This document shows positions 1 through 64,000 of a stretch of 64,000 bases of DNA, piece by piece. The stretch's first letter is position 1. Every line of letters starts with the position of its first letter. The position numbers and the translations under genes were made by a program. The stretch comes from Candidatus Thorarchaeota archaeon (GTDB taxonomy: Archaea > Asgardarchaeota > Thorarchaeia > Thorarchaeales > Thorarchaeaceae): contig JBHLQH010000017.1 in assembly GCA_048884965.1 (NCBI GenBank), positions 7,258 through 71,257 of the forward strand, written 5' to 3'. A model generated the notes under the pieces. The model was given only the letters and a program-made list of their open reading frames with translations. It did not search any database and was not told the DNA's origin.

Positions 1-138
1 ACATCAAGCACAACAACAGATACTACTACCCCAACCGATGACAGCTTAGGTCAAATCATGCTAATAGCTGGTGCAGGCGGAGGCATCTTGGCTTTGCTTC
101 TTGTACTCATGCTTCTGCGAAAACGACAATCAGGGTAA
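1..138 (+). CDS. 3' end of a C-terminally membrane-anchored surface protein (partial)
   Basis: Frame 1 reads TSSTTTDTTTPTDDSLGQIMLIAGAGGGILALLLVLMLLRKRQSG*: Thr-rich linker, TM helix, basic tail. Confidence 0.85.
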   Translation, partial: TSSTTTDTTTPTDDSLGQIMLIAGAGGGILALLLVLMLLRKRQSG

Positions 139-298
139 ACTATGAAGCGAAGATTGTATTCCTAATATACAAGAAGGATATGGCACACTCCTGCTGCTGT
201 TGGGAGTGTGCTCCGTATCCGATATCTCTGGTCGTAGAAACAGAATCACCGGAAACTCCCTGCAGATTCTGATAAGCGTAAGAAATGATGGGATGCGT

Positions 299-364
299 AA
301 TCGTATTATGCGGGTCATAAAAGAGGGATTTTCTGTTCCTACACTGTTGAGCATCCCTTTTCAT
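299..364. repeat. Diverged 66-nt repeat, copy A (copy B at 3789-3854)
   Basis: Ungapped alignment of 48/66 identities counted by hand; shared core CTGTTGAGCATCCyTTTTCAT. Confidence 0.75.
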
Positions 365-491
365 CATATGCATCAATTTTCCAAAGTTTGAGTCAGCTAT
401 GGCTAACGTTGAAGGCTTCTGATATATGAGAAACGATGAAACACTTTACTTATCAGCATCGAAAGCTGGAGTGCTATTTGAGGTCAATGTG

Positions 492-1037
492 ATGAAAATT
501 GCAGCCATTTCGGCAAGTGCACGGATTGATGGGAACACATCTGCATGTCTTCGAATTGCATTAGAGAGGCTGGAGAGTTGTGGATTTTCAACCAATCTAA
601 TTGAATTATCATCATATAGCATAATACCCTGTCATGGATGTAACATCGAATGTATCGAAGACCCTATCTGCCCCTTGATATCAGAGGATGATGTTGTATC
701 ATTATGGGAAGAAATCATCGGGTTTGACTGTATCATATGGGGGGTCCCAATATATGGAAATGGGGTTCCAGGTCTCCTGAAATGCTTCTTCGACCGTGCT
801 CAACCACTTGGTCATTATGAGTGGTATTGGAAACCTCAAGTCGTAGCAATCATCATTATCGGCAGCTCAGGACATGATCAGGTAATGGACTGCTCCAAGT
901 TTCTGGTCGAGGAACGGCGGGCTGTAGCATGGCTAAAGATACAGGGTTGGAAAGGAGCTGCGAATAGACCTGAGGTTATGAAATCAATCTTTGAACTTTG
1001 TGAAACATTGAAAGATAGTCTGCATAGTCATCTCTAG
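492..1037 (+). CDS. Flavodoxin-fold NADPH-dependent FMN reductase / iron-sulfur flavoprotein family
   Basis: MKIAAISASARIDGNT FMN-phosphate loop, CHGCNIECIEDPIC Cys cluster, GVPIYG...LKCFFDR; start moved from 426 to ATG 492. Confidence 0.85.
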   Translation: MKIAAISASARIDGNTSACLRIALERLESCGFSTNLIELSSYSIIPCHGCNIECIEDPICPLISEDDVVSLWEEIIGFDCIIWGVPIYGNGVPGLLKCFFDRAQPLGHYEWYWKPQVVAIIIIGSSGHDQVMDCSKFLVEERRAVAWLKIQGWKGAANRPEVMKSIFELCETLKDSLHSHL

Positions 1038-1482
1038 AAATCCCCCGTAGAACTTTGAAGAGCACGTACGGATAAACGACTTTAGTCGCATATCAATTGC
1101 TTGTCCTGTCTTCGGATAGGTGGTGCAAGCGACGACACATATCAATTGCAAATTTTGGTGTAGCTTCAGATCCCAGAATTTAGAAGAGCTGCAAAATACA
1201 ATGGAATAGTTCCCCAAGGTCCTCAAGATGGGCAGAAATTCATGGACATGATGAATTTTACTAACAAATACGGTAATCCTAAACACCACTTCGATCGGGT
1301 ATGTTCATCAGGATACATGCCTAGCAATAAACGAAATGAATTGGTCAGTGAGTTCAACGATATATGTGCAACATGGTACATCGAATCTTGGGGTAAGCAA
1401 TCCTTTGAAAAACAGATTCGCCGATTGAAAAGAGGTCCACCATCAATTTGATAATCACTTCAGGAAGACAACCTGTTGGATT

Positions 1483-1764
1483 TTAGGAAAACAGAATAGA
1501 TGCAAGAATACTAACCAGTTTTTCTGCTTCTTCCTGAGTGGAGAAATTTCTAAGCAACATTCTGCCCGAAGGAAAGATATTGATAACTTGACCATTATCT
1601 CCTTCAAGAAGTAGCAGAGCTGGTATTCCTACTTTAACGCGCATCTTACTGAGTTCAACAATTTTGCTCTGTAGTGTCATTAAATCAAGTTTAGTTCGTC
1701 TACTTGGCTTGACTTCGTAGCCTGTCTTTTCAGAACAGATCTTGAGCTGAAATGTATCAACCAG
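1483..1764 (-). CDS. Stand-alone ThiF/MoeB C-terminal-like domain protein (93 aa, probable CTG start)
   Basis: The frame stays open upstream of ATG 1680 to CTG 1764, preceded by AAGGAGGA; sequence parallels the C-terminal domain of the ThiF at 23735-24775. Confidence 0.7.
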   Translation of the reverse strand: MVDTFQLKICSEKTGYEVKPSRRTKLDLMTLQSKIVELSKMRVKVGIPALLLLEGDNGQVINIFPSGRMLLRNFSTQEEAEKLVSILASILFS

Positions 1765-2821
1765 TTTTAAATTCCTCCTTTAAAATGATGATTTCAGCAT
1801 CATCAACTGCATATTTGACCCATCCTTCTCTGATCTTTTCTTCTACAACAGGAATCTCACTGGTTCTTGCATTGATTGTGGGAAATTTCGGAGGTAAAGA
1901 GCAACAGGATGCTGCCTCCTCAGCAAAGTGATAAGTTCCTATCTCTCTGGCTTTCTTAACAATCTCATCTTTGTCATCTCCTATACATGGTCTAATAATA
2001 GGTATCTTATCGACAGCACTATTTTCTGCAAAGAGATTGCTAGTTGTTTGGGATGCTTGTTCTCCTATGATTTCACCTGTAATAATCGCATTAGCTTCTT
2101 CTCGAATAGCTACTTCCTGTGCGAGTCTGTACATATTTCTTCTGCAGAATATACATGTCATTCTTCGAGGTGCATGCTTCAAAACCTCAACCAAATCTTC
2201 TCCATGAGGAACAATGTACATCTTGACCTCTGAGCCATGGATGTACTGAGAAAGTCGTTTTGCCTGCTCAATTGCAATCTTCTTGTTGGAATCATCTGAG
2301 AAAGGTGAATTATCAAAATAGACAAAGATTGGGACACAGCCTCTTCTCATGGCTTTGAATGAAGCAACTGGAGAATCAAGACCACTAGAAATCATACAAA
2401 CAACTCTGCCTTCATAACCAGTTGGCAAACCTCCAATTCCACGGATTATTGATGCTGAATGAATATTGGTATCAGCATCAATTTCCTCTCCTACCGATAC
2501 CGCTACGACTCCAAAAACATTGGAGGCCATTTTCATGATATTTTCCACGGCATGAGTTTCTACAATTATTTGCTGCTTGACAATCTGAATTCTTGAATAT
2601 TCTATTCCGGTTTCACCAAAAGAATCTCTCAGGTTTCTCTCAAGAAAGTGTAGAAATCTCATTCTATCATCTACGGTGGTTCTATCAGGTATGTTAGGGT
2701 GAATTATTACTGTAGCTTTTACGGATTTCAATAGGAGACCTCTCTGAAAGTAACTTCGATTAGGTGGTTCCGAATACAAATGTAGTGTCTGGATTGCTCT
2801 TTTGAGTTTATCATATGGCAT
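1757..2821 (-). CDS. thiI: ThiI-family sulfurtransferase lacking the THUMP domain
   Basis: GIGGLPTG, PP-loop ISSGLDS, CIFCRR, GEIIGEQASQT, late CC; N-terminal domain joins GGLP with no THUMP segment between. Confidence 0.8.
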   Translation of the reverse strand: MPYDKLKRAIQTLHLYSEPPNRSYFQRGLLLKSVKATVIIHPNIPDRTTVDDRMRFLHFLERNLRDSFGETGIEYSRIQIVKQQIIVETHAVENIMKMASNVFGVVAVSVGEEIDADTNIHSASIIRGIGGLPTGYEGRVVCMISSGLDSPVASFKAMRRGCVPIFVYFDNSPFSDDSNKKIAIEQAKRLSQYIHGSEVKMYIVPHGEDLVEVLKHAPRRMTCIFCRRNMYRLAQEVAIREEANAIITGEIIGEQASQTTSNLFAENSAVDKIPIIRPCIGDDKDEIVKKAREIGTYHFAEEAASCCSLPPKFPTINARTSEIPVVEEKIREGWVKYAVDDAEIIILKEEFKTG

Positions 2822-2889
2822 AAACTTCTCCTATGGATAGACATATGACAACAATTAAGTCAGTCTGGATTTTCTCCTAAGAGATTTCA

Positions 2890-3714
2890 ATGTATACGTC
2901 TGCAGAATCAAAGTTCGATAGAGTACGAGAGATGTTCCGAAATAAACGTGTTCTAGTCGCGTTTAGTGGTGGTGTTGATAGTACTGTTCTTGCAGTTCTT
3001 GCTAAACAGAGTGCAATTGAAACAAGACTCCTTACTGTAGATAGTATCACATTCCCTAGAAGGGAGTTGGTAGCCGCTCAAGAAGTTGCCAAGGAGTTAG
3101 GTATCCCCCTCGAAATAATCCAAGTCGACGAGCTCGCAAATGAAGATTTAGTATCAAACCCAGTGAATCGATGTTATCATTGCAAGAAAGAACTAGCAAG
3201 TGTATGGCTTGCCCATTCAAATAAAATCTCATACGAGATTGTTGCAGACGGGACCAGCGCAACTGATATCGAGGGGCATCGTCCAGGAGCCAAGGCTCTT
3301 GAAGAGGCAGGAGTATTGTCGCCCCTCAGGATGGCAGGAATTACAAAGGATGAGATTAGAGAGTTTGCCAGAAGTATGGATCTCTCTGTTGCAGAACGTC
3401 CATCAATGGCATGTCTTTCGAGTCGATTTCCCTATGGCACTGAAATCACTGAGAAACGGATTCGCATGGTCGATGAGGTTGAGCAAACAGTCCGTGACCT
3501 ATTTGGTATTGATTGTGTTCGAGCTCGATATCATGATGACATAGTACGCATTGAAGTTGCATCAAATGAGCGGTCTAAGATGTTTGATTTGGCATTGCTT
3601 GATTTACTAAACGAAAAGGCAAAGGAAGTAGGCTTCATCTACGTCACACTCGATATTCAAGGCTACCGAACAGGATCAATGAATGATGTCATTGACAGCT
3701 CTACCGATAATTGA
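2890..3714 (+). CDS. larE: ATP-dependent sulfur transferase LarE family
   Basis: AFSGGVDS, NRCYHCK, HRPG, ACLSSRFPYG, RARYH...RIEV, GYRTGSMN. Confidence 0.93.
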   Translation: MYTSAESKFDRVREMFRNKRVLVAFSGGVDSTVLAVLAKQSAIETRLLTVDSITFPRRELVAAQEVAKELGIPLEIIQVDELANEDLVSNPVNRCYHCKKELASVWLAHSNKISYEIVADGTSATDIEGHRPGAKALEEAGVLSPLRMAGITKDEIREFARSMDLSVAERPSMACLSSRFPYGTEITEKRIRMVDEVEQTVRDLFGIDCVRARYHDDIVRIEVASNERSKMFDLALLDLLNEKAKEVGFIYVTLDIQGYRTGSMNDVIDSSTDN

Positions 3715-3788
3715 CAACCAGAGTGTCATAATTAGGATACTTGTATGTCCTGTCTTCTGACAGGGGGTGCAGGTGACGACGGAAGTGC

Positions 3789-3854
3789 AATCGTATAACA
3801 TGGGTGCCCTACGAGGGACTTACCCTTCTCACGCTGTTGAGCATCCTTTTTCAT
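3789..3854. repeat. Diverged 66-nt repeat, copy B (copy A at 299-364)
   Basis: 48/66 identical to copy A, same orientation, 3490 nt apart. Confidence 0.75.
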
Positions 3855-3965
3855 TTTTACAACGATACATTCACTTGAGTGGACCCTAGGTCTGCTTTCT
3901 CAATACATATCTTCATCATTTTCCTCTACCATCGCAATCATATCCATGGACACGAAATTTGAACT

Positions 3966-4127
3966 ATGAAGAAGATAAATGACCTCTATGAATGCGAGGA
4001 ATGCCATCTATTCTACGAGGATGAATATTGGGCCAAGAAATGTGAGGAATGGTGCGTAGAGCACAAGTCCTGCAATCTTGCGATCACACGGCACGCAACA
4101 AAGCAATCCAAGGTATCGTTATCATAG
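3966..4127 (+). CDS. Small Cys/His-rich zinc-finger-like protein (53 aa; below ORF track cutoff)
   Basis: MKKINDLYECEECHLFYEDEYWAKKCEEWCVEHKSCNLAITRHA...: CxxC...CxxWC..H..C..H pattern. Confidence 0.8.
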   Translation: MKKINDLYECEECHLFYEDEYWAKKCEEWCVEHKSCNLAITRHATKQSKVSLS

Positions 4128-4483
4128 CATGTTTGAGTAATTCAAGTGAACTGGTCTGGGAGAACGGAGAATAGCGAAAAAGTGTTCTCAGAATTAGATG
4201 CTGAGCACCATTATTGATTTGCAATGCTTGTTAGAGAGTAATTTTGATTATAGTAGCTGCCATCCTTCTTCGTAGTGATACAGGGCAACACCAATCGAAT
4301 GAATAATCGCATCGAGAATTGTTCGAAAGAGTCCTACTTTAATACGCAGCCGAGCAATCTTTCTGTATTCATCAAATGCATCAGTGTGAATCCTGTGTTG
4401 ACTCTGAAACACATAATCGTATTCAAATACATTCACAGTTACCATTTCCTCTAGTAGATTCATCAAATCTCGGAGTGAAGATT

Positions 4484-4660
4484 ATGGACGAAAAGGAATC
4501 TGTATACCAAGCATTTGTCAAGGCTGGAAAACCGCTAAAAGCTGGCGAAGTCGCTGAAGCAACTGGAATCGAGAAGGATCAAGTATCTAAGATAATAAAA
4601 GACCTGAAGAAGGATGGGAAATTAGTATCACCCAAGAATTGCTACTATACTCCTGCTTGA
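4484..4660 (+). CDS. Small winged-helix DNA-binding protein
   Basis: GKPLKAGEVAEATGIEKDQVSKIIKDLKKDGKLVSPKNCYY; GGAGTGA SD upstream of ATG 4484. Confidence 0.85.
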   Translation: MDEKESVYQAFVKAGKPLKAGEVAEATGIEKDQVSKIIKDLKKDGKLVSPKNCYYTPA

Positions 4661-5037
4661 TGACCAGATCATATCACTCGATTATGGAGCACTCTCTTCG
4701 AGGAAACTCTCCTCTCTTTCATTATTTACAGTGCTTCCAGCGTCAATTGAAATTGCTTCAATGAAGATTTTTGCCATATCAGCATGATCATTGACAAATC
4801 GGACTGCTTCTACATTGAGACTATTAGAAAACTCGCATGTAAGCTTCTTGTTTTTCAGGTTCAAAGGGATTCTGCTCTTAAGACGCCTCTAGATTAAGGA
4901 TATTGATAAAATAGCAAGCAAATCATTTTAGTTTTATATAAGCATAATCCTATTTAAATAATATTATGTTTTTATATACATTATTCATATAGAATAGTTA
5001 ATAAGCGATTTTTATAGGCTGTCGATGATTTAAAACC

Positions 5038-5277
5038 ATGGCAATCCAATCTTTGCTTATCAAAGGTGGTGTAATGATGCTGGTATTAGAATTGGAACTG
5101 ATAGAAGAGATGATAGTTTCTCTATTTCTCATGTTTTTCGCTGTAGCGATATCACTGGTTCTGACCAAATTGAGGACTTACCTAACTAGGAAGACTGCCA
5201 TACCTCAAGGAAACAGTATCAGTCCTACTCTGACCAAAACGAGCTTTTTGCCACAGTTTCTTGGGCCCAGTTTATAG
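5038..5277 (+). CDS. Small single-TM hypothetical protein
   Basis: One hydrophobic helix; follows an AT-rich promoter-like region and precedes the antiporter. Confidence 0.5.
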   Translation: MAIQSLLIKGGVMMLVLELELIEEMIVSLFLMFFAVAISLVLTKLRTYLTRKTAIPQGNSISPTLTKTSFLPQFLGPSL

Positions 5278-5295
5278 AGAAAGGAGTGTTTCTAC

Positions 5296-6561
5296 TTGGA
5301 GAATATCCCCATCATCATTGGTATAGGTTTGGTAATGGCCTTCTTGGCGTCAAAAATCTTCAAGAAAGTAGGCATTCCTCAAGTTGTTGGATTCATGGTT
5401 GCAGGAATCCTACTTCGTGTCTTCGGAATAATCACTACTGATGATGTGAACACTTTAGGTGTGATTTTCTCTTTGGCTCTTGGCTTGATCGGATACAATA
5501 TAGGTCTTGAACTAAGGATGAAGATACTGAGGGGGCGGATTCGGAGGATATTGCTGATTGTAATTCTTGAAGCGACTGGCGCCTTTTGGATTGTCACACT
5601 ACTGGTTCTTGCAGTGACACAACAGCTATATGTCGCATTGATTCTCGGATCTATTGCCAGTGCAACAGCTCCTGCGGCAACAGCAGATGTCATCTGGGAT
5701 CACGAATGTAAGGGGCCTGTAACGGAATCCCTAATGTTCATTTTGGCAATGGATGATATTATTGCAGTTGTACTGACCAATGCTGCGATAGCCTATGCAT
5801 TATTTGTACTGACACCTGCATCTAACGGATTCTTCATGGCACTTCTCAGTCCTATCATCCTGACTGTTGGTTCAGTTGTTATTGGGGGAATATTCGGAGC
5901 CATATTTACGATGTTTACGATGCGAGAAAAAAGCAAGGCTGTGATTGTGGAGCTTGAGCTCGCTCTTATCATTCTCCTCATCGGTATCGTTGATTTCTTT
6001 GGCTTCAATGATATTCTGGCTGCAATTGCATTTGGTGTGATTGTGGGAAATGCCGTACCAGATGAGAAACAACAAGGTCCACACTTGTTAGAGATAATCA
6101 TGGCTCCAATTGTAATGCTTTTCTTTGTGCTAGCTGGTGCCAAAACTGATCTATCATTATTTGTCAGTGAGCTTGGTGGGATTGTCATCCTGCTTGCAGT
6201 CTTGTATATCGGTGGAAGAACATTTGGAAAAGTCTTAGGCGCGCGTATTGGGTCTTCTGTTACTGCATCTGAACCCACCGTCAAGAAATATCTTGGCATC
6301 TGCCTTCTGAGTCAAGCTGGTGTGGCTTTAGGACTGAGCGTGTTAATTGAAAGTGAGTTCTCAGTTCTAGGAGGAGAGGCTGCCATTTTTGGTTCGATTA
6401 TCTTGAGCGTAGTGGCACTGTCAACTATCATCCTTGAGATTGTTGGTCCTATTGCAGCGAAGTGGGGTCTTACACAAGCTGGTGAGGTCGGTAATGGAAA
6501 CGGAAATTGCAGGGATTCACCAACCTTAGTAGACTCTGTTGAATTCATTGAAGGCTCTTAG
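5296..6561 (+). CDS. Cation:proton antiporter (CPA2/Kef-type)
   Basis: About 12 TM; IGLEL, ASATAPAAT, MDD, GRTFGK, SQAGVALG. Confidence 0.92.
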   Translation: MENIPIIIGIGLVMAFLASKIFKKVGIPQVVGFMVAGILLRVFGIITTDDVNTLGVIFSLALGLIGYNIGLELRMKILRGRIRRILLIVILEATGAFWIVTLLVLAVTQQLYVALILGSIASATAPAATADVIWDHECKGPVTESLMFILAMDDIIAVVLTNAAIAYALFVLTPASNGFFMALLSPIILTVGSVVIGGIFGAIFTMFTMREKSKAVIVELELALIILLIGIVDFFGFNDILAAIAFGVIVGNAVPDEKQQGPHLLEIIMAPIVMLFFVLAGAKTDLSLFVSELGGIVILLAVLYIGGRTFGKVLGARIGSSVTASEPTVKKYLGICLLSQAGVALGLSVLIESEFSVLGGEAAIFGSIILSVVALSTIILEIVGPIAAKWGLTQAGEVGNGNGNCRDSPTLVDSVEFIEGS

Positions 6562-6570
6562 ATGATATGA

Positions 6571-7875
6571 CTATTCATCTAATCTGATATCTTGTTCCTT
6601 CAGCTGCTTTTTCCGCTGCTTCACTGGATCATCTGCTTTGAATAAGATGATGCCAGCTAGTATCATGATTATCGAGGCTACAAAAAAGGGAAGACTGCCA
6701 ATCGGAGCAGTTCCGAGATCACCTGACGAGCTTGCGATTGAAATATCTGCTAAGTAGCCAAGTAGTAAGGGACCTGCGATGAATCCGAGATCGCTGATTG
6801 TTCGATAGAGTCCCATCGAGATTTCCAGCTTATCCTGAGGAGAAACATCAGTGATATATGCGGCGATCGGACCAGAGAGCCCTACAGCTGCTCCATACGC
6901 TATCATGCAAATCGAAAGACCTACTAGGTCGTTGGAGATGGGAATAGCAACAGTTACTACTGCAGAGAGGAGAAGTGCTGCAATCAGAGGATTTCTTCTC
7001 CCGATTCTGTCAGAGATACTTCCCATAGGGACCATCGTAGATGCAGTAGCTATTGCTGCAAATGTTAGCAACAGACCAATGGTATCTGTTTCAAGTCCAA
7101 GGTTGTTTGCTGCATAGAGAGGTGTCAGAGTGCTTCTTACTCCCGTTCGTATGAAGAAGAGGGTAAAGGTTGCAAGAGTGCCCAAAAGGAACGATGGGTA
7201 TCTTAGAACAGCTCCCATATCTTGAAGTGAGATTTTTGGTAGTTTTCCCTCTGAGTTGTGTTCTGAGTTATTCAATTTCGGAAGTATCAAAGTAGGGATT
7301 ATTCCAAAGGCTGCGACTAATGCATATGCGAAGAAAGGCGCTCGGATATCATAGATTGCTGCTATAACACCCCCAAAGGTCGGTCCAAATATACTACCAA
7401 GAAGTAGCATTCCAGAGTATATGCTCATTAGCTGCCCTCGTTTCTCAGTTCCGGTAATCTGTGCTAGGAACACCGTTGCTGAAGTCACATACAGTGCTGA
7501 CCCAGCTCCTTCTATGATTCTAGCGATAATGAGAATGCCGTAAGTAGGAGCAATTCCTGCAAGGATTGATGAAATTACAATCAGAAGCAACCCGAAGATC
7601 ATTATCGCCTTTTTGTCATACTTTCTTCCAAGAAAACCTGCAGGAATGTCTATGAACACTCTAGCTACCGCAAATGATGATATAACAAGTCCTACCATCG
7701 CATAGGAAACTTGGAAACTCTCTGCGTAACTTGGGAGAATAGGTGCGACCATACTCAATCCAAGTAGGACTAGAAAGGAAACGGAGGATAGATTGAACAC
7801 GTTCAACAATTGCCCTTGCTCTCTCAAGCGCTGTCGAAATGAATTATTTGTTTCCGAGTCTGCTAACACAATCAA
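6571..7875 (-). CDS. MFS transporter (DHA1-like)
   Basis: 12 TM; ARIIEGAG, GPTFGG, GSISDRIGRR motif A. Confidence 0.92.
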   Translation of the reverse strand: MIVLADSETNNSFRQRLREQGQLLNVFNLSSVSFLVLLGLSMVAPILPSYAESFQVSYAMVGLVISSFAVARVFIDIPAGFLGRKYDKKAIMIFGLLLIVISSILAGIAPTYGILIIARIIEGAGSALYVTSATVFLAQITGTEKRGQLMSIYSGMLLLGSIFGPTFGGVIAAIYDIRAPFFAYALVAAFGIIPTLILPKLNNSEHNSEGKLPKISLQDMGAVLRYPSFLLGTLATFTLFFIRTGVRSTLTPLYAANNLGLETDTIGLLLTFAAIATASTMVPMGSISDRIGRRNPLIAALLLSAVVTVAIPISNDLVGLSICMIAYGAAVGLSGPIAAYITDVSPQDKLEISMGLYRTISDLGFIAGPLLLGYLADISIASSSGDLGTAPIGSLPFFVASIIMILAGIILFKADDPVKQRKKQLKEQDIRLDE

Positions 7876-8027
7876 TGGCCTTCTAGGTATTGAAAGTCGT
7901 TCCAGAAAGGGGTTAAAATTCTTTGAGATGAGTCTCTGTATTCGCTAAGACGTGCTAAAGATGCATAGCATGTTCTTGGTATAATGATTGCGAGTATATT
8001 GATATCAAAGTGCAAAATCGATTCAGA

Positions 8028-8699
8028 TTACTTTTGAAGAAGTTTCCTTAGTCTTATCTTCTCATCTGGTGACAGCAATCGGAAGCCATCAAGTTTTTCC
8101 AAAGGCGTGTACAAGGTGGATGCAATACATTTAGGATGATGCCATCTATATGAAAGATGTTCTTCATAGAGATAGGACTCTCCAATTCTAAATCGTCCCT
8201 CCTCGATTTGCTGTCCACATACACGACATTTAGATCGTCCCGATTTGGCAATTTCAATCATCCATGCAGGTTCTGCTTCCTTTGCACTGGGCTTGAGCCT
8301 CTCCAAAAAATCAAGAGGTTTCTGACCTACAAGTTCAGAGGTGAACTTTAGGTTGAAGATATCATATTCACTTGGTGCAAATACTATCTCAACATCCCCA
8401 TCCTTGAACGAGTCCTTTATGGTCATATTAGGAGGCCATCGTTTATTCTGTTTCATATACTCGACAGCTCGCTCTACCAGTATCTTACTAGCCTCTCTCT
8501 TTGAGATATCTTTGACGCCATCTTCTTTCGCGATTCCATAATCAGTTTCCACATACTTGATTCCTTGTTCTGATACTCCTCTTGTTTTAGTTAGTACGAG
8601 TGATCCTATCGGAATGGCTTTTTTTAACCTATGAAGGATAAACACCTTGATATCAATCCAGTATGCCCATTCTGCATCATAGTTAATCTCATCCACCAA
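8028..8699 (-). CDS. Protein with C-terminal PARP-type zinc finger
   Basis: IEIAKSGRSKCRVC...IEEGRFRIG...WHHPKC...LDGFRLLSPDEK matches the zf-PARP consensus (CxxC-HxxC). Confidence 0.85.
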   Translation of the reverse strand: MVDEINYDAEWAYWIDIKVFILHRLKKAIPIGSLVLTKTRGVSEQGIKYVETDYGIAKEDGVKDISKREASKILVERAVEYMKQNKRWPPNMTIKDSFKDGDVEIVFAPSEYDIFNLKFTSELVGQKPLDFLERLKPSAKEAEPAWMIEIAKSGRSKCRVCGQQIEEGRFRIGESYLYEEHLSYRWHHPKCIASTLYTPLEKLDGFRLLSPDEKIRLRKLLQK

Positions 8700-8828
8700 G
8701 CGTCATCCGACCTCCTTTGGTTCGATCATTCTCTATTCCATTACATGCTGATTAGTCTTTTTACCAGTAGTCGCCTATGAAACAAGTGCAAGTAGCTGTT
8801 GAAGTTTCATTTTGACAGTCTTTAGCGA

Positions 8829-9641
8829 TTATCCATAGTTGTGTTTGTTAGCAATCTCCTCTCCTTCGGAAGCTTGTGCCAATCGACTCACACCTTTTTC
8901 AAAGAACTCCTTGGATATTTCGATTGAGATGCTATTTCTCCTAGTCTTTGCCGCAACAACACTTGTTGTGAATGTTCCTGCAAATGGATCGAGAATCACT
9001 TCTCCAACATTTGAGGATGCTAATATAATGCGCTCTAAGAGGAGTTCTGGCTTTTGAGAGGGATGTTTCATGTATTCAGGCATTCGATATCTGACCCGTG
9101 GGAAATACCAGACATTCCCTGGATTTCTAACTGTGTTATAGGGTTCTGGAGGTGTTTTTCGATAGTCTATCAATTTTCGAACAGACCCTGTACGGGCCGG
9201 GATAAGAACATCCTCTAAATTGAACGTGTACTTCTGCTCATCCTTTACACAATGTAGAATCGGCTCATACATAGAGCCGTAGTGTTGTTTTGCTTGTACT
9301 CCTGAGCTATCATAATGCCAAACAATTCTGCTCACGATATGGAGTCTTTCACTTGTCATAATATCGATGTACGGCATATTCTGTGTCGCATTCATTATGT
9401 ATAAACTGCCTGTGGGCCGAAGAATGCGTACGAGGTGATCTAGCCATCGCGCACACCATTTCAGATATCTGTCCGGGTCCATTATCACTGACCCTTCCCC
9501 AAAGTCCTTGCCAATATTGTATGGAGGGTCCACGAAGATCAAATCCACGGAATCTGACTCAAGTGTTGGTAGAATCTCAAGTGCATCTCCATTGATCAAT
9601 CGGTGTGATGTAGATTCTTTCGCCATTCGAACCTCGGTCAC
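8829..9641 (-). CDS. Beta-class adenine-specific DNA methyltransferase, YhdJ-like, orphan
   Basis: DPPY, HPSQKP, DPFAGTFTT; WHYDSSGVQA...YGSMYEPIL and RVRYRMPEY resemble YhdJ. Confidence 0.9.
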   Translation of the reverse strand: MTEVRMAKESTSHRLINGDALEILPTLESDSVDLIFVDPPYNIGKDFGEGSVIMDPDRYLKWCARWLDHLVRILRPTGSLYIMNATQNMPYIDIMTSERLHIVSRIVWHYDSSGVQAKQHYGSMYEPILHCVKDEQKYTFNLEDVLIPARTGSVRKLIDYRKTPPEPYNTVRNPGNVWYFPRVRYRMPEYMKHPSQKPELLLERIILASSNVGEVILDPFAGTFTTSVVAAKTRRNSISIEISKEFFEKGVSRLAQASEGEEIANKHNYG

Positions 9642-9744
9642 TGCTACTCAATCCTTGAGAAGTCCTTCTTCGGATTTACTATGGCATTATCCTAGATGAT
9701 TACTAAAAAAGTCACTGTGCAAAAGAGGAAATATGACCAATCCT

Positions 9745-9785
9745 TCATATTCGAATATATTTATATTTCTCGATAATTCGATAAA
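9745..9785. promoter_or_regulatory. Putative ArsR-type operator overlapping the acr3 promoter
   Basis: Palindrome ATATTCGAATAT (9747-9758) next to TTTATA, with further TCGA half-sites upstream of acr3. Confidence 0.5.
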
Positions 9786-9808
9786 TAGAGCAGTGTTATC
9801 CTGAAAAG

Positions 9809-10864
9809 GTGAAGCGGAAATTGAATGAAAGCACTACTAGCAGCGGTAAGAAGCTAAGCAGCTTTGAGAAATATCTACCACTCTGGGTGGCAGTCTGTAT
9901 GATTGTTGGAATCATCTTTTCAATAGTGATTCCTGGAATCAGTGAAGCAATAGACTCTTGGAAAATCGGTCAGATTTCCATCCCAATTGGCATCTGCCTT
10001 TTTCTCATGATGTATCCCGCAATGCTTAACATTCAATCTTCTGAGCTGAGGCGCCTCGGGAAGAATCCGAAGCCCATCATTCTGACTATCCTCTCGAACT
10101 GGATCATCTCGCCGATCGTTGGATTCGCCCTTGCCAACCTGTTCCTGCCTGGGTACGAGCAGTTGATTGTAGCAATCATTCTCCTCTCCTCAAGTCCTTG
10201 TACTGCCATGGTCCTCGTTTGGGGATACCTTGCAGAAGGAAATCAAGAGCAGAACATCATCAATACAAGTCTGAATACAGCAACCATCCTCTTCCTGTAT
10301 GCACCAGTTGTGGCACTTCTAACCGGGATATCAGACATCCCCTTAGACAGATGGGCGCTATTCATTTCGGTTCTTGTATTCATTGGTATTCCTCTGATAC
10401 TAGGACTCATTAGTAGAAAAACGCTAATCAATTGGAAGGGATTGGACTGGTTCGAGAATAGATATCGCCCCGCAGTTGGAAAGATCGCCTTGATAGCTTT
10501 ACTAACGACACTGATTGTGCTTTTCTCACTGAATGGGCAGGTCATGTTGGAGAATCCTGACCTCTTGGTATTGATTTCGATTCCACTCCTTATTGGATTT
10601 GCAATCGTCGTGGGCTACAACCTTCTGATTACACGAATAGTGCATCTAGCATATAGAGAAGGCGTGATTACAGTGATCATCGGTTCTTCAAGTCATTTCG
10701 AAATTGCAATCGCAACAGCAATCTCCATTTATGGAGTAGGATCTCTGGCTGCACTTGGAACCACAATGGGACTTTTCTGGGAAGTTCCTATCATGCTTGG
10801 ACTTGTCTATCTAGGAAAATATCTACGAGGTAAGGGCTATTGGAAGGAAGAGGACCGCATCTGA
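9809..10864 (+). CDS. acr3: ACR3-family arsenite efflux transporter
   Basis: FEKYLPLWV, LFLMMYP, NWIISP, PCTAMVLVW, SSHFEIAIATAI, EVP. Confidence 0.93.
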   Translation: MKRKLNESTTSSGKKLSSFEKYLPLWVAVCMIVGIIFSIVIPGISEAIDSWKIGQISIPIGICLFLMMYPAMLNIQSSELRRLGKNPKPIILTILSNWIISPIVGFALANLFLPGYEQLIVAIILLSSSPCTAMVLVWGYLAEGNQEQNIINTSLNTATILFLYAPVVALLTGISDIPLDRWALFISVLVFIGIPLILGLISRKTLINWKGLDWFENRYRPAVGKIALIALLTTLIVLFSLNGQVMLENPDLLVLISIPLLIGFAIVVGYNLLITRIVHLAYREGVITVIIGSSSHFEIAIATAISIYGVGSLAALGTTMGLFWEVPIMLGLVYLGKYLRGKGYWKEEDRI

Positions 10865-10891
10865 TGGTACGCAATATCATAAATCGCCACA

Positions 10892-11173
10892 ATGGATGTT
10901 GATGTAATGAATCAGAAGGTGCAAGTACGAGCGTTTTTGGCTGCAGGAGTATGTTCCTGTAGTCAGACTGGTTTCTTAGAAAGGATCCAAAAGGCCATTC
11001 AGAAATTCGAGAATGAAATAGAATACAGTGTGTATTCTGCAGCAGATGAGCGCGCAAAGGAATATGGAATCCGATACCGGGGTGTTGTTGTTGGGAATCG
11101 ATCCATTGGCTCGAATCCCACAATTGACGAAATCGAGTCTGCGATACAGATGGCGTTGGAACAGAACTCTTAA
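10892..11173 (+). CDS. Small thioredoxin-fold-like protein (CSC motif)
   Basis: GVCSCSQ, AKEYGI...GVVVG; lies within the ars cluster. Confidence 0.65.
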   Translation: MDVDVMNQKVQVRAFLAAGVCSCSQTGFLERIQKAIQKFENEIEYSVYSAADERAKEYGIRYRGVVVGNRSIGSNPTIDEIESAIQMALEQNS

Positions 11174-11176
11174 ATA

Positions 11177-11204
11177 CATCGAAATATCGAAAAAATTCGA
11201 TATT
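11177..11204. promoter_or_regulatory. Second putative operator (repeated TCGAA/TTCGA half-sites)
   Basis: CATCGAAATATCGAAAAAATTCGATAT upstream of the permease; resembles the acr3 site. Confidence 0.4.
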
Positions 11205-11227
11205 ATTCCTCTCCAGAAGGTGTTCAG

Positions 11228-12298
11228 ATGCAGGATATACTTGGCGCAATAATTGGCTCAGGTCTGAACACTTTATGGGAGTATCTTTCAGCACATGTTT
11301 TGCTCTGTCTTATCCCTGCCTTTTTCATATCTGGAGCCTTTAGCGCCCTTATTCCCACAAATACGATTCTGAAGTATATGGGGGGCACAAGGGATAGGAA
11401 ACGATTGACTATGGCATATATCTTTGCAGCAATGAGTGGTCTTGTACTTGAGGTATGCTCGTGCACTATTCTCCCCTTGTTCGCAGGGATATGGAAGAAA
11501 GGTGCTGGGTTCGGACCAGCTATTACCTTCCTATTCGCAGGTCCTGGGATCACCCTTCTCTCCACTCCACTAACAGCAATGGTGATTGGTGTAGAGTTTG
11601 CAATCATCAAGCTCATTTTCTCTATCGTCATAGCTATTGCTATTGGAGTGTCGATGGAACTCCTGTTCCGTGAGAAGAGGTCTGCCACGCCATCAGACCT
11701 ATCAGTTGGCGTCGATTCCGAAACTTCAGAGAAGCCCAAACGCAGTACAGTCAAGTCATCTACATTCTTTGTGTCGTTGACTTTGGTAATGATATTTGGA
11801 ACAGCACCCATTGATTTGCTTCTCAAGATTCTACTGGTCCTTCTTGGAACCCTTGCAACGACACTCATTGCAATTTACGTGTATGATCGGAATGAACTCG
11901 GTTTGTGGATGAAAGAAACCTATCGTTTCATCAAAATGATCTTTCCAATTCTCTTGGTTGGTGTGTTCATATCCGGGATGATTCAACCTATCGTACCACC
12001 TGAGCTGATTGTTGCATTAGCAGGCACGAACAGTATAGGGGGGAATGTCTTTGCTGTTCTCTTCGGAACGATCGCATACTTCCCCACTCTTGTTGAGGTC
12101 CCTATCGCTGATATGTTTCTACAGCTCGGAATGCATCCTGGTCCTCTCATGGCGTACTTGATTGCTGACCCTGCAATATCTATTCAAACACTTCTTGTGG
12201 TAAATCGGATTATGAAGCCTGCGCGAACTGCAGCATATGGTCTACTACTAATGCTTTTTAGTGTCGCAGCTGGCTTCCTTTATGGTATGTGGATTTAA
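11228..12298 (+). CDS. ArsP/DUF318-family permease
   Basis: HVLLCLIPAFFISGA, VCSCTILPLFAGI, GAGFGPAITFLFAGP, YFPTLVEVPI. Confidence 0.9.
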   Translation: MQDILGAIIGSGLNTLWEYLSAHVLLCLIPAFFISGAFSALIPTNTILKYMGGTRDRKRLTMAYIFAAMSGLVLEVCSCTILPLFAGIWKKGAGFGPAITFLFAGPGITLLSTPLTAMVIGVEFAIIKLIFSIVIAIAIGVSMELLFREKRSATPSDLSVGVDSETSEKPKRSTVKSSTFFVSLTLVMIFGTAPIDLLLKILLVLLGTLATTLIAIYVYDRNELGLWMKETYRFIKMIFPILLVGVFISGMIQPIVPPELIVALAGTNSIGGNVFAVLFGTIAYFPTLVEVPIADMFLQLGMHPGPLMAYLIADPAISIQTLLVVNRIMKPARTAAYGLLLMLFSVAAGFLYGMWI

Positions 12299-12312
12299 AG
12301 GAGATTACAACA

Positions 12313-12546
12313 ATGAAAATTGAGGTATTTGGTTCTGGTTGTGCAAAATGTAAGAATACAAAGAACATCATCAAAGAAGTTCTAGAGCGGCATAACTTCT
12401 CTGCTGAAATCTTGGAGGTCAATGAGATCGATGATATCGTTGCTAGAGGAGTCCTGATGACACCTGCGGTGGCAATCGATGGAAAAGTCAAGATCTCAGG
12501 GCGTGTCCCAACTGAAGATGAGATAGAGAAACTGCTTGGTTTGTGA
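12313..12546 (+). CDS. MTH895-type small thioredoxin-like protein
   Basis: MKIEVFGSGCAKC...GVLMTPAVAIDGKVKISGRVP. Confidence 0.92.
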   Translation: MKIEVFGSGCAKCKNTKNIIKEVLERHNFSAEILEVNEIDDIVARGVLMTPAVAIDGKVKISGRVPTEDEIEKLLGL

Positions 12547-12717
12547 CGTGAGTTCCATAGACATCAAAGAGAATCTCGATGCACAAAGTGATGCATACAT
12601 TTCAGCAAAATGAGGAGAAAATGGACTGTCATGCTGTTACTGCTTAGTTTCCTTTAGCATCCTTCTCTGAACTTTGAAAAAGGAATTCTTTTTGAGTGTC
12701 GATTGTTACTGTCACTC

Positions 12718-13134
12718 ATGCCTTGACGAAAACGGCATCGATATGTGCATCAAGAGCCTCCTATATCCGTTTGCAAACCAGCTGGCATTCTAATTAAGGA
12801 ACTTGATGAGATACTAGTCACATTGGATGAGTACGAGGCAGTACGATTGGCCGATTTTGAGGGCATGAATCAGAGAGATGCATGCGTAAGTATGCAGATT
12901 AGCCAATCGACATTCAATCGAGTTCTAGCGTCTGCTAGAAGGAAAATAGCACAAGGGATTGTAGAAGGGCATGTCCTCCGTATTGAAGGTGGAAGATACA
13001 TCCTATCCGACGGGTCGGGTGGCCTTCAGTGCACCGAGTGTGGGTATCGCTTGGACATGAAGAAGGATGACGGTCGATCCTGTCCCAAATGCAATTCACT
13101 AAAGATTCGCTGGCAAAGATGGGACCGGTCATAG
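12718..13134 (+). pseudogene. DUF134 HTH/zinc-ribbon protein with nonsense codon at position 3
   Basis: ATG CCT TGA CGA AAA CGG = MP*RKRHRYV, in frame with LDEYEAVRLADFEGMNQ...MQISQSTF.R...ARRKIA and CxxC/CPKC; a GTG restart at 12745 is possible. Confidence 0.75.
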
Positions 13135-13167
13135 AGCGAAACATCAGGTTCTAGTCATCCTCCCTCA

Positions 13168-13335
13168 TTATAATTTCAATTCATGATCACCAGAAGCTGT
13201 CATTGCTTCATTCGGAACAGCTTAGAACTTCATCGACTATGAATCAACCATCATGAAGTAATTGCATCTACCAGATCTTGGATTAACAGGAGCATCCAAA
13301 TCTATTCCCGATGATGATACACATATCATTGTCAT
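13168..13335 (-). pseudogene. NifB/NifX-family (FeMo-cofactor-binding-like) protein remnant
   Basis: MTMICVSSSGIDLDAPVNPRSGRCNYFMMVDS*SMKF*AVPNEAMTASG: family N-terminus (vdPRFGRc.yF) with two stops, then truncation. Confidence 0.75.
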
Positions 13336-13528
13336 CTTCGCCCTCAATTATATCGAAACCATATTCATTATTATAATGCATCATGATTCAATACAAGTCC
13401 ATCGAAATCGGTGCTCCGTAGATGGATATGGTAAATCACTTATTGCAGATGAACACTCAGATTTTCGGAGTATCAGGTTTTTATCCTACATATCATTTCC
13501 AATTTTCATGACAGGGGGATCAACACAA

Positions 13529-14569
13529 ATGAATGGTATAGCGTCACTTCCTGAAATCGTACAGAAGCTTGAAGAGAGTCCCAGATGGGTGAGAAAACTT
13601 CCTGGCGACCCTAGAAGGTTCCTTCTAGAATGTGAAGAACCCTATACTATCTACCGAACGCTGACAGATATCTTTGAGTTACCTCCTACCTATTCTGCAG
13701 CCATGGAGATGAGGTCTCTAGTACTGAAGGACAAACTGGTGAATCAGTTGGTCGCAAGACTGCCTTCAGACTGGGAAAGTTATCTTGTCAAAGGGCATGA
13801 TAAGGTGGATTACCCACCTTCCATTTTGCTATTATTATTCGATTTTGGAGTTAAATCAAGCGACTTTCCAGAAATTCAGACACTCTTGGACCAGATGAGA
13901 GTCCTCCATGACGAGGAAGGGCGATTTCTATCCTTAGCACAGTTTCCAAAGAGCGATCCAGTTATTGGCTCGAGCCCTTGTGATACCCATATCATCTCTG
14001 AAGCTATTGCACTTGGACATGGTAAAACACATGAGGTCGAGAAGGCAATGGCTTACTTGGAAGCCAATCTAAAAGAAACCAGTCAAGGCATCGCCTGGAA
14101 ATGCGAGCCGAATAGCGTTAGTAAGGCTCGAGGTCCGGGAAGGAAAGATGATATCTGCCCTCAGGCAACTGTTGAGGCTCTTCGTTTCTACTCTCATTTT
14201 CCCGATGATATGCATCCTTCCACTTTACTATCAGCTGGAAACACACTCTTAGACTGCTATTCTGCCGAGGACCGACATCGTCCATACATGTTTGGACACG
14301 GATCTGGGTTCAAGAAATTACGTCCGCCTTTCTTCTGGTACAACATAGGCGAAGTGCTTGACACAACTAGCCGTTATCCTTCACTCACAGAGCACACTGC
14401 ATTCAAAGATATGATCTCGATTTTACTGACGAAAGCTGATGAGAACGGACTATTCACTCCGGAGTCTGTGTATCGTGACTTCAAGGATTGGTCCATCGGT
14501 CAGAAGAAGGAGTGGTCTCCTTGGACTACCTTCTACGTTTCTAGGATACTGAAGCGTACATTCGGTTAG
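13529..14569 (+). CDS. Conserved hypothetical protein, probable alpha/alpha-barrel fold
   Basis: Long ORF; GPGRKDDICPQAT, PYMFGHG..FKKL.PPFFWY, GQKKEWSPWTT; start moved to ATG 13529. Confidence 0.7.
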   Translation: MNGIASLPEIVQKLEESPRWVRKLPGDPRRFLLECEEPYTIYRTLTDIFELPPTYSAAMEMRSLVLKDKLVNQLVARLPSDWESYLVKGHDKVDYPPSILLLLFDFGVKSSDFPEIQTLLDQMRVLHDEEGRFLSLAQFPKSDPVIGSSPCDTHIISEAIALGHGKTHEVEKAMAYLEANLKETSQGIAWKCEPNSVSKARGPGRKDDICPQATVEALRFYSHFPDDMHPSTLLSAGNTLLDCYSAEDRHRPYMFGHGSGFKKLRPPFFWYNIGEVLDTTSRYPSLTEHTAFKDMISILLTKADENGLFTPESVYRDFKDWSIGQKKEWSPWTTFYVSRILKRTFG

Positions 14570-14624
14570 TAAACAGCCTAACTCAACCTATACTATTATT
14601 AAATGATATAATTATTCCTTCTAC

Positions 14625-14804
14625 CATGTTGTCATTGACATGGTCAATCAGATTTTTCAGAAGGATTTCCTTATCTATGGTCGTACGACCAACTCTCTGG
14701 GTATATCAAAGATGAGCATCTCTGAGCCAAGGGATTTCGTCGAGATATCTGTACGCGACACGGACTGTCAAGGCGCTCTGATGTATAGTGAGTATTCAAT
14801 CTAA
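14625..14804 (+). pseudogene. Possible C-terminal remnant of an opine/octopine dehydrogenase
   Basis: VIDMVNQIFQKDFLIYGRTTNSLGISKMS resembles the family tail DF...GRTLE.LGL..MS. Confidence 0.4.
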
Positions 14805-14872
14805 GTACTTGGTCTGGTTGTAGAAAGCTGCTCTCTTGCTTCTAATTATATAGGAACTAACGACACTCCAGT

Positions 14873-15919
14873 ATGAGGTTTCTAATGCCAATGAAGACAG
14901 GTTATGATGGAAGTAAAGTGTATCTCTCATTAGCTGGTAGTGGTGACCCATGGAGTTCATTGACAAGTTTGAGAAAACGAATCCTTAGAGAATTACATGA
15001 CACGCCTGACCTCATTGAGATAGCCTCTTTACTTCAGATGGATACTGTTGATTTGCAGGCAGAGATTAAACCGATGCAAGAAGCTAGTTTGATCTTTGAA
15101 TCAGATGGTGGTTTTCGACCCAGCTTCTTGGTTGCAGATGAAGTCGAAAGTAAAATTGTGTTTGACCATGCATGTACATTCAGTTCGAACCTAGCTGATA
15201 TTATCCAAGACAACTATGAAGAAATCAAGAAAGCCTATGAGTACTTAGAACTCAGGACCAAGTACGGATTTGACGATATCGCACTTTTCTTGGTCGGTGG
15301 GCGAATACTCGACATAAAACTGCTTGAGAAGCTCTCCGAAGGAAATCGAGTCATGCCGCCAGCACCATCACGGCCCAGTCCTAATCGCCCAGATGCCCGG
15401 TACTATTTCTTTATGGTAGAAGGAACCCCTGTCCAATTAGGCGCATATGGACAGGATGATTCCACTATGCCTTGGCCGTCGTGGCACTTCATAACTTTTG
15501 GACAGAATCTTATCGATGGGCACGCAAATCCAGATCGTAGGCAGTTGGAGGAACGATATGCGAATCTGATAGAATCAGGAACTTGGAAAAGTGCTGAGGA
15601 GGTTGGGAATGTCTTGGGAATACCCATTATAGGCCCCTCTGATTCCGCGAAGTGGGAAGATATTGCCGCCCTCTACGCAGAACAGCTTTGTCAGTGTTTT
15701 GAAGGCCATGCAGACTCGATCAAATCGCTACATAATGATTTGAAATCAGGAGAGTATGCACCTCACAGTCTAGGTGAATTCTTCTGTTGGTATGCCCATA
15801 TTGCATATGCTTGCGCTATTGAGAAGCTTGAGGATAGAGGAGTTCTCCCTATTCCACCTTCACGATTCCAAGCCACAATATGGCATAGAGCTAGAGAGAA
15901 TGAAGGGATGCTCTCATAA
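14873..15919 (+). CDS. Hypothetical protein with N-terminal winged-helix-like region
   Basis: 348-aa ORF; RKRILRELH...EIASLLQM...ASLI. Confidence 0.7.
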   Translation: MRFLMPMKTGYDGSKVYLSLAGSGDPWSSLTSLRKRILRELHDTPDLIEIASLLQMDTVDLQAEIKPMQEASLIFESDGGFRPSFLVADEVESKIVFDHACTFSSNLADIIQDNYEEIKKAYEYLELRTKYGFDDIALFLVGGRILDIKLLEKLSEGNRVMPPAPSRPSPNRPDARYYFFMVEGTPVQLGAYGQDDSTMPWPSWHFITFGQNLIDGHANPDRRQLEERYANLIESGTWKSAEEVGNVLGIPIIGPSDSAKWEDIAALYAEQLCQCFEGHADSIKSLHNDLKSGEYAPHSLGEFFCWYAHIAYACAIEKLEDRGVLPIPPSRFQATIWHRARENEGMLS

Positions 15920-15939
15920 TTCTGAATCTAGGGTCTGGG

Positions 15940-16275
15940 TCATTCAGTTTCGTATCTTTGAGGTTCACTAAAGAAGTCCATGACCCTGCAGAAAGTCTTG
16001 AATTCAGCTGAGTGTATCACTCCTGCTTGTATGAAGTACGAATCACCCTTTCTATAGAGTTTTGTCTCATTACCGATAGTAAGGAGCATCTCTCCCTCGA
16101 TTACAAATCCATACTGGGCGCCGTGACTATGTGGTGGTACGATTCCAATAGGTTCAATTTCAAAGAAACCTACTTGGGTACTCTCTCCTTGAACGATATA
16201 TGCCTTGACGCCATCGAATGGAATCTTGGCTTTTGGAAGATTCTTGATACAATCTGGATAGGGTTCACTGGTCAT
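15940..16275 (-). CDS. Cupin domain protein
   Basis: PPHSHGAQYGFVIEGE...GDSYFIQAGVIHSA; start moved to ATG 16275. Confidence 0.9.
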   Translation of the reverse strand: MTSEPYPDCIKNLPKAKIPFDGVKAYIVQGESTQVGFFEIEPIGIVPPHSHGAQYGFVIEGEMLLTIGNETKLYRKGDSYFIQAGVIHSAEFKTFCRVMDFFSEPQRYETE

Positions 16276-16345
16276 TGTCACATCACAGGGAATTACCTCG
16301 ACTAATCCCTGATTTGAGAATTGTCTCTGAAGCATTGATTGAGAT

Positions 16346-17089
16346 TTGGACAGATCGCAATACGAAAAGCTCATACCATCGAACTATACAATAATACGTA
16401 CAATCATGGATAATTACTATTCCAGCAAACTGGCAGCCGAGAACCTGAGGAAATGCTATGATATCGCTCCAGCGCGTACCAGACAATATCTTGCTGCCGA
16501 GATTGATCATGTATTGAAACACATTTCTGAGGACGACATAGTCCTTGAGCTAGGATGCGGGTATGGGCGAGTCTTGTCCCAAATAGCGAGTAGATGCTCG
16601 TTCCTCATAGGCATAGACACTTCCTATGAGAGCCTGAAAATGGCACAATCGTACCTATCTGAATATAGTACAATCGAGCTCTCTCTAATGAATGCGATTG
16701 ACCTCTGCTTTCCAGATTCTTCCTTTGATGCAGTAATATGTATCCAGAATGGCATATCTGCATTCAAAGTGGACTCATATGATCTGGTTAGGGAAGCATA
16801 TAGAGTTGCTAGACCTGATGGAATTTGCATATTCTCAACATATGCTTCCAAGTTCTGGGATTCTCGATTGGAGTGGTTTAGACTACAATCTGAAGCTGGG
16901 CTCCTTGGTGAAATTGATTGGAATCTTACAAATGATGGAATCATAGTATGCAGGGATGGCTTTACTGCAAGAACATATACCGAACATGATTTCAAAGTGA
17001 TATTAGAAGCACTTGGGGTTCGAGGACAATTCATCGAGGTGGATGAATCGAGCCTATTCTGTGAGATTCAGGTAAAGGATAAACCATGA
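16346..17089 (+). CDS. Class I SAM-dependent methyltransferase
   Basis: VLELGCGYG, GID, FDAVIC; true start may be at MDNYY. Confidence 0.9.
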   Translation: MDRSQYEKLIPSNYTIIRTIMDNYYSSKLAAENLRKCYDIAPARTRQYLAAEIDHVLKHISEDDIVLELGCGYGRVLSQIASRCSFLIGIDTSYESLKMAQSYLSEYSTIELSLMNAIDLCFPDSSFDAVICIQNGISAFKVDSYDLVREAYRVARPDGICIFSTYASKFWDSRLEWFRLQSEAGLLGEIDWNLTNDGIIVCRDGFTARTYTEHDFKVILEALGVRGQFIEVDESSLFCEIQVKDKP

Positions 17090-17099
17090 CAACGTATTG

Positions 17100-17630
17100 C
17101 TATTGCGCCATTCCACCTTGGGCAAGGGTGAAGCTCTTTGCTATCGCTGTATGTACTGGGTTATCAAGGACTGTTCCTCTCCGTCTTCCCTTTATCCCAA
17201 CAGCAACTCCAAAGATGACTAGAAGTCCATACGACTCTCCATTTGGTGCTGGAACTAATGCAGCACACCATCGTCTCTTGGAAGCTGATCTTGACGTGGT
17301 GAACTCTCTGGCGATTCGGTCCTCTCCTGAGAGTCTTACAGATAACTTCTGTCGCAATCGAAGTGGAATATGCTTGGGATCATAGAATGCGCGATGTATC
17401 AGTTTGTCAAGGGTCTCATAGTCATGAGTTTCTGATTTGTACCCTCGAACCACAAACTTCTCATCGCTGCTTGGCTTTCCAGACATAGTAAGATAGTAGC
17501 CTGGAGCGGGGAACTTTGCGATGTTAAATAACGATTCCAATCTTTCAACTGAGAACCCTATCGGTGGCATATTGTTATTCCAAGCTTCTGTAATGGTTGA
17601 GTGAATCTGTGTATCTTGCATTCTTTTCAC
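17100..17630 (-). CDS. Hypothetical protein
   Basis: 176-aa ORF convergent with the methyltransferase; GAGGTGA at the start. Confidence 0.6.
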   Translation of the reverse strand: MKRMQDTQIHSTITEAWNNNMPPIGFSVERLESLFNIAKFPAPGYYLTMSGKPSSDEKFVVRGYKSETHDYETLDKLIHRAFYDPKHIPLRLRQKLSVRLSGEDRIAREFTTSRSASKRRWCAALVPAPNGESYGLLVIFGVAVGIKGRRRGTVLDNPVHTAIAKSFTLAQGGMAQ

Positions 17631-17893
17631 CTCTGTATAACATTCGTCGTTTCGAGGGCATTGCTAGTACCCTAGATAGTACTCGCTCTCGCCTGACACT
17701 CGGCGAATACGACGACAGCGTCCTATCAAATTGGACAAGAGCTGTTGCTAGACATTTAGCAAAGTCTAGGGATGTTTGATTGCATTTATGAAATCAATCG
17801 GCATACTACTGACCGAAAGCAACGAATTCTAAGTGTCTATCTTCCTTAGTCATAGATGTAATGGGATTCCACCGTTAAGAGTATTTCGCAAGG

Positions 17894-18529
17894 TTACCTT
17901 TCTAGACCATTGGATACTCTCTCAAAATCTACTTCGGTGTTCACACATCCATCCTTTGAAAGCAGGATGGCTTGAGTGGGAATGCCATATTCCCCTATCT
18001 TCTCAGTCGCAATCTTGGCATCATTAAAGCAAGCGATACCAAGAACCGCCCTTGGTCGTGCATTCTTAACGATTCGGATGGCGTGAGACCCACCTCCCAC
18101 CATATACCATTTAATGCCTCTGGATTCTGCTTTCAATGTAATATCATTGATCACACACCTGCCACATTTCTGGCAGTGATATCCTTCATCATCCACTGGA
18201 GCAGAACAATTCTCATGGTCGCGGAGGCAATGAGGGATTAGCAGAATTCTCCCCTCCATTGGGATATGTGAATAGGCTCCGCGATTCAAGATATTTCCAG
18301 CTTCGATATAGGTATAATTCAGTAGGTCCTCGTCTGTTATCTTGAACTCTACAACTGCAATTTTGGCAAGGTCATCTTGTGATAGATTCTTGTTAGCAGC
18401 AACCTCTTCTTCAAGGAGTTGTGTTATCTTGTCTAGCGTTACTATTTCATCTAGGTTCACATTCTCATCAGAGAGGTTTTCATGTTTTGACACAATTGGC
18501 CACCTATTTGCAGAATCAAGTAGTGTCAA
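17894..18529 (-). CDS. DUF116 family protein
   Basis: LLIPHCLR...C...CQKCGRC.I, VGGGS, GIAC, GCVNTEVD. Confidence 0.9.
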   Translation of the reverse strand: MTLLDSANRWPIVSKHENLSDENVNLDEIVTLDKITQLLEEEVAANKNLSQDDLAKIAVVEFKITDEDLLNYTYIEAGNILNRGAYSHIPMEGRILLIPHCLRDHENCSAPVDDEGYHCQKCGRCVINDITLKAESRGIKWYMVGGGSHAIRIVKNARPRAVLGIACFNDAKIATEKIGEYGIPTQAILLSKDGCVNTEVDFERVSNGLER

Positions 18530-18610
18530 AATTGGGGGTATAAATGACTATGTTTGATGGCAGTTCTAGTCCAATTTCTTTGGATGTGTCAAACTTGAAA
18601 AAGAAGAAGA

Positions 18611-18636
18611 GTAGGATGAGAGGCCTCCCATCCTAC
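18611..18636 (-). terminator. Hairpin at the 3' end of the upstream surface-protein gene
   Basis: GTAGGATG...CATCCTAC inverted repeat followed on the minus strand by a pyrimidine/U tract. Confidence 0.55.
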
Positions 18637-19439
18637 GTGCGTTTTTTCATAATCACTCGTAGTGCAACAACTGCGATGATAGCCACAACTGCGATGGTTG
18701 TGACAAGTAGCACAGTAGGCACTTGAGGTAGGAACCAACTGTTCCAAGGATCGTTCTCTGGGTCTACAGTATACTCAACAAGGACATCCCATCTATCTCC
18801 ATTCTGGGGGTAGTAATACTGAATCGCTCCTACATCTGGCGCATACCAGACCCAGAAGCTGATTTGACCATCTGGAGTTATTTCCTCCTCATGGATCTTT
18901 ATACAGTTCTCAAAGGTACCTGCCGGGGTCGTTACCGTTTCTTTTGCTTCAATCGTATAGTTCGCCGCGAAGGCGATGTTTGGAATTGTCGTTCCATCTC
19001 CCTTCAAGGTCAAGGTTCCAGCCGTTTCCCCTCTATGAACTGCTCCGACAACGACTGGCTCGGTAACATAGCTCAAGGGGCTAGAACATACGATTTTAGC
19101 ATTAGCATCCTCAAAGCCCCACCATAGCAAGGTATCCGCTGTCTTTGAGAGCCACATGTAATTCACCCAAGTATACTCTGTATCCATGGGCATCATCTGT
19201 GCCTCTGCCCAGAGAATGGTAAAGGTGCCATATGGACCACCAAGGAATTCCCATTCGTCATCAATATATCGTTTTGTCATCCAGGTGCCGTCGTCATTCG
19301 TTGAGTTATAGATCAAACTGCCACCAGGAGCGAGTGGAAAGTATTCCATCTCCAACGCACTTACTGGAGTCACAGGGAACGAGGCAATAAGTGCGAGAAT
19401 GGCTCCTAGCAGAAGTATTGAGAGGATTTTGTGTTTCAT
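18633..19439 (-). CDS. Secreted beta-rich protein with C-terminal TM anchor
   Basis: Signal peptide, YFPLAPG, ETVTTPAGTFENCIKI, WYAPDVG, TM plus KKR. Confidence 0.8.
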   Translation of the reverse strand: MKHKILSILLLGAILALIASFPVTPVSALEMEYFPLAPGGSLIYNSTNDDGTWMTKRYIDDEWEFLGGPYGTFTILWAEAQMMPMDTEYTWVNYMWLSKTADTLLWWGFEDANAKIVCSSPLSYVTEPVVVGAVHRGETAGTLTLKGDGTTIPNIAFAANYTIEAKETVTTPAGTFENCIKIHEEEITPDGQISFWVWYAPDVGAIQYYYPQNGDRWDVLVEYTVDPENDPWNSWFLPQVPTVLLVTTIAVVAIIAVVALRVIMKKRT

Positions 19440-19505
19440 TGCAAGGTCCACCAAGGAGCTCGATTCCAATCGATAAAAAAGGCTTGTTTGTATCATCACT
19501 TAGTC

Positions 19506-20021
19506 ATGAATCAAACGCTTCGCGATATCTTCCAAGAGAAGGTATTGTCTGGGAAAGTCAGATTTCGTTATTTTTTCGATTCTTTGAAGGGCGAGAACAT
19601 CGAGGAGGTCATTGATCTGATGTCCTGGATCGTGTCGACTTTCTCGTATGCTGACCATCCAGAACTACTCAAAGCAGCATATACCAATCTTGCTCACTAT
19701 CGAGTTACAGAGCACCTATATGGCTTCAAGCTACTCAGAGAGCAATGGCAGGATACATACTTGAGTCAATACGACTATCTTCTTGCTCTCTTCACTAATG
19801 GATTGAATGGAGCGATTTGCAACTGCTCTGTATACCAAGATGGAAAATTCAATGTTCCACCGTATCAGGATGATCTGGATATCCTAGTCGAGAGAAAACG
19901 AGATGAAGGAGCTTGTTCATTCGATGTCTTCGATGTGCGATGCAAGATTTGCGGCACTGAGTGGGAGGTTGAAGTCGATTACATCTATCATTATCCGCAT
20001 TCACACTGGCGAAAGATATAG
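19506..20021 (+). CDS. Hypothetical protein with C-terminal zinc-binding-like motifs
   Basis: CNC and CKICG..W, HYPHSHW. Confidence 0.65.
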   Translation: MNQTLRDIFQEKVLSGKVRFRYFFDSLKGENIEEVIDLMSWIVSTFSYADHPELLKAAYTNLAHYRVTEHLYGFKLLREQWQDTYLSQYDYLLALFTNGLNGAICNCSVYQDGKFNVPPYQDDLDILVERKRDEGACSFDVFDVRCKICGTEWEVEVDYIYHYPHSHWRKI

Positions 20022-20093
20022 ATTCAGAATACAAAAGCGTAGCACTCAAGTACGCTCGAAGTTGAGTTAGTATTGAACTAAGGAGCACCATCA

Positions 20094-20411
20094 ATGAAGA
20101 AAAGCAAGTATGAGATTGCCATGCTGGTCAAAGAGCTACTCGAGCTGAAGTTGGAGGAAGAAAGAAGACGCAGGTGGACTGATAGGCTCCGCTTTGGCGG
20201 TCGCGCGAACATCATAAATCAAGATACAATCGAGATTGATCCCTCCGGCTTCAAGATTCTCTCACAATCAAAGAACACAGATGGTGACACATTAATTGAA
20301 TGGGAAGCTGAAGGCCACGTCAAATCAAGCCTTGTCGTCAGTCGAATGGATACAGTCCGTCGTTCTGGAACTCTTGTAATCAAATCAAATGGTGAAGCTG
20401 AGTTATTATAA
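20094..20411 (+). CDS. Hypothetical protein
   Basis: AAGGAG SD; 105-aa ORF. Confidence 0.65.
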   Translation: MKKSKYEIAMLVKELLELKLEEERRRRWTDRLRFGGRANIINQDTIEIDPSGFKILSQSKNTDGDTLIEWEAEGHVKSSLVVSRMDTVRRSGTLVIKSNGEAELL

Positions 20412-20427
20412 CATAGTTCTGAGGATG

Positions 20428-21129
20428 TTACTTCTTCCTCACCAAATCCAGATTCAGCTGTCGTATCAGATTGAGTAGAATATCTCCTGAGATAGGATTC
20501 TTCCTTGGTAACCAAAAATCTCTCTCAAGCGGGACAATATACAAAACCCCATTGCCTTCGATAAATGAGTTTGGTCCGGATGGGATCACAAAGAAGCCCT
20601 CACTCCTTCCAATAGCAACTCCCTCCATATCGTATTCATAGTGTCTTCGCCATGTGACATTTGGGATTCGAATTCCGCTCCTTGTTGAATCCTCTGGCTC
20701 CAATAGACGAACGAAGAATAGAACGGGCTTTCCCCAACGTACTATAGCATATATTGGTGGTCTGCTCACAACTGCGCATCTTGTAAGGATTGTTGGATAT
20801 GGCGGGGATATTTGATTCAGGACCTTCAAGTTATAGATGAATCTTCTTCCATTCCGTCCCCAATGTATTGAGAAGATGAACCCTCCAATCACGATTACGA
20901 AGAAGCTAGTTGTTAGCATGCCAAGTGTGACAGCTTGGATACTATCGCGGAGGACTAAGATTACAACAAGAAGGAGCATCATGGGAAGTAGAATAACAAG
21001 TCCTTGGCGAGATCGTTTTTCGATGTGATTCTCTATCTCCGCTAATTCCTCCTCGAAAGAGATCTTGGACTCGCCATGCATCTGATTAGTCAAACCTCCC
21101 TGCCATCTTATTACCTTTCTACTAGCCAT
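20428..21129 (-). CDS. Hypothetical membrane protein (2 TM)
   Basis: Two hydrophobic helices; overlaps the MarR stop. Confidence 0.65.
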   Translation of the reverse strand: MASRKVIRWQGGLTNQMHGESKISFEEELAEIENHIEKRSRQGLVILLPMMLLLVVILVLRDSIQAVTLGMLTTSFFVIVIGGFIFSIHWGRNGRRFIYNLKVLNQISPPYPTILTRCAVVSRPPIYAIVRWGKPVLFFVRLLEPEDSTRSGIRIPNVTWRRHYEYDMEGVAIGRSEGFFVIPSGPNSFIEGNGVLYIVPLERDFWLPRKNPISGDILLNLIRQLNLDLVRKK

Positions 21130-21604
21130 TCCTTGTTTCCCTATAGAGAGTATCTGTAGAGTCTATCAGCTTTGTCACTAAGCTGTGGAATGTAAATAGT
21201 TCCTGCTTTGTCAGGGACGAGAATAGTTGCATCAGACTATTCGTATGATCCTGTGCACGCTGGCTCCAAAAATCATCATTCTCCTTCGTAGTCCTTAGAC
21301 GTTTCTTTCTCCTATCCTTATCATCGTCAATGATTTCCACAAACCTTCTCCTTTGAAGCTGAACTGCAATTTTCTTGATGTTCTGATGTGATGTACTCAT
21401 CACTTCTGCTACTTCGCTTATCGATGGGACATGATCGAAAACACTCCCGATAGATATTAGCGTAAGAAGCTGCTTTGTTGTTAGATTATCGTCTCTAAGT
21501 ACAGAGTCTGTCATATACTCGAATCTTTGACTCAAGAGAAAAAGGAGGCCAAAAGACTCTGATAATTTCCGCATCGTATCTTGATCTAGTTCCACAACTT
21601 GCAC
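21122..21604 (-). CDS. MarR-family regulator
   Basis: LTTKQ, SISEVAE.MSTSHQNIK..A.QL, DDKDRR. Confidence 0.9.
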   Translation of the reverse strand: MQVVELDQDTMRKLSESFGLLFLLSQRFEYMTDSVLRDDNLTTKQLLTLISIGSVFDHVPSISEVAEVMSTSHQNIKKIAVQLQRRRFVEIIDDDKDRRKKRLRTTKENDDFWSQRAQDHTNSLMQLFSSLTKQELFTFHSLVTKLIDSTDTLYRETRNG

Positions 21605-21681
21605 ATCTCCTCTTCTTCGAGCAGCAATCTGTTTTGCTCTATCTCTGAATCCAACGCATTTCGAGAGATTGAAGATTCCAA

Positions 21682-22623
21682 CTAGTTCTCACTTCTCCTT
21701 AAGAATGGAATCTTTTCCTTCAGTAAATAGAGTAGTCCTCCCCAGGCGAGAATCCCCAATATTGGAAAGATGACCAATCCTGCAACAACAGCTCCTGCAA
21801 CTTCAGGATCTCCACTAAGGAGCTGTACAATTGCCATAGCATTGACAGATGTCCCCAGTGTGATGAAGAAACCAAAGAATAACAAAATGATCGGATATGC
21901 GCTCTTCGGTCTGGTCATTAGCATATAGAGTGATATGAAACCAACCGGGATTGAGATTCCAAGGTCGAAATAACGCACCACCCAAAAAGCTGTTGGAGCA
22001 GTATCGTATGCACCACTACTTGTCGTACCGGTTGCTGCTACTTCTACGAGTTCGGATAACCACATGACCGCGAAGAATAGTAGAAACACACTGAGTACGC
22101 TCACATAGATTTTGAGGCTACGTGCGTTGAAGGATGGAGCATCATGTTCTGAGAATAGGGATAGACTACCCATTCCCAGAATAAGACCACTGATAATGAT
22201 GACAAGAAACAGCACTGAGTATCTTTCCACATTCCCAGTATATAGCGAATTACTCCATTCCTGTCCAATACCATAAGCAAGACCATTGTAGAACAGAGTA
22301 ATTGGTGGAAGTATGAGGAAGTACTTTGCGCCATCTCTCTCCAATGCAAGGAGGGCTCCACCAACTAGAAGCAGAGGCACTATTAGAAGCACATTGACAA
22401 TATCTTGAGCAATAGTTTGGTATATTCCTGATTGCGAAGTTCGGTATTGAATGACATTCAAACCTGCAGGTCCCCAGAGAGCAATAATGATCAATGTACC
22501 TGCTGCAATAAATGCCACAAGCGCAATTGCGTATCTTTCAAATGTCACATATCTTGGTCCAAGAATTGATTCTTCATTGATATTTCTTCTTTCATTCATC
22601 TTTAGCACCTTTGTAGGTAACAC
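21682..22623 (-). CDS. Multi-pass membrane protein, unknown function
   Basis: About 8 TM; AQDIVN, DLGI. Confidence 0.75.
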   Translation of the reverse strand: MLPTKVLKMNERRNINEESILGPRYVTFERYAIALVAFIAAGTLIIIALWGPAGLNVIQYRTSQSGIYQTIAQDIVNVLLIVPLLLVGGALLALERDGAKYFLILPPITLFYNGLAYGIGQEWSNSLYTGNVERYSVLFLVIIISGLILGMGSLSLFSEHDAPSFNARSLKIYVSVLSVFLLFFAVMWLSELVEVAATGTTSSGAYDTAPTAFWVVRYFDLGISIPVGFISLYMLMTRPKSAYPIILLFFGFFITLGTSVNAMAIVQLLSGDPEVAGAVVAGLVIFPILGILAWGGLLYLLKEKIPFLRRSEN

Positions 22624-22712
22624 ATTACCTAAAAAGGTAACATGTTACTTATAAATGTTAACATATTACCTAAAATCATGCATCGCGAGCGAACCCCATT
22701 TGAGATCACATT

Positions 22713-23630
22713 TCAAATTGCTATTATCACAAGTACAATCCCTACGAAGATCAAGATAGTCCCAGCTCCAACAAGTCTCGTGACCTTTTCCTTTAGGTAT
22801 ATAATTGAAAGAGGAGTACCAAACAAGGGGGAAGATGCCATTATTATCGACATGACAGTTGCACCAATGAAGCTGACAGAATAAGTCATGAGAACTATAG
22901 GAACTCCAAATCCGATTATGCCTGTGAGGAGAATGAGCAGCAACAGTCTGCGATTTACTAGCCCTCCTCTTCCGGCTTTTGAGAATGGCGCTATTGGAAG
23001 GAGGAGTAATGACCCTGTTGCGAATCTTACGAAATTCGCATCGAGTGGGTCAACACCCACGAGACCTACCTGAAGTGTAAAGTCGCTTAGAGCCCAGAAT
23101 ACAATCGTAAGGGCAGCAAAGAGAAGACCAAATAGCAGAACTCGAGGACTGGAAACTTCATCATTGTTCTCCTCATGAGTGTCCTGAGCAATCAATCCTA
23201 TTCCTATAATAATGAGAACTGCTCCGACGAGTCTAGATACAATAACTGGCTCTGAGAGATACAATGCAGCTAGGGCATATACAACCAGTGGATAACTCAT
23301 CACTATCGGATATGCCTTTGAAACCCCTATCATCGCTTGACTAGCAAAATAGCAACCATCTCCAAGGAGTGCTCCGGTTACCATTGAAAAAGCCAGTACC
23401 AAGAATCCTTCAAAAGAAACATTCACCCCATCGGTATTGAAGGGAGGTAGGATGAGAAGCGTGGCAAGGGGGAAGCTGACCCACATTCGGGTAATGACTA
23501 TCTCCAGCACAGAAACCTCTCGATCATACTTCTTGTAGATGATGTTTGTAGTGGCAAAAAGAAGCGCTGCAATCAATGCTGTGAGTATTCCCATGGCATA
23601 ATTCCCAGTTCCAATTTGCAAAATACTCAC
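22713..23630 (-). CDS. EamA/DMT transporter
   Basis: 10 TM in two repeats; IGVSKA, LSEP, LKEKV. Confidence 0.9.
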   Translation of the reverse strand: MSILQIGTGNYAMGILTALIAALLFATTNIIYKKYDREVSVLEIVITRMWVSFPLATLLILPPFNTDGVNVSFEGFLVLAFSMVTGALLGDGCYFASQAMIGVSKAYPIVMSYPLVVYALAALYLSEPVIVSRLVGAVLIIIGIGLIAQDTHEENNDEVSSPRVLLFGLLFAALTIVFWALSDFTLQVGLVGVDPLDANFVRFATGSLLLLPIAPFSKAGRGGLVNRRLLLLILLTGIIGFGVPIVLMTYSVSFIGATVMSIIMASSPLFGTPLSIIYLKEKVTRLVGAGTILIFVGIVLVIIAI

Positions 23631-23734
23631 ACTTCTTTAGGAAGATACCTTTACTTCCAAACACCTCAAAAAGAAATCGCTTTTACAAAGGATATCTTAA
23701 TCACACATTGCGCAAATCATGATAGAGAGAGCTA

Positions 23735-24775
23735 TTGGAGGTATTTGAGATGGACCGTGATATTGACAAGATTGAGATGTATTCTCGGATGCTTGCTCTA
23801 CGTGATTTCACAGAGGAAGATCTTGATGCAATTGAGAATACTACTGTCACGGTTGTCGGAGCCGGAGGTCTCGGTAGCCCTGTCCTTCGACTTCTTACTG
23901 CAATTGGCTTCGGGAAAGTCCGAGTCATTGATCATGATATAGTCGAACTTTCGAATCTCCAGCGCCAGACTATATACACCTATTCTGATATTGGACTACC
24001 AAAGGTTGAAGCAGCGGTTACGAATCTAGCAAAACATAATCCTTTCATCAAGTTCGAACCTGTGGGGATGTCTATCAATGAAGATAATGCTCTTGAATTG
24101 CTTCGAGGTAGTGATCTTCTAATTGATGGTCTTGATTCAATGACTGCTAGGCGAGCTGTGAATACAGCCAGCTATGCCTTGAAAATCCCCTATGTCTATG
24201 CAGGTGCCATTGAGTACTATGCAAACATCTCGACCTTCATACCCAATGAAACCGGTTGTCTTTATTGCTTGGTTGGTGACTTGAAGGACAATCCTGCGAA
24301 TACTTGTGCAAATGTTGGAGTATCACCAGTTCTCCTTTCTGTTGCTGCATCCATTGAAGTACAGGAAGCGGTAGCACTTGCCACAGGAAGAAATCCAAAG
24401 CTAGCGGGTAGATTGATGCATATAGATATCCAGACTCTGGGATTTGACTCGTTTGAAATTGCTAGATCTGAAAAATGTCCCGTGTGTTCGTTATCAGATA
24501 TCCCTGAACCCTCCGAATCCAAAGAGATTAGCATCACGCAGCTTTGCACTCAAAGTTTTAGCATATCTCCGGCCAAACGAAAGGAATTGAATCTTGCAGA
24601 TCTAGATATACGACTACGAGACAAACACAAAACCCTGAAGAGGAATTCTTCTATTCTTGTCAAATTTGAGTCGGGTGCGAGCATGACTTTGATGTCCACA
24701 GGCGCAGCCGTCATAAAAGGAGTAAAGAATGAAGCGGAGGCTTTGACTCTCTATAAGACCATTGCAGGTGATTAG
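23735..24775 (+). CDS. ThiF/MoeB/HesA E1-like adenylyltransferase
   Basis: VGAGGLGS, DIVELSNLQRQ, CLYC, catalytic TCANVG, CPVC, C-terminal extra domain. Confidence 0.92.
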   Translation: MEVFEMDRDIDKIEMYSRMLALRDFTEEDLDAIENTTVTVVGAGGLGSPVLRLLTAIGFGKVRVIDHDIVELSNLQRQTIYTYSDIGLPKVEAAVTNLAKHNPFIKFEPVGMSINEDNALELLRGSDLLIDGLDSMTARRAVNTASYALKIPYVYAGAIEYYANISTFIPNETGCLYCLVGDLKDNPANTCANVGVSPVLLSVAASIEVQEAVALATGRNPKLAGRLMHIDIQTLGFDSFEIARSEKCPVCSLSDIPEPSESKEISITQLCTQSFSISPAKRKELNLADLDIRLRDKHKTLKRNSSILVKFESGASMTLMSTGAAVIKGVKNEAEALTLYKTIAGD

Positions 24776-25443
24776 TTCTCTTTGAAGTACCTACGAATCG
24801 AGTCTTGGAAACCAGGCATAGAGAGCATCGAGCCAATCATGCCAACAAATTGCGCTACACTCTTTATCTGATCGAGGCCAATTCTATCCATCAAGTCAGC
24901 CAGTTGCTCATTATTAGCAAGCGTTTCTAGAAGCCTTCGTATCACAGCATCTCTCTCAGAATAGTACTCCTTGATCAAGGAAGTAAATTCCTCTTGATTC
25001 TCGCTTTTTGCATCAAAGAATATCCAAAGGAAACGAATGATATTCAGAAGTTGTTCCTCGCCCTCTTCCGTTTCGTACCATTTGGGTGAATCTTTCGTTT
25101 CACGCCCCATGAACACCTTTGCGCTTCTACAATACAGTTTCTCTGTCAATCTACTATCTTTTGGTTTTCTATGCCCTGCAACCTTGACTAGTCCATTCTC
25201 TTCTAGATTGTCTAAATACCGATAAATTGTCTTTATCGTCTTAGAGTATTCATTTTTCTTGTTATCCCAGAAAAGATTGTGAATCTCTTTGACCGTCATG
25301 TTTCCATCTAGGAGCGCACCTAAGATTACATTGTTCTCCATAGCGAGATCCATTTGCTCTTTGGTAAGGAGTTTTACGGCATCTGGCTTGATTGTGACAA
25401 AATCCTCGTAGACGTTCTCCCTATCAGAAGTATGATCAGTCAT
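24772..25443 (-). CDS. Winged-helix transcriptional regulator
   Basis: MTVKEIH...KTIYRYLDNLEENGLV...EKLY.R.A. Confidence 0.8.
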   Translation of the reverse strand: MTDHTSDRENVYEDFVTIKPDAVKLLTKEQMDLAMENNVILGALLDGNMTVKEIHNLFWDNKKNEYSKTIKTIYRYLDNLEENGLVKVAGHRKPKDSRLTEKLYCRSAKVFMGRETKDSPKWYETEEGEEQLLNIIRFLWIFFDAKSENQEEFTSLIKEYYSERDAVIRRLLETLANNEQLADLMDRIGLDQIKSVAQFVGMIGSMLSMPGFQDSIRRYFKEN

Positions 25444-25581
25444 ATCACATCGCTCTAGGTTCTTTTCGAGGTGTTGAAAGAAGGGGCATCTACAGATTAG
25501 TGTTACTGATGACGTTGAAAGAAACACTAATAACCAACATTGACAACCAATCTCATATAATGTCAATGGTGGACATATAAA

Positions 25582-26664
25582 GTGAATGAAAAACTAACAA
25601 TGGGTGAAAACTACTCAATTGAAAGTAAGATCTTGGGCGAGGAGCGCAAGTATACGATATATCTTCCTGAAGATTACGAAAAATCAGATGAACGATATTC
25701 TGTCCTATTTGTTGTAAACGCGGATTACCAAGCATACTTCGTTCATGCTGCATCCGTGGCGCAACTCCTGTTCGATAGAGGTTGCATCCCTCCAATGATT
25801 GTTGTTGGAGTACATACTAAGGACCATGCAAAGGACTTCTTCCCTGTGCCACATCCGAGAATTCCTGATAGTGGAAAGGCAGATCTATTTCTGGAGTTCA
25901 TTCTGACCGAAATTCGACCCTTGATTGCCAACAGCTTTCGGACTAATGATTTTAGTATCCTATACGGCGTATCAAATAGTGGCATGTTCACAGTTTATAC
26001 ACTCTTGACGCATCCTGATGCGTTCAATGGGTATATTGCCGGAAGTCCAATGCTCGGATGGGCAACCGAAGTCTTTCATGAAAAGGCCCAGGCATTATTC
26101 TCCTCAAGAGATTCCCTCTCGCGCTATTTGTACATGGAATATGGTGAGAATGACTATGATCGAGTATGTGAAACGGTACCTGATTTCGCCAAGTTATTAG
26201 ACAAGATGGCACCAAAAGACCTTGTCTGGTCTTCGAAGGTACTGAAGAACGTAGGACATGGTCCTATTACTGTCTTATACAATGGATTATCGATGATTTT
26301 TCCTGAGTGGCAGGTTTCAACCGAGAAGGGAATGGAATTGGGAATGGAGGGCGTTGAGAGCTTTTATGCTTCTCTTTCAGCAAGATACTCGATTGACGTG
26401 AAGATACCTAGCGAAGTTCTCTCAGATATTGGTATCCAATGGATTCTCAAAGAGGAGGCCGAACATGGTCGACCCTTCATCGAAAAACTAGTCGAGCTCT
26501 ATCCTACATCTGAAGGAGGATACTATCTGCTAGGTATAATTGAGGAACGAATGGGAAACTTCGAAGGCGCAGCAGACCTCTATCGAAAGGCATTGGAATT
26601 GAATCCAGAGTATCCTCAAGCCAAGGAGAAACTGGCTCATCTGAAGAATGAAGGAAAGATATGA
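25582..26664 (+). CDS. Alpha/beta-hydrolase (IroE-like esterase) with C-terminal TPR
   Basis: SKILGEER...YLP, GVSNSG elbow, YIAGSP, GH; TPR YRKALELNP. Confidence 0.88.
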   Translation: MNEKLTMGENYSIESKILGEERKYTIYLPEDYEKSDERYSVLFVVNADYQAYFVHAASVAQLLFDRGCIPPMIVVGVHTKDHAKDFFPVPHPRIPDSGKADLFLEFILTEIRPLIANSFRTNDFSILYGVSNSGMFTVYTLLTHPDAFNGYIAGSPMLGWATEVFHEKAQALFSSRDSLSRYLYMEYGENDYDRVCETVPDFAKLLDKMAPKDLVWSSKVLKNVGHGPITVLYNGLSMIFPEWQVSTEKGMELGMEGVESFYASLSARYSIDVKIPSEVLSDIGIQWILKEEAEHGRPFIEKLVELYPTSEGGYYLLGIIEERMGNFEGAADLYRKALELNPEYPQAKEKLAHLKNEGKI

Positions 26665-26675
26665 AACATCGTGTC

Positions 26676-26696
26676 TGGGGGATGTTTAATCCCCCA
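26676..26696. terminator. Hairpin between convergent genes
   Basis: TGGGGGAT-gttta-ATCCCCCA. Confidence 0.6.
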
Positions 26697-26716
26697 CTCC
26701 GTTCTTCCTTCCTAAA

Positions 26717-27163
26717 TCAGATATCTTGACCATCGATAGATTCCAAATTTACAAGAAGTCGGCGCAGATATCCTTCAAACGTTTCTATTTCTTGCGAAGT
26801 GAATCCTTCATAGAAAAGATGTGTCATCTCTCTGGATACTTTCACATACTCCTCTTGCATCTCTTTTGCTTTCTCTGTTAGAACAATCAATAGACTTCTT
26901 CGATCCATTGGATTTTGCAATCTTGCTACTAGCCCGACATTTTCCAAACGGTCTAGCAAATCTGTAAGGGTCGACTTTCCTAGCGATGTCCTCTGTGCAA
27001 GATCTGAAATCGGAACGCCATCCTCTTGCCATAGGGCAAAGATGACTCTCCCTTGTCCAGCACCAATCTCTATCTCATGTTCTTGAAGCTTTTTAGAGAA
27101 TATCCTTCCGCTCAAATGGTGAATCTTTGTGATGAGGAATCCACCTTCACTCTCAGGTTTCAT
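26717..27163 (-). CDS. MarR-family regulator
   Basis: ISDLAQRTSLGKSTLT.LLDRLE..GLV.R..NP.DRR. Confidence 0.93.
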   Translation of the reverse strand: MKPESEGGFLITKIHHLSGRIFSKKLQEHEIEIGAGQGRVIFALWQEDGVPISDLAQRTSLGKSTLTDLLDRLENVGLVARLQNPMDRRSLLIVLTEKAKEMQEEYVKVSREMTHLFYEGFTSQEIETFEGYLRRLLVNLESIDGQDI

Positions 27164-27639
27164 TTCTTCACACCAATCTCAAAGCGGTATGTGTGGCTTT
27201 GATTCCATCCACGACCCATAGTCGGGTATAATCTAAGAACAGTGTGATCTGGATCGTCAAATCCTTTCGGATAGTATCTCTCCCAGCCATCATGCCAGAT
27301 TCCTTGCTTTATCTCAATATCATGAACGATTTCGATATCGCCTCCAAGCATTAATCCCCTCGCCTCAGAAGGTATGGTGTAATATATTGATACCTTCGGA
27401 TTTTCCTTCAAATCTCTGACTTTTGACGATGAAGTGTTAGTCGTGAATAATAGCATGAAATCTTCATCATGTGCATGGAAGAGGGGCACAAGTCTTGGCC
27501 ATTGCTCCTTATTTCGAAGATTGAACATCGCACGCGTCTGAGGATAGCCCTCCGAATCAACAGAGGTTACAATTGCAGCTGGAGCTGAATGTGTCAATTC
27601 AAGCGCCATATCCCGGTCACTATCGATACTTGACGTCAT
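27160..27639 (-). CDS. Pyridoxamine 5'-phosphate oxidase-like flavin-binding protein
   Basis: SVDSEGYPQTRAM, TTNTSSSKV..L..NPKV, DDPD. Confidence 0.88.
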   Translation of the reverse strand: MTSSIDSDRDMALELTHSAPAAIVTSVDSEGYPQTRAMFNLRNKEQWPRLVPLFHAHDEDFMLLFTTNTSSSKVRDLKENPKVSIYYTIPSEARGLMLGGDIEIVHDIEIKQGIWHDGWERYYPKGFDDPDHTVLRLYPTMGRGWNQSHTYRFEIGVKK

Positions 27640-27656
27640 CGTATTGTTACCACATA

Positions 27657-27676
27657 ATAGTTCTAATTAGAACTAT
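27657..27676. promoter_or_regulatory. Perfect 20-bp palindrome, probable MarR operator
   Basis: ATAGTTCTAATTAGAACTAT, 17 nt upstream of the PNPOx-marR operon; a degenerate second copy follows. Confidence 0.65.
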
Positions 27677-27736
27677 TCATATTCGAACTATTTAACTCTT
27701 TTTTCTGAAGCAGAGTGATGAGAGAGTGAGTCAAAT

Positions 27737-28951
27737 TCAGGAATACAATGATAGTGCTGCCTTTGGATTCTTACGCATCATCCTAAGGGTCAGTTTTCGT
27801 TTGACCTCCTTTTGAGAAAGCAGGCCCCCAATAGCACTTCCAATGAGTTGACTTGAGTAGTAGTCATCTCTAAAGAAAGTACAGAGCGTTTCCATATTCC
27901 TCATACTCTTGTAGAACAGCTTCGCAAGTGATTGTGTCACTTTTAGCTCGCTAAGAATGGCTTTCTTACATTCCTTCTCATACTCGAACAATGCCATCGG
28001 ATTCGAACCCTTTACTGCTTCTTTCATTACAGAGGCAGCAATTATACCCGATTGAATAGCCTCTGGGATTCCCTCACCTGTAAATGCGTCGACCAAACCC
28101 GCAGCGTCCCCAATCAGAAGCGATCTTCCCTTGACCAATCGCTCTGCTGGCCTGACTGGAAAACGAGCAGAGGTATCAGATAGAACCTCAGGTTCGATGT
28201 CATACTCGTCCTTGAACTTCGAAAACCATCGTTCGTATCCAGCTCGAAGATCTCGTACCCTATCTTGTCTGCAACACGCCCCTACACTGAGTACTGATCT
28301 CTTAGGGAAGCACCAAGTGTAGCCGTGTGCATACTCTCCAAAGTACAAAAGCAGCAGATCTGCATCATATCCCCCTGGCTCTCCACAAATCTCGCGAACC
28401 TTTTTGGCTCCAACTTCTAGCTCGATTTCAAGAGCTACACTTGCAGAATCGGTCTTCCATCCTGAATAGAATCCAAGCTGCTTTGCTACTCTGCTATTGA
28501 CGCCATCTGCTCCGATGACAAATTGACCCGTGTAGATATCCCCATCCATAGTTGTGACTGATACGTTTGAGGTGCTCTCCTGAATGTCGATGACCTCTTT
28601 ATTCTCAAGTATTTCTGCCCCAGCTTCAATGGCCTTCTTTAAGAGCAGATGATCAAACTCCTCTCGCATCACTGTGATGCCCGGCTTCGAACGATCTTCT
28701 GGAATACAGTCAACTCGAAATCCAGACGGTGCAAATATCGATAATCCGCTGATTTTCCTATGGGCTACATCATTCAAACTGAAATCAAGAAGTTCACCAA
28801 CAAAGAATCGCGCTCCACCCGCACAGGGCTTATTTCTTGGAAACTCGTTCTTGTCTAGAAGTAAAACGGAGAGTCCTGAGAGTGCAGCGCGTCTAGCCGC
28901 AGTAGACCCTGCAGGACCTCCACCTACAATTATCACATCGTATTCTACCAT
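27737..28951 (-). CDS. Geranylgeranyl reductase-family FAD oxidoreductase
   Basis: GGGPAG, FPRNKPCAGG, GADG, GYTWCFPK, GDAAG..D.FTGEGI. Confidence 0.92.
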   Translation of the reverse strand: MVEYDVIIVGGGPAGSTAARRAALSGLSVLLLDKNEFPRNKPCAGGARFFVGELLDFSLNDVAHRKISGLSIFAPSGFRVDCIPEDRSKPGITVMREEFDHLLLKKAIEAGAEILENKEVIDIQESTSNVSVTTMDGDIYTGQFVIGADGVNSRVAKQLGFYSGWKTDSASVALEIELEVGAKKVREICGEPGGYDADLLLLYFGEYAHGYTWCFPKRSVLSVGACCRQDRVRDLRAGYERWFSKFKDEYDIEPEVLSDTSARFPVRPAERLVKGRSLLIGDAAGLVDAFTGEGIPEAIQSGIIAASVMKEAVKGSNPMALFEYEKECKKAILSELKVTQSLAKLFYKSMRNMETLCTFFRDDYYSSQLIGSAIGGLLSQKEVKRKLTLRMMRKNPKAALSLYS

Positions 28952-28993
28952 CTCTAACCCGCATCGTATCCTAGGGATTTCTCTCCCCATAAA

Positions 28994-29974
28994 TCATTGC
29001 AAATCCTTGGGGGACTGCTCTATTTTCGTTTTTCTTCTTGCTTCAGTAATCTGAACTGCTACTACGCTAGTCCCAATAAGCGCTAATCCTATCCAGTCAA
29101 TGATATCCGGCATCTCACCAAGAAAGACGACCGATAGCAGTACTATTTGAGGGAACATTGTTCCATTGATTATTGAGATGTCAATAGCTCGAAGTGTCTG
29201 CATCGCCTTGTTCCAAAGAGTGAATGCAAACGCAGTATTGACAATACTCAACCAAAGGATATACACCATCGAGAGAGGACCGATGGTTTGAACGCCCTCC
29301 ACCATCAGACCCGCTACTAACAGAAGGAGTGAACCTATCAGCATACTGATTCCAGTTACGATGATTGGTGGAAGTTCTCGGCGTCTGTTGATACTCCTTC
29401 CGATTATGGATGAAAAGGCATTTGCAACGACACCCCCTAGGACTACAAGGATTCCAATCAACTGTAGGGATTCGAACTCCATGGGGTAGAAATAGATCAG
29501 TACACCTCCAATTCCGATAAGTATCAATCCGATTTGTTTGGCGGTTGGAATCTCCTTCAGAACTATGATGCCAATTACAAGTACCAAGAGAGGAGTCAGA
29601 TTCAACAGCAGCGATACCGCAATCGCATCAAGTAAGTCAAGTCCAACAAATTGCGCTCCCTGAGTCACTGCAACAAACACAGTACCATATCCAGCTAAGA
29701 CTCCTATATCGCGCCTTGTCAATCTCCTGATGGAACTCCGTGAATCTTGCTTTCCCATTAGAACCGCCATTAGGATTCCTGCTGCTATTGTGTATCTGAA
29801 CCCAGCAAAAGTAAGTGGTGGAATCTCCTCCAATCCGAACTTGATTATGACCCACGATGATGCCCAAAGCACAGTCACGAATAGAGCTATCAGTACGGAT
29901 TTTATATGCTCCCTTGATAGAGCCTCTGAAGACTCAATTCTCTCACCAGTATCTTTGGAAGGTATTCCTGACAT
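28994..29974 (-). CDS. EamA/DMT transporter
   Basis: LWASSWVIIK.GL.EIPP..FAG.R; 10 TM. Confidence 0.9.
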   Translation of the reverse strand: MSGIPSKDTGERIESSEALSREHIKSVLIALFVTVLWASSWVIIKFGLEEIPPLTFAGFRYTIAAGILMAVLMGKQDSRSSIRRLTRRDIGVLAGYGTVFVAVTQGAQFVGLDLLDAIAVSLLLNLTPLLVLVIGIIVLKEIPTAKQIGLILIGIGGVLIYFYPMEFESLQLIGILVVLGGVVANAFSSIIGRSINRRRELPPIIVTGISMLIGSLLLLVAGLMVEGVQTIGPLSMVYILWLSIVNTAFAFTLWNKAMQTLRAIDISIINGTMFPQIVLLSVVFLGEMPDIIDWIGLALIGTSVVAVQITEARRKTKIEQSPKDLQ

Positions 29975-30034
29975 TATGACACCTAGTCCTTCGAAGGATT
30001 AATCAAAGAATTAGTTATTGCCGTCATAAGACGG

Positions 30035-30682
30035 GTGTATATAATGGCGATAAATTGCATCATAGAGATCAGTTCCGAACATTATTATTCCTGTAAGCTA
30101 ACACGGATGATTCCGGTTCGAGTCAGCATTGTCACCATAAATGGTGATACTGGTTTTGGCATCATCGAATCCTTGAAACATGAGGAGCGATCAATTCAGC
30201 AATATGTTGACGAGCTTTCCAAATCTGAAAGTATCAAGAGCGTGACTGTGACACACAAGGCACCTCAAGCGTATTGGACGAGAGTCGTCCACAAGGTGGA
30301 AGGGCCATCGATCTATGAAACAATTCTCCAAAGTGGCTGCATGACGTATCTACCTATAGTAGTCGAAAACGGGATACAGACCCATGTAGTCCTAGCTCCA
30401 TCAAGAGAGGTTCTTAGCAACATGCTACATATGCTACGGGATCGCTTCTCTTTTGTAAGAATCAAACGAATACGTCCCACTCCCTCTGGTCTATTAGATA
30501 TAGATTTGACGTCCAAGCAGAGAGACGCCATTGACTTGGCTGTGGAATCAGGATACTACAATATTCCCAGAAAGTGTACCATTGAGGAGCTCGGGGAGAA
30601 GCTAGGCATCAAAAGAGTTGCAATGCAAGAAAGGCTACGACGGGCTGAACAACGCGTCATAGCTTTCTATGCACGAAAATGA
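30035..30682 (+). CDS. HTH_10 (bacterio-opsin activator-type) regulator
   Basis: LTSKQRDAI.LA...GYYNIPRK.T.EEL...LGI.......RLRRAE. Confidence 0.92.
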   Translation: MYIMAINCIIEISSEHYYSCKLTRMIPVRVSIVTINGDTGFGIIESLKHEERSIQQYVDELSKSESIKSVTVTHKAPQAYWTRVVHKVEGPSIYETILQSGCMTYLPIVVENGIQTHVVLAPSREVLSNMLHMLRDRFSFVRIKRIRPTPSGLLDIDLTSKQRDAIDLAVESGYYNIPRKCTIEELGEKLGIKRVAMQERLRRAEQRVIAFYARK

Positions 30683-30692
30683 CCTATCTTGT

Positions 30693-31562
30693 TCAATTAT
30701 TCTTCTCGTCACTTCTCTTGTCTCGAACCTTATCCAAGAACTCGGGAGTGATGACTGTGATGCCCTCCGCTTTTGCGGCATCAACAACTCCTGCAAAGAC
30801 CTTTTTCAAGAATATTCGCGGCACGTTGACCAGTTTCGCACAGGCTTCCTCTGTCCATTCGATACTTGGATCGAATCTCTTGGCAGCAAATGTAATAGTG
30901 TTCAAGTTCTGTCCCTTTGACTTTGGAATAGGAACTGGGAATGGTTTGTCTCCCTTGGTAAACCAGAAGTTCAGATTATCCCTGAAACCATAATCAATTG
31001 GCAATCGAGGGAAGTCTTTTGCGTCCATCCCCCTTAGTAGCGCATCCTTGTACTTGCTCTTTAGTAGAATGCTATCAACACGTAGGACAAAGTTGTCACC
31101 ACCATTACAAAGATTCAGAGGGAATTTATCTTCCCATGTGCATTCCATCACTTGCACAGACTCCTCAACAATATCTGGGAATCTTCCATTCTCAACTCCA
31201 TTCTTCCTACTAGAGGGAATGAGCGTGAATATGCTATTTGCCATTTTCTCTTCCGTAGTTTCCCCTGGGAACCCAAGTTCAACACAGTTCTCAAGATACT
31301 TCTTCTCATCGGGAATGAAATTCAAGGCGCACACGCCAGTCCTTCGAATATTCGTTGCTGTATTGCTATCTGAACGGGCTATTAGCATCATTGCATGTTT
31401 ACATTCATCAGCAATGACATACGGAAAGACCAGTGAGTATGGACCCAAGTTCGTTTTTCCCGATTCGGAGAGTGTGCTAACCAAAACTACCGGCATCGGA
31501 AAGAAGGAGCTCGTCTGATAGAAGTTATCTAGGATTCTTATAGTGTCAAAGGATTCGGCCAT
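30693..31562 (-). CDS. Flavin reductase-like domain fused to a PCP_red-like C-terminal domain
   Basis: PMPVVLVST...G.TNLGPYS, S.T..NI.RTG...LNF; tail IEWTEEA..KL..VP..F......A...G...IT.E.L. Confidence 0.75.
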   Translation of the reverse strand: MAESFDTIRILDNFYQTSSFFPMPVVLVSTLSESGKTNLGPYSLVFPYVIADECKHAMMLIARSDSNTATNIRRTGVCALNFIPDEKKYLENCVELGFPGETTEEKMANSIFTLIPSSRKNGVENGRFPDIVEESVQVMECTWEDKFPLNLCNGGDNFVLRVDSILLKSKYKDALLRGMDAKDFPRLPIDYGFRDNLNFWFTKGDKPFPVPIPKSKGQNLNTITFAAKRFDPSIEWTEEACAKLVNVPRIFLKKVFAGVVDAAKAEGITVITPEFLDKVRDKRSDEKNN

Positions 31563-31618
31563 GGACAATGTGCCAAGTATCACTGGTTATCATCTTTTTC
31601 CTGCTAGTATTCAATCAT

Positions 31619-32386
31619 TCAGTACGCAAGATAGCCACCATCCACAGCTAATGTCTGCCCAGTGATGTACCTCGAATCTTCGCTGGCGAGAAAACATGCC
31701 GCACCACGAATCCATTCGTTCTCTGCGAATGTTGGCAATGCAGTTCTTGGTTCTATCATCGTCGTTCTTATCTCATCATCCCTGAATGCATCAGCTGACA
31801 TATCAGTGGGGAAGAAGCCGGGTGCAATCGCATTCACGCGAATATTGTGCTTACCAAGCTCAATGGCAAGTGCTCTAGTCATAGTGAGCATCCCTCCTTT
31901 TGATGTGTAATACCCCACTTCTGGAAACTTTGTGCCTCGTAGTCCGAAGGTTGATGATATGTTGATGATAGATCCAGATTTCTTAGGAATCATGACTCGT
32001 GCGACCTCTCGAGATGCCAAGAACGCGGACGTAAGGTTCACATCCATTACCGTGTGCCAGTCTTCTAATGTCTGCTCTACTAGAGGTTTGACGATATACA
32101 TTCCTGCATTGTTGATCAGAGTATCAACTGTACCAAATTCACGAACCGTTGTTTCGACCAGATTGATAACATCAGCCTCTATTCTAACGTCTGTCTTCAC
32201 TGGAATGGCAGTGATGCCATATTCATCGTGTAATTTCCTTGCTATCTCCTTTAGAAGCTCGATACGCCTAGCTGCTAGAACTAGGTTGGATCCAGACTCT
32301 GCGAATCCGTAGGCGAATTGTTCTCCCAATCCAGCGGAAGCTCCAGTAATGATAGTAATCTTCCCTTCAAGGTCATACTTGGACAT
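31619..32386 (-). CDS. Short-chain dehydrogenase/reductase
   Basis: TGASAGLG, NNAG, YYTSK, VNAIAPG, GQTLAVDGG. Confidence 0.95.
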   Translation of the reverse strand: MSKYDLEGKITIITGASAGLGEQFAYGFAESGSNLVLAARRIELLKEIARKLHDEYGITAIPVKTDVRIEADVINLVETTVREFGTVDTLINNAGMYIVKPLVEQTLEDWHTVMDVNLTSAFLASREVARVMIPKKSGSIINISSTFGLRGTKFPEVGYYTSKGGMLTMTRALAIELGKHNIRVNAIAPGFFPTDMSADAFRDDEIRTTMIEPRTALPTFAENEWIRGAACFLASEDSRYITGQTLAVDGGYLAY

Positions 32387-32446
32387 CTCTAAACCCCTGC
32401 ACACTACTACAGACCGTACCTGAAAAACGTTCAGATGACCTACTAT

Positions 32447-34453
32447 CTAATGTAGAAGAGCTTTCGCTCGCTTTACGATATTTTCGACCGAGAAGCCAAA
32501 TTTTTCGAATAGCACACTGGATGGAGCAGATGCACCAAACCGGTCTATCGATATCATATCTCCCTCAGGACCAATCCATCTTTCCCAGCCATGTCTAACG
32601 CCTGCCTCAACAGCAAGACGTGCCTTTACTGAAGGTGGAAGTACCGAGTCCCGATATTCCTTTTCCTGAGCCTCAAAGAGCTTCCAACTTGGGAACGAGA
32701 CTACTCTAACCCCGATGCCTTCTTGACCAAGCTGCTTCGCGGCATCTAATGAAGGCGCCACTTCTGATCCAGATGCTAGTAGTATCAACTCTGGAGTATC
32801 ATCAGAATAGTCCACAAGAACATATGCTCCTCTACTGGTGCCTCGTGCACTTGCATTCTCGGAGCGATCCAAGACTGGTAGGTTCTGACGGGTTAGAACG
32901 ATAACGGTTGGTCCATGTCTTCTATTTATGGCAATTCTCCACGCCTCTATTACCTCGTTTGCGTCTGCAGGCCTGATTATAACAAGATTTGGCATTGCAC
33001 GCAGGGACGAAAGCTGCTCAATTGGCTGGTGGGTCGGACCGTCTTCTCCTAATCCGATACTATCATGGGTGAAGACCCAGATGCTAGGGTATCCCGAAAG
33101 TGCTGAAAGACGAATCGCAGGTCTCATATAATCTGAGAATATGAAGAAAGTACCTGAGTAAGGGATGAATCCACCATGAACAGCTAGTCCATTGACAATC
33201 GCTCCCATTGCATGTTCCCTCACACCAAAGAATATGTTACGTCCATTTGGACTATCTTTTTGGAATGCTGAATCACCATCAATCCATGTTTTGTTCGAAC
33301 CTGTTAGATCCGCCGACCCTCCTATCAGCTCTGGTAGTTTCTTAGCAATAATGTTCAGAACCTTTCCTGAAGCAACTCTTGTCGCAATGCCCTTCTCATC
33401 AGCGGCGAAGGGGGCCAAATCATGGTCCCAGTCCTCTATTAATTGCCCATTCAACCTTCTTTCAAGTTCACTCCCTAGTTCTTTGAACTGCTCCTTGTAC
33501 TTGTTGAACAACGATTCCCATTCTTCTTGAGATTTCTGTCCCCGCGGAACAGCTTCTCTAAAGTGGGCCAACACGTCATCAGGCACAAGATACTTTGGCT
33601 CAAGCGGCCATCCCAGGGCTTCTTTAGCTCCGCTAAGTTCTACTGTCCCAGCTGGTTCCCCATGGGATTTTTCTGTGCCTTGCTTGGTGGGAAGACCATA
33701 GCCAATTACAGTTTTGCACATAATTAGCGAGGGTCTTCTCTCAAGTTTCGCTTTCTTTATCGCTTCATCAATTGCATCGATATCATTACCATCATCCACC
33801 TTCTGAATATGCCAGCCCAGTGCATCATATTTCATGGCAGTGTTTTCTGTGAAGGTTAGATCTGTGCTTCCATCAATTGAAATTTTGTTATCATCATAAA
33901 GAACAATCAGCTTTCCAAGACCAAAATGCCCTGCAAGAGATGCGGCTTCAGATGCGACTCCTTCCATCATATCCCCATCTGTTGCAATAACATAGGTAAA
34001 GTGATCGATGATCTCAAGATTCGGTCTATTGTATACCGCTGCAAGGTTAGCCTCTGCGATTGCTAGACCTACGGCATTGCTGATTCCCTGTCCTAATGGT
34101 CCCGTTGTGACTTCAACACCTGGCGTGCAGAATGATTCCGGATGTCCAGGAGTTTTGCTCTCCCATTGTCGAAATCCTTTGATTTGATCTATGGGAAGGC
34201 TGTATCCGGTAAGGTGAAGCAAAGAGTAGAGTAGCATTGATCCGTGTCCACCTGAAAGCACAAATCGATCTCTATTTGGCCAATCTGGCCTGACAGGATT
34301 GAACTTCAAGTGTCGTGTCCAGAGGGTATATGCCATTGCTGCTGCTCCCATTGGCATTCCCGGATGTCCAGATTTTGCATCTTCTATCGCATCTGCTGAT
34401 AGAAAACGAATTGTATTGATTGCTCGCTCTTGGAGTGATGTCAGGGGTGTCAT
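32447..34453 (-). CDS. tkt: Transketolase (single chain)
   Basis: [56 protein letters not shown]. Confidence 0.97.
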
Positions 34454-34657
34454 TAGGTGTAAATCTCTCCAGTGGATTATTTAAATCCGCAAGATAGGAC
34501 TGACAAATCGGAAACCTACTCTCTTTTGGTTGTTACGCTTTTCTCAAGACAGATACTAGATACTTGTCGATGAGGAAGGATCTTTGAAAAGAAAACTAGG
34601 CTCATACAAACTAAAAAGAATGAAGCGAGCGGCAAGACTACCGCTCTGTGGCTTCTT

Positions 34658-35602
34658 CTATTTCTTCATCTTGAACACTAAAGCAAGTACGACAACTACA
34701 ACCACAACTCCTCCAATTATTAGGAGTGTGTTTGCATCCAGTAGGAGCGAATCAGTCGAAGATATCCCAATTATGGGGTCATACTCAAGGGTTTCATTCC
34801 CAAAGTTCTCAAAAGCGAGATAGATTGACTCTCCAGCCTCTTGGCCTACTCCTTCTCCATAGCTTGCCTTAACCTCGAGTGTATTCTGTGCAGCAAGAGC
34901 TGTTTCGTTATATTGCATGTATCCATTAGCAAACTCGAATTTGGTTCCTGCTCTATGGAATCCTTCAGGATCGTCATTGCCTTGTGCCTGTCCATGAGTA
35001 CTTTGAGTTACTGTGTATTGCATGACCAAGATAGAATCCTCATAGGTCCATTCCCATCCTTCAATGATTACATCAAACTTGAATTCTCCTGGATTGTCCA
35101 GGTTCAAGTGAACGCGTAGCTGGATGGTGACATCAAACTCCGGAAGGTTCGGGATATTACCAAAATCCCCTCCGCCAGTAGGTCGTGGATCAAATGTTTC
35201 AGTTGATGTGAAATTGAAGTGGATTGCAGTCACATTCTCTCCATCAGTTTCCTCATCAAATCCGCTGAACTCCCAATCTGTTGTTGGTAGTGCAAATCGA
35301 GCGCCAATAATATGGTCAACGCCATTCTCGAAGACACCGTCTGAATTAGTATCATTAGCTTCGAATATGGAAACGAACATTACATGATAATCGACGGTAG
35401 GAGTATTAGGATCCCACCAATGAAAGTGCGGAACTTCACTGACTCCTGTAATCCGAATATCGATATCTTCAGTTGAAAGTGTCACAATTCCTGCAGATTC
35501 ATGATATTGAAGTCCATTGCTTTGCGCGGCTGCAAAAGGAACTCCTAGTACAAGTATGAAAATCGCAAGTGCTGTCATTACAAATCCTTTTTCGGTAGTC
35601 AT
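34658..35602 (-). CDS. Secreted beta-sandwich protein with C-terminal TM anchor
   Basis: Signal peptide ending AAA|Q, DTNSDG, KFDVIIEGW, YDPIIG, TM plus KMKK. Confidence 0.8.
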   Translation of the reverse strand: MTTEKGFVMTALAIFILVLGVPFAAAQSNGLQYHESAGIVTLSTEDIDIRITGVSEVPHFHWWDPNTPTVDYHVMFVSIFEANDTNSDGVFENGVDHIIGARFALPTTDWEFSGFDEETDGENVTAIHFNFTSTETFDPRPTGGGDFGNIPNLPEFDVTIQLRVHLNLDNPGEFKFDVIIEGWEWTYEDSILVMQYTVTQSTHGQAQGNDDPEGFHRAGTKFEFANGYMQYNETALAAQNTLEVKASYGEGVGQEAGESIYLAFENFGNETLEYDPIIGISSTDSLLLDANTLLIIGGVVVVVVVLALVFKMKK

Positions 35603-35751
35603 TTTATCACCGACTACGAATCGTGATTTTGTATTTATAATGACCATTAGAAAGGGTGTTGAGTACGATGGTTCCAAAGGAGTTATCCCAGTCTTTTCAT
35701 CGAATCCAAACTTTATGAAACCTTAAAAGACACCAAACAACGCTATCATCT

Positions 35752-36636
35752 CTAGGCAATTGCTGTCTTTCTGGCCCAAAAAATCACCAGTCCTGGAAAG
35801 AGATCAAGTGCTCCACAATCAGGAAATACTGCTTCTAGGACAGTGCCCACGTCATCACCATTAGCCATCCCAAGCTCAGGGAAGAGCTGAATTGCAGTCA
35901 CACGTAGAAACTCACCAAGATCTGGTTGTTCTGGTCGATCAAAATACACGAAGGGTGCAAGAATCCTGACTATTCCACCATCAATCAAAACTCTCTTGAA
36001 CTCAGCAACTGAGCCGTGAAGCTCATCTCTATTTGGAATTCCGCTGACCCAGATTTGGGCGTATCTCTCATTTGGCGATGGGATATCTACGAGGTCTCCC
36101 TTCAATATCTTGTGACGAATTCCCATTGTTGTTAGAATTGTAGAGTCTCCAAGCACGTCCAAAGTTTGAGATCCATTCCCATCCATGAGATATTGAACAG
36201 TATTGATGTCAATCTCTCTAACCCTTGGTACTGCAGCAAAAAGAACACGTCCTTTTGGCACCTTGACTTCCTCATCCAGCTTCTGATGCATACTACCTGT
36301 GATTGAATGCCTATATGCATCATAGAAGTGCATGATGACTTCAATAGAATCCTTTAGCATCTCTCGGAGTTGATTCTCTCCTCTGGCTCCCAGCCGATAT
36401 ACGCGCCTATCTGGTCCATGAGGCCCTGGCTGCACGATGCTCTCCACAAGGCCTTCAGCTTCCATAGTATGAAGCCAACGGTACAGAGTTGTAAGTCTCA
36501 GGTTCGAAACATGCTCATTGAGAGAGCGGAGTATATCATATCCATGACATGGACCATTATCCAATACAAGTAGAATTCGATTTCGAATCCACTCTCTACT
36601 CTCTCTCAATGATCGAAGATCTCCAAAAAATAACAT
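35752..36636 (-). CDS. PadR-family regulator fused to a degenerate methyltransferase-like domain
   Basis: GPCHGYDI...TLYRWL..ME.EGLV...GPDRRVY.L; C-terminal GD...IP, EFKRVL..GG. Confidence 0.82.
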   Translation of the reverse strand: MLFFGDLRSLRESREWIRNRILLVLDNGPCHGYDILRSLNEHVSNLRLTTLYRWLHTMEAEGLVESIVQPGPHGPDRRVYRLGARGENQLREMLKDSIEVIMHFYDAYRHSITGSMHQKLDEEVKVPKGRVLFAAVPRVREIDINTVQYLMDGNGSQTLDVLGDSTILTTMGIRHKILKGDLVDIPSPNERYAQIWVSGIPNRDELHGSVAEFKRVLIDGGIVRILAPFVYFDRPEQPDLGEFLRVTAIQLFPELGMANGDDVGTVLEAVFPDCGALDLFPGLVIFWARKTAIA

Positions 36637-36797
36637 GAAAAATTCTGCTAAAAGCCGTATGTTCAGCGTAATTGAAGCTATACTCAGTTACTATATACAC
36701 TTTCACAACTAGCTACCTGTGGATTCCTCCTTAATAGCGAATAATCGTCTGATAGGGTGTAAGGGGACACAAATACTCCCCTCCTCTCTATCTCTTT

Positions 36798-36823
36798 TTG
36801 GAGAGGGCGAAAGTCCTCTCCAA
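36798..36823 (+). other. 11-bp hairpin with GAAA tetraloop in a divergent intergenic region
   Basis: TTGGAGAGGGC-GAAA-GTCCTCTCCAA, one G-U pair. Confidence 0.6.
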
Positions 36824-37003
36824 TTTCCTTATCTCATAGTTTGATTCGATGACACCATGGACATTAACTATAGTTTATAGATATACCCAATCTCACCTAT
36901 AGCTTTGGAAGCATTCGTTCTTATTTTAGCTAATGAACGTACAGAAGCCATCCGATATCGAACTAGCTTCGATTTTCGACTCGGTGATGGAGACAGAAGA
37001 GAA

Positions 37004-38830
37004 TTGAATAAATCTACAAAGAGAATGATAGCTCTTTCTCTAGCTGTAGCATTTCTGCTGATGGCAGTTTCGCCGGCACTCACCAAAGCCCAAACTGTCA
37101 CTGATTTCTTGAAGGCAGGTCCTTACGTCGAGAAAATTGTCTTCGATGTTATAACTCAGGAAGATCAGCAAGTAATAGCGCTACAGGATGGAGAGATTGA
37201 TATCATCGATCAACAACTCGATCCTACCTACTTAGAAACTCTCGAAGAATCTGAGAACGTACAGGTTGATAGTATTCTAAGGAATGGTTATGGATATGTT
37301 ACAATAAACTGTGACAAATACCCACTGAATATCACTGCTTTCCGCAGAGCTCTAGCATTTGCTACTGACAAGGAAGCAATCTCAGATGATGTCTGGGATG
37401 GTCTCTCACAGCCACTGGACTCTATGATTCCTGCTACCAATCCCTTCTCAATCGAGGGTCAGCTTCCATATACTTACTATGAAGCTAACGTTGCACAAGG
37501 AAACGCTCTTCTTGATGCAGCAGGATTTGCAGACATCGATGAAGATGGTTTCAGAGAAGCTCCCGATGGCTCTGACTTTGACATTCTTGTAGAATGTGCA
37601 CAAAGCTCAAACATCGCAATTGAAGTTGGTCAGGTTATTGCTGATGCGCTTACAGCTCTTGGAGTTGATGCGGATTCGGTCCCAACCGACTTCTACGAAT
37701 ATCTCAATAGGCTCTACTTCCATGGAGACTATGATATTGTATTCCTTGGTGGTGGATTCAGTACTTTTGATGTAGACTGGATTGCCTACGAGTACTGGTC
37801 CGAGTATGCAGACGAGCCCTACTGGAACTTCCCCAATTGGCGAAACGCTACCTATGACAGCTGGCGTGATCAGCTCCTCCATGCGACTGACTACGATGAT
37901 ATCTACGAGGCAGCTATCGAGATGCAGAAGATCTGGGTCTATGATTCTCCTATGATCATCTGTTATGAGAACCTTGTGCTTTCAGCTTACAGAACTGATA
38001 AGTTTGAAGGCTTCATCAACACAGTTACAGATGGTGTTCCAAGCTGGTGGACTAATATGAAGGTGCACCTAAAGGACTCTCTTGGTGGTCCCTTCGGAGG
38101 TACATTTGTATGGAGCAACTCTCTGGATATTGATACCTTCAACTTCATGGCAAGCACATCTGCCTATGCTAACAACATCAACCAGATGCTCTGGGACTCG
38201 CTAATCACAGTAGGTCCTGATGGTATAGATGTCAATTGGCTTGCAGAATCCATTACGACTGAAACCCATGCTGATAATCCAGCAATTCCTGATGGATACA
38301 CACGTTTCACTTTCGATATGGTTCAGAACGCAACCTGGACAGATGGAACGCCTCTCACAGGTGAGGATGTAGCATTCACTCTCAACTACTACAAGGATGC
38401 CCCTGGCAACCAATACGGATCTGATCTTACAGATATGGTGGCTGCCTACGCACCAACTCCATACACTGTAATAGTTGAGTTTGGTACAGAGTCTTTCTGG
38501 CATCTGCACACAGTTGGCTACAAGCCTATCATTCCAAAGCATATCTTTGAGACCCTTGGAGCTGACAATTGGAACCTCTGGAATCCTGACCCACCGAACG
38601 AGGTTATGGTTACCTCTGGTCCATTCAATGTGTCAGAGTATGTAGCTGGCGAGTTCACAGAACTTACCTACAATCCAAACTACTTCTTCGGACCTGACAG
38701 GTCTACCGCTTCAACAACAGATACCAATCCACCTCCAATTGGTGACCTTACCTTGGCTATCGTTGCAGGTGCAGTTGGCGCGGCTGTAATCATCCTTGTT
38801 GGTGGTTATGTCCTGATGCGTCAGAAGTAA
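37004..38830 (+). CDS. Family-5 (peptide/nickel) ABC solute-binding protein, circularly permuted, C-terminally anchored
   Basis: FRRALAFA.DKE, WTDGTPLTGEDVAFT, SGPF, NPNYF; signal peptide ending TKA|Q; C-terminal TM. Confidence 0.9.
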   Translation: MNKSTKRMIALSLAVAFLLMAVSPALTKAQTVTDFLKAGPYVEKIVFDVITQEDQQVIALQDGEIDIIDQQLDPTYLETLEESENVQVDSILRNGYGYVTINCDKYPLNITAFRRALAFATDKEAISDDVWDGLSQPLDSMIPATNPFSIEGQLPYTYYEANVAQGNALLDAAGFADIDEDGFREAPDGSDFDILVECAQSSNIAIEVGQVIADALTALGVDADSVPTDFYEYLNRLYFHGDYDIVFLGGGFSTFDVDWIAYEYWSEYADEPYWNFPNWRNATYDSWRDQLLHATDYDDIYEAAIEMQKIWVYDSPMIICYENLVLSAYRTDKFEGFINTVTDGVPSWWTNMKVHLKDSLGGPFGGTFVWSNSLDIDTFNFMASTSAYANNINQMLWDSLITVGPDGIDVNWLAESITTETHADNPAIPDGYTRFTFDMVQNATWTDGTPLTGEDVAFTLNYYKDAPGNQYGSDLTDMVAAYAPTPYTVIVEFGTESFWHLHTVGYKPIIPKHIFETLGADNWNLWNPDPPNEVMVTSGPFNVSEYVAGEFTELTYNPNYFFGPDRSTASTTDTNPPPIGDLTLAIVAGAVGAAVIILVGGYVLMRQK

Positions 38831-38855
38831 GTAACATAGTTAGAGTACAGAACTT

Positions 38856-38872
38856 GGGGACGATATGTCCCC
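38856..38872. terminator. Hairpin between convergent genes
   Basis: GGGGAC-gatat-GTCCCC followed by a T-run. Confidence 0.55.
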
Positions 38873-39451
38873 TTACTCCTTTTTTTGATCAGAGATCATG
38901 GTTCCCGGTGGATATTTCTTCATGAACTCGTCTTTCAAGATGTCCATCGCGATAGCATTTTGAAACTTGCCCATAGAATACATGTGTTCTCGAAATACTC
39001 CGATCTTCTTGAATCCCGCTTTCTCATAGGTCCTGATGGCTCTCGTATTATGCTCCAATGCATAGAGATAGATATTGTTCAATCCTAGAACATGAAAACC
39101 TACCCAGAGAGTTACCAATGCCGCATCAGTTCCATACCCTTTATCTCGCCCTTCTGGATTCCAGATGGAGATGCCGAATTCCGCGTGACCATGCGCCTTC
39201 GAGATACTAAATAAGCTAGCTGTACCTAGTAACTCTTGGGAAGTCTTCTCCACGATCGCAAAGACTATTTTTCCATCCTTCCATGGGTCTGCTGTAGACG
39301 CTCCTTCCAGCCACTTCTCCTCCGAGAGTCGTGAATTCGGGAGCAGACTTCCAAGGTATTGACGAGTTTCGACATTATTGATGAACTTCATGAGAGAATC
39401 TAGGTCTTCCATCTCAAGTGCCCTAAGATATATGTGAGCTCCAGAATACAT
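38873..39451 (-). CDS. RimJ/RimL-type GNAT acetyltransferase
   Basis: LRALE.EDL, AEFGISI, KGYGTDA, N.RAIRTYEKAGF. Confidence 0.92.
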   Translation of the reverse strand: MYSGAHIYLRALEMEDLDSLMKFINNVETRQYLGSLLPNSRLSEEKWLEGASTADPWKDGKIVFAIVEKTSQELLGTASLFSISKAHGHAEFGISIWNPEGRDKGYGTDAALVTLWVGFHVLGLNNIYLYALEHNTRAIRTYEKAGFKKIGVFREHMYSMGKFQNAIAMDILKDEFMKKYPPGTMISDQKKE

Positions 39452-39607
39452 GAACCAAAAACTGTCAAAAAACAAGATAATTTAATCGGTACGAGGCAAA
39501 ACTAGCCCCTCTACCAACGTCGATGATGGGTTCGCCAAAAGTCGTTATCCTTTTATTGTCCCTGTTATTCAGAATACATAACTTCGCATTTGGAGGAAAT
39601 TTGAAAA

Positions 39608-39958
39608 ATGCAACTCGACTTCGCTCTATTGTTAGGAAGTCTAGGACTAATCATAGTTTTAGTGGTCGTTATTGGTATCATCATTAATGCACTATTTCTC
39701 GGAATAGCACTAGGCTTTGTTAACGGTGAGAATAGAGAGCTAGGAACGACTTTCGTAACTGCTCTGCTATCTGCAATTGTTACAGTCATACCCTGTCTAG
39801 GATGTATTCTGGCATGGTATTTCATCAAGACCCGGCACGAACTAGGTTGGGGTGGAGCTATTGCTGCTTGGATACTTACCTTCATCATTGAGGCTATAGT
39901 ACTCTTTGCAATCGTCTTCCTAGCCTTCCCAGGACTCTTGGCAATTCTAATGCTCTAA
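39608..39958 (+). CDS. Small multi-pass membrane protein
   Basis: GGAGG SD; hydrophobic throughout. Confidence 0.75.
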   Translation: MQLDFALLLGSLGLIIVLVVVIGIIINALFLGIALGFVNGENRELGTTFVTALLSAIVTVIPCLGCILAWYFIKTRHELGWGGAIAAWILTFIIEAIVLFAIVFLAFPGLLAILML

Positions 39959-40007
39959 TCAGACAGATCTTAGAAAAGAAGAAATCAAGGATGTATGTGA
40001 GGCAGTA

Positions 40008-40685
40008 ATGGACGATATCGGTAGTGGGGAGCAACATAGACCCTGTGAAGAGATCCTCTTGGATCCTGAGCGTGGAAAGCTGGTCTTTGACTGGCGTGCT
40101 GTTTCCCGCAGACCGATAAGATTCCTACGGGTTTCTGGTCCACTCCTTACTGCCCACCATCCATTTTGTTCCCAATATGAAGGACATATTTTCTCATTTC
40201 TTGGTAGGAAATGGTGCGTCGGTTGTTTCTTTAACACATTATCCTTCTTCTCATCGCTCTTCATTCTGTTGCTTCTATGGTTCTTCAGTCCTTTCCAGTT
40301 TGATAGAGGGCTCATGCTCTATGGAGGGATAATTGGAGTTATCATTTCCTTCGTGTTCAGTGCAGCTGGTCTGACAGAAAACAAGAAACTCAAGGCAATT
40401 TCCAAGCTGATTCTGGGAACCTCTTTTTCTCTCGTCGTGGTATCTATCCTCATAGCCGGAGGGGATATTCTTGTTCAACTTGATATGAAAGCACTTTTGA
40501 TCATCATCGTGTATCTACCAGTAATCGGTCTCCTGAGCGCAAAGCGATTACTTGAGATGCAAAAGGAATGTGAGGCATGTGAGTACAAGATGAGATGGGG
40601 CAAGTGCCCAGGATTCAGGGATATCCTGTGCGATTATATCAATAATGGATTCTTGCTGCCGGAGGAACTCCCGCCCTCTACTTGA
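40008..40685 (+). CDS. Membrane protein with His/Cys motifs at both ends
   Basis: HHPFC..H...WCVGC, 4 TM, CEAC...CPG. Confidence 0.75.
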   Translation: MDDIGSGEQHRPCEEILLDPERGKLVFDWRAVSRRPIRFLRVSGPLLTAHHPFCSQYEGHIFSFLGRKWCVGCFFNTLSFFSSLFILLLLWFFSPFQFDRGLMLYGGIIGVIISFVFSAAGLTENKKLKAISKLILGTSFSLVVVSILIAGGDILVQLDMKALLIIIVYLPVIGLLSAKRLLEMQKECEACEYKMRWGKCPGFRDILCDYINNGFLLPEELPPST

Positions 40686-40745
40686 TTCTTACATGTTTCG
40701 ACATACTAATTTGCTCACAACTATACCAAAATCAGGGGTCTTACT

Positions 40746-41342
40746 GTGAATCCTCAGAGAATTGTGTTCAAAGAGCCAGTTGTGAGAGTTCAAATGGAGA
40801 AGATACGTTTTCCAAAACTATGTCCTATCTGTGGTTCTCCAGCCACGAAACCCGCTAGAATATCGACAGCTCCTGCGAAGAAGCAGTATCTTCGTCCTCA
40901 ATGGGATCCTGCCTTCTCTCCTGCAGTAAGGAGATCTATGGGGCTGAAGGTTCCCGAGGTTAAAACCCTCCTCCTACAGGTTTGTGAAGATCACTTCAAA
41001 TCTGATGAGGGTGATACGAACTACAAAGTGCTTTGTCTTCTTGTCAATGCTATATTGGCTGCAGCATTTGTGTTCGCATCATTGATGATAGGCAATCGTC
41101 TATGGATTGGGCTCCCTGTCGACCCTGTTCTTTATCTTGTTGTTCTAAGTCTGCCTTTATCCATTCTAGCTACAATCTTTGCCTTCAGAAGCGGTCCGCT
41201 TGCCTCCTCTGTGAGGATTATCGGTTTCGATTCAGGACTGATGAATGTCTGGTTAGAATTCGCTAGACCCGACTACCGTGATGCTTTCATGGAAGAGAAC
41301 TCAATGAACGCAGAGTTAGTACAGTGGATTGTGAAATCATAG
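40746..41342 (+). CDS. Membrane protein with zinc-finger-like N-terminus
   Basis: FPKLCPICG...VCEDH, 2 TM, F....Y...F...N. Confidence 0.75.
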   Translation: MNPQRIVFKEPVVRVQMEKIRFPKLCPICGSPATKPARISTAPAKKQYLRPQWDPAFSPAVRRSMGLKVPEVKTLLLQVCEDHFKSDEGDTNYKVLCLLVNAILAAAFVFASLMIGNRLWIGLPVDPVLYLVVLSLPLSILATIFAFRSGPLASSVRIIGFDSGLMNVWLEFARPDYRDAFMEENSMNAELVQWIVKS

Positions 41343-41421
41343 AATTGTATAGATTTAATCCACTACCCATAAGACCAACTGGTTCTTGTCACCATAACTC
41401 GATAGAAGGCAGTGATTCGAG

Positions 41422-41796
41422 ATGATAACAGGAATAGATGTTGTATATCTTCATGTCAAAAGCCCAACAAAGATGGCAGAATGGTATCGAGGAGTCTTGG
41501 GCGTCGAGATGGGCTTTCAAACTGAGGATTTGCATTGGCAGGAATTGGGCCTACCGTCTAAGGGAACAATAACCAGATTCGGACTTGATTGGGTCGGAGA
41601 TGACCTGTCAAGTGTAGAATCACAGCATATTATGATATCATTTGGAGTGGACGACATCTATCAATTGGTCGATATGCTAGAAAAGAAAGGTATCGAATTC
41701 TATGGCACTCCAAAAATCCATGATGTAGGACCCACGTTAGTTGCCACAACCCAGGATCCAGAAGGGAACTGGATTCAATTCTCTCAGAGAAAATAG
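41422..41796 (+). CDS. VOC/glyoxalase family protein
   Basis: WYRGVLG, ISFGVDD, DPEGNWIQ. Confidence 0.92.
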   Translation: MITGIDVVYLHVKSPTKMAEWYRGVLGVEMGFQTEDLHWQELGLPSKGTITRFGLDWVGDDLSSVESQHIMISFGVDDIYQLVDMLEKKGIEFYGTPKIHDVGPTLVATTQDPEGNWIQFSQRK

Positions 41797-41850
41797 AATG
41801 GAAGGGAGCATGCCAAGAAGCGGCAAGTCCCAACATATATCTCGAATATA

Positions 41851-42231
41851 CTATATCTTGAGGTCTGTTTCACTTTTCCAGAGACCGTGGATATTACAAT
41901 ATGATGTCGCCATCAAAGTTCCAGATTTCTCTGTCTTGAACGCAAAAATGGCATATGGTTCGGAGCACATCTTGCTTGTGTCTGCTCCCTGTGCTGATTC
42001 ACCATGATGATCGAAAGTACAATATCCTACTTCCACTGGGAATTTCTCTCCTTCTGGCCAGAAGAATAGATCTGCCCACTTTATGTGATGTGCTGTGGTA
42101 TTTGGATGCGGTATCTCTTTTCCCACCGATACATGGATATGAAACAACCCTGCACCTTTCTTCTCAATCTCGATTGCTGGAACATGCTTCTCATTCTTCC
42201 AGTCAGCTGTCTGAATCCAACTTTTTGACAT
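41851..42231 (-). CDS. sor: Superoxide reductase (neelaredoxin-like)
   Basis: EKHVP, HPNTTAHHI, CNIHGLW; start moved to ATG 42231. Confidence 0.93.
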   Translation of the reverse strand: MSKSWIQTADWKNEKHVPAIEIEKKGAGLFHIHVSVGKEIPHPNTTAHHIKWADLFFWPEGEKFPVEVGYCTFDHHGESAQGADTSKMCSEPYAIFAFKTEKSGTLMATSYCNIHGLWKSETDLKI

Positions 42232-42374
42232 TCTCTCAAATCCTTCTTGTTCTCTAGACAGGATTTTCTGCCTATGCTTAGCAATTTGCATTCCAAAGTT
42301 AAAACACCTTCGAAATACCAAACATCAATATTATATGCGAATGAATTTTGGGCACCATGACGGGTTAGCAGCGT

Positions 42375-42968
42375 TTGGTGATAGATTTGGAGGAAAATTC
42401 TGACGACACAGTCGTATTCGATAGTACCGCTGATACGGGTAAGATGAGCACAGCCTTATACATCGCGTTATTAGCAATCTTTTGTGCATTGACCACTGTG
42501 GCAACCATCATGTTCATTATCCCAATACCTTCGACCTTTGGGTATTTCAATTTGGGTGATGCTTTGGTCATGCTATCAGGTATCCTCCTTGGTCCGGTTG
42601 GAGGTTTCATAGCTGGTGGTATTGGATCCGCGATGGGTGATGTAGCCCTTGGCTATTTCGCATTTGCTCCTTTTACCTTCCTCATTAAGGGAGGTGAAGG
42701 CCTGATAGTCGGGATGATAGGTCGCTATTCAAATGGCTCTCAGATACCCCGTCCATGGGACCTTCTGGCAGTCATCCTTGGTGCCATTGTGATGCTATCG
42801 GGATATTATATCGCTGAAGTTGTATTCCTTGGAATCTCTCCAATGGCAGCTCTTCTTGAATTGGTAGCATTCAACTCGATACAGGTCATCGCGGGAGGAA
42901 TCATATCAATCACAATAGGTCCTATGCTCCGTGGATTCCTTCAAAGCTACACCAAGGGAATTATGTGA
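42375..42968 (+). CDS. ECF transporter S component
   Basis: IPIP...GYFNLGD, GG..AGGIGSAMGD, TFLIKG.EG. Confidence 0.9.
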   Translation: MVIDLEENSDDTVVFDSTADTGKMSTALYIALLAIFCALTTVATIMFIIPIPSTFGYFNLGDALVMLSGILLGPVGGFIAGGIGSAMGDVALGYFAFAPFTFLIKGGEGLIVGMIGRYSNGSQIPRPWDLLAVILGAIVMLSGYYIAEVVFLGISPMAALLELVAFNSIQVIAGGIISITIGPMLRGFLQSYTKGIM

Positions 42969-43084
42969 TACTTCCTATGAATCAGAAATCACCATCCCCC
43001 TCTGTCAGAATCCCTTTTTAGGGAGCTGGATTTGGAAAGGTCAATGCTTTCCCGAGAATATGGGATCTATTGGGAGTTACAAAA

Positions 43085-44365
43085 ATGACTGAGCGAAACA
43101 AACTCAGAATCGATGCGAAGCGATTGAATGAAATCAATGATTTCTTTATGAAAGCGGACAATCCCTTAGTCACAGGTCTCTTTGATCTGATTGACAAGTA
43201 TGGTGGTGTCGATGAGATAAACCGTCGAGCCAACGAGGCCAGGAAATTGGAGAATCTCTTAGGTCAGTTGGAGCGGAAGAACTCTACCTATGTCAAGGAT
43301 TTAGAATGGTTGCAGGAGCAACGAGACAATGCCGCATTCATTAGTGTGGCTGACTACAGACGGAATATCCTGGGAGATAAAGCTGATACAATGACATTTG
43401 ATGAGTCATTTGCCGTAACTCTTGAGATCAGTGCGTGCCAGTACTTCCCTTGGCTAATCGAGGAAGCGAAACTGGCTATTGACAAGCAGGAGCTAATGCC
43501 TGGTCGATTCATCCGTGTCAGAAATATGAAGGAACAATCGGCTGACGATGATGTAATCGCCTTTGCGGCAGGCATGCAAATACTCGGTTCATCATATGTG
43601 GAAACTCTTGATACAAAGGGGACCTATCCAAATGAAGAGGGTCTTCCCACAAATGTTCATCTTGGTGGCCCAGCAACAATTACAGGTTATTTTGGTGGTG
43701 TTGGTATGCCAAATGACTTTCCATTGAAGTGGGCTAATGAATACCTGCACTATTACACTACCTATGGTGTCAAGCAAGTACTGAATATCAATCCAGGAAG
43801 TGTTCTACTTGGCTATATGATGCATAAACTTGGTATTGATATGGAATTCAAAATCTCTGTATTCATGGGGAATGATAATCCATATGCGTGTCTATGGACG
43901 CTTCTTACTGCAAAACTCTTCAGTCGAGATGATGGAACTTCACCACTTATAGGATTCAATCTCTCGAATAGCGTCGATAACGCTACAATAGAGCTTGCAG
44001 CATATGTTAGAGAGGACTTTGGTTTTGAGGATGTTGTACGAATAGAACACCATATCACAGAGACCTACAAGAGTATCGTTAGGCAACCGTATGATCGCAC
44101 AATGGAGCTCGTTGAGCTTGCGAACCATGTACGCAATATTAGCGCGAAACATGAAGGTGGTATCCCCGAGATCGATCAAACCCGTGAGCATCCTAGTGAT
44201 ATCTTGGACTATTTCAGAGCCAAGTCCGAAGTTGAAGAGAGTGGCGATATGCCTCATCTACTCCAAAACTATCTTGACAAACATCATGCATTGAATAGGA
44301 CTGCAGAAGAGCTTACCAAGAGAGGACTTGCATTCATTGCAGCGCCTGCTCTTCATAAGAGCTAG
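43085..44365 (+). CDS. Conserved hypothetical protein of unknown function
   Basis: Long ORF with enzyme-like motifs: VTLEISA.QYFPW, ETLDTKG, HLGGPATITGYFGG, EHHITE, SAKHEGG. Confidence 0.85.
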   Translation: MTERNKLRIDAKRLNEINDFFMKADNPLVTGLFDLIDKYGGVDEINRRANEARKLENLLGQLERKNSTYVKDLEWLQEQRDNAAFISVADYRRNILGDKADTMTFDESFAVTLEISACQYFPWLIEEAKLAIDKQELMPGRFIRVRNMKEQSADDDVIAFAAGMQILGSSYVETLDTKGTYPNEEGLPTNVHLGGPATITGYFGGVGMPNDFPLKWANEYLHYYTTYGVKQVLNINPGSVLLGYMMHKLGIDMEFKISVFMGNDNPYACLWTLLTAKLFSRDDGTSPLIGFNLSNSVDNATIELAAYVREDFGFEDVVRIEHHITETYKSIVRQPYDRTMELVELANHVRNISAKHEGGIPEIDQTREHPSDILDYFRAKSEVEESGDMPHLLQNYLDKHHALNRTAEELTKRGLAFIAAPALHKS

Positions 44366-44378
44366 AAGCATTAGAATT

Positions 44379-44405
44379 TAGAGAGAGGCGAATCACCTCT
44401 CTCTA
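44379..44405. terminator. Hairpin between convergent genes
   Basis: TAGAGAGAGG...CCTCTCTCTA 10-bp stem. Confidence 0.6.
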
Positions 44406-44421
44406 TCTCCATTGTATTGTA

Positions 44422-44889
44422 CTAATTATCTGGTTGGAAATGGTCATCATAGAGCTGTTGAAGAATCTCTTTATGTCGTTGTTCTTCCTTTGCCAAGGTT
44501 TCAAAAACCGTTCTGTGATTTGCAACCCCAGTGAGCTCTGAGAGAGCCTTATAGAATGCATTTGCACCCTCTTCTCTCTTTATTGCCACGACAAGGATCT
44601 CTTGAGGAGTTGAATCCGATTTAAGAGGAATGTCCACAAGATACTTGCTCAAACCAGCATCCTCTACTTCTGCGATAGTTGTGCAGGTGAATGTTGTACA
44701 TACATCCGCATCAAGTGCTTGCATCAACTTTTCCTTATGTCCGACTTCCTGTTTGGCGAGTTCCAATAGTAGCTTTCCTGAGGCCTGAAGCGTAGCCTCC
44801 TCAGCGGCTTGATTGTAGAACTCGTAGGCTTCCTCCTCCCGTTGGATTGCCAAGGAAATCAATTGCTCGAATGAATTTTGAACCGACAT
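44422..44889 (-). CDS. Ferritin-like/rubrerythrin di-iron protein
   Basis: AI.REE.A..FY...E..H repeated twice; start moved to ATG 44889. Confidence 0.9.
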   Translation of the reverse strand: MSVQNSFEQLISLAIQREEEAYEFYNQAAEEATLQASGKLLLELAKQEVGHKEKLMQALDADVCTTFTCTTIAEVEDAGLSKYLVDIPLKSDSTPQEILVVAIKREEGANAFYKALSELTGVANHRTVFETLAKEEQRHKEILQQLYDDHFQPDN

Positions 44890-44998
44890 AGCAATTACCG
44901 TGCAAACGCTAGATATTGTTCGATTTAAGGGTGATGATACCTCTTTAGACACTCCCAAAGACTTTTGATATGCACACGTTGGAGATTTTTGACACACG

Positions 44999-45454
44999 AT
45001 GGAGCAAGATAATGGTCGTTTCTTTAATTGTGCTGAGAGCGTTATCATCGCGGCTAACCGTTCAGTCCAATCAAAGCACTATCATTCAGTAGCAGTAAGA
45101 ATAGCTTCTATGTTCGGAGGCGGCATTGTTGGAACTGGCGAAATGTGTGGAGCCGTTACTGGAGCACTCATGTATCTTGGCCTAGTAATGGGGACCGATG
45201 GAACAGAAGAACCTATAGAATTCGATCGACTCCGAAAAGGGACGCGAGAGTTAGGACAGCAGTTCGTCGAGGACTTTGTGGAGAAATGGGGCTCTCGGCG
45301 ATGCTCTGTTCTGATAGCTATGGACAAGGGGCAAGTTCCCCCTATGGGTACAATTAGAGCGGAGAACCCCTCAATCAAGAAACGTTGCAATGACTATGTG
45401 CAGTGGAGCACAGAGCGAATCGCAGCGTTAATGGAATCCGAAGCCCTTCTCTAG
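44999..45454 (+). CDS. C-GCAxxG-C-C family redox protein
   Basis: NCAES, FGGG, CGAVTG, GSRRC, C..YV. Confidence 0.9.
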   Translation: MEQDNGRFFNCAESVIIAANRSVQSKHYHSVAVRIASMFGGGIVGTGEMCGAVTGALMYLGLVMGTDGTEEPIEFDRLRKGTRELGQQFVEDFVEKWGSRRCSVLIAMDKGQVPPMGTIRAENPSIKKRCNDYVQWSTERIAALMESEALL

Positions 45455-46746
45455 AACTTCTTGGGCACAATTTCCTTCATTCCATCTGGTAGATATCGAT
45501 GGAGGGCTTTTGGTATCCTTACACTTCCGTCTTCCTGTTGGAAATTCTCAAGTATGGCAACGATTGCCCTTGGATTTGCCATCATCGTGCTATTCAATGT
45601 ATGTAGATAGTCCTTCTCCGTTCCGCCCTTCTTTAGTCTGTATTTGATATTCAGACGTGTGGCCTGATAGGCCGTGCAGTTGCTACATGAGCCTCTCTCT
45701 CTGTAGGTATCCTGTCCTGGAACCCATGTTTCCAAATCGTACTTCTTTGCGGCGACAATGCCTATGTCCCCTGTGCAAACATTCACGATACGATATGGAA
45801 GTTCAAGTGCCTGAAAGTACTCCTCGATATTTCTATTCAGTTCCTCATGTATCTTCCACGACTCATCCGGATGACTAAACACAAATTGCTCTACCTTGTT
45901 GAACTGATGGACTCGAAAGATACCCTTAGTATCCTTTCCGTGAGATCCTGCTTCTTTTCTGAAACACGTACTTATTCCTGCAAACTTCAGCGGCAGATCA
46001 GTTGGCTCAAAGATTTCATTCGCAAACATAGCAGCAATAGGATGCTCCGAGGTTGCTATAAGATACAGATCCTCATCGTCTATCTTATACATGACATTCT
46101 CAAAGTCTGCTAGGTCAGTTACTCCCTCATATGGCTCTCTCCGCATCATGAATGGCGGGTAGACTGCTGTGAATCCCTTCTTCAAGAGCATGTCAAGAGC
46201 TAACCTTTGCATCGCAAGATCTAGAAAAACAAGCTCGTTCTTTAGGAAATAGAATCGGGCTCCAGCAATCTTGGCTGCACGGGGAATATCTGCGAGGTCG
46301 AGCTTCTCAATAAGATCCACATGACTCTGGATTTGAAAAGGAGGTTCTGGTCTTCCTCCCCATTCCTTCATTACCTCGTTATCCTCTTCCCCTTTTCCGA
46401 AAGGAACTGTTTCGTGCAGGATATTTGGAATGCTCATTTGAATTCTTTTCATTTGTTCCTCTACTTTTCCAGCTTTTTCCTCGGTCTTACTTATACTGTC
46501 ATTAACCTGATTCACTTTCTCGATGATCTCGGAGGCATCTTCTCCACCTTTCTTTAGTTCTCCCACCTGTCTTGAGTACTTATTCCGATCAGTCCTCAAG
46601 TCCTGTATCTTTCTTCTCAGGTTCCTTAGTTTGTTATCGAGATCAAGAAGCCTGTCAAATTCCTCAAGCTTTGCCTGATCACGCCTTCTTTCCAGGTTCT
46701 TACGGATAAGATCAATATTCTCTCGGATAAACCGAATATCAAGCAT
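45451..46746 (-). CDS. serS: Serine--tRNA ligase
   Basis: MLDI, coiled coil, LIATSE, CFRKEAG, RVHQFNKVEQ, SCSNCT, HTLNST. Confidence 0.97.
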   Translation of the reverse strand: MLDIRFIRENIDLIRKNLERRRDQAKLEEFDRLLDLDNKLRNLRRKIQDLRTDRNKYSRQVGELKKGGEDASEIIEKVNQVNDSISKTEEKAGKVEEQMKRIQMSIPNILHETVPFGKGEEDNEVMKEWGGRPEPPFQIQSHVDLIEKLDLADIPRAAKIAGARFYFLKNELVFLDLAMQRLALDMLLKKGFTAVYPPFMMRREPYEGVTDLADFENVMYKIDDEDLYLIATSEHPIAAMFANEIFEPTDLPLKFAGISTCFRKEAGSHGKDTKGIFRVHQFNKVEQFVFSHPDESWKIHEELNRNIEEYFQALELPYRIVNVCTGDIGIVAAKKYDLETWVPGQDTYRERGSCSNCTAYQATRLNIKYRLKKGGTEKDYLHTLNSTMMANPRAIVAILENFQQEDGSVRIPKALHRYLPDGMKEIVPKKF

Positions 46747-46815
46747 TGAGATCACCTTTGATTGCTTTTGGAAGGAAAGATGCTTTCCTTTTCAAGGCAT
46801 TGGCATATCATCCGC

Positions 46816-47454
46816 TTACAGCTCTGATGATGGACATACATCATTCAAGGCGCACTCCGAACACTTTGGCTTCCTTGAAGGGCATATTCTTCTGCCATGC
46901 GCTCCTGCATACCTCGCATAGTTTGCCCATTCTTTTTGAGGGAAAAGCTCCATTAGATCTTGCTCGACCTTGTCTGGCTTTTCCTCCTTCGTTAGTCCTA
47001 GTCTTTTACTAACACGTCCAATATGCGTATCTACCACAACGCCTTCATTGATAGCAAATGCGACTTGAAGGACCACATTAGCAGTCTTTCTGCTCACTCC
47101 CTTCAGTTTCACAAGGTCCTCAAGATTCCTTGGCACCTCACCACTAAACTTGTCGACCAGCATTTGTGCTGTATCCTTCAGAAATACCGACTTGTTGTTG
47201 TACGCGCCAACACCATGAATCAGAGTCCTTATGTCATCAAGATCGGCCTTTGCAAGCTTTGCAGGAGTTGGATATCTTTTGAACAACTCTGGTGTGATCT
47301 TATTGACAAAAGCATCAGTAGTACGAGCTGAAAGAATTGTTGCCACCAGCATCTCAAAGGGATTTCTATGGTTCAGATAGGTCACTGGAGCATCTGCATG
47401 AAGTTTCTTCAAGATGCTGAGAATTCGCGTTGCGTTTTTTTGGGTATCTTCCAT
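46816..47454 (-). CDS. nth: Endonuclease III
   Basis: LVATILSA, HhH L.GVSRKTANVV, VDTH, CxxxxxxCxxCxxxxxC. Confidence 0.95.
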   Translation of the reverse strand: MEDTQKNATRILSILKKLHADAPVTYLNHRNPFEMLVATILSARTTDAFVNKITPELFKRYPTPAKLAKADLDDIRTLIHGVGAYNNKSVFLKDTAQMLVDKFSGEVPRNLEDLVKLKGVSRKTANVVLQVAFAINEGVVVDTHIGRVSKRLGLTKEEKPDKVEQDLMELFPQKEWANYARYAGAHGRRICPSRKPKCSECALNDVCPSSEL

Positions 47455-47515
47455 GAAACTAAACTCCCACTAATTTCAATCTAGCAATCGAATTTAATAC
47501 CAGCGATTTTCGATG

Positions 47516-48874
47516 CTATTCCAGTATCTCCATTGCCTCAGAATCCTTTGGACCATTTCCAAAGGGTCCTTTTCCAATAGCAATCAAGATTATGAGATTC
47601 AGTAGGATGATTGTGAGGAAGAGAATTGGCGGAGTCATAAAAGTGTAGATGAGGCTTGCAATGATGGGTCCAATCGAAGATAGCACATACACAGTGACCC
47701 AGAAAATCGAGAGTATCTTTGATGTATCCGTCTTTGGCAGTCGCTTTCTAATCAAGATAATGATCAGAGTCCACCATAATGAATCGTTCACATATTTCAT
47801 AACAATCCCTATGAACGGAGTCGAAAAGATGATTCCTAACCCTGGAAGGACACTGTCCACGGATGACACCACTGAAGACGGTACAATATATGGAACTATT
47901 GGAGCGATTAAGAGGAAAGCTGCACTTACGGGCATGATGCTGTACACGACTACTGCTGCTCTCTTGACTCCTTTCCTATCACTGACCCGCCCTATTTTCA
48001 GCAGTAAGGGGAATGATATCGCCAATTGAGCCAGTAGGATTAGATTGATGCCTGCGATATCAACTGATAGCTCTTCATATGTATAGATGAGTGCTGCGAA
48101 ACCAAAGAACGAGTCACTCAGGGTATCAAGGATTACAATGAATATGAGCCCGGGGATCGCCACAAGTAGAAGCTTGGCTGCCCGGATGTTTTCAGACATA
48201 AACTCTGAGAGGATGGGCTTGTCCGAGCTCTTGTACTCGCGCTTAGGAGATTCTAACAAGACTGCTCGAATTGCTGAAGCAAGAATTAGACTGAGTCCGG
48301 TGATGAAATACATGAATCTGAATGCTACTGGAAATCCAAGAATTGGTTCAAGAAAGCCAAAGACAAGTAGTCCGGCGACACTGAACACCCTACCTGCTGT
48401 GAATAATGAAAGTGCAAATCCACTATGGTCTCTTGGTACATTTTCCATTATGTAGGAAGAAGACCCACTTCTAAATAGATCATGGACCGAGTATATCATT
48501 AATCCAATGAAAATCAGCCAGAAATCCACGAAAATACCCACATAGACGTAATATATTCCGAGGATAAGGTACGCTGCAACTGCAACACCTTTTCTATTTG
48601 CGATATCTCCTACATAACCTCCAATGAGTCTTGCTATACTACTAAAGGCATTGACAATGGATAGGACCAAACCGATAGTGATCAAGCTCCATCCCATCAC
48701 TTTGAGATAGAGATTGAGATATGATCCAAGGTGATTGTAGCAATTAAACATCCAGCCTGTGATAAGAAAGACCACATAATTCCTGTTGGAGAAAATTGAA
48801 TTCAACGAGCTTCGAACACCTTGGTCAACGGCTTCCTCCACAATAAGCAAGGGATTATCCTGAATATCTGACAT
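47516..48874 (-). CDS. MFS transporter
   Basis: About 12 TM; GGYVGDIANRK, GRVSDRKGVKR. Confidence 0.85.
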   Translation of the reverse strand: MSDIQDNPLLIVEEAVDQGVRSSLNSIFSNRNYVVFLITGWMFNCYNHLGSYLNLYLKVMGWSLITIGLVLSIVNAFSSIARLIGGYVGDIANRKGVAVAAYLILGIYYVYVGIFVDFWLIFIGLMIYSVHDLFRSGSSSYIMENVPRDHSGFALSLFTAGRVFSVAGLLVFGFLEPILGFPVAFRFMYFITGLSLILASAIRAVLLESPKREYKSSDKPILSEFMSENIRAAKLLLVAIPGLIFIVILDTLSDSFFGFAALIYTYEELSVDIAGINLILLAQLAISFPLLLKIGRVSDRKGVKRAAVVVYSIMPVSAAFLLIAPIVPYIVPSSVVSSVDSVLPGLGIIFSTPFIGIVMKYVNDSLWWTLIIILIRKRLPKTDTSKILSIFWVTVYVLSSIGPIIASLIYTFMTPPILFLTIILLNLIILIAIGKGPFGNGPKDSEAMEILE

Positions 48875-49051
48875 AGCTGTCTCCTGAGTTGCTCGATGTT
48901 TGTTGTTTTCTTCAGATAATGCCGTTTCTTGGAGGAGTTCTGTCAATCCATCACCCTGTAGTGCCTATATGGGATCTAGAAGCTAGCATCCTATAATAGC
49001 ACGTAAGAGATTCGGTATATAGACTCCTTTCTAAACTGGTGACGCTGGTAC

Positions 49052-49074
49052 TCTCGGGAGATGAAGTCCCGAGA
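49052..49074 (-). terminator. Hairpin downstream of the 83-aa gene
   Basis: TCTCGGGA...TCCCGAGA. Confidence 0.55.
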
Positions 49075-49105
49075 TACACACGCCATAATTCCTATTCTGG
49101 TCTTC

Positions 49106-49357
49106 TCAAACGTCAAATACCAACACACTGACATCACCATCTGAAGTTGGCATGGCGATCAATCGATGTGTGCAAATATCCGCAGATAGAACGATGCACT
49201 CAGGTGGTGTTGATGATCCTATCAAGTTCCGGACTGCTAGTTCCAAATTCAATGCAACCAGTCTGACTGTTTCCGGATCGTTGTATGGATCAACCTCTCG
49301 TCCTACTTCTGGACCTATGACGTTTGCGAATGTTGTTTCTAGTCCACTTCGTATCAT
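49106..49357 (-). CDS. 83-aa protein, possibly truncated Roadblock/LC7-like fold
   Basis: GGAGGT SD; helix DPETVRLVALNLELAVRNL followed by three strand-like segments. Confidence 0.7.
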   Translation of the reverse strand: MIRSGLETTFANVIGPEVGREVDPYNDPETVRLVALNLELAVRNLIGSSTPPECIVLSADICTHRLIAMPTSDGDVSVLVFDV

Positions 49358-49402
49358 TTTTCGTTGTTACCTCCTTTGCGGTTTTCAACCGCGGGATTAT
49401 TC

Positions 49403-49444
49403 TTAGAATGGTTCGTCTGATGGGTTTGCTGCGCCAGGGTTCAT
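49403..49444 (-). CDS. Micro-peptide MNPGAANPSDEPF (13 aa)
   Basis: AAGGAGGA SD just upstream of the ATG; C-terminal EPF shared with the neighbouring peptide. Confidence 0.5.
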   Translation of the reverse strand: MNPGAANPSDEPF

Positions 49445-49569
49445 TTTCTCTCTCCTCCTTTGAATTGAATCAAAGTTGATATGTCCTGCACCAAACCACC
49501 ATATTCTAAGAGGTGCTCCTGCAGCTATGGCCACTAGAAAGTCCTCTCATCTGCTCAGAACTAGAATAA

Positions 49570-49680
49570 CTAGAACGGCTCTGGACTTTCACAGGGTGGT
49601 TGTACTACAGACGAGAGACCATTTGATAACAATTCAAGAGAAACATGATTCTTAGTCATACTCTCTGCGATTGCTCTCAT
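49570..49680 (-). CDS. Micro-peptide MRAIAESMTKNHVSLELLSNGLSSVVQPPCESPEPF (36 aa, up to 44 aa from GTG 49704)
   Basis: GGAGGTGA upstream; ends in EPF. Confidence 0.45.
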   Translation of the reverse strand: MRAIAESMTKNHVSLELLSNGLSSVVQPPCESPEPF

Positions 49681-49806
49681 CCAATCTTTGTTAATCCCTT
49701 TCACCTCCGATATGGTTATTTGATATCTTTAAGATGGTGACACGGGTTCAGTTTTGACTGGATGATAGAATATCATCTATTTGTCAGAGTATTCTTAGTC
49801 ATACTC
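49648..49806. repeat. Exact 16-nt direct repeat ATTCTTAGTCATACTC (49648-49663, 49791-49806)
   Basis: Reads gagtATGACTAAGAAT (M-T-K-N) on the minus strand in both copies. Confidence 0.85.
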
Positions 49807-50025
49807 CTTTTTGAATCCTGTGACCAATCTCTATAGTAGAGTTTTCATTCGCCCCCATAATAATACGAACTGTTTTGGAAAAGCATCTTAAAAATGGCTT
49901 AAAATGAGAATCTAGACCATTTCTCAATACTATTTTTTGTATAGAGAACTCACTATTCCAAAGCAAGACATTTGATAGAAATATGGCTTAACTTTCGGAC
50001 AACTATATTAGCATAGAAATACTAT

Positions 50026-51111
50026 TTGAACTGGGGATGTTCCGTGGTAAATATTGGCTCAGGGATCGTTCGAATTCTCAATAGGTTGGCAATTGAACCT
50101 TCAGCAACTCAAGCACAGCTAGCGAAATATCTGTCCGTTTCACGATCCGCGATAAATCAACATTGGAATAACATGGAGTCCCAACATCACTTGCGAGTCC
50201 GGAGCAACTTGGATTATGGAGCTCTGGGATTTCAGTTTGTATTTGGTTGGTGTGTATCTGGAGATGAGGCGTCACTAGATCAATTTCAGAAGTGGTTGGT
50301 TCGAAATCCCTTTACTACCAGTATTCACAGGTCCTTGATGAGCTCAAGAATGGATTTCAGAGTCTTTTTCCAAGCAATAGTTCCCAATGGAAAGGCAATT
50401 CAAAGCTATCTTCAATCTATTGAACGATTTGAGAAAAGACCCTATTCCCTTAACGCATCATGCTATTCTGCATCAGCACTAGCCAATTATTTGAACTTCG
50501 GGTATTTTGATGGAATCGATTGGAGTTTCGACAGTGGATATAGGTTTGAGGCATCCATAGATGCTGCGAAAAGATATGCTTCGGTACTACCCGAGGTGAA
50601 AGCCATAGCTCAAACAAAGTATTCAGATTTTGATATAATTCCTAGTCTTATCGGGTCAGCTTTAGAGACTGACTATCATCATTCAGCAACCTCACTCATC
50701 GGTCTTTTTGACAAACATCACATTGACGCTCCATCAGAGCGGACTCTTCGTCGCAGATTATATGAGTATAGGAAGTCACTAGCACTAGCACACATCGATT
50801 TGGATAATATCGGCCTAACTAAGACAGTAATTATCACATTGGAAGACTCACAAGATCATGACAACTATAAATTGCTACAAGCTCAGTCAACAACCCTCCC
50901 AAAGGTCAGGGTTCTAACTAGTTCTGATTCTCTAGCATTGATACTTACTATCCCTCAGACCTCAGATTGGTTTCACCTGTCCAGTATCATGTCCAATGTG
51001 CTAGGTCCATCATCAAATATGTGTACATTTATAGCAGAGGAACTACCTTTTAGAAGATGGTTCGAGGATGTAATCAGTTACAGATTAGAACACCTTCGCC
51101 ATCTAGAGTAA
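50026..51111 (+). CDS. Divergent tandem Lrp/AsnC-like regulator
   Basis: TQAQLAKYLSVSRSAI...LDYGALG; second unit SERTLRRRL...LDNIGL. Confidence 0.75.
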   Translation: MNWGCSVVNIGSGIVRILNRLAIEPSATQAQLAKYLSVSRSAINQHWNNMESQHHLRVRSNLDYGALGFQFVFGWCVSGDEASLDQFQKWLVRNPFTTSIHRSLMSSRMDFRVFFQAIVPNGKAIQSYLQSIERFEKRPYSLNASCYSASALANYLNFGYFDGIDWSFDSGYRFEASIDAAKRYASVLPEVKAIAQTKYSDFDIIPSLIGSALETDYHHSATSLIGLFDKHHIDAPSERTLRRRLYEYRKSLALAHIDLDNIGLTKTVIITLEDSQDHDNYKLLQAQSTTLPKVRVLTSSDSLALILTIPQTSDWFHLSSIMSNVLGPSSNMCTFIAEELPFRRWFEDVISYRLEHLRHLE

Positions 51112-51166
51112 GATGAGAATTACCAAGAAAAGATACTATAGTATATATTAAGGGGACCATGCTAAG

Positions 51167-52594
51167 TTGGAATCAACATTGAACATTTTGGCTCGTATTC
51201 AAACGCCATTCGATGATGAAATCCCTAAAGTTGAGGAACCGTCTGCTAGGTTTTACGTCGATGCAATGAGGATATACCTGGCATTGAGCAGTGGAACAAT
51301 CAGCTTTGACGAAGGAATTGAAGCTGCAGAAGCTCTCAAGAAAAATCCCGAGTATGCAAGGTCTCCAACCAATCCAACACAAGTTCCAATCAATCAGCAT
51401 TACACAAACAAGATTCTTGAGAACCTGAAAATTCTGAAGAAGTTCAATCTCTTCACTCGCGATTCTATAAGATCCGCATACAGTTTCGTCTTCATCTCAG
51501 AAGAAGCCTCAATCAACAATATTGATTTTCGAGTGCTGCAAGGTATAGTAGAGACTCCAAGAGCATCGATATCCTCTCTTGCCATAAATCTGGGAATATC
51601 TCCTAGAACTGTGTCCAGATCCTTTGAGCGATTAAAAGAAAGGCACCTATTGAGAAATCGTGCATACCTTGACAACACTCCATGGGGAATTAATACGAGT
51701 CTAGTCTTCTTTACCCCTCGTAAGGATATAGATTGGCCTCGAGTGGAAGAGGCATTGATGACATTTCCCTATCTTAAAACAATTCTCAAAACATCTGTAA
51801 GTGATTTAGGATATCTCTCATTTATTGTTCCAGGGTACAAGGAAAATTACACTTCACTTCATAATAGTATCAAGAAATTATCCAAAACCATTTTCGATTA
51901 TGTGAGCATACACACTCAGGATATCGTAGGTGCTGATAGAAATCTGTCGTTGTATCAAAATGGAATATGGAAATTCCCTGATGCTGCCAAGTTGCTATTC
52001 GAGAATGAGGATCTACCTAATCCTGAAACTACTCCTAGAATCTTGACCTGCAGCGAGGATGTTTCTAGCTTCAGGGAGATTGACTATAAGATAGCATTGG
52101 CTGTAAAGCAATCATCAAGGGCATCACCAAGCGAAATTGCTAGAAACCTCCTCAGGAAAGGCATCGATGTAGATCCAAAGCAAATCTCTACAGTAGTGAG
52201 AAAACTGTATGATAGATCTATAGTTCTTCCATACACAGTTTTTGCCTTGGGACTTACATCTGACTTCTGTTTTGAGATAGTATGTAACGAGTTTTGGAAA
52301 CAGCGCATTATGTCTGTTCTTCCTCTTCTACCTTACACAATGTCCTATTTCTCGCCAAATGGTGTCATCATCTGGGCTGCTTCTCCAGGGGTTCAACAGG
52401 TCGAATACTATCAGCTATTCAGACTTCTAGAAGAACACTCAGGTGTGAAATCGGTTCGATCGCTAATGACCATCAACATGAAAGGCTCAAGGGTGATAGA
52501 CGATTTCGTTGAATCTTGGAGATATACACGCAATGGATATTCAGTACCCTCAGAGGAGTTTAATCTCTCAGAATATCTACCAGATGACCTCTAA
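51167..52594 (+). CDS. Divergent tandem Lrp/AsnC-like regulator with extra N-terminal domain
   Basis: IDFRVL.....PRASISSLA.NLGISPRTV...ERL; second unit IDYKI......SRAS.SEIA. Confidence 0.78.
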   Translation: MESTLNILARIQTPFDDEIPKVEEPSARFYVDAMRIYLALSSGTISFDEGIEAAEALKKNPEYARSPTNPTQVPINQHYTNKILENLKILKKFNLFTRDSIRSAYSFVFISEEASINNIDFRVLQGIVETPRASISSLAINLGISPRTVSRSFERLKERHLLRNRAYLDNTPWGINTSLVFFTPRKDIDWPRVEEALMTFPYLKTILKTSVSDLGYLSFIVPGYKENYTSLHNSIKKLSKTIFDYVSIHTQDIVGADRNLSLYQNGIWKFPDAAKLLFENEDLPNPETTPRILTCSEDVSSFREIDYKIALAVKQSSRASPSEIARNLLRKGIDVDPKQISTVVRKLYDRSIVLPYTVFALGLTSDFCFEIVCNEFWKQRIMSVLPLLPYTMSYFSPNGVIIWAASPGVQQVEYYQLFRLLEEHSGVKSVRSLMTINMKGSRVIDDFVESWRYTRNGYSVPSEEFNLSEYLPDDL

Positions 52595-52606
52595 GGCAAT
52601 TGTTCA

Positions 52607-53515
52607 CTAAATTGCTTGTAGACCTTTTACCAGCAATTGCATAGATTTTTTGTTATGACTCAATGGTGGTCCAAACACTATGTGATTCACGCCATGAACT
52701 TCAAGAAGGGACATGTAGTCTTTTATTCCCTCAAAGGATGTAAAAAGCCCCCAACGAGTCAGAGATTTCTCTCCTATTGCTGCTACGACCTCCTCATTCA
52801 CTTTTCCATTCATCGCATGAAGTTCCCTAGCTCTTAGCACTGAATCCTCTAAGCCAAACTCCTGAAGAAGTGCCTTTGGTGCGCCAATTGCGACTACAGC
52901 GGTAGTGTAATTGAACTCACTCGATGTTTCTTGATTTGGGCTATCTACAATCTCAGTCGGTACAAATACGCCAAACGTGAAATCTTCGTGATGGGGCTCA
53001 ATGATATCCTGCGCCCATTTGATCATTTCAGGTTCAGATAGATTGAGAAGCACTCCATCAAGTGTTGAAGATTCTTTTATCATACGAGGTCCTTGAGCTC
53101 CTAGCATGACCGCACAACCGAGGTCACGTTCCTTTACCATCTGCTTGATATCAGATGCAACCTTAATGGTGTGCTCCATGACCCGTTTTGGAACCCATGT
53201 TCTTTGTCCAATCCGTACGAGTGCCATTTTGTCTCCCGGTCCGATGAGTAAATCGAATCGCGGACCGAACTCCTCTACGAGTGTATCAAGCCACCTAATC
53301 ACATAATCACAATCATAGATCATTGATGAGATAAGCCCAAGTCCAATACGACAGTTGATTGTCGATGCAAGTTTGAGTGCCACTGTGGGTGCGAATCTAG
53401 GGGCTGGAAAATCGACAACCCAAATCTCATCAAAATGAGCATTGTCGAAAAAGGTTGCAATCTCGAGCGTGTTACTAAAGGATTCGTAGACATTTAGCGC
53501 AGCTGCTAATTTCAC
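52607..53515 (-). CDS. LLM-class (Mer-like) oxidoreductase, divergent
   Basis: IGPGD, LGAQGPRM, DGVLLN, IVFGPPL. Confidence 0.8.
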   Translation of the reverse strand: MKLAAALNVYESFSNTLEIATFFDNAHFDEIWVVDFPAPRFAPTVALKLASTINCRIGLGLISSMIYDCDYVIRWLDTLVEEFGPRFDLLIGPGDKMALVRIGQRTWVPKRVMEHTIKVASDIKQMVKERDLGCAVMLGAQGPRMIKESSTLDGVLLNLSEPEMIKWAQDIIEPHHEDFTFGVFVPTEIVDSPNQETSSEFNYTTAVVAIGAPKALLQEFGLEDSVLRARELHAMNGKVNEEVVAAIGEKSLTRWGLFTSFEGIKDYMSLLEVHGVNHIVFGPPLSHNKKSMQLLVKGLQAI

Positions 53516-54537
53516 ATCTGTGTTCTCCTAATCTGTATTTCATTGAAAATGTCCTGCATCGCACCTCGCCAGTCTCCAGAGAATGGAGGTCCCAAAACCA
53601 CTTCCGTGATTCCTACGGATGCAACCTGCTCGAACATGTCTACCATGTGTGTTAGGGTCCCAGCAATGGCAAAAGTATCCATAATATCGTCATCAATCAG
53701 GTTTGACCCTACATCAGGTCCTTCTGATGCAACTACTTCTCTAATTTTGTCGATTCTCTCTTTGTCCACAGCCAACATATCGATGATACTTACTGGCATA
53801 TCTGCGACCACAATTGCTACAACCTTTTTGGCTAACTTTTCTTTGCCCCCTTTGAATGTTGGAATTGTTGGTAGCCACGCGATTTTTTCTACATCATTTG
53901 ACTTGCGACCTGATTTCAGGGCGGCTTCATTAATCTCTTTGACCGCATATCTAAGATATTCAATAGGCCCTGAAAGAATCGCACCATCCGCTTCTTCTCC
54001 TACGAGTTTGAGCATTTGAGGTCCTCTGACCCCAAGAAAAACAGGAATTCTTGTATCCGCTGTTCTCAATTCATACTCATCAAGCTCGAACAGCTCATTC
54101 TTGACAGTGATCTTCCTTCCCTCCCAAAGAGATCGCAAACATTTCACAGTCTGACGCAATAGAGTGACTGGTTTCTTCAATTCAATTCCTAGCTTCTTCA
54201 AATCTTGAATTCCACCAATGCCTGTGCCAAAAACAAAACGACCGCTACCGATCTCTTGTAAACTAAGCGCCGCTCTTGCTAAGGTAGTGATATTATGAAC
54301 GCTGATAGGAACTATTCCAGTTCCTACTCTCGTTTTTTGGGTATGCATCAGTGAAGCAGCTGATAGTATGAATGGGTCTTGACCAATACCGATATCCTCC
54401 CCAATCCAGATAGAGTGCACTCCCATTGAATCAGCGTTTTCTGCAATCCATTTGGTTGCTTGGACTTTCATATTAGTAGTTATGCCGACACTTGCATGAT
54501 ACAACATTCTATCCCTGAATGTGATTGCTATTCGCAC
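53512..54537 (-). CDS. LLM-class (Mer-like, probably F420-dependent) oxidoreductase
   Basis: IWIGED, VGTGI, GRFVFGTGIG, GVRGPQML...GE.ADG, VVLGPP. Confidence 0.85.
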   Translation of the reverse strand: MRIAITFRDRMLYHASVGITTNMKVQATKWIAENADSMGVHSIWIGEDIGIGQDPFILSAASLMHTQKTRVGTGIVPISVHNITTLARAALSLQEIGSGRFVFGTGIGGIQDLKKLGIELKKPVTLLRQTVKCLRSLWEGRKITVKNELFELDEYELRTADTRIPVFLGVRGPQMLKLVGEEADGAILSGPIEYLRYAVKEINEAALKSGRKSNDVEKIAWLPTIPTFKGGKEKLAKKVVAIVVADMPVSIIDMLAVDKERIDKIREVVASEGPDVGSNLIDDDIMDTFAIAGTLTHMVDMFEQVASVGITEVVLGPPFSGDWRGAMQDIFNEIQIRRTQM

Positions 54538-54613
54538 TAAAGAATGATTTCACATGTAACGAAGATAATGACTAGATATTTGTACAACCAGTCATGATAG
54601 AGCATGAACTAAT

Positions 54614-55168
54614 TTGAAGCGAATACTTTGGGGTATCACTGGGTCTGGAGATAGGATTGATGAGATTGTTGGCATTATGGATCAAGTCAATGCGATGGAG
54701 GGCATCAAGCTCAATATCATCATTTCTAAAGCCGGAGAGCAGATGCTAAGGCGCTATTCTCTTTGGGAGAAGATAGAGTCCTCGTTTCGAAAAGTAACTC
54801 GGGAAGTGAATTCCAACGTCCCTTTTGTAGCTGGGCCTTTACAAGTCGGTCACTATGCACTTCTTGTGGTCGCGCCTCTGACAGCTAACTCCACAGCTAA
54901 AATCGCTCTTGGCATAGCTGACACTCTAGTTACAAATGCTGTAGCGCAAACCCTCAAGGGAAACACTCCTGTCCTTCTCTACCCTGTCGATCAAAATCCC
55001 GGAACAGTGGAAACTACTGCCCCCGACGGAATGCAGTACACCATCCGAACTCGCGAAGTAGACTTGCGTAATGCAGAGATGCTACGACAAATGGAAGGAG
55101 TCACAGTCGTGCCATCTCCTGAGCATATCTTTCCTGCAATCAAGAGAATTATCAAAGTTGATGGATGA
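54614..55168 (+). CDS. afpA: Archaeal flavoprotein AfpA family
   Basis: WGITGSG, SKAGE, PLTANSTAKIA.GIADTLVTNAVAQ, PVD. Confidence 0.85.
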   Translation: MKRILWGITGSGDRIDEIVGIMDQVNAMEGIKLNIIISKAGEQMLRRYSLWEKIESSFRKVTREVNSNVPFVAGPLQVGHYALLVVAPLTANSTAKIALGIADTLVTNAVAQTLKGNTPVLLYPVDQNPGTVETTAPDGMQYTIRTREVDLRNAEMLRQMEGVTVVPSPEHIFPAIKRIIKVDG

Positions 55169-55245
55169 CCTGAATGGTATTCTATGTTGAATCTGAAGAG
55201 AGAAATAGAGGCTTATCCCACACTTATTCGTAGAGGTCCCTCAAA

Positions 55246-56547
55246 ATGAAACTTGATGTTCCTTGGCTGGTACTACCTGAAGGTTTCGAGTTCTGCGCCG
55301 TGGAAACTGATGATGAGCTCGAAGAAATCATACGATTCAATCGCGACCTTCATGACCCTTGGGATGGTGATCTGTTACGAAGATTCATCGAGCATCTACC
55401 GGATTTTAGACGTGATTTGAATTTCTACATTCGGGATACAGAAAATGGGATGATAGTTTCATCAATGAACGCGATACCCTGTACTTGGACATATGCAGGA
55501 ATTCCACTTCGGAATCTGGAGATGGGGTTTGTTGGCACACTCCCCGAGTATCAGAGAAGGGGTTTCTTCAACATCCTGTACAATTACTTCGAACATCTAT
55601 TGATTGAAGGTCAATATGACCTCTCCAGCATTCAGGGCATCCCCTTTTTCTACCGCAAGTATGGGTATGACTTTATCCTGCCTTTGGATCGAACCATAAC
55701 CTTAGATCAAGCATCGATTCCTTCCCTCGCTCCTGATTCTATCCCCTCTTTCATGGACATCACATTGAGAGAATCCACGGCAGAAGACATTCCCAAGCTC
55801 ATGGAGCTATACTCAATATCGCAAGCCCGTCTATTAGTTACCGCAGTGCGTGATGAACGTCTTTGGAGAGCTCAAGAATCAATCCGAATGAGTGAGGACA
55901 AACCGATTCGAACACTATTGCTCGATAATAATGACAGGATAGAAGGCTATTTTCGAGTAGGCGAACGAAGGGACCGTGTAAAGGATACTGTTGAAGCAAT
56001 CATTGTGAAGGAGTCGAGTATTCTGTCCTACGACTCAGTGATGCGTACGCTCCATTTCCTAAAGGACGCAGCTCAAGCTGCAAACACATCAGTCATTGAG
56101 ATACCAGGGAATCGAATCTCAAACCTAGGGCAAATCGCATTGGACTATGGTGGAATCATGCAACGAGGTTGGAAATACCAGATAAGGATTCCAAATCTCC
56201 TCAATTTTCTCAACAAAATACGTCCAGTATTGGAAATGCGATTGAAGAGCACTATGTATGAAGGAATTACTCGCGAGATAGCTATCAGTACATACCGTAA
56301 TTGCTACCTCCTCAAGTTCATAGAGGGAACCTTAGAACCGATAGAGGATCTTGGGATGCAACCCACAAGGTCAAGATACGGGATTAGGATGCCACCGCAA
56401 GACCTAGTCCGATTAATTCTGGGTGACTATTCCATCCACGAACTGGGGACCCAGAATATCGATTTCATCGTACGTCCTGGAAGAAAGCACTTCCTTGAAA
56501 CGTTGTTTCCAAAACAAGACAGTTACCTGTACTCCTATCAGTTCTAA
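55246..56547 (+). CDS. Eis-like multidomain GNAT acetyltransferase
   Basis: VGTLPEYQRRG, GIP.FYRKYGY, second GNAT-like unit, LFP tail. Confidence 0.85.
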   Translation: MKLDVPWLVLPEGFEFCAVETDDELEEIIRFNRDLHDPWDGDLLRRFIEHLPDFRRDLNFYIRDTENGMIVSSMNAIPCTWTYAGIPLRNLEMGFVGTLPEYQRRGFFNILYNYFEHLLIEGQYDLSSIQGIPFFYRKYGYDFILPLDRTITLDQASIPSLAPDSIPSFMDITLRESTAEDIPKLMELYSISQARLLVTAVRDERLWRAQESIRMSEDKPIRTLLLDNNDRIEGYFRVGERRDRVKDTVEAIIVKESSILSYDSVMRTLHFLKDAAQAANTSVIEIPGNRISNLGQIALDYGGIMQRGWKYQIRIPNLLNFLNKIRPVLEMRLKSTMYEGITREIAISTYRNCYLLKFIEGTLEPIEDLGMQPTRSRYGIRMPPQDLVRLILGDYSIHELGTQNIDFIVRPGRKHFLETLFPKQDSYLYSYQF

Positions 56548-56601
56548 TCGGGTTGATCTGGAGCTCGAGAACGCCTCGAGCTCAAGTACAACCAATGTTT
56601 C

Positions 56602-56982
56602 TCAATCCAAGTCTGGTATGTTTATCTCGACAGAGAAATCAGTTCCACATGGACAGCTCGCATTGATTGGATATTTGCTCGGAGTATCAATTGAAATCGA
56701 TGCCCCTTGAATTGCTGCCTTATCAATCATGGTTTGCATGTTGTGAACCATATACTTGGCAAATCCGACAACTACATCAGGGATAGAGATGTCATTAATC
56801 CAGTATACATAGTGAGTACAATCTGGATTGGGGCATGAGGAAAGCAGGACTCTCGTCCCATCTCCACAAGCACCACATGTCAAATCAGTGTGATGATAAT
56901 CGGGAGCATCCGGTGCTGGCAGATCAAGCTTGTTCTGAGCACCACATCGGTAACAATAGTAGCTAAAATCGACCGTCTTTAT
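56602..56982 (-). CDS. Multi-CxxC zinc-ribbon protein (probable ATA start)
   Basis: CYRC, CGAC, CP..DC, CPC; the frame is open upstream of TTG 56883 to an ATA three codons after a TGA. Confidence 0.75.
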   Translation of the reverse strand: MKTVDFSYYCYRCGAQNKLDLPAPDAPDYHHTDLTCGACGDGTRVLLSSCPNPDCTHYVYWINDISIPDVVVGFAKYMVHNMQTMIDKAAIQGASISIDTPSKYPINASCPCGTDFSVEINIPDLD

Positions 56983-57129
56983 CGCTTCCTTTCATTTCGC
57001 CAACCTGATGTAGGTTAGCATTAGTCTGTTTCTTTCTTGATTAGTCAAAATAGGTCTTGTGTGTGTGCCCTTGGATATTGGGGGAGCTAATAAGGAGAAA
57101 TCCAAGGCAATATTTGGAGTGAGCTACTG

Positions 57130-57330
57130 TTGCAGGTCACGTCAAGAATGACAAAGTTGTTCTCATTATTACTGGTTTTCTTATCTGAGAACTACGAGAA
57201 TCGGCATGGTCCCTGTGAAGTTTGTGGAACTCCCTCACCCAACTTTGGCAAGACCTTTCTCACACATAGCCGGCATGGTCCAAAGTGGATATGTGTAGAT
57301 TGCATCCTCAACCGAATAGAGGGAAAATAG
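57130..57330 (+). CDS. Small C4 zinc-finger protein
   Basis: CEVCG...WICVDCI; start uncertain. Confidence 0.6.
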   Translation: MQVTSRMTKLFSLLLVFLSENYENRHGPCEVCGTPSPNFGKTFLTHSRHGPKWICVDCILNRIEGK

Positions 57331-57372
57331 AGTAAAGCCTAACAGTGAAAAGCAATTCATGCTACTCACAAT

Positions 57373-58146
57373 GTGGTGATTTCCCTGAAACGAAGAATAC
57401 AACCCCATGTTCGAGTTGGCGAAGGCGATGTCCATGAAATCGTTCTTGTCGCGGGGAACCCTGATCGTGTTCCGATAATTGGCTCTAAAATGAAGGATGC
57501 TGAGGAAGTAGCTCACTATCGTGGAATTCTTACATATCGTGCATACACCCCTGCAGGTATACCTGTTACAATATCCGGTACTGGAATGGGGACGCCAACA
57601 ACTCACATTTGCATAGAGGAATTTGCGAATCTCGGAGCAAAGGTCTTCATTCGAATTGGTACTTGTGGAGGAATTGACCCAAACCTGAAGACAGGTGATG
57701 TGGTAGTACCAACAGGTTGTGTCCGTGATGAACGAACAAGCCTGAATTATGCCCCAATGGAGTATCCCTCCATAGCAACGCCACGTTGGTACAATGCGCT
57801 CTATGATGAGATTCGGCAACTTCTGCCTCCTGAGCGAGTTGATACTGGCATCTGTTGGACAAGCGATGTTTACTATTCTACTCCCGAAACCAGCCAGCTA
57901 GATATCTGGACTCGCGCAAATGTGAAGTGCGTTGAAATGGAAAGTTCGTTGCTTTTCGTATTCGCACAGACGCGAGGACTTGAAGCAGCAACAATTGTGG
58001 CATGCGACGGGAACCTTCATAGTGGCCAGAAGGCCGAACAGCAAGATGAATCTGAGAAAAGCGGAGAACAAGATCCCCTTCTAATAGAGGCTGTAGAGAA
58101 AGAAATCGAAGCCACTGTTCGCGCAATAGATAGATTGTGGAAGTAG
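57373..58146 (+). CDS. udp: Uridine phosphorylase / nucleoside phosphorylase
   Basis: GNPDR, TGMG.P, IRIGTCG, VRDE.TS, EMESS. Confidence 0.88.
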   Translation: MVISLKRRIQPHVRVGEGDVHEIVLVAGNPDRVPIIGSKMKDAEEVAHYRGILTYRAYTPAGIPVTISGTGMGTPTTHICIEEFANLGAKVFIRIGTCGGIDPNLKTGDVVVPTGCVRDERTSLNYAPMEYPSIATPRWYNALYDEIRQLLPPERVDTGICWTSDVYYSTPETSQLDIWTRANVKCVEMESSLLFVFAQTRGLEAATIVACDGNLHSGQKAEQQDESEKSGEQDPLLIEAVEKEIEATVRAIDRLWK

Positions 58147-58244
58147 AAGTGATTTGTCGAAGATAGATTGACAGGAGGCGATTCATTACGAAATCTAAGA
58201 AGAATATCAGTCAACCTGCCATTGGAGAGAAAGCCTATATAATT

Positions 58245-58847
58245 ATGAAAGCGCATGCTGAGCAAGCATTGGCACTCGCAGCAGACTGGTGGGAGAATAA
58301 AGAGGTTCCAAAGTATGTTCATGTAAGAGGATTGGAACGAGATGATCTTCCAGAGTTTGTCGAGCTCTATAACAAATGCTTCCTCACTTCTCCTGACCCT
58401 TTCTGTCCTTTGACGATTGAGGAATCACAAAAGCTGGACTTTGAGGGAGTTTTCGTCGCAGAGATGTGGGACGCATTGTCCGGTTTCATAGCGTGTTTCA
58501 TAGAGGAAGACGAAGAATCCATCTATGGGGAAATAACTGGGATAGGAGTTCTCCCTAGCAGGCGAAGAAAAGGAGTTGCCACTGCCCTCATACGAAGTGC
58601 ATCGGAGTACTTTATCGATGCGGGGGTTGAAGAGGTATACTGTGAGGTATTTGAAGAAAACAGTCCTTCTTTGATGCTGATACAAGCATATGGGTTCATT
58701 GAGGTTGGGAAGAGGAGGATTCCTGGCGTCACAGGAACTACAGGTCCTGATGACGCAACCGATGAAGATGCTGCTCCCAGAGGGAAGATAATGCGACGCT
58801 TAGGTCTTCGTCCTCTAGAGGATCATGATGCATGTCGCACAATCTGA
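58245..58847 (+). CDS. GNAT acetyltransferase
   Basis: IGVLPSRRRKGVA, N.PS......YGF. Confidence 0.88.
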   Translation: MKAHAEQALALAADWWENKEVPKYVHVRGLERDDLPEFVELYNKCFLTSPDPFCPLTIEESQKLDFEGVFVAEMWDALSGFIACFIEEDEESIYGEITGIGVLPSRRRKGVATALIRSASEYFIDAGVEEVYCEVFEENSPSLMLIQAYGFIEVGKRRIPGVTGTTGPDDATDEDAAPRGKIMRRLGLRPLEDHDACRTI

Positions 58848-58919
58848 ATCCTTCATGTTAGAACCATCAAATCTAAATTAATTCGCTACCTGATGCTATG
58901 TGTGGTGCTCAACTAAGGA

Positions 58920-60167
58920 TTGGAGCATTGGAGGAACTTGGTAGATTTGAAGTACGATGTGATTGTAGTAGGCGCTGGTCCTGCTGGTGCAATAGCAGCA
59001 TATGAGGCAGCCAATCTTGGCTTGAAGACTTTGCTACTTGAGAAATTCACACTTCCCCGAGACAAGCCCTGTGGTGGAGCAGTCATGTACCGCGGAATCC
59101 ATATCGTACGTGGAAAAATCCCCTCCAATATAATAGAACAGAAGATCTATGGTCTACGTTTCATATTGTCCGATGGAAAGGAAGCCAATTTCAAATCTAA
59201 CAAGATTATAGGTATCACGGTCTTCAGAAGTCTGTTTGATGAGTATCTTGCTCGTCGAGCTGAACAAGCGGGAGCTGAACTGCATGAGAATGCACGAGTA
59301 GTCAAAGTATCAGTTAGCGACCATGGTGCCCAAGTGCAGCTAAGTGATGGAAGGGACTTCGAATCAAAGTTCCTTATTGGTGCGGATGGTGTGAATTCGA
59401 TCGTCAGCCGTTCAGTTGGTCTTCGTCCAGAGCGTAAGAATCCCTACAGGATTGGCTTAGGAATGGAAGCAGACTTTCATGTAGGGCATGATGGTGTGAT
59501 GAAAGCCATGAGAAACGACCCCTCCATTTTGGAGATCATCCCTGTAGATGGACGAGTCAGTTATGGCTGGATGTTCCCTAAGAAAGAGCACCTTGCGATT
59601 GGCATAGCTGGCGCAAGCGTGCATATGCATCCTTTGCGTCCCCTCTTCGAATCATTTCGTTTGAAACTGGAGGCTCGCACCGGCCTCTCATTGATACCTG
59701 ATAAAAAGAGAACCTATTTCCTAGGCGGCGATGGAATTCTTGGCACAAACTATGCAAATAGAACCCTCTTGATTGGAGACGCTGCAGGTTTTGTTGATCC
59801 AATGATGGGGGAGGGCATTGCATATGCGATGCGATCTGGTCAGATTGCCGCGACTGTAATTAATTCCTGTATAGAGAATAATCGATATGACGAGAAAGCT
59901 CTTCTGGATTACCAACGGTTGTGTCATGATGAGTTTGCTGCTAACTTCGAAATGGCTGAGTGGGCTGGGCTAAAAGGCACCTCATTCGCAGAAACGGTGC
60001 TATCTCGTGCACAAGACCTTGAGATGTCCTCAGAGATCTTGGCTGCTCTCGCACGCGGTGAGATTGGCTATTCCCAGATTCCTCCTATCGTGCTACGGAA
60101 GCTCCCCCGTGAGATACCTCGGCTAATTCAACGCGCAGTGCAAAGCCGCATCCAAAACAATCATTGA
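58920..60167 (+). CDS. Geranylgeranyl reductase-family FAD oxidoreductase
   Basis: GAGPAG, PRDKPCGG, GADG, YGWMFPK, GDAAGFVDP..GEGI. Confidence 0.92.
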   Translation: MEHWRNLVDLKYDVIVVGAGPAGAIAAYEAANLGLKTLLLEKFTLPRDKPCGGAVMYRGIHIVRGKIPSNIIEQKIYGLRFILSDGKEANFKSNKIIGITVFRSLFDEYLARRAEQAGAELHENARVVKVSVSDHGAQVQLSDGRDFESKFLIGADGVNSIVSRSVGLRPERKNPYRIGLGMEADFHVGHDGVMKAMRNDPSILEIIPVDGRVSYGWMFPKKEHLAIGIAGASVHMHPLRPLFESFRLKLEARTGLSLIPDKKRTYFLGGDGILGTNYANRTLLIGDAAGFVDPMMGEGIAYAMRSGQIAATVINSCIENNRYDEKALLDYQRLCHDEFAANFEMAEWAGLKGTSFAETVLSRAQDLEMSSEILAALARGEIGYSQIPPIVLRKLPREIPRLIQRAVQSRIQNNH

Positions 60168-60206
60168 AAAGACTATTAGGCCGTTTATTCTTCCAACACA
60201 TCGGTC

Positions 60207-61208
60207 GTGACCAAGAAGATGCGAATCACACTCTTCCTTGTGGTGATGCTGCTCACCACGCCTATGATCTATCACTCAGCTCAAACAGATTATTCCCCCC
60301 TGTTCGATGGCGAGAGAGCATATGATCATCTAGTTGCACAGTGTGATTTTGGGCCTAGACCCCCCGGTTCCCAGAACTTGACTAACTGTAGGGAATACGT
60401 AGTAGATGAGCTTGAAGCGCTTGGTTGGATTGTGACGCTGCAAACTTTCACATATCTGAATACACAGTGTGCCAATATTATCGCAAGCTGGTCTTCGCAG
60501 GATCCAGTCCATTTCGTCCTAGGGGCGCATTATGATACTCGTCCTTATGCGGATCAAGAGTCAGACTCATTCAACAGAACTCTCCCCGTACTTGGTGCGA
60601 ATGATGCAGGTAGCGGTGTGGGGGTTCTTCTTGAGCTTGCACGAGTTCTTCCTGAGAGTTCTCGCCCAAAGGCCGAGCTTGTGTTCTTCGATGCAGAAGA
60701 CTCTGGAAATATCGCTGGGTGGAACTGGATTGTTGGGTCTACTCACTATGTTGCACAATTGACAGAATCACAACGTACGAATATTACTGGTATGATCCTT
60801 CTTGATATGGTAGGAGATGCAAACCTTGTGATTCCAAAGGAGTCCAGCTCTACTGATAATCTACAAGATGATATCTGGGACATCGCAGAAGACCTTGGGC
60901 ATAGTGAAGTCTTTGTCGATAGGACTGGTTCCTCAGTACTTGATGATCACCGTCCATTCTTGGATGCTGGAATCCCTGCAGTGGACTTGATTCATACCCC
61001 ATTTCCCTGGACTTGGCATACTCTTCACGACACTCCAGAGAACTGTGCGCCATCAAGCCTTCAAGTCGTAGGTGAGGTCGTAGAAACCTTTCTTGTGACC
61101 AACTCAGGCTCATACACAGTTGACACTTCTCTGGACATCATTATCGTGGTACTAGTTCTTGTACCAGCTGTTATGACTCTCGCATATCTATTCTATCGTC
61201 AGAAGTAG
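60207..61208 (+). CDS. M28-fold protein, probable type II glutaminyl-peptide cyclotransferase, membrane anchored
   Basis: AHYDTRP, GANDAGSG, FFDAED, LLDMVG, DDHRPFL, PFPWTWHT..D; signal peptide and C-terminal TM. Confidence 0.8.
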   Translation: MTKKMRITLFLVVMLLTTPMIYHSAQTDYSPLFDGERAYDHLVAQCDFGPRPPGSQNLTNCREYVVDELEALGWIVTLQTFTYLNTQCANIIASWSSQDPVHFVLGAHYDTRPYADQESDSFNRTLPVLGANDAGSGVGVLLELARVLPESSRPKAELVFFDAEDSGNIAGWNWIVGSTHYVAQLTESQRTNITGMILLDMVGDANLVIPKESSSTDNLQDDIWDIAEDLGHSEVFVDRTGSSVLDDHRPFLDAGIPAVDLIHTPFPWTWHTLHDTPENCAPSSLQVVGEVVETFLVTNSGSYTVDTSLDIIIVVLVLVPAVMTLAYLFYRQK

Positions 61209-61267
61209 ATGTTACACACTTTTTAACGCTAGAAATCCTATGATATGCTGTAGTCCGGTGAATAAAT

Positions 61268-62155
61268 TTGGAGAAACAAGTGCTCTACAGGCTAACAGGT
61301 ACCAAACCACTCCCTCTTGTGAATATGGCAGTGAGTCCGAAAGGTAACAGGATAGCCTGTGGCACAAGTGATGCCCGCATCGTTCTCATCAATCTCAGTA
61401 CTGGAAAGCCTCTTCGTTCTCTTACCGGTCATCAATCAATGATTTCAGCACTGGTATTCACGCACGGTGGTTCCAATATCATATCCTCAAGCTGGGACAG
61501 CACTACAAGGTCTTGGAGCAGCACCAAGGGCACTCAGAACGAATCAATTCTTACTCACACTTCCGAGATCAAAGCTCTTGCAGTTCATGGGGATACCTCT
61601 AGAGGGGCTGTTGGCACCCGAGATGGATTGGTCAAGATATTCTCCATTCCGTCTATGAAATGCATCAGGAATGTTCCTGCGCACAATCGAGATATCTCCG
61701 GACTTGCCTTTACTTCTGATGGAAATCGCTTGATTACTTCATCATGGGATGGCTGGGTCAAGATATGGGATCTGAGTACCTATGATATCATCAAGAATGT
61801 GATGCGCCAGAAGGAACGTATCAGATCAACAGTGTTGTCACCTGATGACTCTCGTGTGTATCTAGGATTGCATAATGGGGTGATACGTTCTGTTTCATTG
61901 GATAACGCCCGAGATGTTGAAGAGCTAAAAGGCCATACCGATATTGTCGGTGCATTAGCCATTAATTCCGCTGGCACTCTTCTTGCTTCTGGCAGTTGGG
62001 ACCGAACTTTGCGAGTTTGGGACCTCACGAAATACTCTCCTGTTCATATAGTGAAGACTGGCACAGGAATCTCTTCTCTAGCATGGAGTCCTTCTGATAA
62101 CATCCTTTACTCCACAGATTTCTCAGGCACATTGATTGCATGGGATCTGAATTGA
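61268..62155 (+). CDS. WD40-repeat beta-propeller protein
   Basis: About 7 repeats: GH...SSSWD, AH...TSSWDG.VKIWD, GH...SGSWD.T.RVWD. Confidence 0.93.
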   Translation: MEKQVLYRLTGTKPLPLVNMAVSPKGNRIACGTSDARIVLINLSTGKPLRSLTGHQSMISALVFTHGGSNIISSSWDSTTRSWSSTKGTQNESILTHTSEIKALAVHGDTSRGAVGTRDGLVKIFSIPSMKCIRNVPAHNRDISGLAFTSDGNRLITSSWDGWVKIWDLSTYDIIKNVMRQKERIRSTVLSPDDSRVYLGLHNGVIRSVSLDNARDVEELKGHTDIVGALAINSAGTLLASGSWDRTLRVWDLTKYSPVHIVKTGTGISSLAWSPSDNILYSTDFSGTLIAWDLN

Positions 62156-62162
62156 ACAGGGA

Positions 62163-62909
62163 CTATTTCTTAACCCTGATATCAATATTGAGGAATCCTT
62201 CTTTGTTGAGAGTTATTCGGACTCTCTCATATCTCCGCTTTTGTTCAGCCAACTCTTGTAGGATATCTATCTCTCTGTTCCTACTACGCTTGTCAAAGGG
62301 GATTGGTACTGGCTCACCAGACAATGTTAGCATTTCAACAGCTTTTTCATCGACCTTGACCAGCATGCCTGATAGAATGATAGTTCCGTGTTTGAAGTGA
62401 GGAATCTTTCCTCTGATATTGACCAAGGTCTTTGCTAGCTTTCGATGCCTGCTAATTTCTGCTGCTGCTGATCGTACAATGTCCCTAACATACTGCTTGG
62501 AGAACTGATGTACGAACACCTGTCGAACTTCATCAGGAGTCCTGCTGATAACTCTCATACCCTGTTCTTCTGTTGCCACCTTGACCTGTTGTGGTACATG
62601 TTCAGCGATCATGCTATATTTGAACCGTCTACCAAAGGCCGACTGCTCACTTTCTGTAGTATCCCCTTCCGCCTTGATCACGAATCGGTTTGTGATATCA
62701 TCAAAAAGAATCTCTTCAGCTTTTGCCACATTAGGGATGCGTCGCTTCAGAATTGATTTGATGGCATAATTTGTTGCATCTGAATACGTTTTGAAATCTT
62801 GCTCTATCAACAGTTGCTTCTCTCGCGAAAGAGTGACACTGAGCAGTTTGATGATTTCCACAGGCACATCAGACATATCCTTCACTTGAAAGGGGCGTAC
62901 TATTGTCAC
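62163..62909 (-). CDS. TnpB/Cas12f-like N-terminal (WED-REC) protein lacking RuvC
   Basis: Y.DATNYA, L...I..RF, SKQ....IVR.A, P.FK..TI, V..LT..G..V.IPF, closing strands RITLNKEGFLNIDIRV, then stop. Confidence 0.65.
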   Translation of the reverse strand: MTIVRPFQVKDMSDVPVEIIKLLSVTLSREKQLLIEQDFKTYSDATNYAIKSILKRRIPNVAKAEEILFDDITNRFVIKAEGDTTESEQSAFGRRFKYSMIAEHVPQQVKVATEEQGMRVISRTPDEVRQVFVHQFSKQYVRDIVRSAAAEISRHRKLAKTLVNIRGKIPHFKHGTIILSGMLVKVDEKAVEMLTLSGEPVPIPFDKRSRNREIDILQELAEQKRRYERVRITLNKEGFLNIDIRVKK

Positions 62910-62936
62910 CTAATCAATTTAGTCCTTTTAGAGAAT

Positions 62937-63965
62937 CTACAGTCTTTCCGCAATGAACTTTGCTTCTGCAATACCTCTTTGCACTCCTTTGGGAAGAAGA
63001 TCAAAGGCACCATACTCTAGAATGACTTCCTGATAGAATGTAGGCTCATGCTCTCTAAGCTTTCCCATCACCGAATCTCCCGCACTGTATGCGTTCTCAA
63101 GAGTCAGAAATGCTAATCCAATCATTGTGATTGACCTGCGCATCTCCAGAATAGCCAGCTCATAGTCACCGTTCAATGTCAGTGTTTGCGCACCATAGTA
63201 ATTTCTCTGAGCTTGAGTCAGATGGGCTCCAACTGGACTATCCGCGGTGACTTTCTCATTAGATTCGAATCTATCAACAGCCTTCTTCAGCCAATTTCGT
63301 ACAATCTCAAGAATCTCAAGGAGATTTCCTTCTCCGAAGCCCTTCAATCTGAATGTTCTTAAAAAGAGCTGATACATCATTGGATCAAGCATTCGAAGGT
63401 TAGACAAGACCTCAGATGGCTTTATGATATCAAAGACGTTGTTTCGCATGATAATCAATCTGCTGAGGTCGAATATCCCACCTCTCATCTCATGGACTGC
63501 TGACACAATCTCCTCATCTGCAAGGTACTTCTCAGCCATCGTGAGCTCATCAAGAGCAACTTGTTTCACCTTTCGCATTGTCGATTCTGGCCATCTATAT
63601 GCTCTAGCTTTTTCCACCCATTTCTTCACTTCCCCCTCTCTGTCAAACTCTACCCTCGCTCCTTTCAGTCTACTTATGACTCCCGCTACAGTGAACGCAT
63701 GATCTTCTATCTCGTCAAAGATCTCTCCAAGCTTCGTCACTGGTATAAAGTCCATATCTACCAAGACCCCTTTATGCTCTGCCATCAATCTTGCTGGGGC
63801 TTCTTCGCTCTTCCAGAGGATTACAAGATCTAAGTCGGAATTGGCTGTAGCAGTACCTCTAACAACTGAACCGTATGTGAATATCCCTTCGACTTCGTCT
63901 CGCTTTTTCCATTCATCAACGGTATCCCTAAGAGCTGAATCAAATCTACGATGAAGGTCCATCAT
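62937..63965 (-). CDS. Minimal nucleotidyltransferase domain fused to two HEPN-like helical domains
   Basis: YGSVVRG..TANSDLDL, VDMDF; ALDELTMAEKYL.....SAV and AQRNYYGAQTL...GDYELAI. Confidence 0.78.
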   Translation of the reverse strand: MMDLHRRFDSALRDTVDEWKKRDEVEGIFTYGSVVRGTATANSDLDLVILWKSEEAPARLMAEHKGVLVDMDFIPVTKLGEIFDEIEDHAFTVAGVISRLKGARVEFDREGEVKKWVEKARAYRWPESTMRKVKQVALDELTMAEKYLADEEIVSAVHEMRGGIFDLSRLIIMRNNVFDIIKPSEVLSNLRMLDPMMYQLFLRTFRLKGFGEGNLLEILEIVRNWLKKAVDRFESNEKVTADSPVGAHLTQAQRNYYGAQTLTLNGDYELAILEMRRSITMIGLAFLTLENAYSAGDSVMGKLREHEPTFYQEVILEYGAFDLLPKGVQRGIAEAKFIAERL

Positions 63966-64000
63966 TTTTGCCCAATCCTTGTACGTATTTCAAGAGAATA

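Follow-up and report, generated by a model that had tools for sequence, protein, structure and literature searches.

Two micro-genes sharing a proline-aromatic ending are conserved divergently from tandem Lrp/AsnC-like regulators in one family of Asgard archaea

To our knowledge, annotations hardly ever include functional genes as short as 11-15 codons, and very few of those in archaea are understood. In the Rgg/SHP and RRNPP systems of Firmicutes, the gene for an unmodified ribosomal micro-peptide lies next to that of a cytoplasmic regulator, often divergently, and the active part of the peptide is C-terminal. In the microcin C operon (mccA-mccB-mccC), the micro-ORF always ends in a particular residue and is followed by a hairpin, and the cluster includes an MFS exporter. 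The C-terminal tip of bacterial SSB is made of an acidic run, a proline and Phe-COOH, the free carboxylate and ring of which dock in a pocket of the partner. Other short ORFs act in cis. In the eukaryotic AZIN1/ODC uCC, a short upstream ORF that is conserved and begins at AUU carries a Pro-rich motif and an aromatic residue before the stop (PPW-stop); it is read via eIF5A and polyamines, and ribosomes on the AZIN1 uORF are stalled at high polyamine (PMC9082881). MdtU, SpeFL and TnaC are C-terminally conserved cis uORFs placed before a transporter or metabolic operon, with RNA structure ahead of the downstream RBS, and mdtU of E. coli controls a spermidine exporter (PMC7815308).

Some features of these systems recur in a 64,000-nucleotide window (the whole stretch of DNA that was analysed) from a genome of Thorarchaeota (Asgard), a taxon taken from the database names of homologues, the assembly having no SSU rRNA. 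An initial annotation of the window had proposed SD-led short ORFs on the minus strand of the apparently empty interval 49358-50025, followed by a hairpin, an SD-led 83-aa gene, a second hairpin and an MFS gene. All of these were located where they had been placed, and the interval carries two minus-strand micro-genes, mo44 and mo13, each led by an SD sequence and both upstream of the 83-aa gene, p83. The features of the locus are:

49987-50002, minus strand: conserved box TTG(T/G)CC..A.GTT(T/A)AG next to where reg361 starts, possibly an operator or promoter element
49856-49863, minus strand: conserved TTATTATG, TATA-like, a candidate promoter of the mo44 operon (putative in direction and function)
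49702-49708, minus strand: SD sequence of mo44, GGAGGTG
49570-49695, minus strand: mo44, a small-protein gene of 41 codons with a probable AUU start at 49693-49695 and a TAG stop at 49570-49572
49446-49460, minus strand: purine-rich SD sequence of mo13, AGGAGGAGAGAG
49403-49444, minus strand: mo13, 13 codons, rich in Pro and Asp/Glu, ending E-P-F-stop
49378-49392, minus strand: small hairpin, GCGGTT/AACCGC, with the mo13 stop on one side and the p83 SD sequence on the other
49106-49357, minus strand: p83, encoding an 83-aa orphan protein, SD-led
49052-49074, minus strand: strong GC-rich hairpin past the p83 stop
49014-49032, minus strand: conserved box GAGTCTA(A/T)ATA(C), TATA-like, likely the MFS gene's own promoter
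47516-48874, minus strand: MFS transporter (Pfam MFS_1), its likely start being the SD-led ATG at 48872-48874 and not the TTG at 48946
50026-51111, plus strand: reg361, a tandem wHTH and effector regulator, with GTG 50044 as a possible start
51167-52594, plus strand: reg475, a reg361 paralogue with two wHTH units

The two open frames (that of mo44 spans 49570-49704) end in the E-P-F that had been noted, written in different codons: GAG CCG TTC TAG in mo44 and GAA CCA TTC TAA in mo13. The proposed micro-peptide array stood as far as these two genes are concerned; a third ORF (9 codons, ~49775-49804) was unconserved in relatives, so that the array consists of two genes and not more. No T-tract terminator was seen from mo13 to p83, and we infer that mo44, mo13 and p83 form a tricistronic unit headed by the two micro-genes, with mo13 and p83 co-transcribed. 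The unit is transcribed divergently from both tandem Lrp/AsnC-like regulators and is probably under their control. The TTATTATG box was found in 13/18 aligned intergenic regions, 162-197 nt upstream of the mo44 SD sequence, and the box beside reg361 was kept across genera in the intergenic alignment. An Rfam scan of 48800-50200 gave nothing but a sub-threshold chance match (caiA, 23 bits against a threshold of 55.5).

When the comparison suggested in the initial annotation was carried out, the micro-ORFs and their ending were conserved beside the orthologous regulator pair in 19/20 loci carrying the pair, and they were kept in a further ~35 loci gathered around p83. A count of mo13 was made on the 51 related loci with enough sequence upstream of p83. 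All 51 carried an mo13-type ORF with an SD sequence, ending P-[FWY]-stop 31-61 nt before the p83 orthologue; the start codon was ATG in 49 and GTG in 2, and the median length was 13 aa. The proline at -2 used all four of its codons, whilst the last residue was always aromatic (TGG 32, TTC 17, TAY 2). In the host genome (4.09 Mb), P-[FWY] ends occurred in 11/2943 SD-led ATG ORFs of 8-30 aa (expected 11.2), which puts the 51/51 before p83 far beyond chance. No genome-wide class of similar uORFs was found in that genome, where mo13 was the sole SD-led short ORF ending [DE]-P-[FWY] or P-x-P-[FWY]. Six genomes from two genera carried two near-identical SD-led copies of mo13.

Homologues of mo44 were found by tblastn in 19/20 syntenic loci, and 33 database proteins matched it, every one of Thorarchaeota type; Pfam and NCBIfam gave no match even at E 10. 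Conservation extends over the whole length of mo44, which is laid out as a helix (residues 5-32 in the AF2 model) followed by a Pro-rich, acidic tail, extended in the model, that ends Q-P-P-C-E-x-P-x-P-F; Cys, Pro and Arg residues are invariant. With synonymous divergence close to saturation, pN/pS of mo44 was 0.16 for the tail and 0.33-0.38 for the N-terminal block: the gene is under strong purifying selection. The GGAGGTG sequence was present in 47/50 loci, all 47 of which had an in-frame ATT, ATC or ATA 8-9 nt past GGAGG (10 nt in one locus). From this spacing, mo44 appears to start at a conserved non-AUG codon (AUU, AUC or AUA). Longer or fused mo44 forms were sought, and the only matches were ORF calls that had been over-extended and a single internal duplication in frame. 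The micro-genes are kept in ~50 genomes of a single Asgard-archaeal family: the genes are real, their peptide sequence is under selection, and their synteny and restriction to one family hold.

The third gene of the unit, p83, was single copy in 56/59 genomes of the family and was found in 0/191 other Asgard genomes; an exhaustive HMM search with its profile returned 8 representatives, all close kin. It had no match in Pfam or NCBIfam even at E 10 (Robl_LC7 included), and a feature search of the ESM Atlas gave no usable match. The protein has a disordered N-terminus, one helix and three strands, with Cys54, Cys62 and His64 conserved. Resemblances of its model were weak (roadblock/longin/PAS/MbnC-like, Z of 6 or less), those to roadblock-type structures having a TM of ~0.5 and Z of 4.2-4.5; the Robl_LC7 fold is alpha-beta-alpha with five strands. 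We dropped the idea of a split roadblock domain, with mo44 as its alpha-beta-beta part and p83 as its alpha-beta-beta-beta part: the host mo44 is without four residues of the supposed strand, AF2 makes mo44 one long helix, and hhalign of p83 against the genome's 12 roadblock proteins gave a probability of 0.4%. A structure-based co-folding run, with p83 and mo44 each entered as an alignment, scored 0.00 without controls and speaks neither for nor against binding.

As initially annotated, both divergent regulators have a duplicated wHTH and effector-type build, and in structure their closest counterparts are tandem Lrp/AsnC regulators. The Atlas model of reg361 was closest to tandem Lrp/AsnC-type proteins (TM 0.66-0.83), whilst reg475 matched Pfam HTH_24 over the cut-off (E 3.6e-8) and, weakly, an AsnC-family protein in the PDB, over the HTH and part of the RAM. 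HTH_AsnC-type reached 25.1 bits against a cut-off of 27 in the regulators, and PF01037 (RAM, AsnC_trans_reg) was undetected. Orthologues of reg475 were present in 24/24 family genomes. The MFS gene (MFS_1, E 3.8e-29, 102 bits) is syntenic in related loci, and its product had no subfamily match and no PDB relative by sequence. The 90 nt past the p83 stop had a median MFE of -25.9 and a median z of -2.7 (16 loci), the GAGTCTA(A/T)ATA(C) box lay at the same position in most genera, and a separate promoter is probable for the MFS gene. The conserved block is flanked by endonuclease III, SerRS, Mer-like LLM oxidoreductases and the archaeoflavoprotein AfpA (the last two on the right).

Our favoured reading, held at a little under even confidence, is that mo44 and mo13 are trans-acting peptides with a common C-terminal tail for docking. 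In this mechanism mo44 would be produced at a low level from its AUU-type start, as a helical micro-protein whose tail, V-V-Q-P-P-C-E-D-P-x-P-F-COOH, is exposed. The product of mo13, with its strong SD sequence and ATG, would amount to this tail in free form: an acidic repeat of X-Pro closed by P-[FWY]-COOH. Both peptides would dock on one common partner through the proline-aromatic carboxy-terminus that they have in common, and mo13 would either be a competitor of the mo44 tail or supplement it. As a gene that always co-occurs, p83 would be the prime candidate for this partner, and its conserved Cys/Cys/His are possible pairing sites for the Cys that is invariant in mo44; otherwise the partner could be the MFS transporter or the regulators. 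The bacterial SSB tip provides an analogy for the tail mechanism only, there being no OB-fold protein here, and we know of no archaeal precedent for trans-acting peptide tails.

That two peptides of one operon, unrelated in other respects, end alike suggests that one reader recognizes the ending. The conservation of a 28-residue helix and a Cys in mo44 would not be expected of a mere act-of-translation uORF, and mo13 keeps its Pro at -2 and its aromatic end in 51/51 loci. The three genes p83, mo13 and mo44 travel together, and the duplication of mo13 fits the dosage of a product. The gap of 31-61 nt between mo13 and p83 is too long for termination-reinitiation coupling, very little of which is left at about 20 nt in Haloferax (PMC10666635), and p83 also has a strong SD sequence of its own. 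Three divergent genomes that retain mo13 and p83 have lost mo44 or changed its tail; the two tails are thus not strictly co-dependent, and we counted this against action in trans. Also counted against it were the candidate status of every docking partner, the fold of p83, which is not a known peptide-binding one, the absence of an export signal from the peptides, and the variable N-terminus and fixed end of mo13, which are also the signature of an arrest peptide.

In a strong rival reading, though we regard it as somewhat unlikely, the micro-ORFs may be cis-acting translational sensors, in which the Pro/Asp-rich P-[FWY]-stop pauses the ribosome, during elongation or termination, in a manner dependent on aIF5A activity or a small molecule such as a polyamine. 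The paused ribosome would remodel the downstream hairpin and SD region and so set the expression of p83, and perhaps of the MFS gene. Conservation of mo13 does sit in the last 2-5 codons before the stop, Pro makes up 28% and Asp+Glu 21% of its peptides, no second instance of the motif was found in the host genome, and mo13 always lies in cis to p83; mo44, for its part, combines a conserved AUH start with the ending Q-P-P...P-x-P-F-stop. In yeast, dependence on eIF5A is seen at D-x-x motifs with Pro or Gly as well as in termination (PMC5499558). A hairpin with an MFE of -5 or lower begins 9-19 nt past the mo13 stop in 33/51 loci and in several of them pairs with part of the p83 SD sequence. Its stem sequences differ, however, and it is missing from several genera and about a third of the loci, whilst p83 owns a strong SD sequence that is mostly unpaired. 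The tandem upstream copies of mo13, at 160-230 nt from p83, are too far away for its SD sequence, and the conservation of mo44 over its whole length, Cys included, is not explained by stalling.

The precedents for such a sensor differ from the locus in several respects. Compared with the bacterial MdtU, SpeFL and TnaC (PMC7815308), the host belongs to the archaea, which are without Rho, the motif is another one, two uORF-like genes share the ending, and the hairpin is not universal. The AUU-type start of mo44 resembles that of the AZIN1/ODC uCC, but the uCC uses scanning and ribosome queuing, and queuing on a weak start requires scanning, whereas initiation here is SD-led and without scanning. 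Unlike in the uCC, mo44 is conserved throughout, most mo13 peptides have no consecutive prolines, and stalling is putative; the downstream gene encodes an orphan 83-aa protein and not a polyamine enzyme, and Pfam and NCBIfam searches found no polyamine genes in the flanks. By analogy, the cassette could be an archaeal nascent-peptide sensor on uCC logic (AUU-type start, Pro/Asp-rich, aromatic before the stop) that reads aIF5A/polyamine status into the expression of p83 and the transporter, which we think unlikely. Overall, the cis-acting translational reading fits the facts about as well as a reading of the peptides as regulator ligands.

That last reading, which goes back to the initial annotation, received no direct support in the comparative analysis, and we judge it quite improbable. 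It supposes a signalling loop in which peptides exported by the MFS protein or accumulating in the cell are ligands of the two Lrp-like regulators, comparable with Rgg/SHP and RRNPP. As in those systems, micro-peptide genes adjoin divergent regulators (in 19/20 loci). The regulators here have effector-type domains like those of Lrp/AsnC, a neighbouring gene encodes an exporter, and mo13 is doubled in some genera. The RAM pockets of Lrp-type regulators bind free amino acids, a specificity that argues against the loop, and we know of no peptide ligand for them. The regulators are tandem Lrp-like wHTH proteins and not TPR proteins; the peptides are strongly acidic, not hydrophobic, with neither a signal sequence nor a hydrophobic segment; and PptAB, Eep and Opp partners are absent from the locus, with no Opp system in the conserved block. 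In contrast to pheromone-receptor pairs, which usually co-diversify, the C-terminal motif is constant across 16 genera, with F/W swaps among close relatives. The MFS gene, parted from p83 by the strong hairpin and the TATA-like box, is apparently under a separate promoter, so that export coupling is at most putative, and a reg475 paralogue elsewhere in the host genome (contig C8) has neither micro-ORFs nor p83 at its locus.

It is very improbable that the micro-genes encode the precursor or scaffold of a modified product (RiPP, cofactor or metallophore), with mo44 as leader and core, p83 as a recognition protein or chaperone, the MFS protein as exporter and the enzymes encoded elsewhere. The helix-plus-core layout and invariant Cys of mo44 would suit such a role, as would the enrichment of Cys near the mo13 C-terminus (position -5 in 4/51) and the weak match of the p83 model to the leader-binding protein MbnC (Z 4.9). 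The order of micro-ORF, hairpin, small gene and MFS gene recalls microcin C operons; here, however, the host is archaeal, there is no MccB-type adenylyltransferase, and the terminal residue is aromatic and not Asn. The initial annotation had seen no adjacent RiPP-modifying enzyme, and this was borne out: no radical-SAM, YcaO, LanB/C, ThiF-like or DUF692 enzyme was found in the conserved block, nor any RiPP gene in the flanks by Pfam and NCBIfam searches. Moreover, mo13 is without a leader, and the use of F, W or Y as its last residue argues against one defined product. That the micro-ORFs are chance frames in a regulatory intergenic region, for which their small size alone would speak, is refuted by the 51/51 conservation, the codon-level purifying selection and the SD sequence in every mo13 locus.

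We found nothing like mo44 or mo13 described in archaea. The locus defines a family-wide, single-copy Thorarchaeota cassette with a clear rule (SD sequence, ~13 codons, P-[FWY]-stop), in which mo13 is accompanied by a micro-protein with an apparent conserved non-AUG start and by an orphan partner gene. If the peptides act in trans, the cassette would be the first archaeal peptide-tail docking or signalling module; if they are sensors, archaea would gain their first regulator of the arrest-peptide type, and this in the lineage nearest to eukaryotes. The sequence rule is simple enough to be tested although the host is uncultured.

The initial annotation had described two minus-strand micro-ORFs, an 83-aa gene and two divergent regulators in this part of the window, and each of the elements it listed was found in its place. 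Three genes lie in series on the minus strand at 49,106-49,708: the micro-genes mo44 and mo13, each led by a Shine-Dalgarno (SD) site, and p83. The features of the locus are as follows.

Features of the mo44-mo13-p83 locus and its neighbors
mo44, minus strand: ORF of 41-44 codons, ending ...Q-P-P-C-E-S-P-E-P-F-stop
mo13, minus strand: ORF of 13 codons after a purine-rich SD, about 125 nt past mo44, ending ...S-D-E-P-F-stop
49378-49392: 6-bp hairpin between mo13 and p83
49106-49357, minus strand: p83, SD-led ORF of 83 codons
49052-49074: GC-rich hairpin 3' of p83
GAGTCTAAATAC: candidate promoter sequence of the MFS gene
47516-48874, minus strand: MFS transporter gene (Pfam MFS_1, E 3.8e-29), beyond the post-p83 hairpin
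Beyond the MFS gene: endonuclease III gene
Divergent from mo44-mo13-p83: genes for two winged-helix regulators of 361 and 475 aa (reg361, reg475)

For the MFS gene the most probable start is the SD-led ATG at 48872-48874 and not the TTG at 48946, which leaves it shorter than the longest ORF. The start of reg361 is possibly the GTG at 50044, where the Atlas record begins, and not 50026. Convergent with the regulators (52607-55168) are genes for two Mer-like F420-dependent LLM oxidoreductases and the archaeoflavoprotein AfpA (NCBIfam, above cut-off); the first of these LLM genes is syntenic in most relatives.

Orthologous loci were fetched from 20 genomes of the same GTDB family with reg475 as the handle, and the region upstream of p83 was taken from 40 more genomes as a second sample. 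Conservation of the micro-ORFs and of their ending beside orthologous regulators, on which the initial annotation had made its proposal depend, was indeed seen: the order endoIII, MFS, p83, mo44, then divergent reg361, reg475 and LLM was kept in 19/20 loci (tblastn), the sole exception stopping at a contig edge, and a mo13-type ORF with a P-[FWY] ending, 31-61 nt before the p83 start, was found in all 51 loci with enough sequence. In every locus of the first 20-genome set, the interval between mo44 and p83 held such an ORF, SD-led, about 13 codons long and closing with P-[FWY]-stop. All 51 mo13 ORFs have an SD, with ATG as the start in 49 and GTG in 2, and they encode 11-15 aa in 47 loci and 23-24 aa in 4. 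The proline at position -2 uses all four codons (CCA 32, CCT 12, CCC 4, CCG 3), the last codon is TGG in 32, TTC in 17 and TAC or TAT in 2, position -4 is Pro in 37/51 and position -3 is Glu or Asp in 35/51. Without Met1, the peptide is 28% Pro, 11% Asp and 10% Glu. As a chance baseline, P-[FWY] ends 11 of 2943 SD-led ORFs of 8-30 aa in this genome (expected 11.2), and only mo13 among them ends [DE]-P-[FWY] or P-x-P-[FWY].

Across the orthologous loci mo44 can be aligned along its full length, with Arg, Glu, Leu, Val, Pro and Cys at the invariant positions and a tail consensus of V-V-Q-P-P-C-E-D-P-x-P-F. Pairwise comparison gives it a pN/pS of 0.16 for the final 12 codons and of 0.33-0.38 for the N-terminal 22 (or first 10), at a pS of about 0.73, and third codon positions have two- to fivefold the entropy of positions 1 and 2. 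The 51/51 conservation, the codon usage, the chance baseline and the pN/pS values together argue, at the sequence level, that mo44 and mo13 are real genes, translated and selected for the peptide sequence.

The SD of mo44 is GGAGGTG in 47/50 loci, and in the window SD to start spans 49693-49708 on the minus strand. An in-frame ATT, ATC or ATA follows GGAGG in all 47, at a spacing of 8-9 nt in 46 and 10 nt in one. Eight loci have the GTG of the SD out of frame, or a stop codon between this GTG and the Ile codon; eleven have no ATG, GTG or TTG from the SD to the conserved Glu13, and six show both. Met15 is replaced by CTG in one locus, and protein-level selection is visible in the ten codons from Ile onward. 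Given the constant Ile codon, the missing or unusable canonical starts and this selection, mo44 would most simply start at the AUU, AUC or AUA codon. With an AUU start, we infer that mo44 of the window spans 49570-49695 and encodes 41 aa. In archaea it is rare for a whole family to share a non-AUG start.

Between mo13 and p83, 33/51 loci have the hairpin (MFE -5 or lower), with stems that differ by compensatory change; it is not universal. Starting 9-19 nt past the stop, it base-pairs in some loci with a portion of the p83 SD. The spacer is purine-rich and without a T-tract. The post-p83 hairpin is strong and occurs widely (median MFE -25.9, z -2.7), and in most genera it is followed by a box, GAGTCTA(A/T)ATA(C), that resembles a TATA element and would serve the MFS gene. 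The tight unit is thus mo44-mo13-p83, to which the MFS gene is tied by adjacency alone.

The divergent intergenic region contains two motifs that different genera have in common: TTATTATG, which lies 162-197 nt upstream of the mo44 SD, and TTG(T/G)CC..A.GTT(T/A)AG, which lies beside reg361. The mo44 leader also holds a perfect inverted repeat, GATGATA-GAA-TATCATC (49761-49777), possibly an operator or a hairpin of the leader; in relatives other palindromes occupy roughly this position. A 15-nt direct repeat with two exact copies (49648-49662 and 49791-49805; minus strand AGTATGACTAAGAAT) was not seen in relatives. One copy lies inside mo44 as codons E-S-M-T-K-N, and the other creates a non-conserved 9-codon ORF in the 5' leader.

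In the confident p83 model (pLDDT 82), a single helix and a three-stranded sheet accompany a disordered N-terminus; Cys54, Cys62 and His64 are conserved. Its fold matches were weak and mixed (roadblock/longin, PAS, pilin and MbnC; Foldseek E ≥0.086, Z ≤6.0, TM about 0.5) and profile comparison with the roadblock proteins of this genome was negative, so p83 was treated as an orphan. In the mo44 model, a helix at residues 5-32 precedes an extended tail.

The p83 profile found one copy in 56/59 family genomes, covering 16 genera, and no match among the 191 other Asgard genomes that were sampled. Searched exhaustively by HMM, 1.84 billion representatives gave 8 p83 matches, all from close relatives. 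The named database homologs of p83 and mo44 belong to Candidatus Thorarchaeota; mo44 relatives are restricted to Thorarchaeota-type records, with no fused forms found among them. One such protein of 87 aa (P0081, from a Thorarchaeota MAG) has most of mo44 duplicated internally and in frame; this could be genuine or an artefact of assembly. Three divergent genomes (G093, G010 and G019) keep mo13 and p83 with mo44 absent or altered at its end, two of them retaining a Q-P-(P)-C-(E/S) core. In six genomes of two genera (loci L020, L049, L055 and L065 in one; L079 and L080 in the other), mo13 is present a second time, as an SD-led and nearly identical copy 160-230 nt upstream of p83. Copies resemble each other more within than between genomes, suggesting concerted evolution. 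In-frame remnants of extra mo13 copies are found in a third genus (e.g., L061, L067, L070 and L082).

We tentatively favor, at somewhat less than even odds, a role for the mo44 and mo13 peptides as products acting in trans. Several observations argue that the peptides are put to use: mo44 is conserved over its full length and has an invariant Cys, two otherwise unrelated peptides end identically, and second mo13 copies have been kept. Their proline-aromatic carboxy-terminus would be a docking tail for a single partner, for which p83 would be the obvious candidate. Bacterial SSB, which bears an acidic Pro-Phe-COOH tip, offers an analogy.

Less probably, mo13 and mo44 may be cis-acting translational sensors of the arrest-peptide type. 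The mo13 pattern is arrest-like (a variable N-terminus, fixed last residues, a stop immediately after, always in cis), and its composition matches the look of eIF5A-dependent pause sites, which are D/P/G-rich, eIF5A promoting termination too (PMC5499558). Precedents are the eukaryotic AZIN1 upstream conserved coding region, with an AUU start and PPW-stop stalling at high polyamine levels (PMC9082881), and E. coli mdtU, a uORF with a conserved C-terminus that precedes a spermidine exporter gene (PMC7815308). However, the mo13-p83 hairpin is not found in every locus, p83 is served by an exposed SD of its own, the additional mo13 copies lie too far off to affect that SD, and stalling leaves the mo44 helix and Cys unexplained. 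Simple termination-reinitiation coupling from mo13 to p83 is unlikely across a gap of 31-61 nt (PMC10666635).

The initial annotation had proposed signaling, with the peptides as ligands of Lrp-like regulators; this overlaps with action in trans and appears improbable. The label itself is reasonable, as the nearest neighbors of the reg361 Atlas model are tandem Lrp/AsnC-type regulators (TM 0.66-0.83) and reg475 has a weak match to an AsnC-family structure, spanning the HTH and part of the effector domain, but a RAM domain was not detected by Pfam. Atlas clusters suggest that the tandem-wHTH family is greatly expanded in Thorarchaeota. A reg475 paralog (482 aa, 26% identity; source genome, contig C8:122564-124012) neighbors genes for proteins with hydrophobic, signal-like N-termini, and no micro-ORFs were found near it. 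Most doubtful is a RiPP or cofactor precursor with remotely encoded enzymes. The lack of an adjacent RiPP-modifying enzyme, already remarked on, extends to the flanks, where the LLM oxidoreductases and AfpA look like H4MPT metabolism and not peptide tailoring.

The cassette fits into no described family: RRNPP was excluded by the wrong regulator fold, RiPP clusters by the lack of an enzyme and microcin C-like systems by the lack of MccB. In its working it is like a peptide-partner module or a sensory uORF, both kinds being known in bacteria and eukaryotes. Neither the cassette nor anything similar in Asgard archaea was found described in the literature, and the conserved AUH start of mo44 and the P-[FWY]-stop rule are new, testable features.
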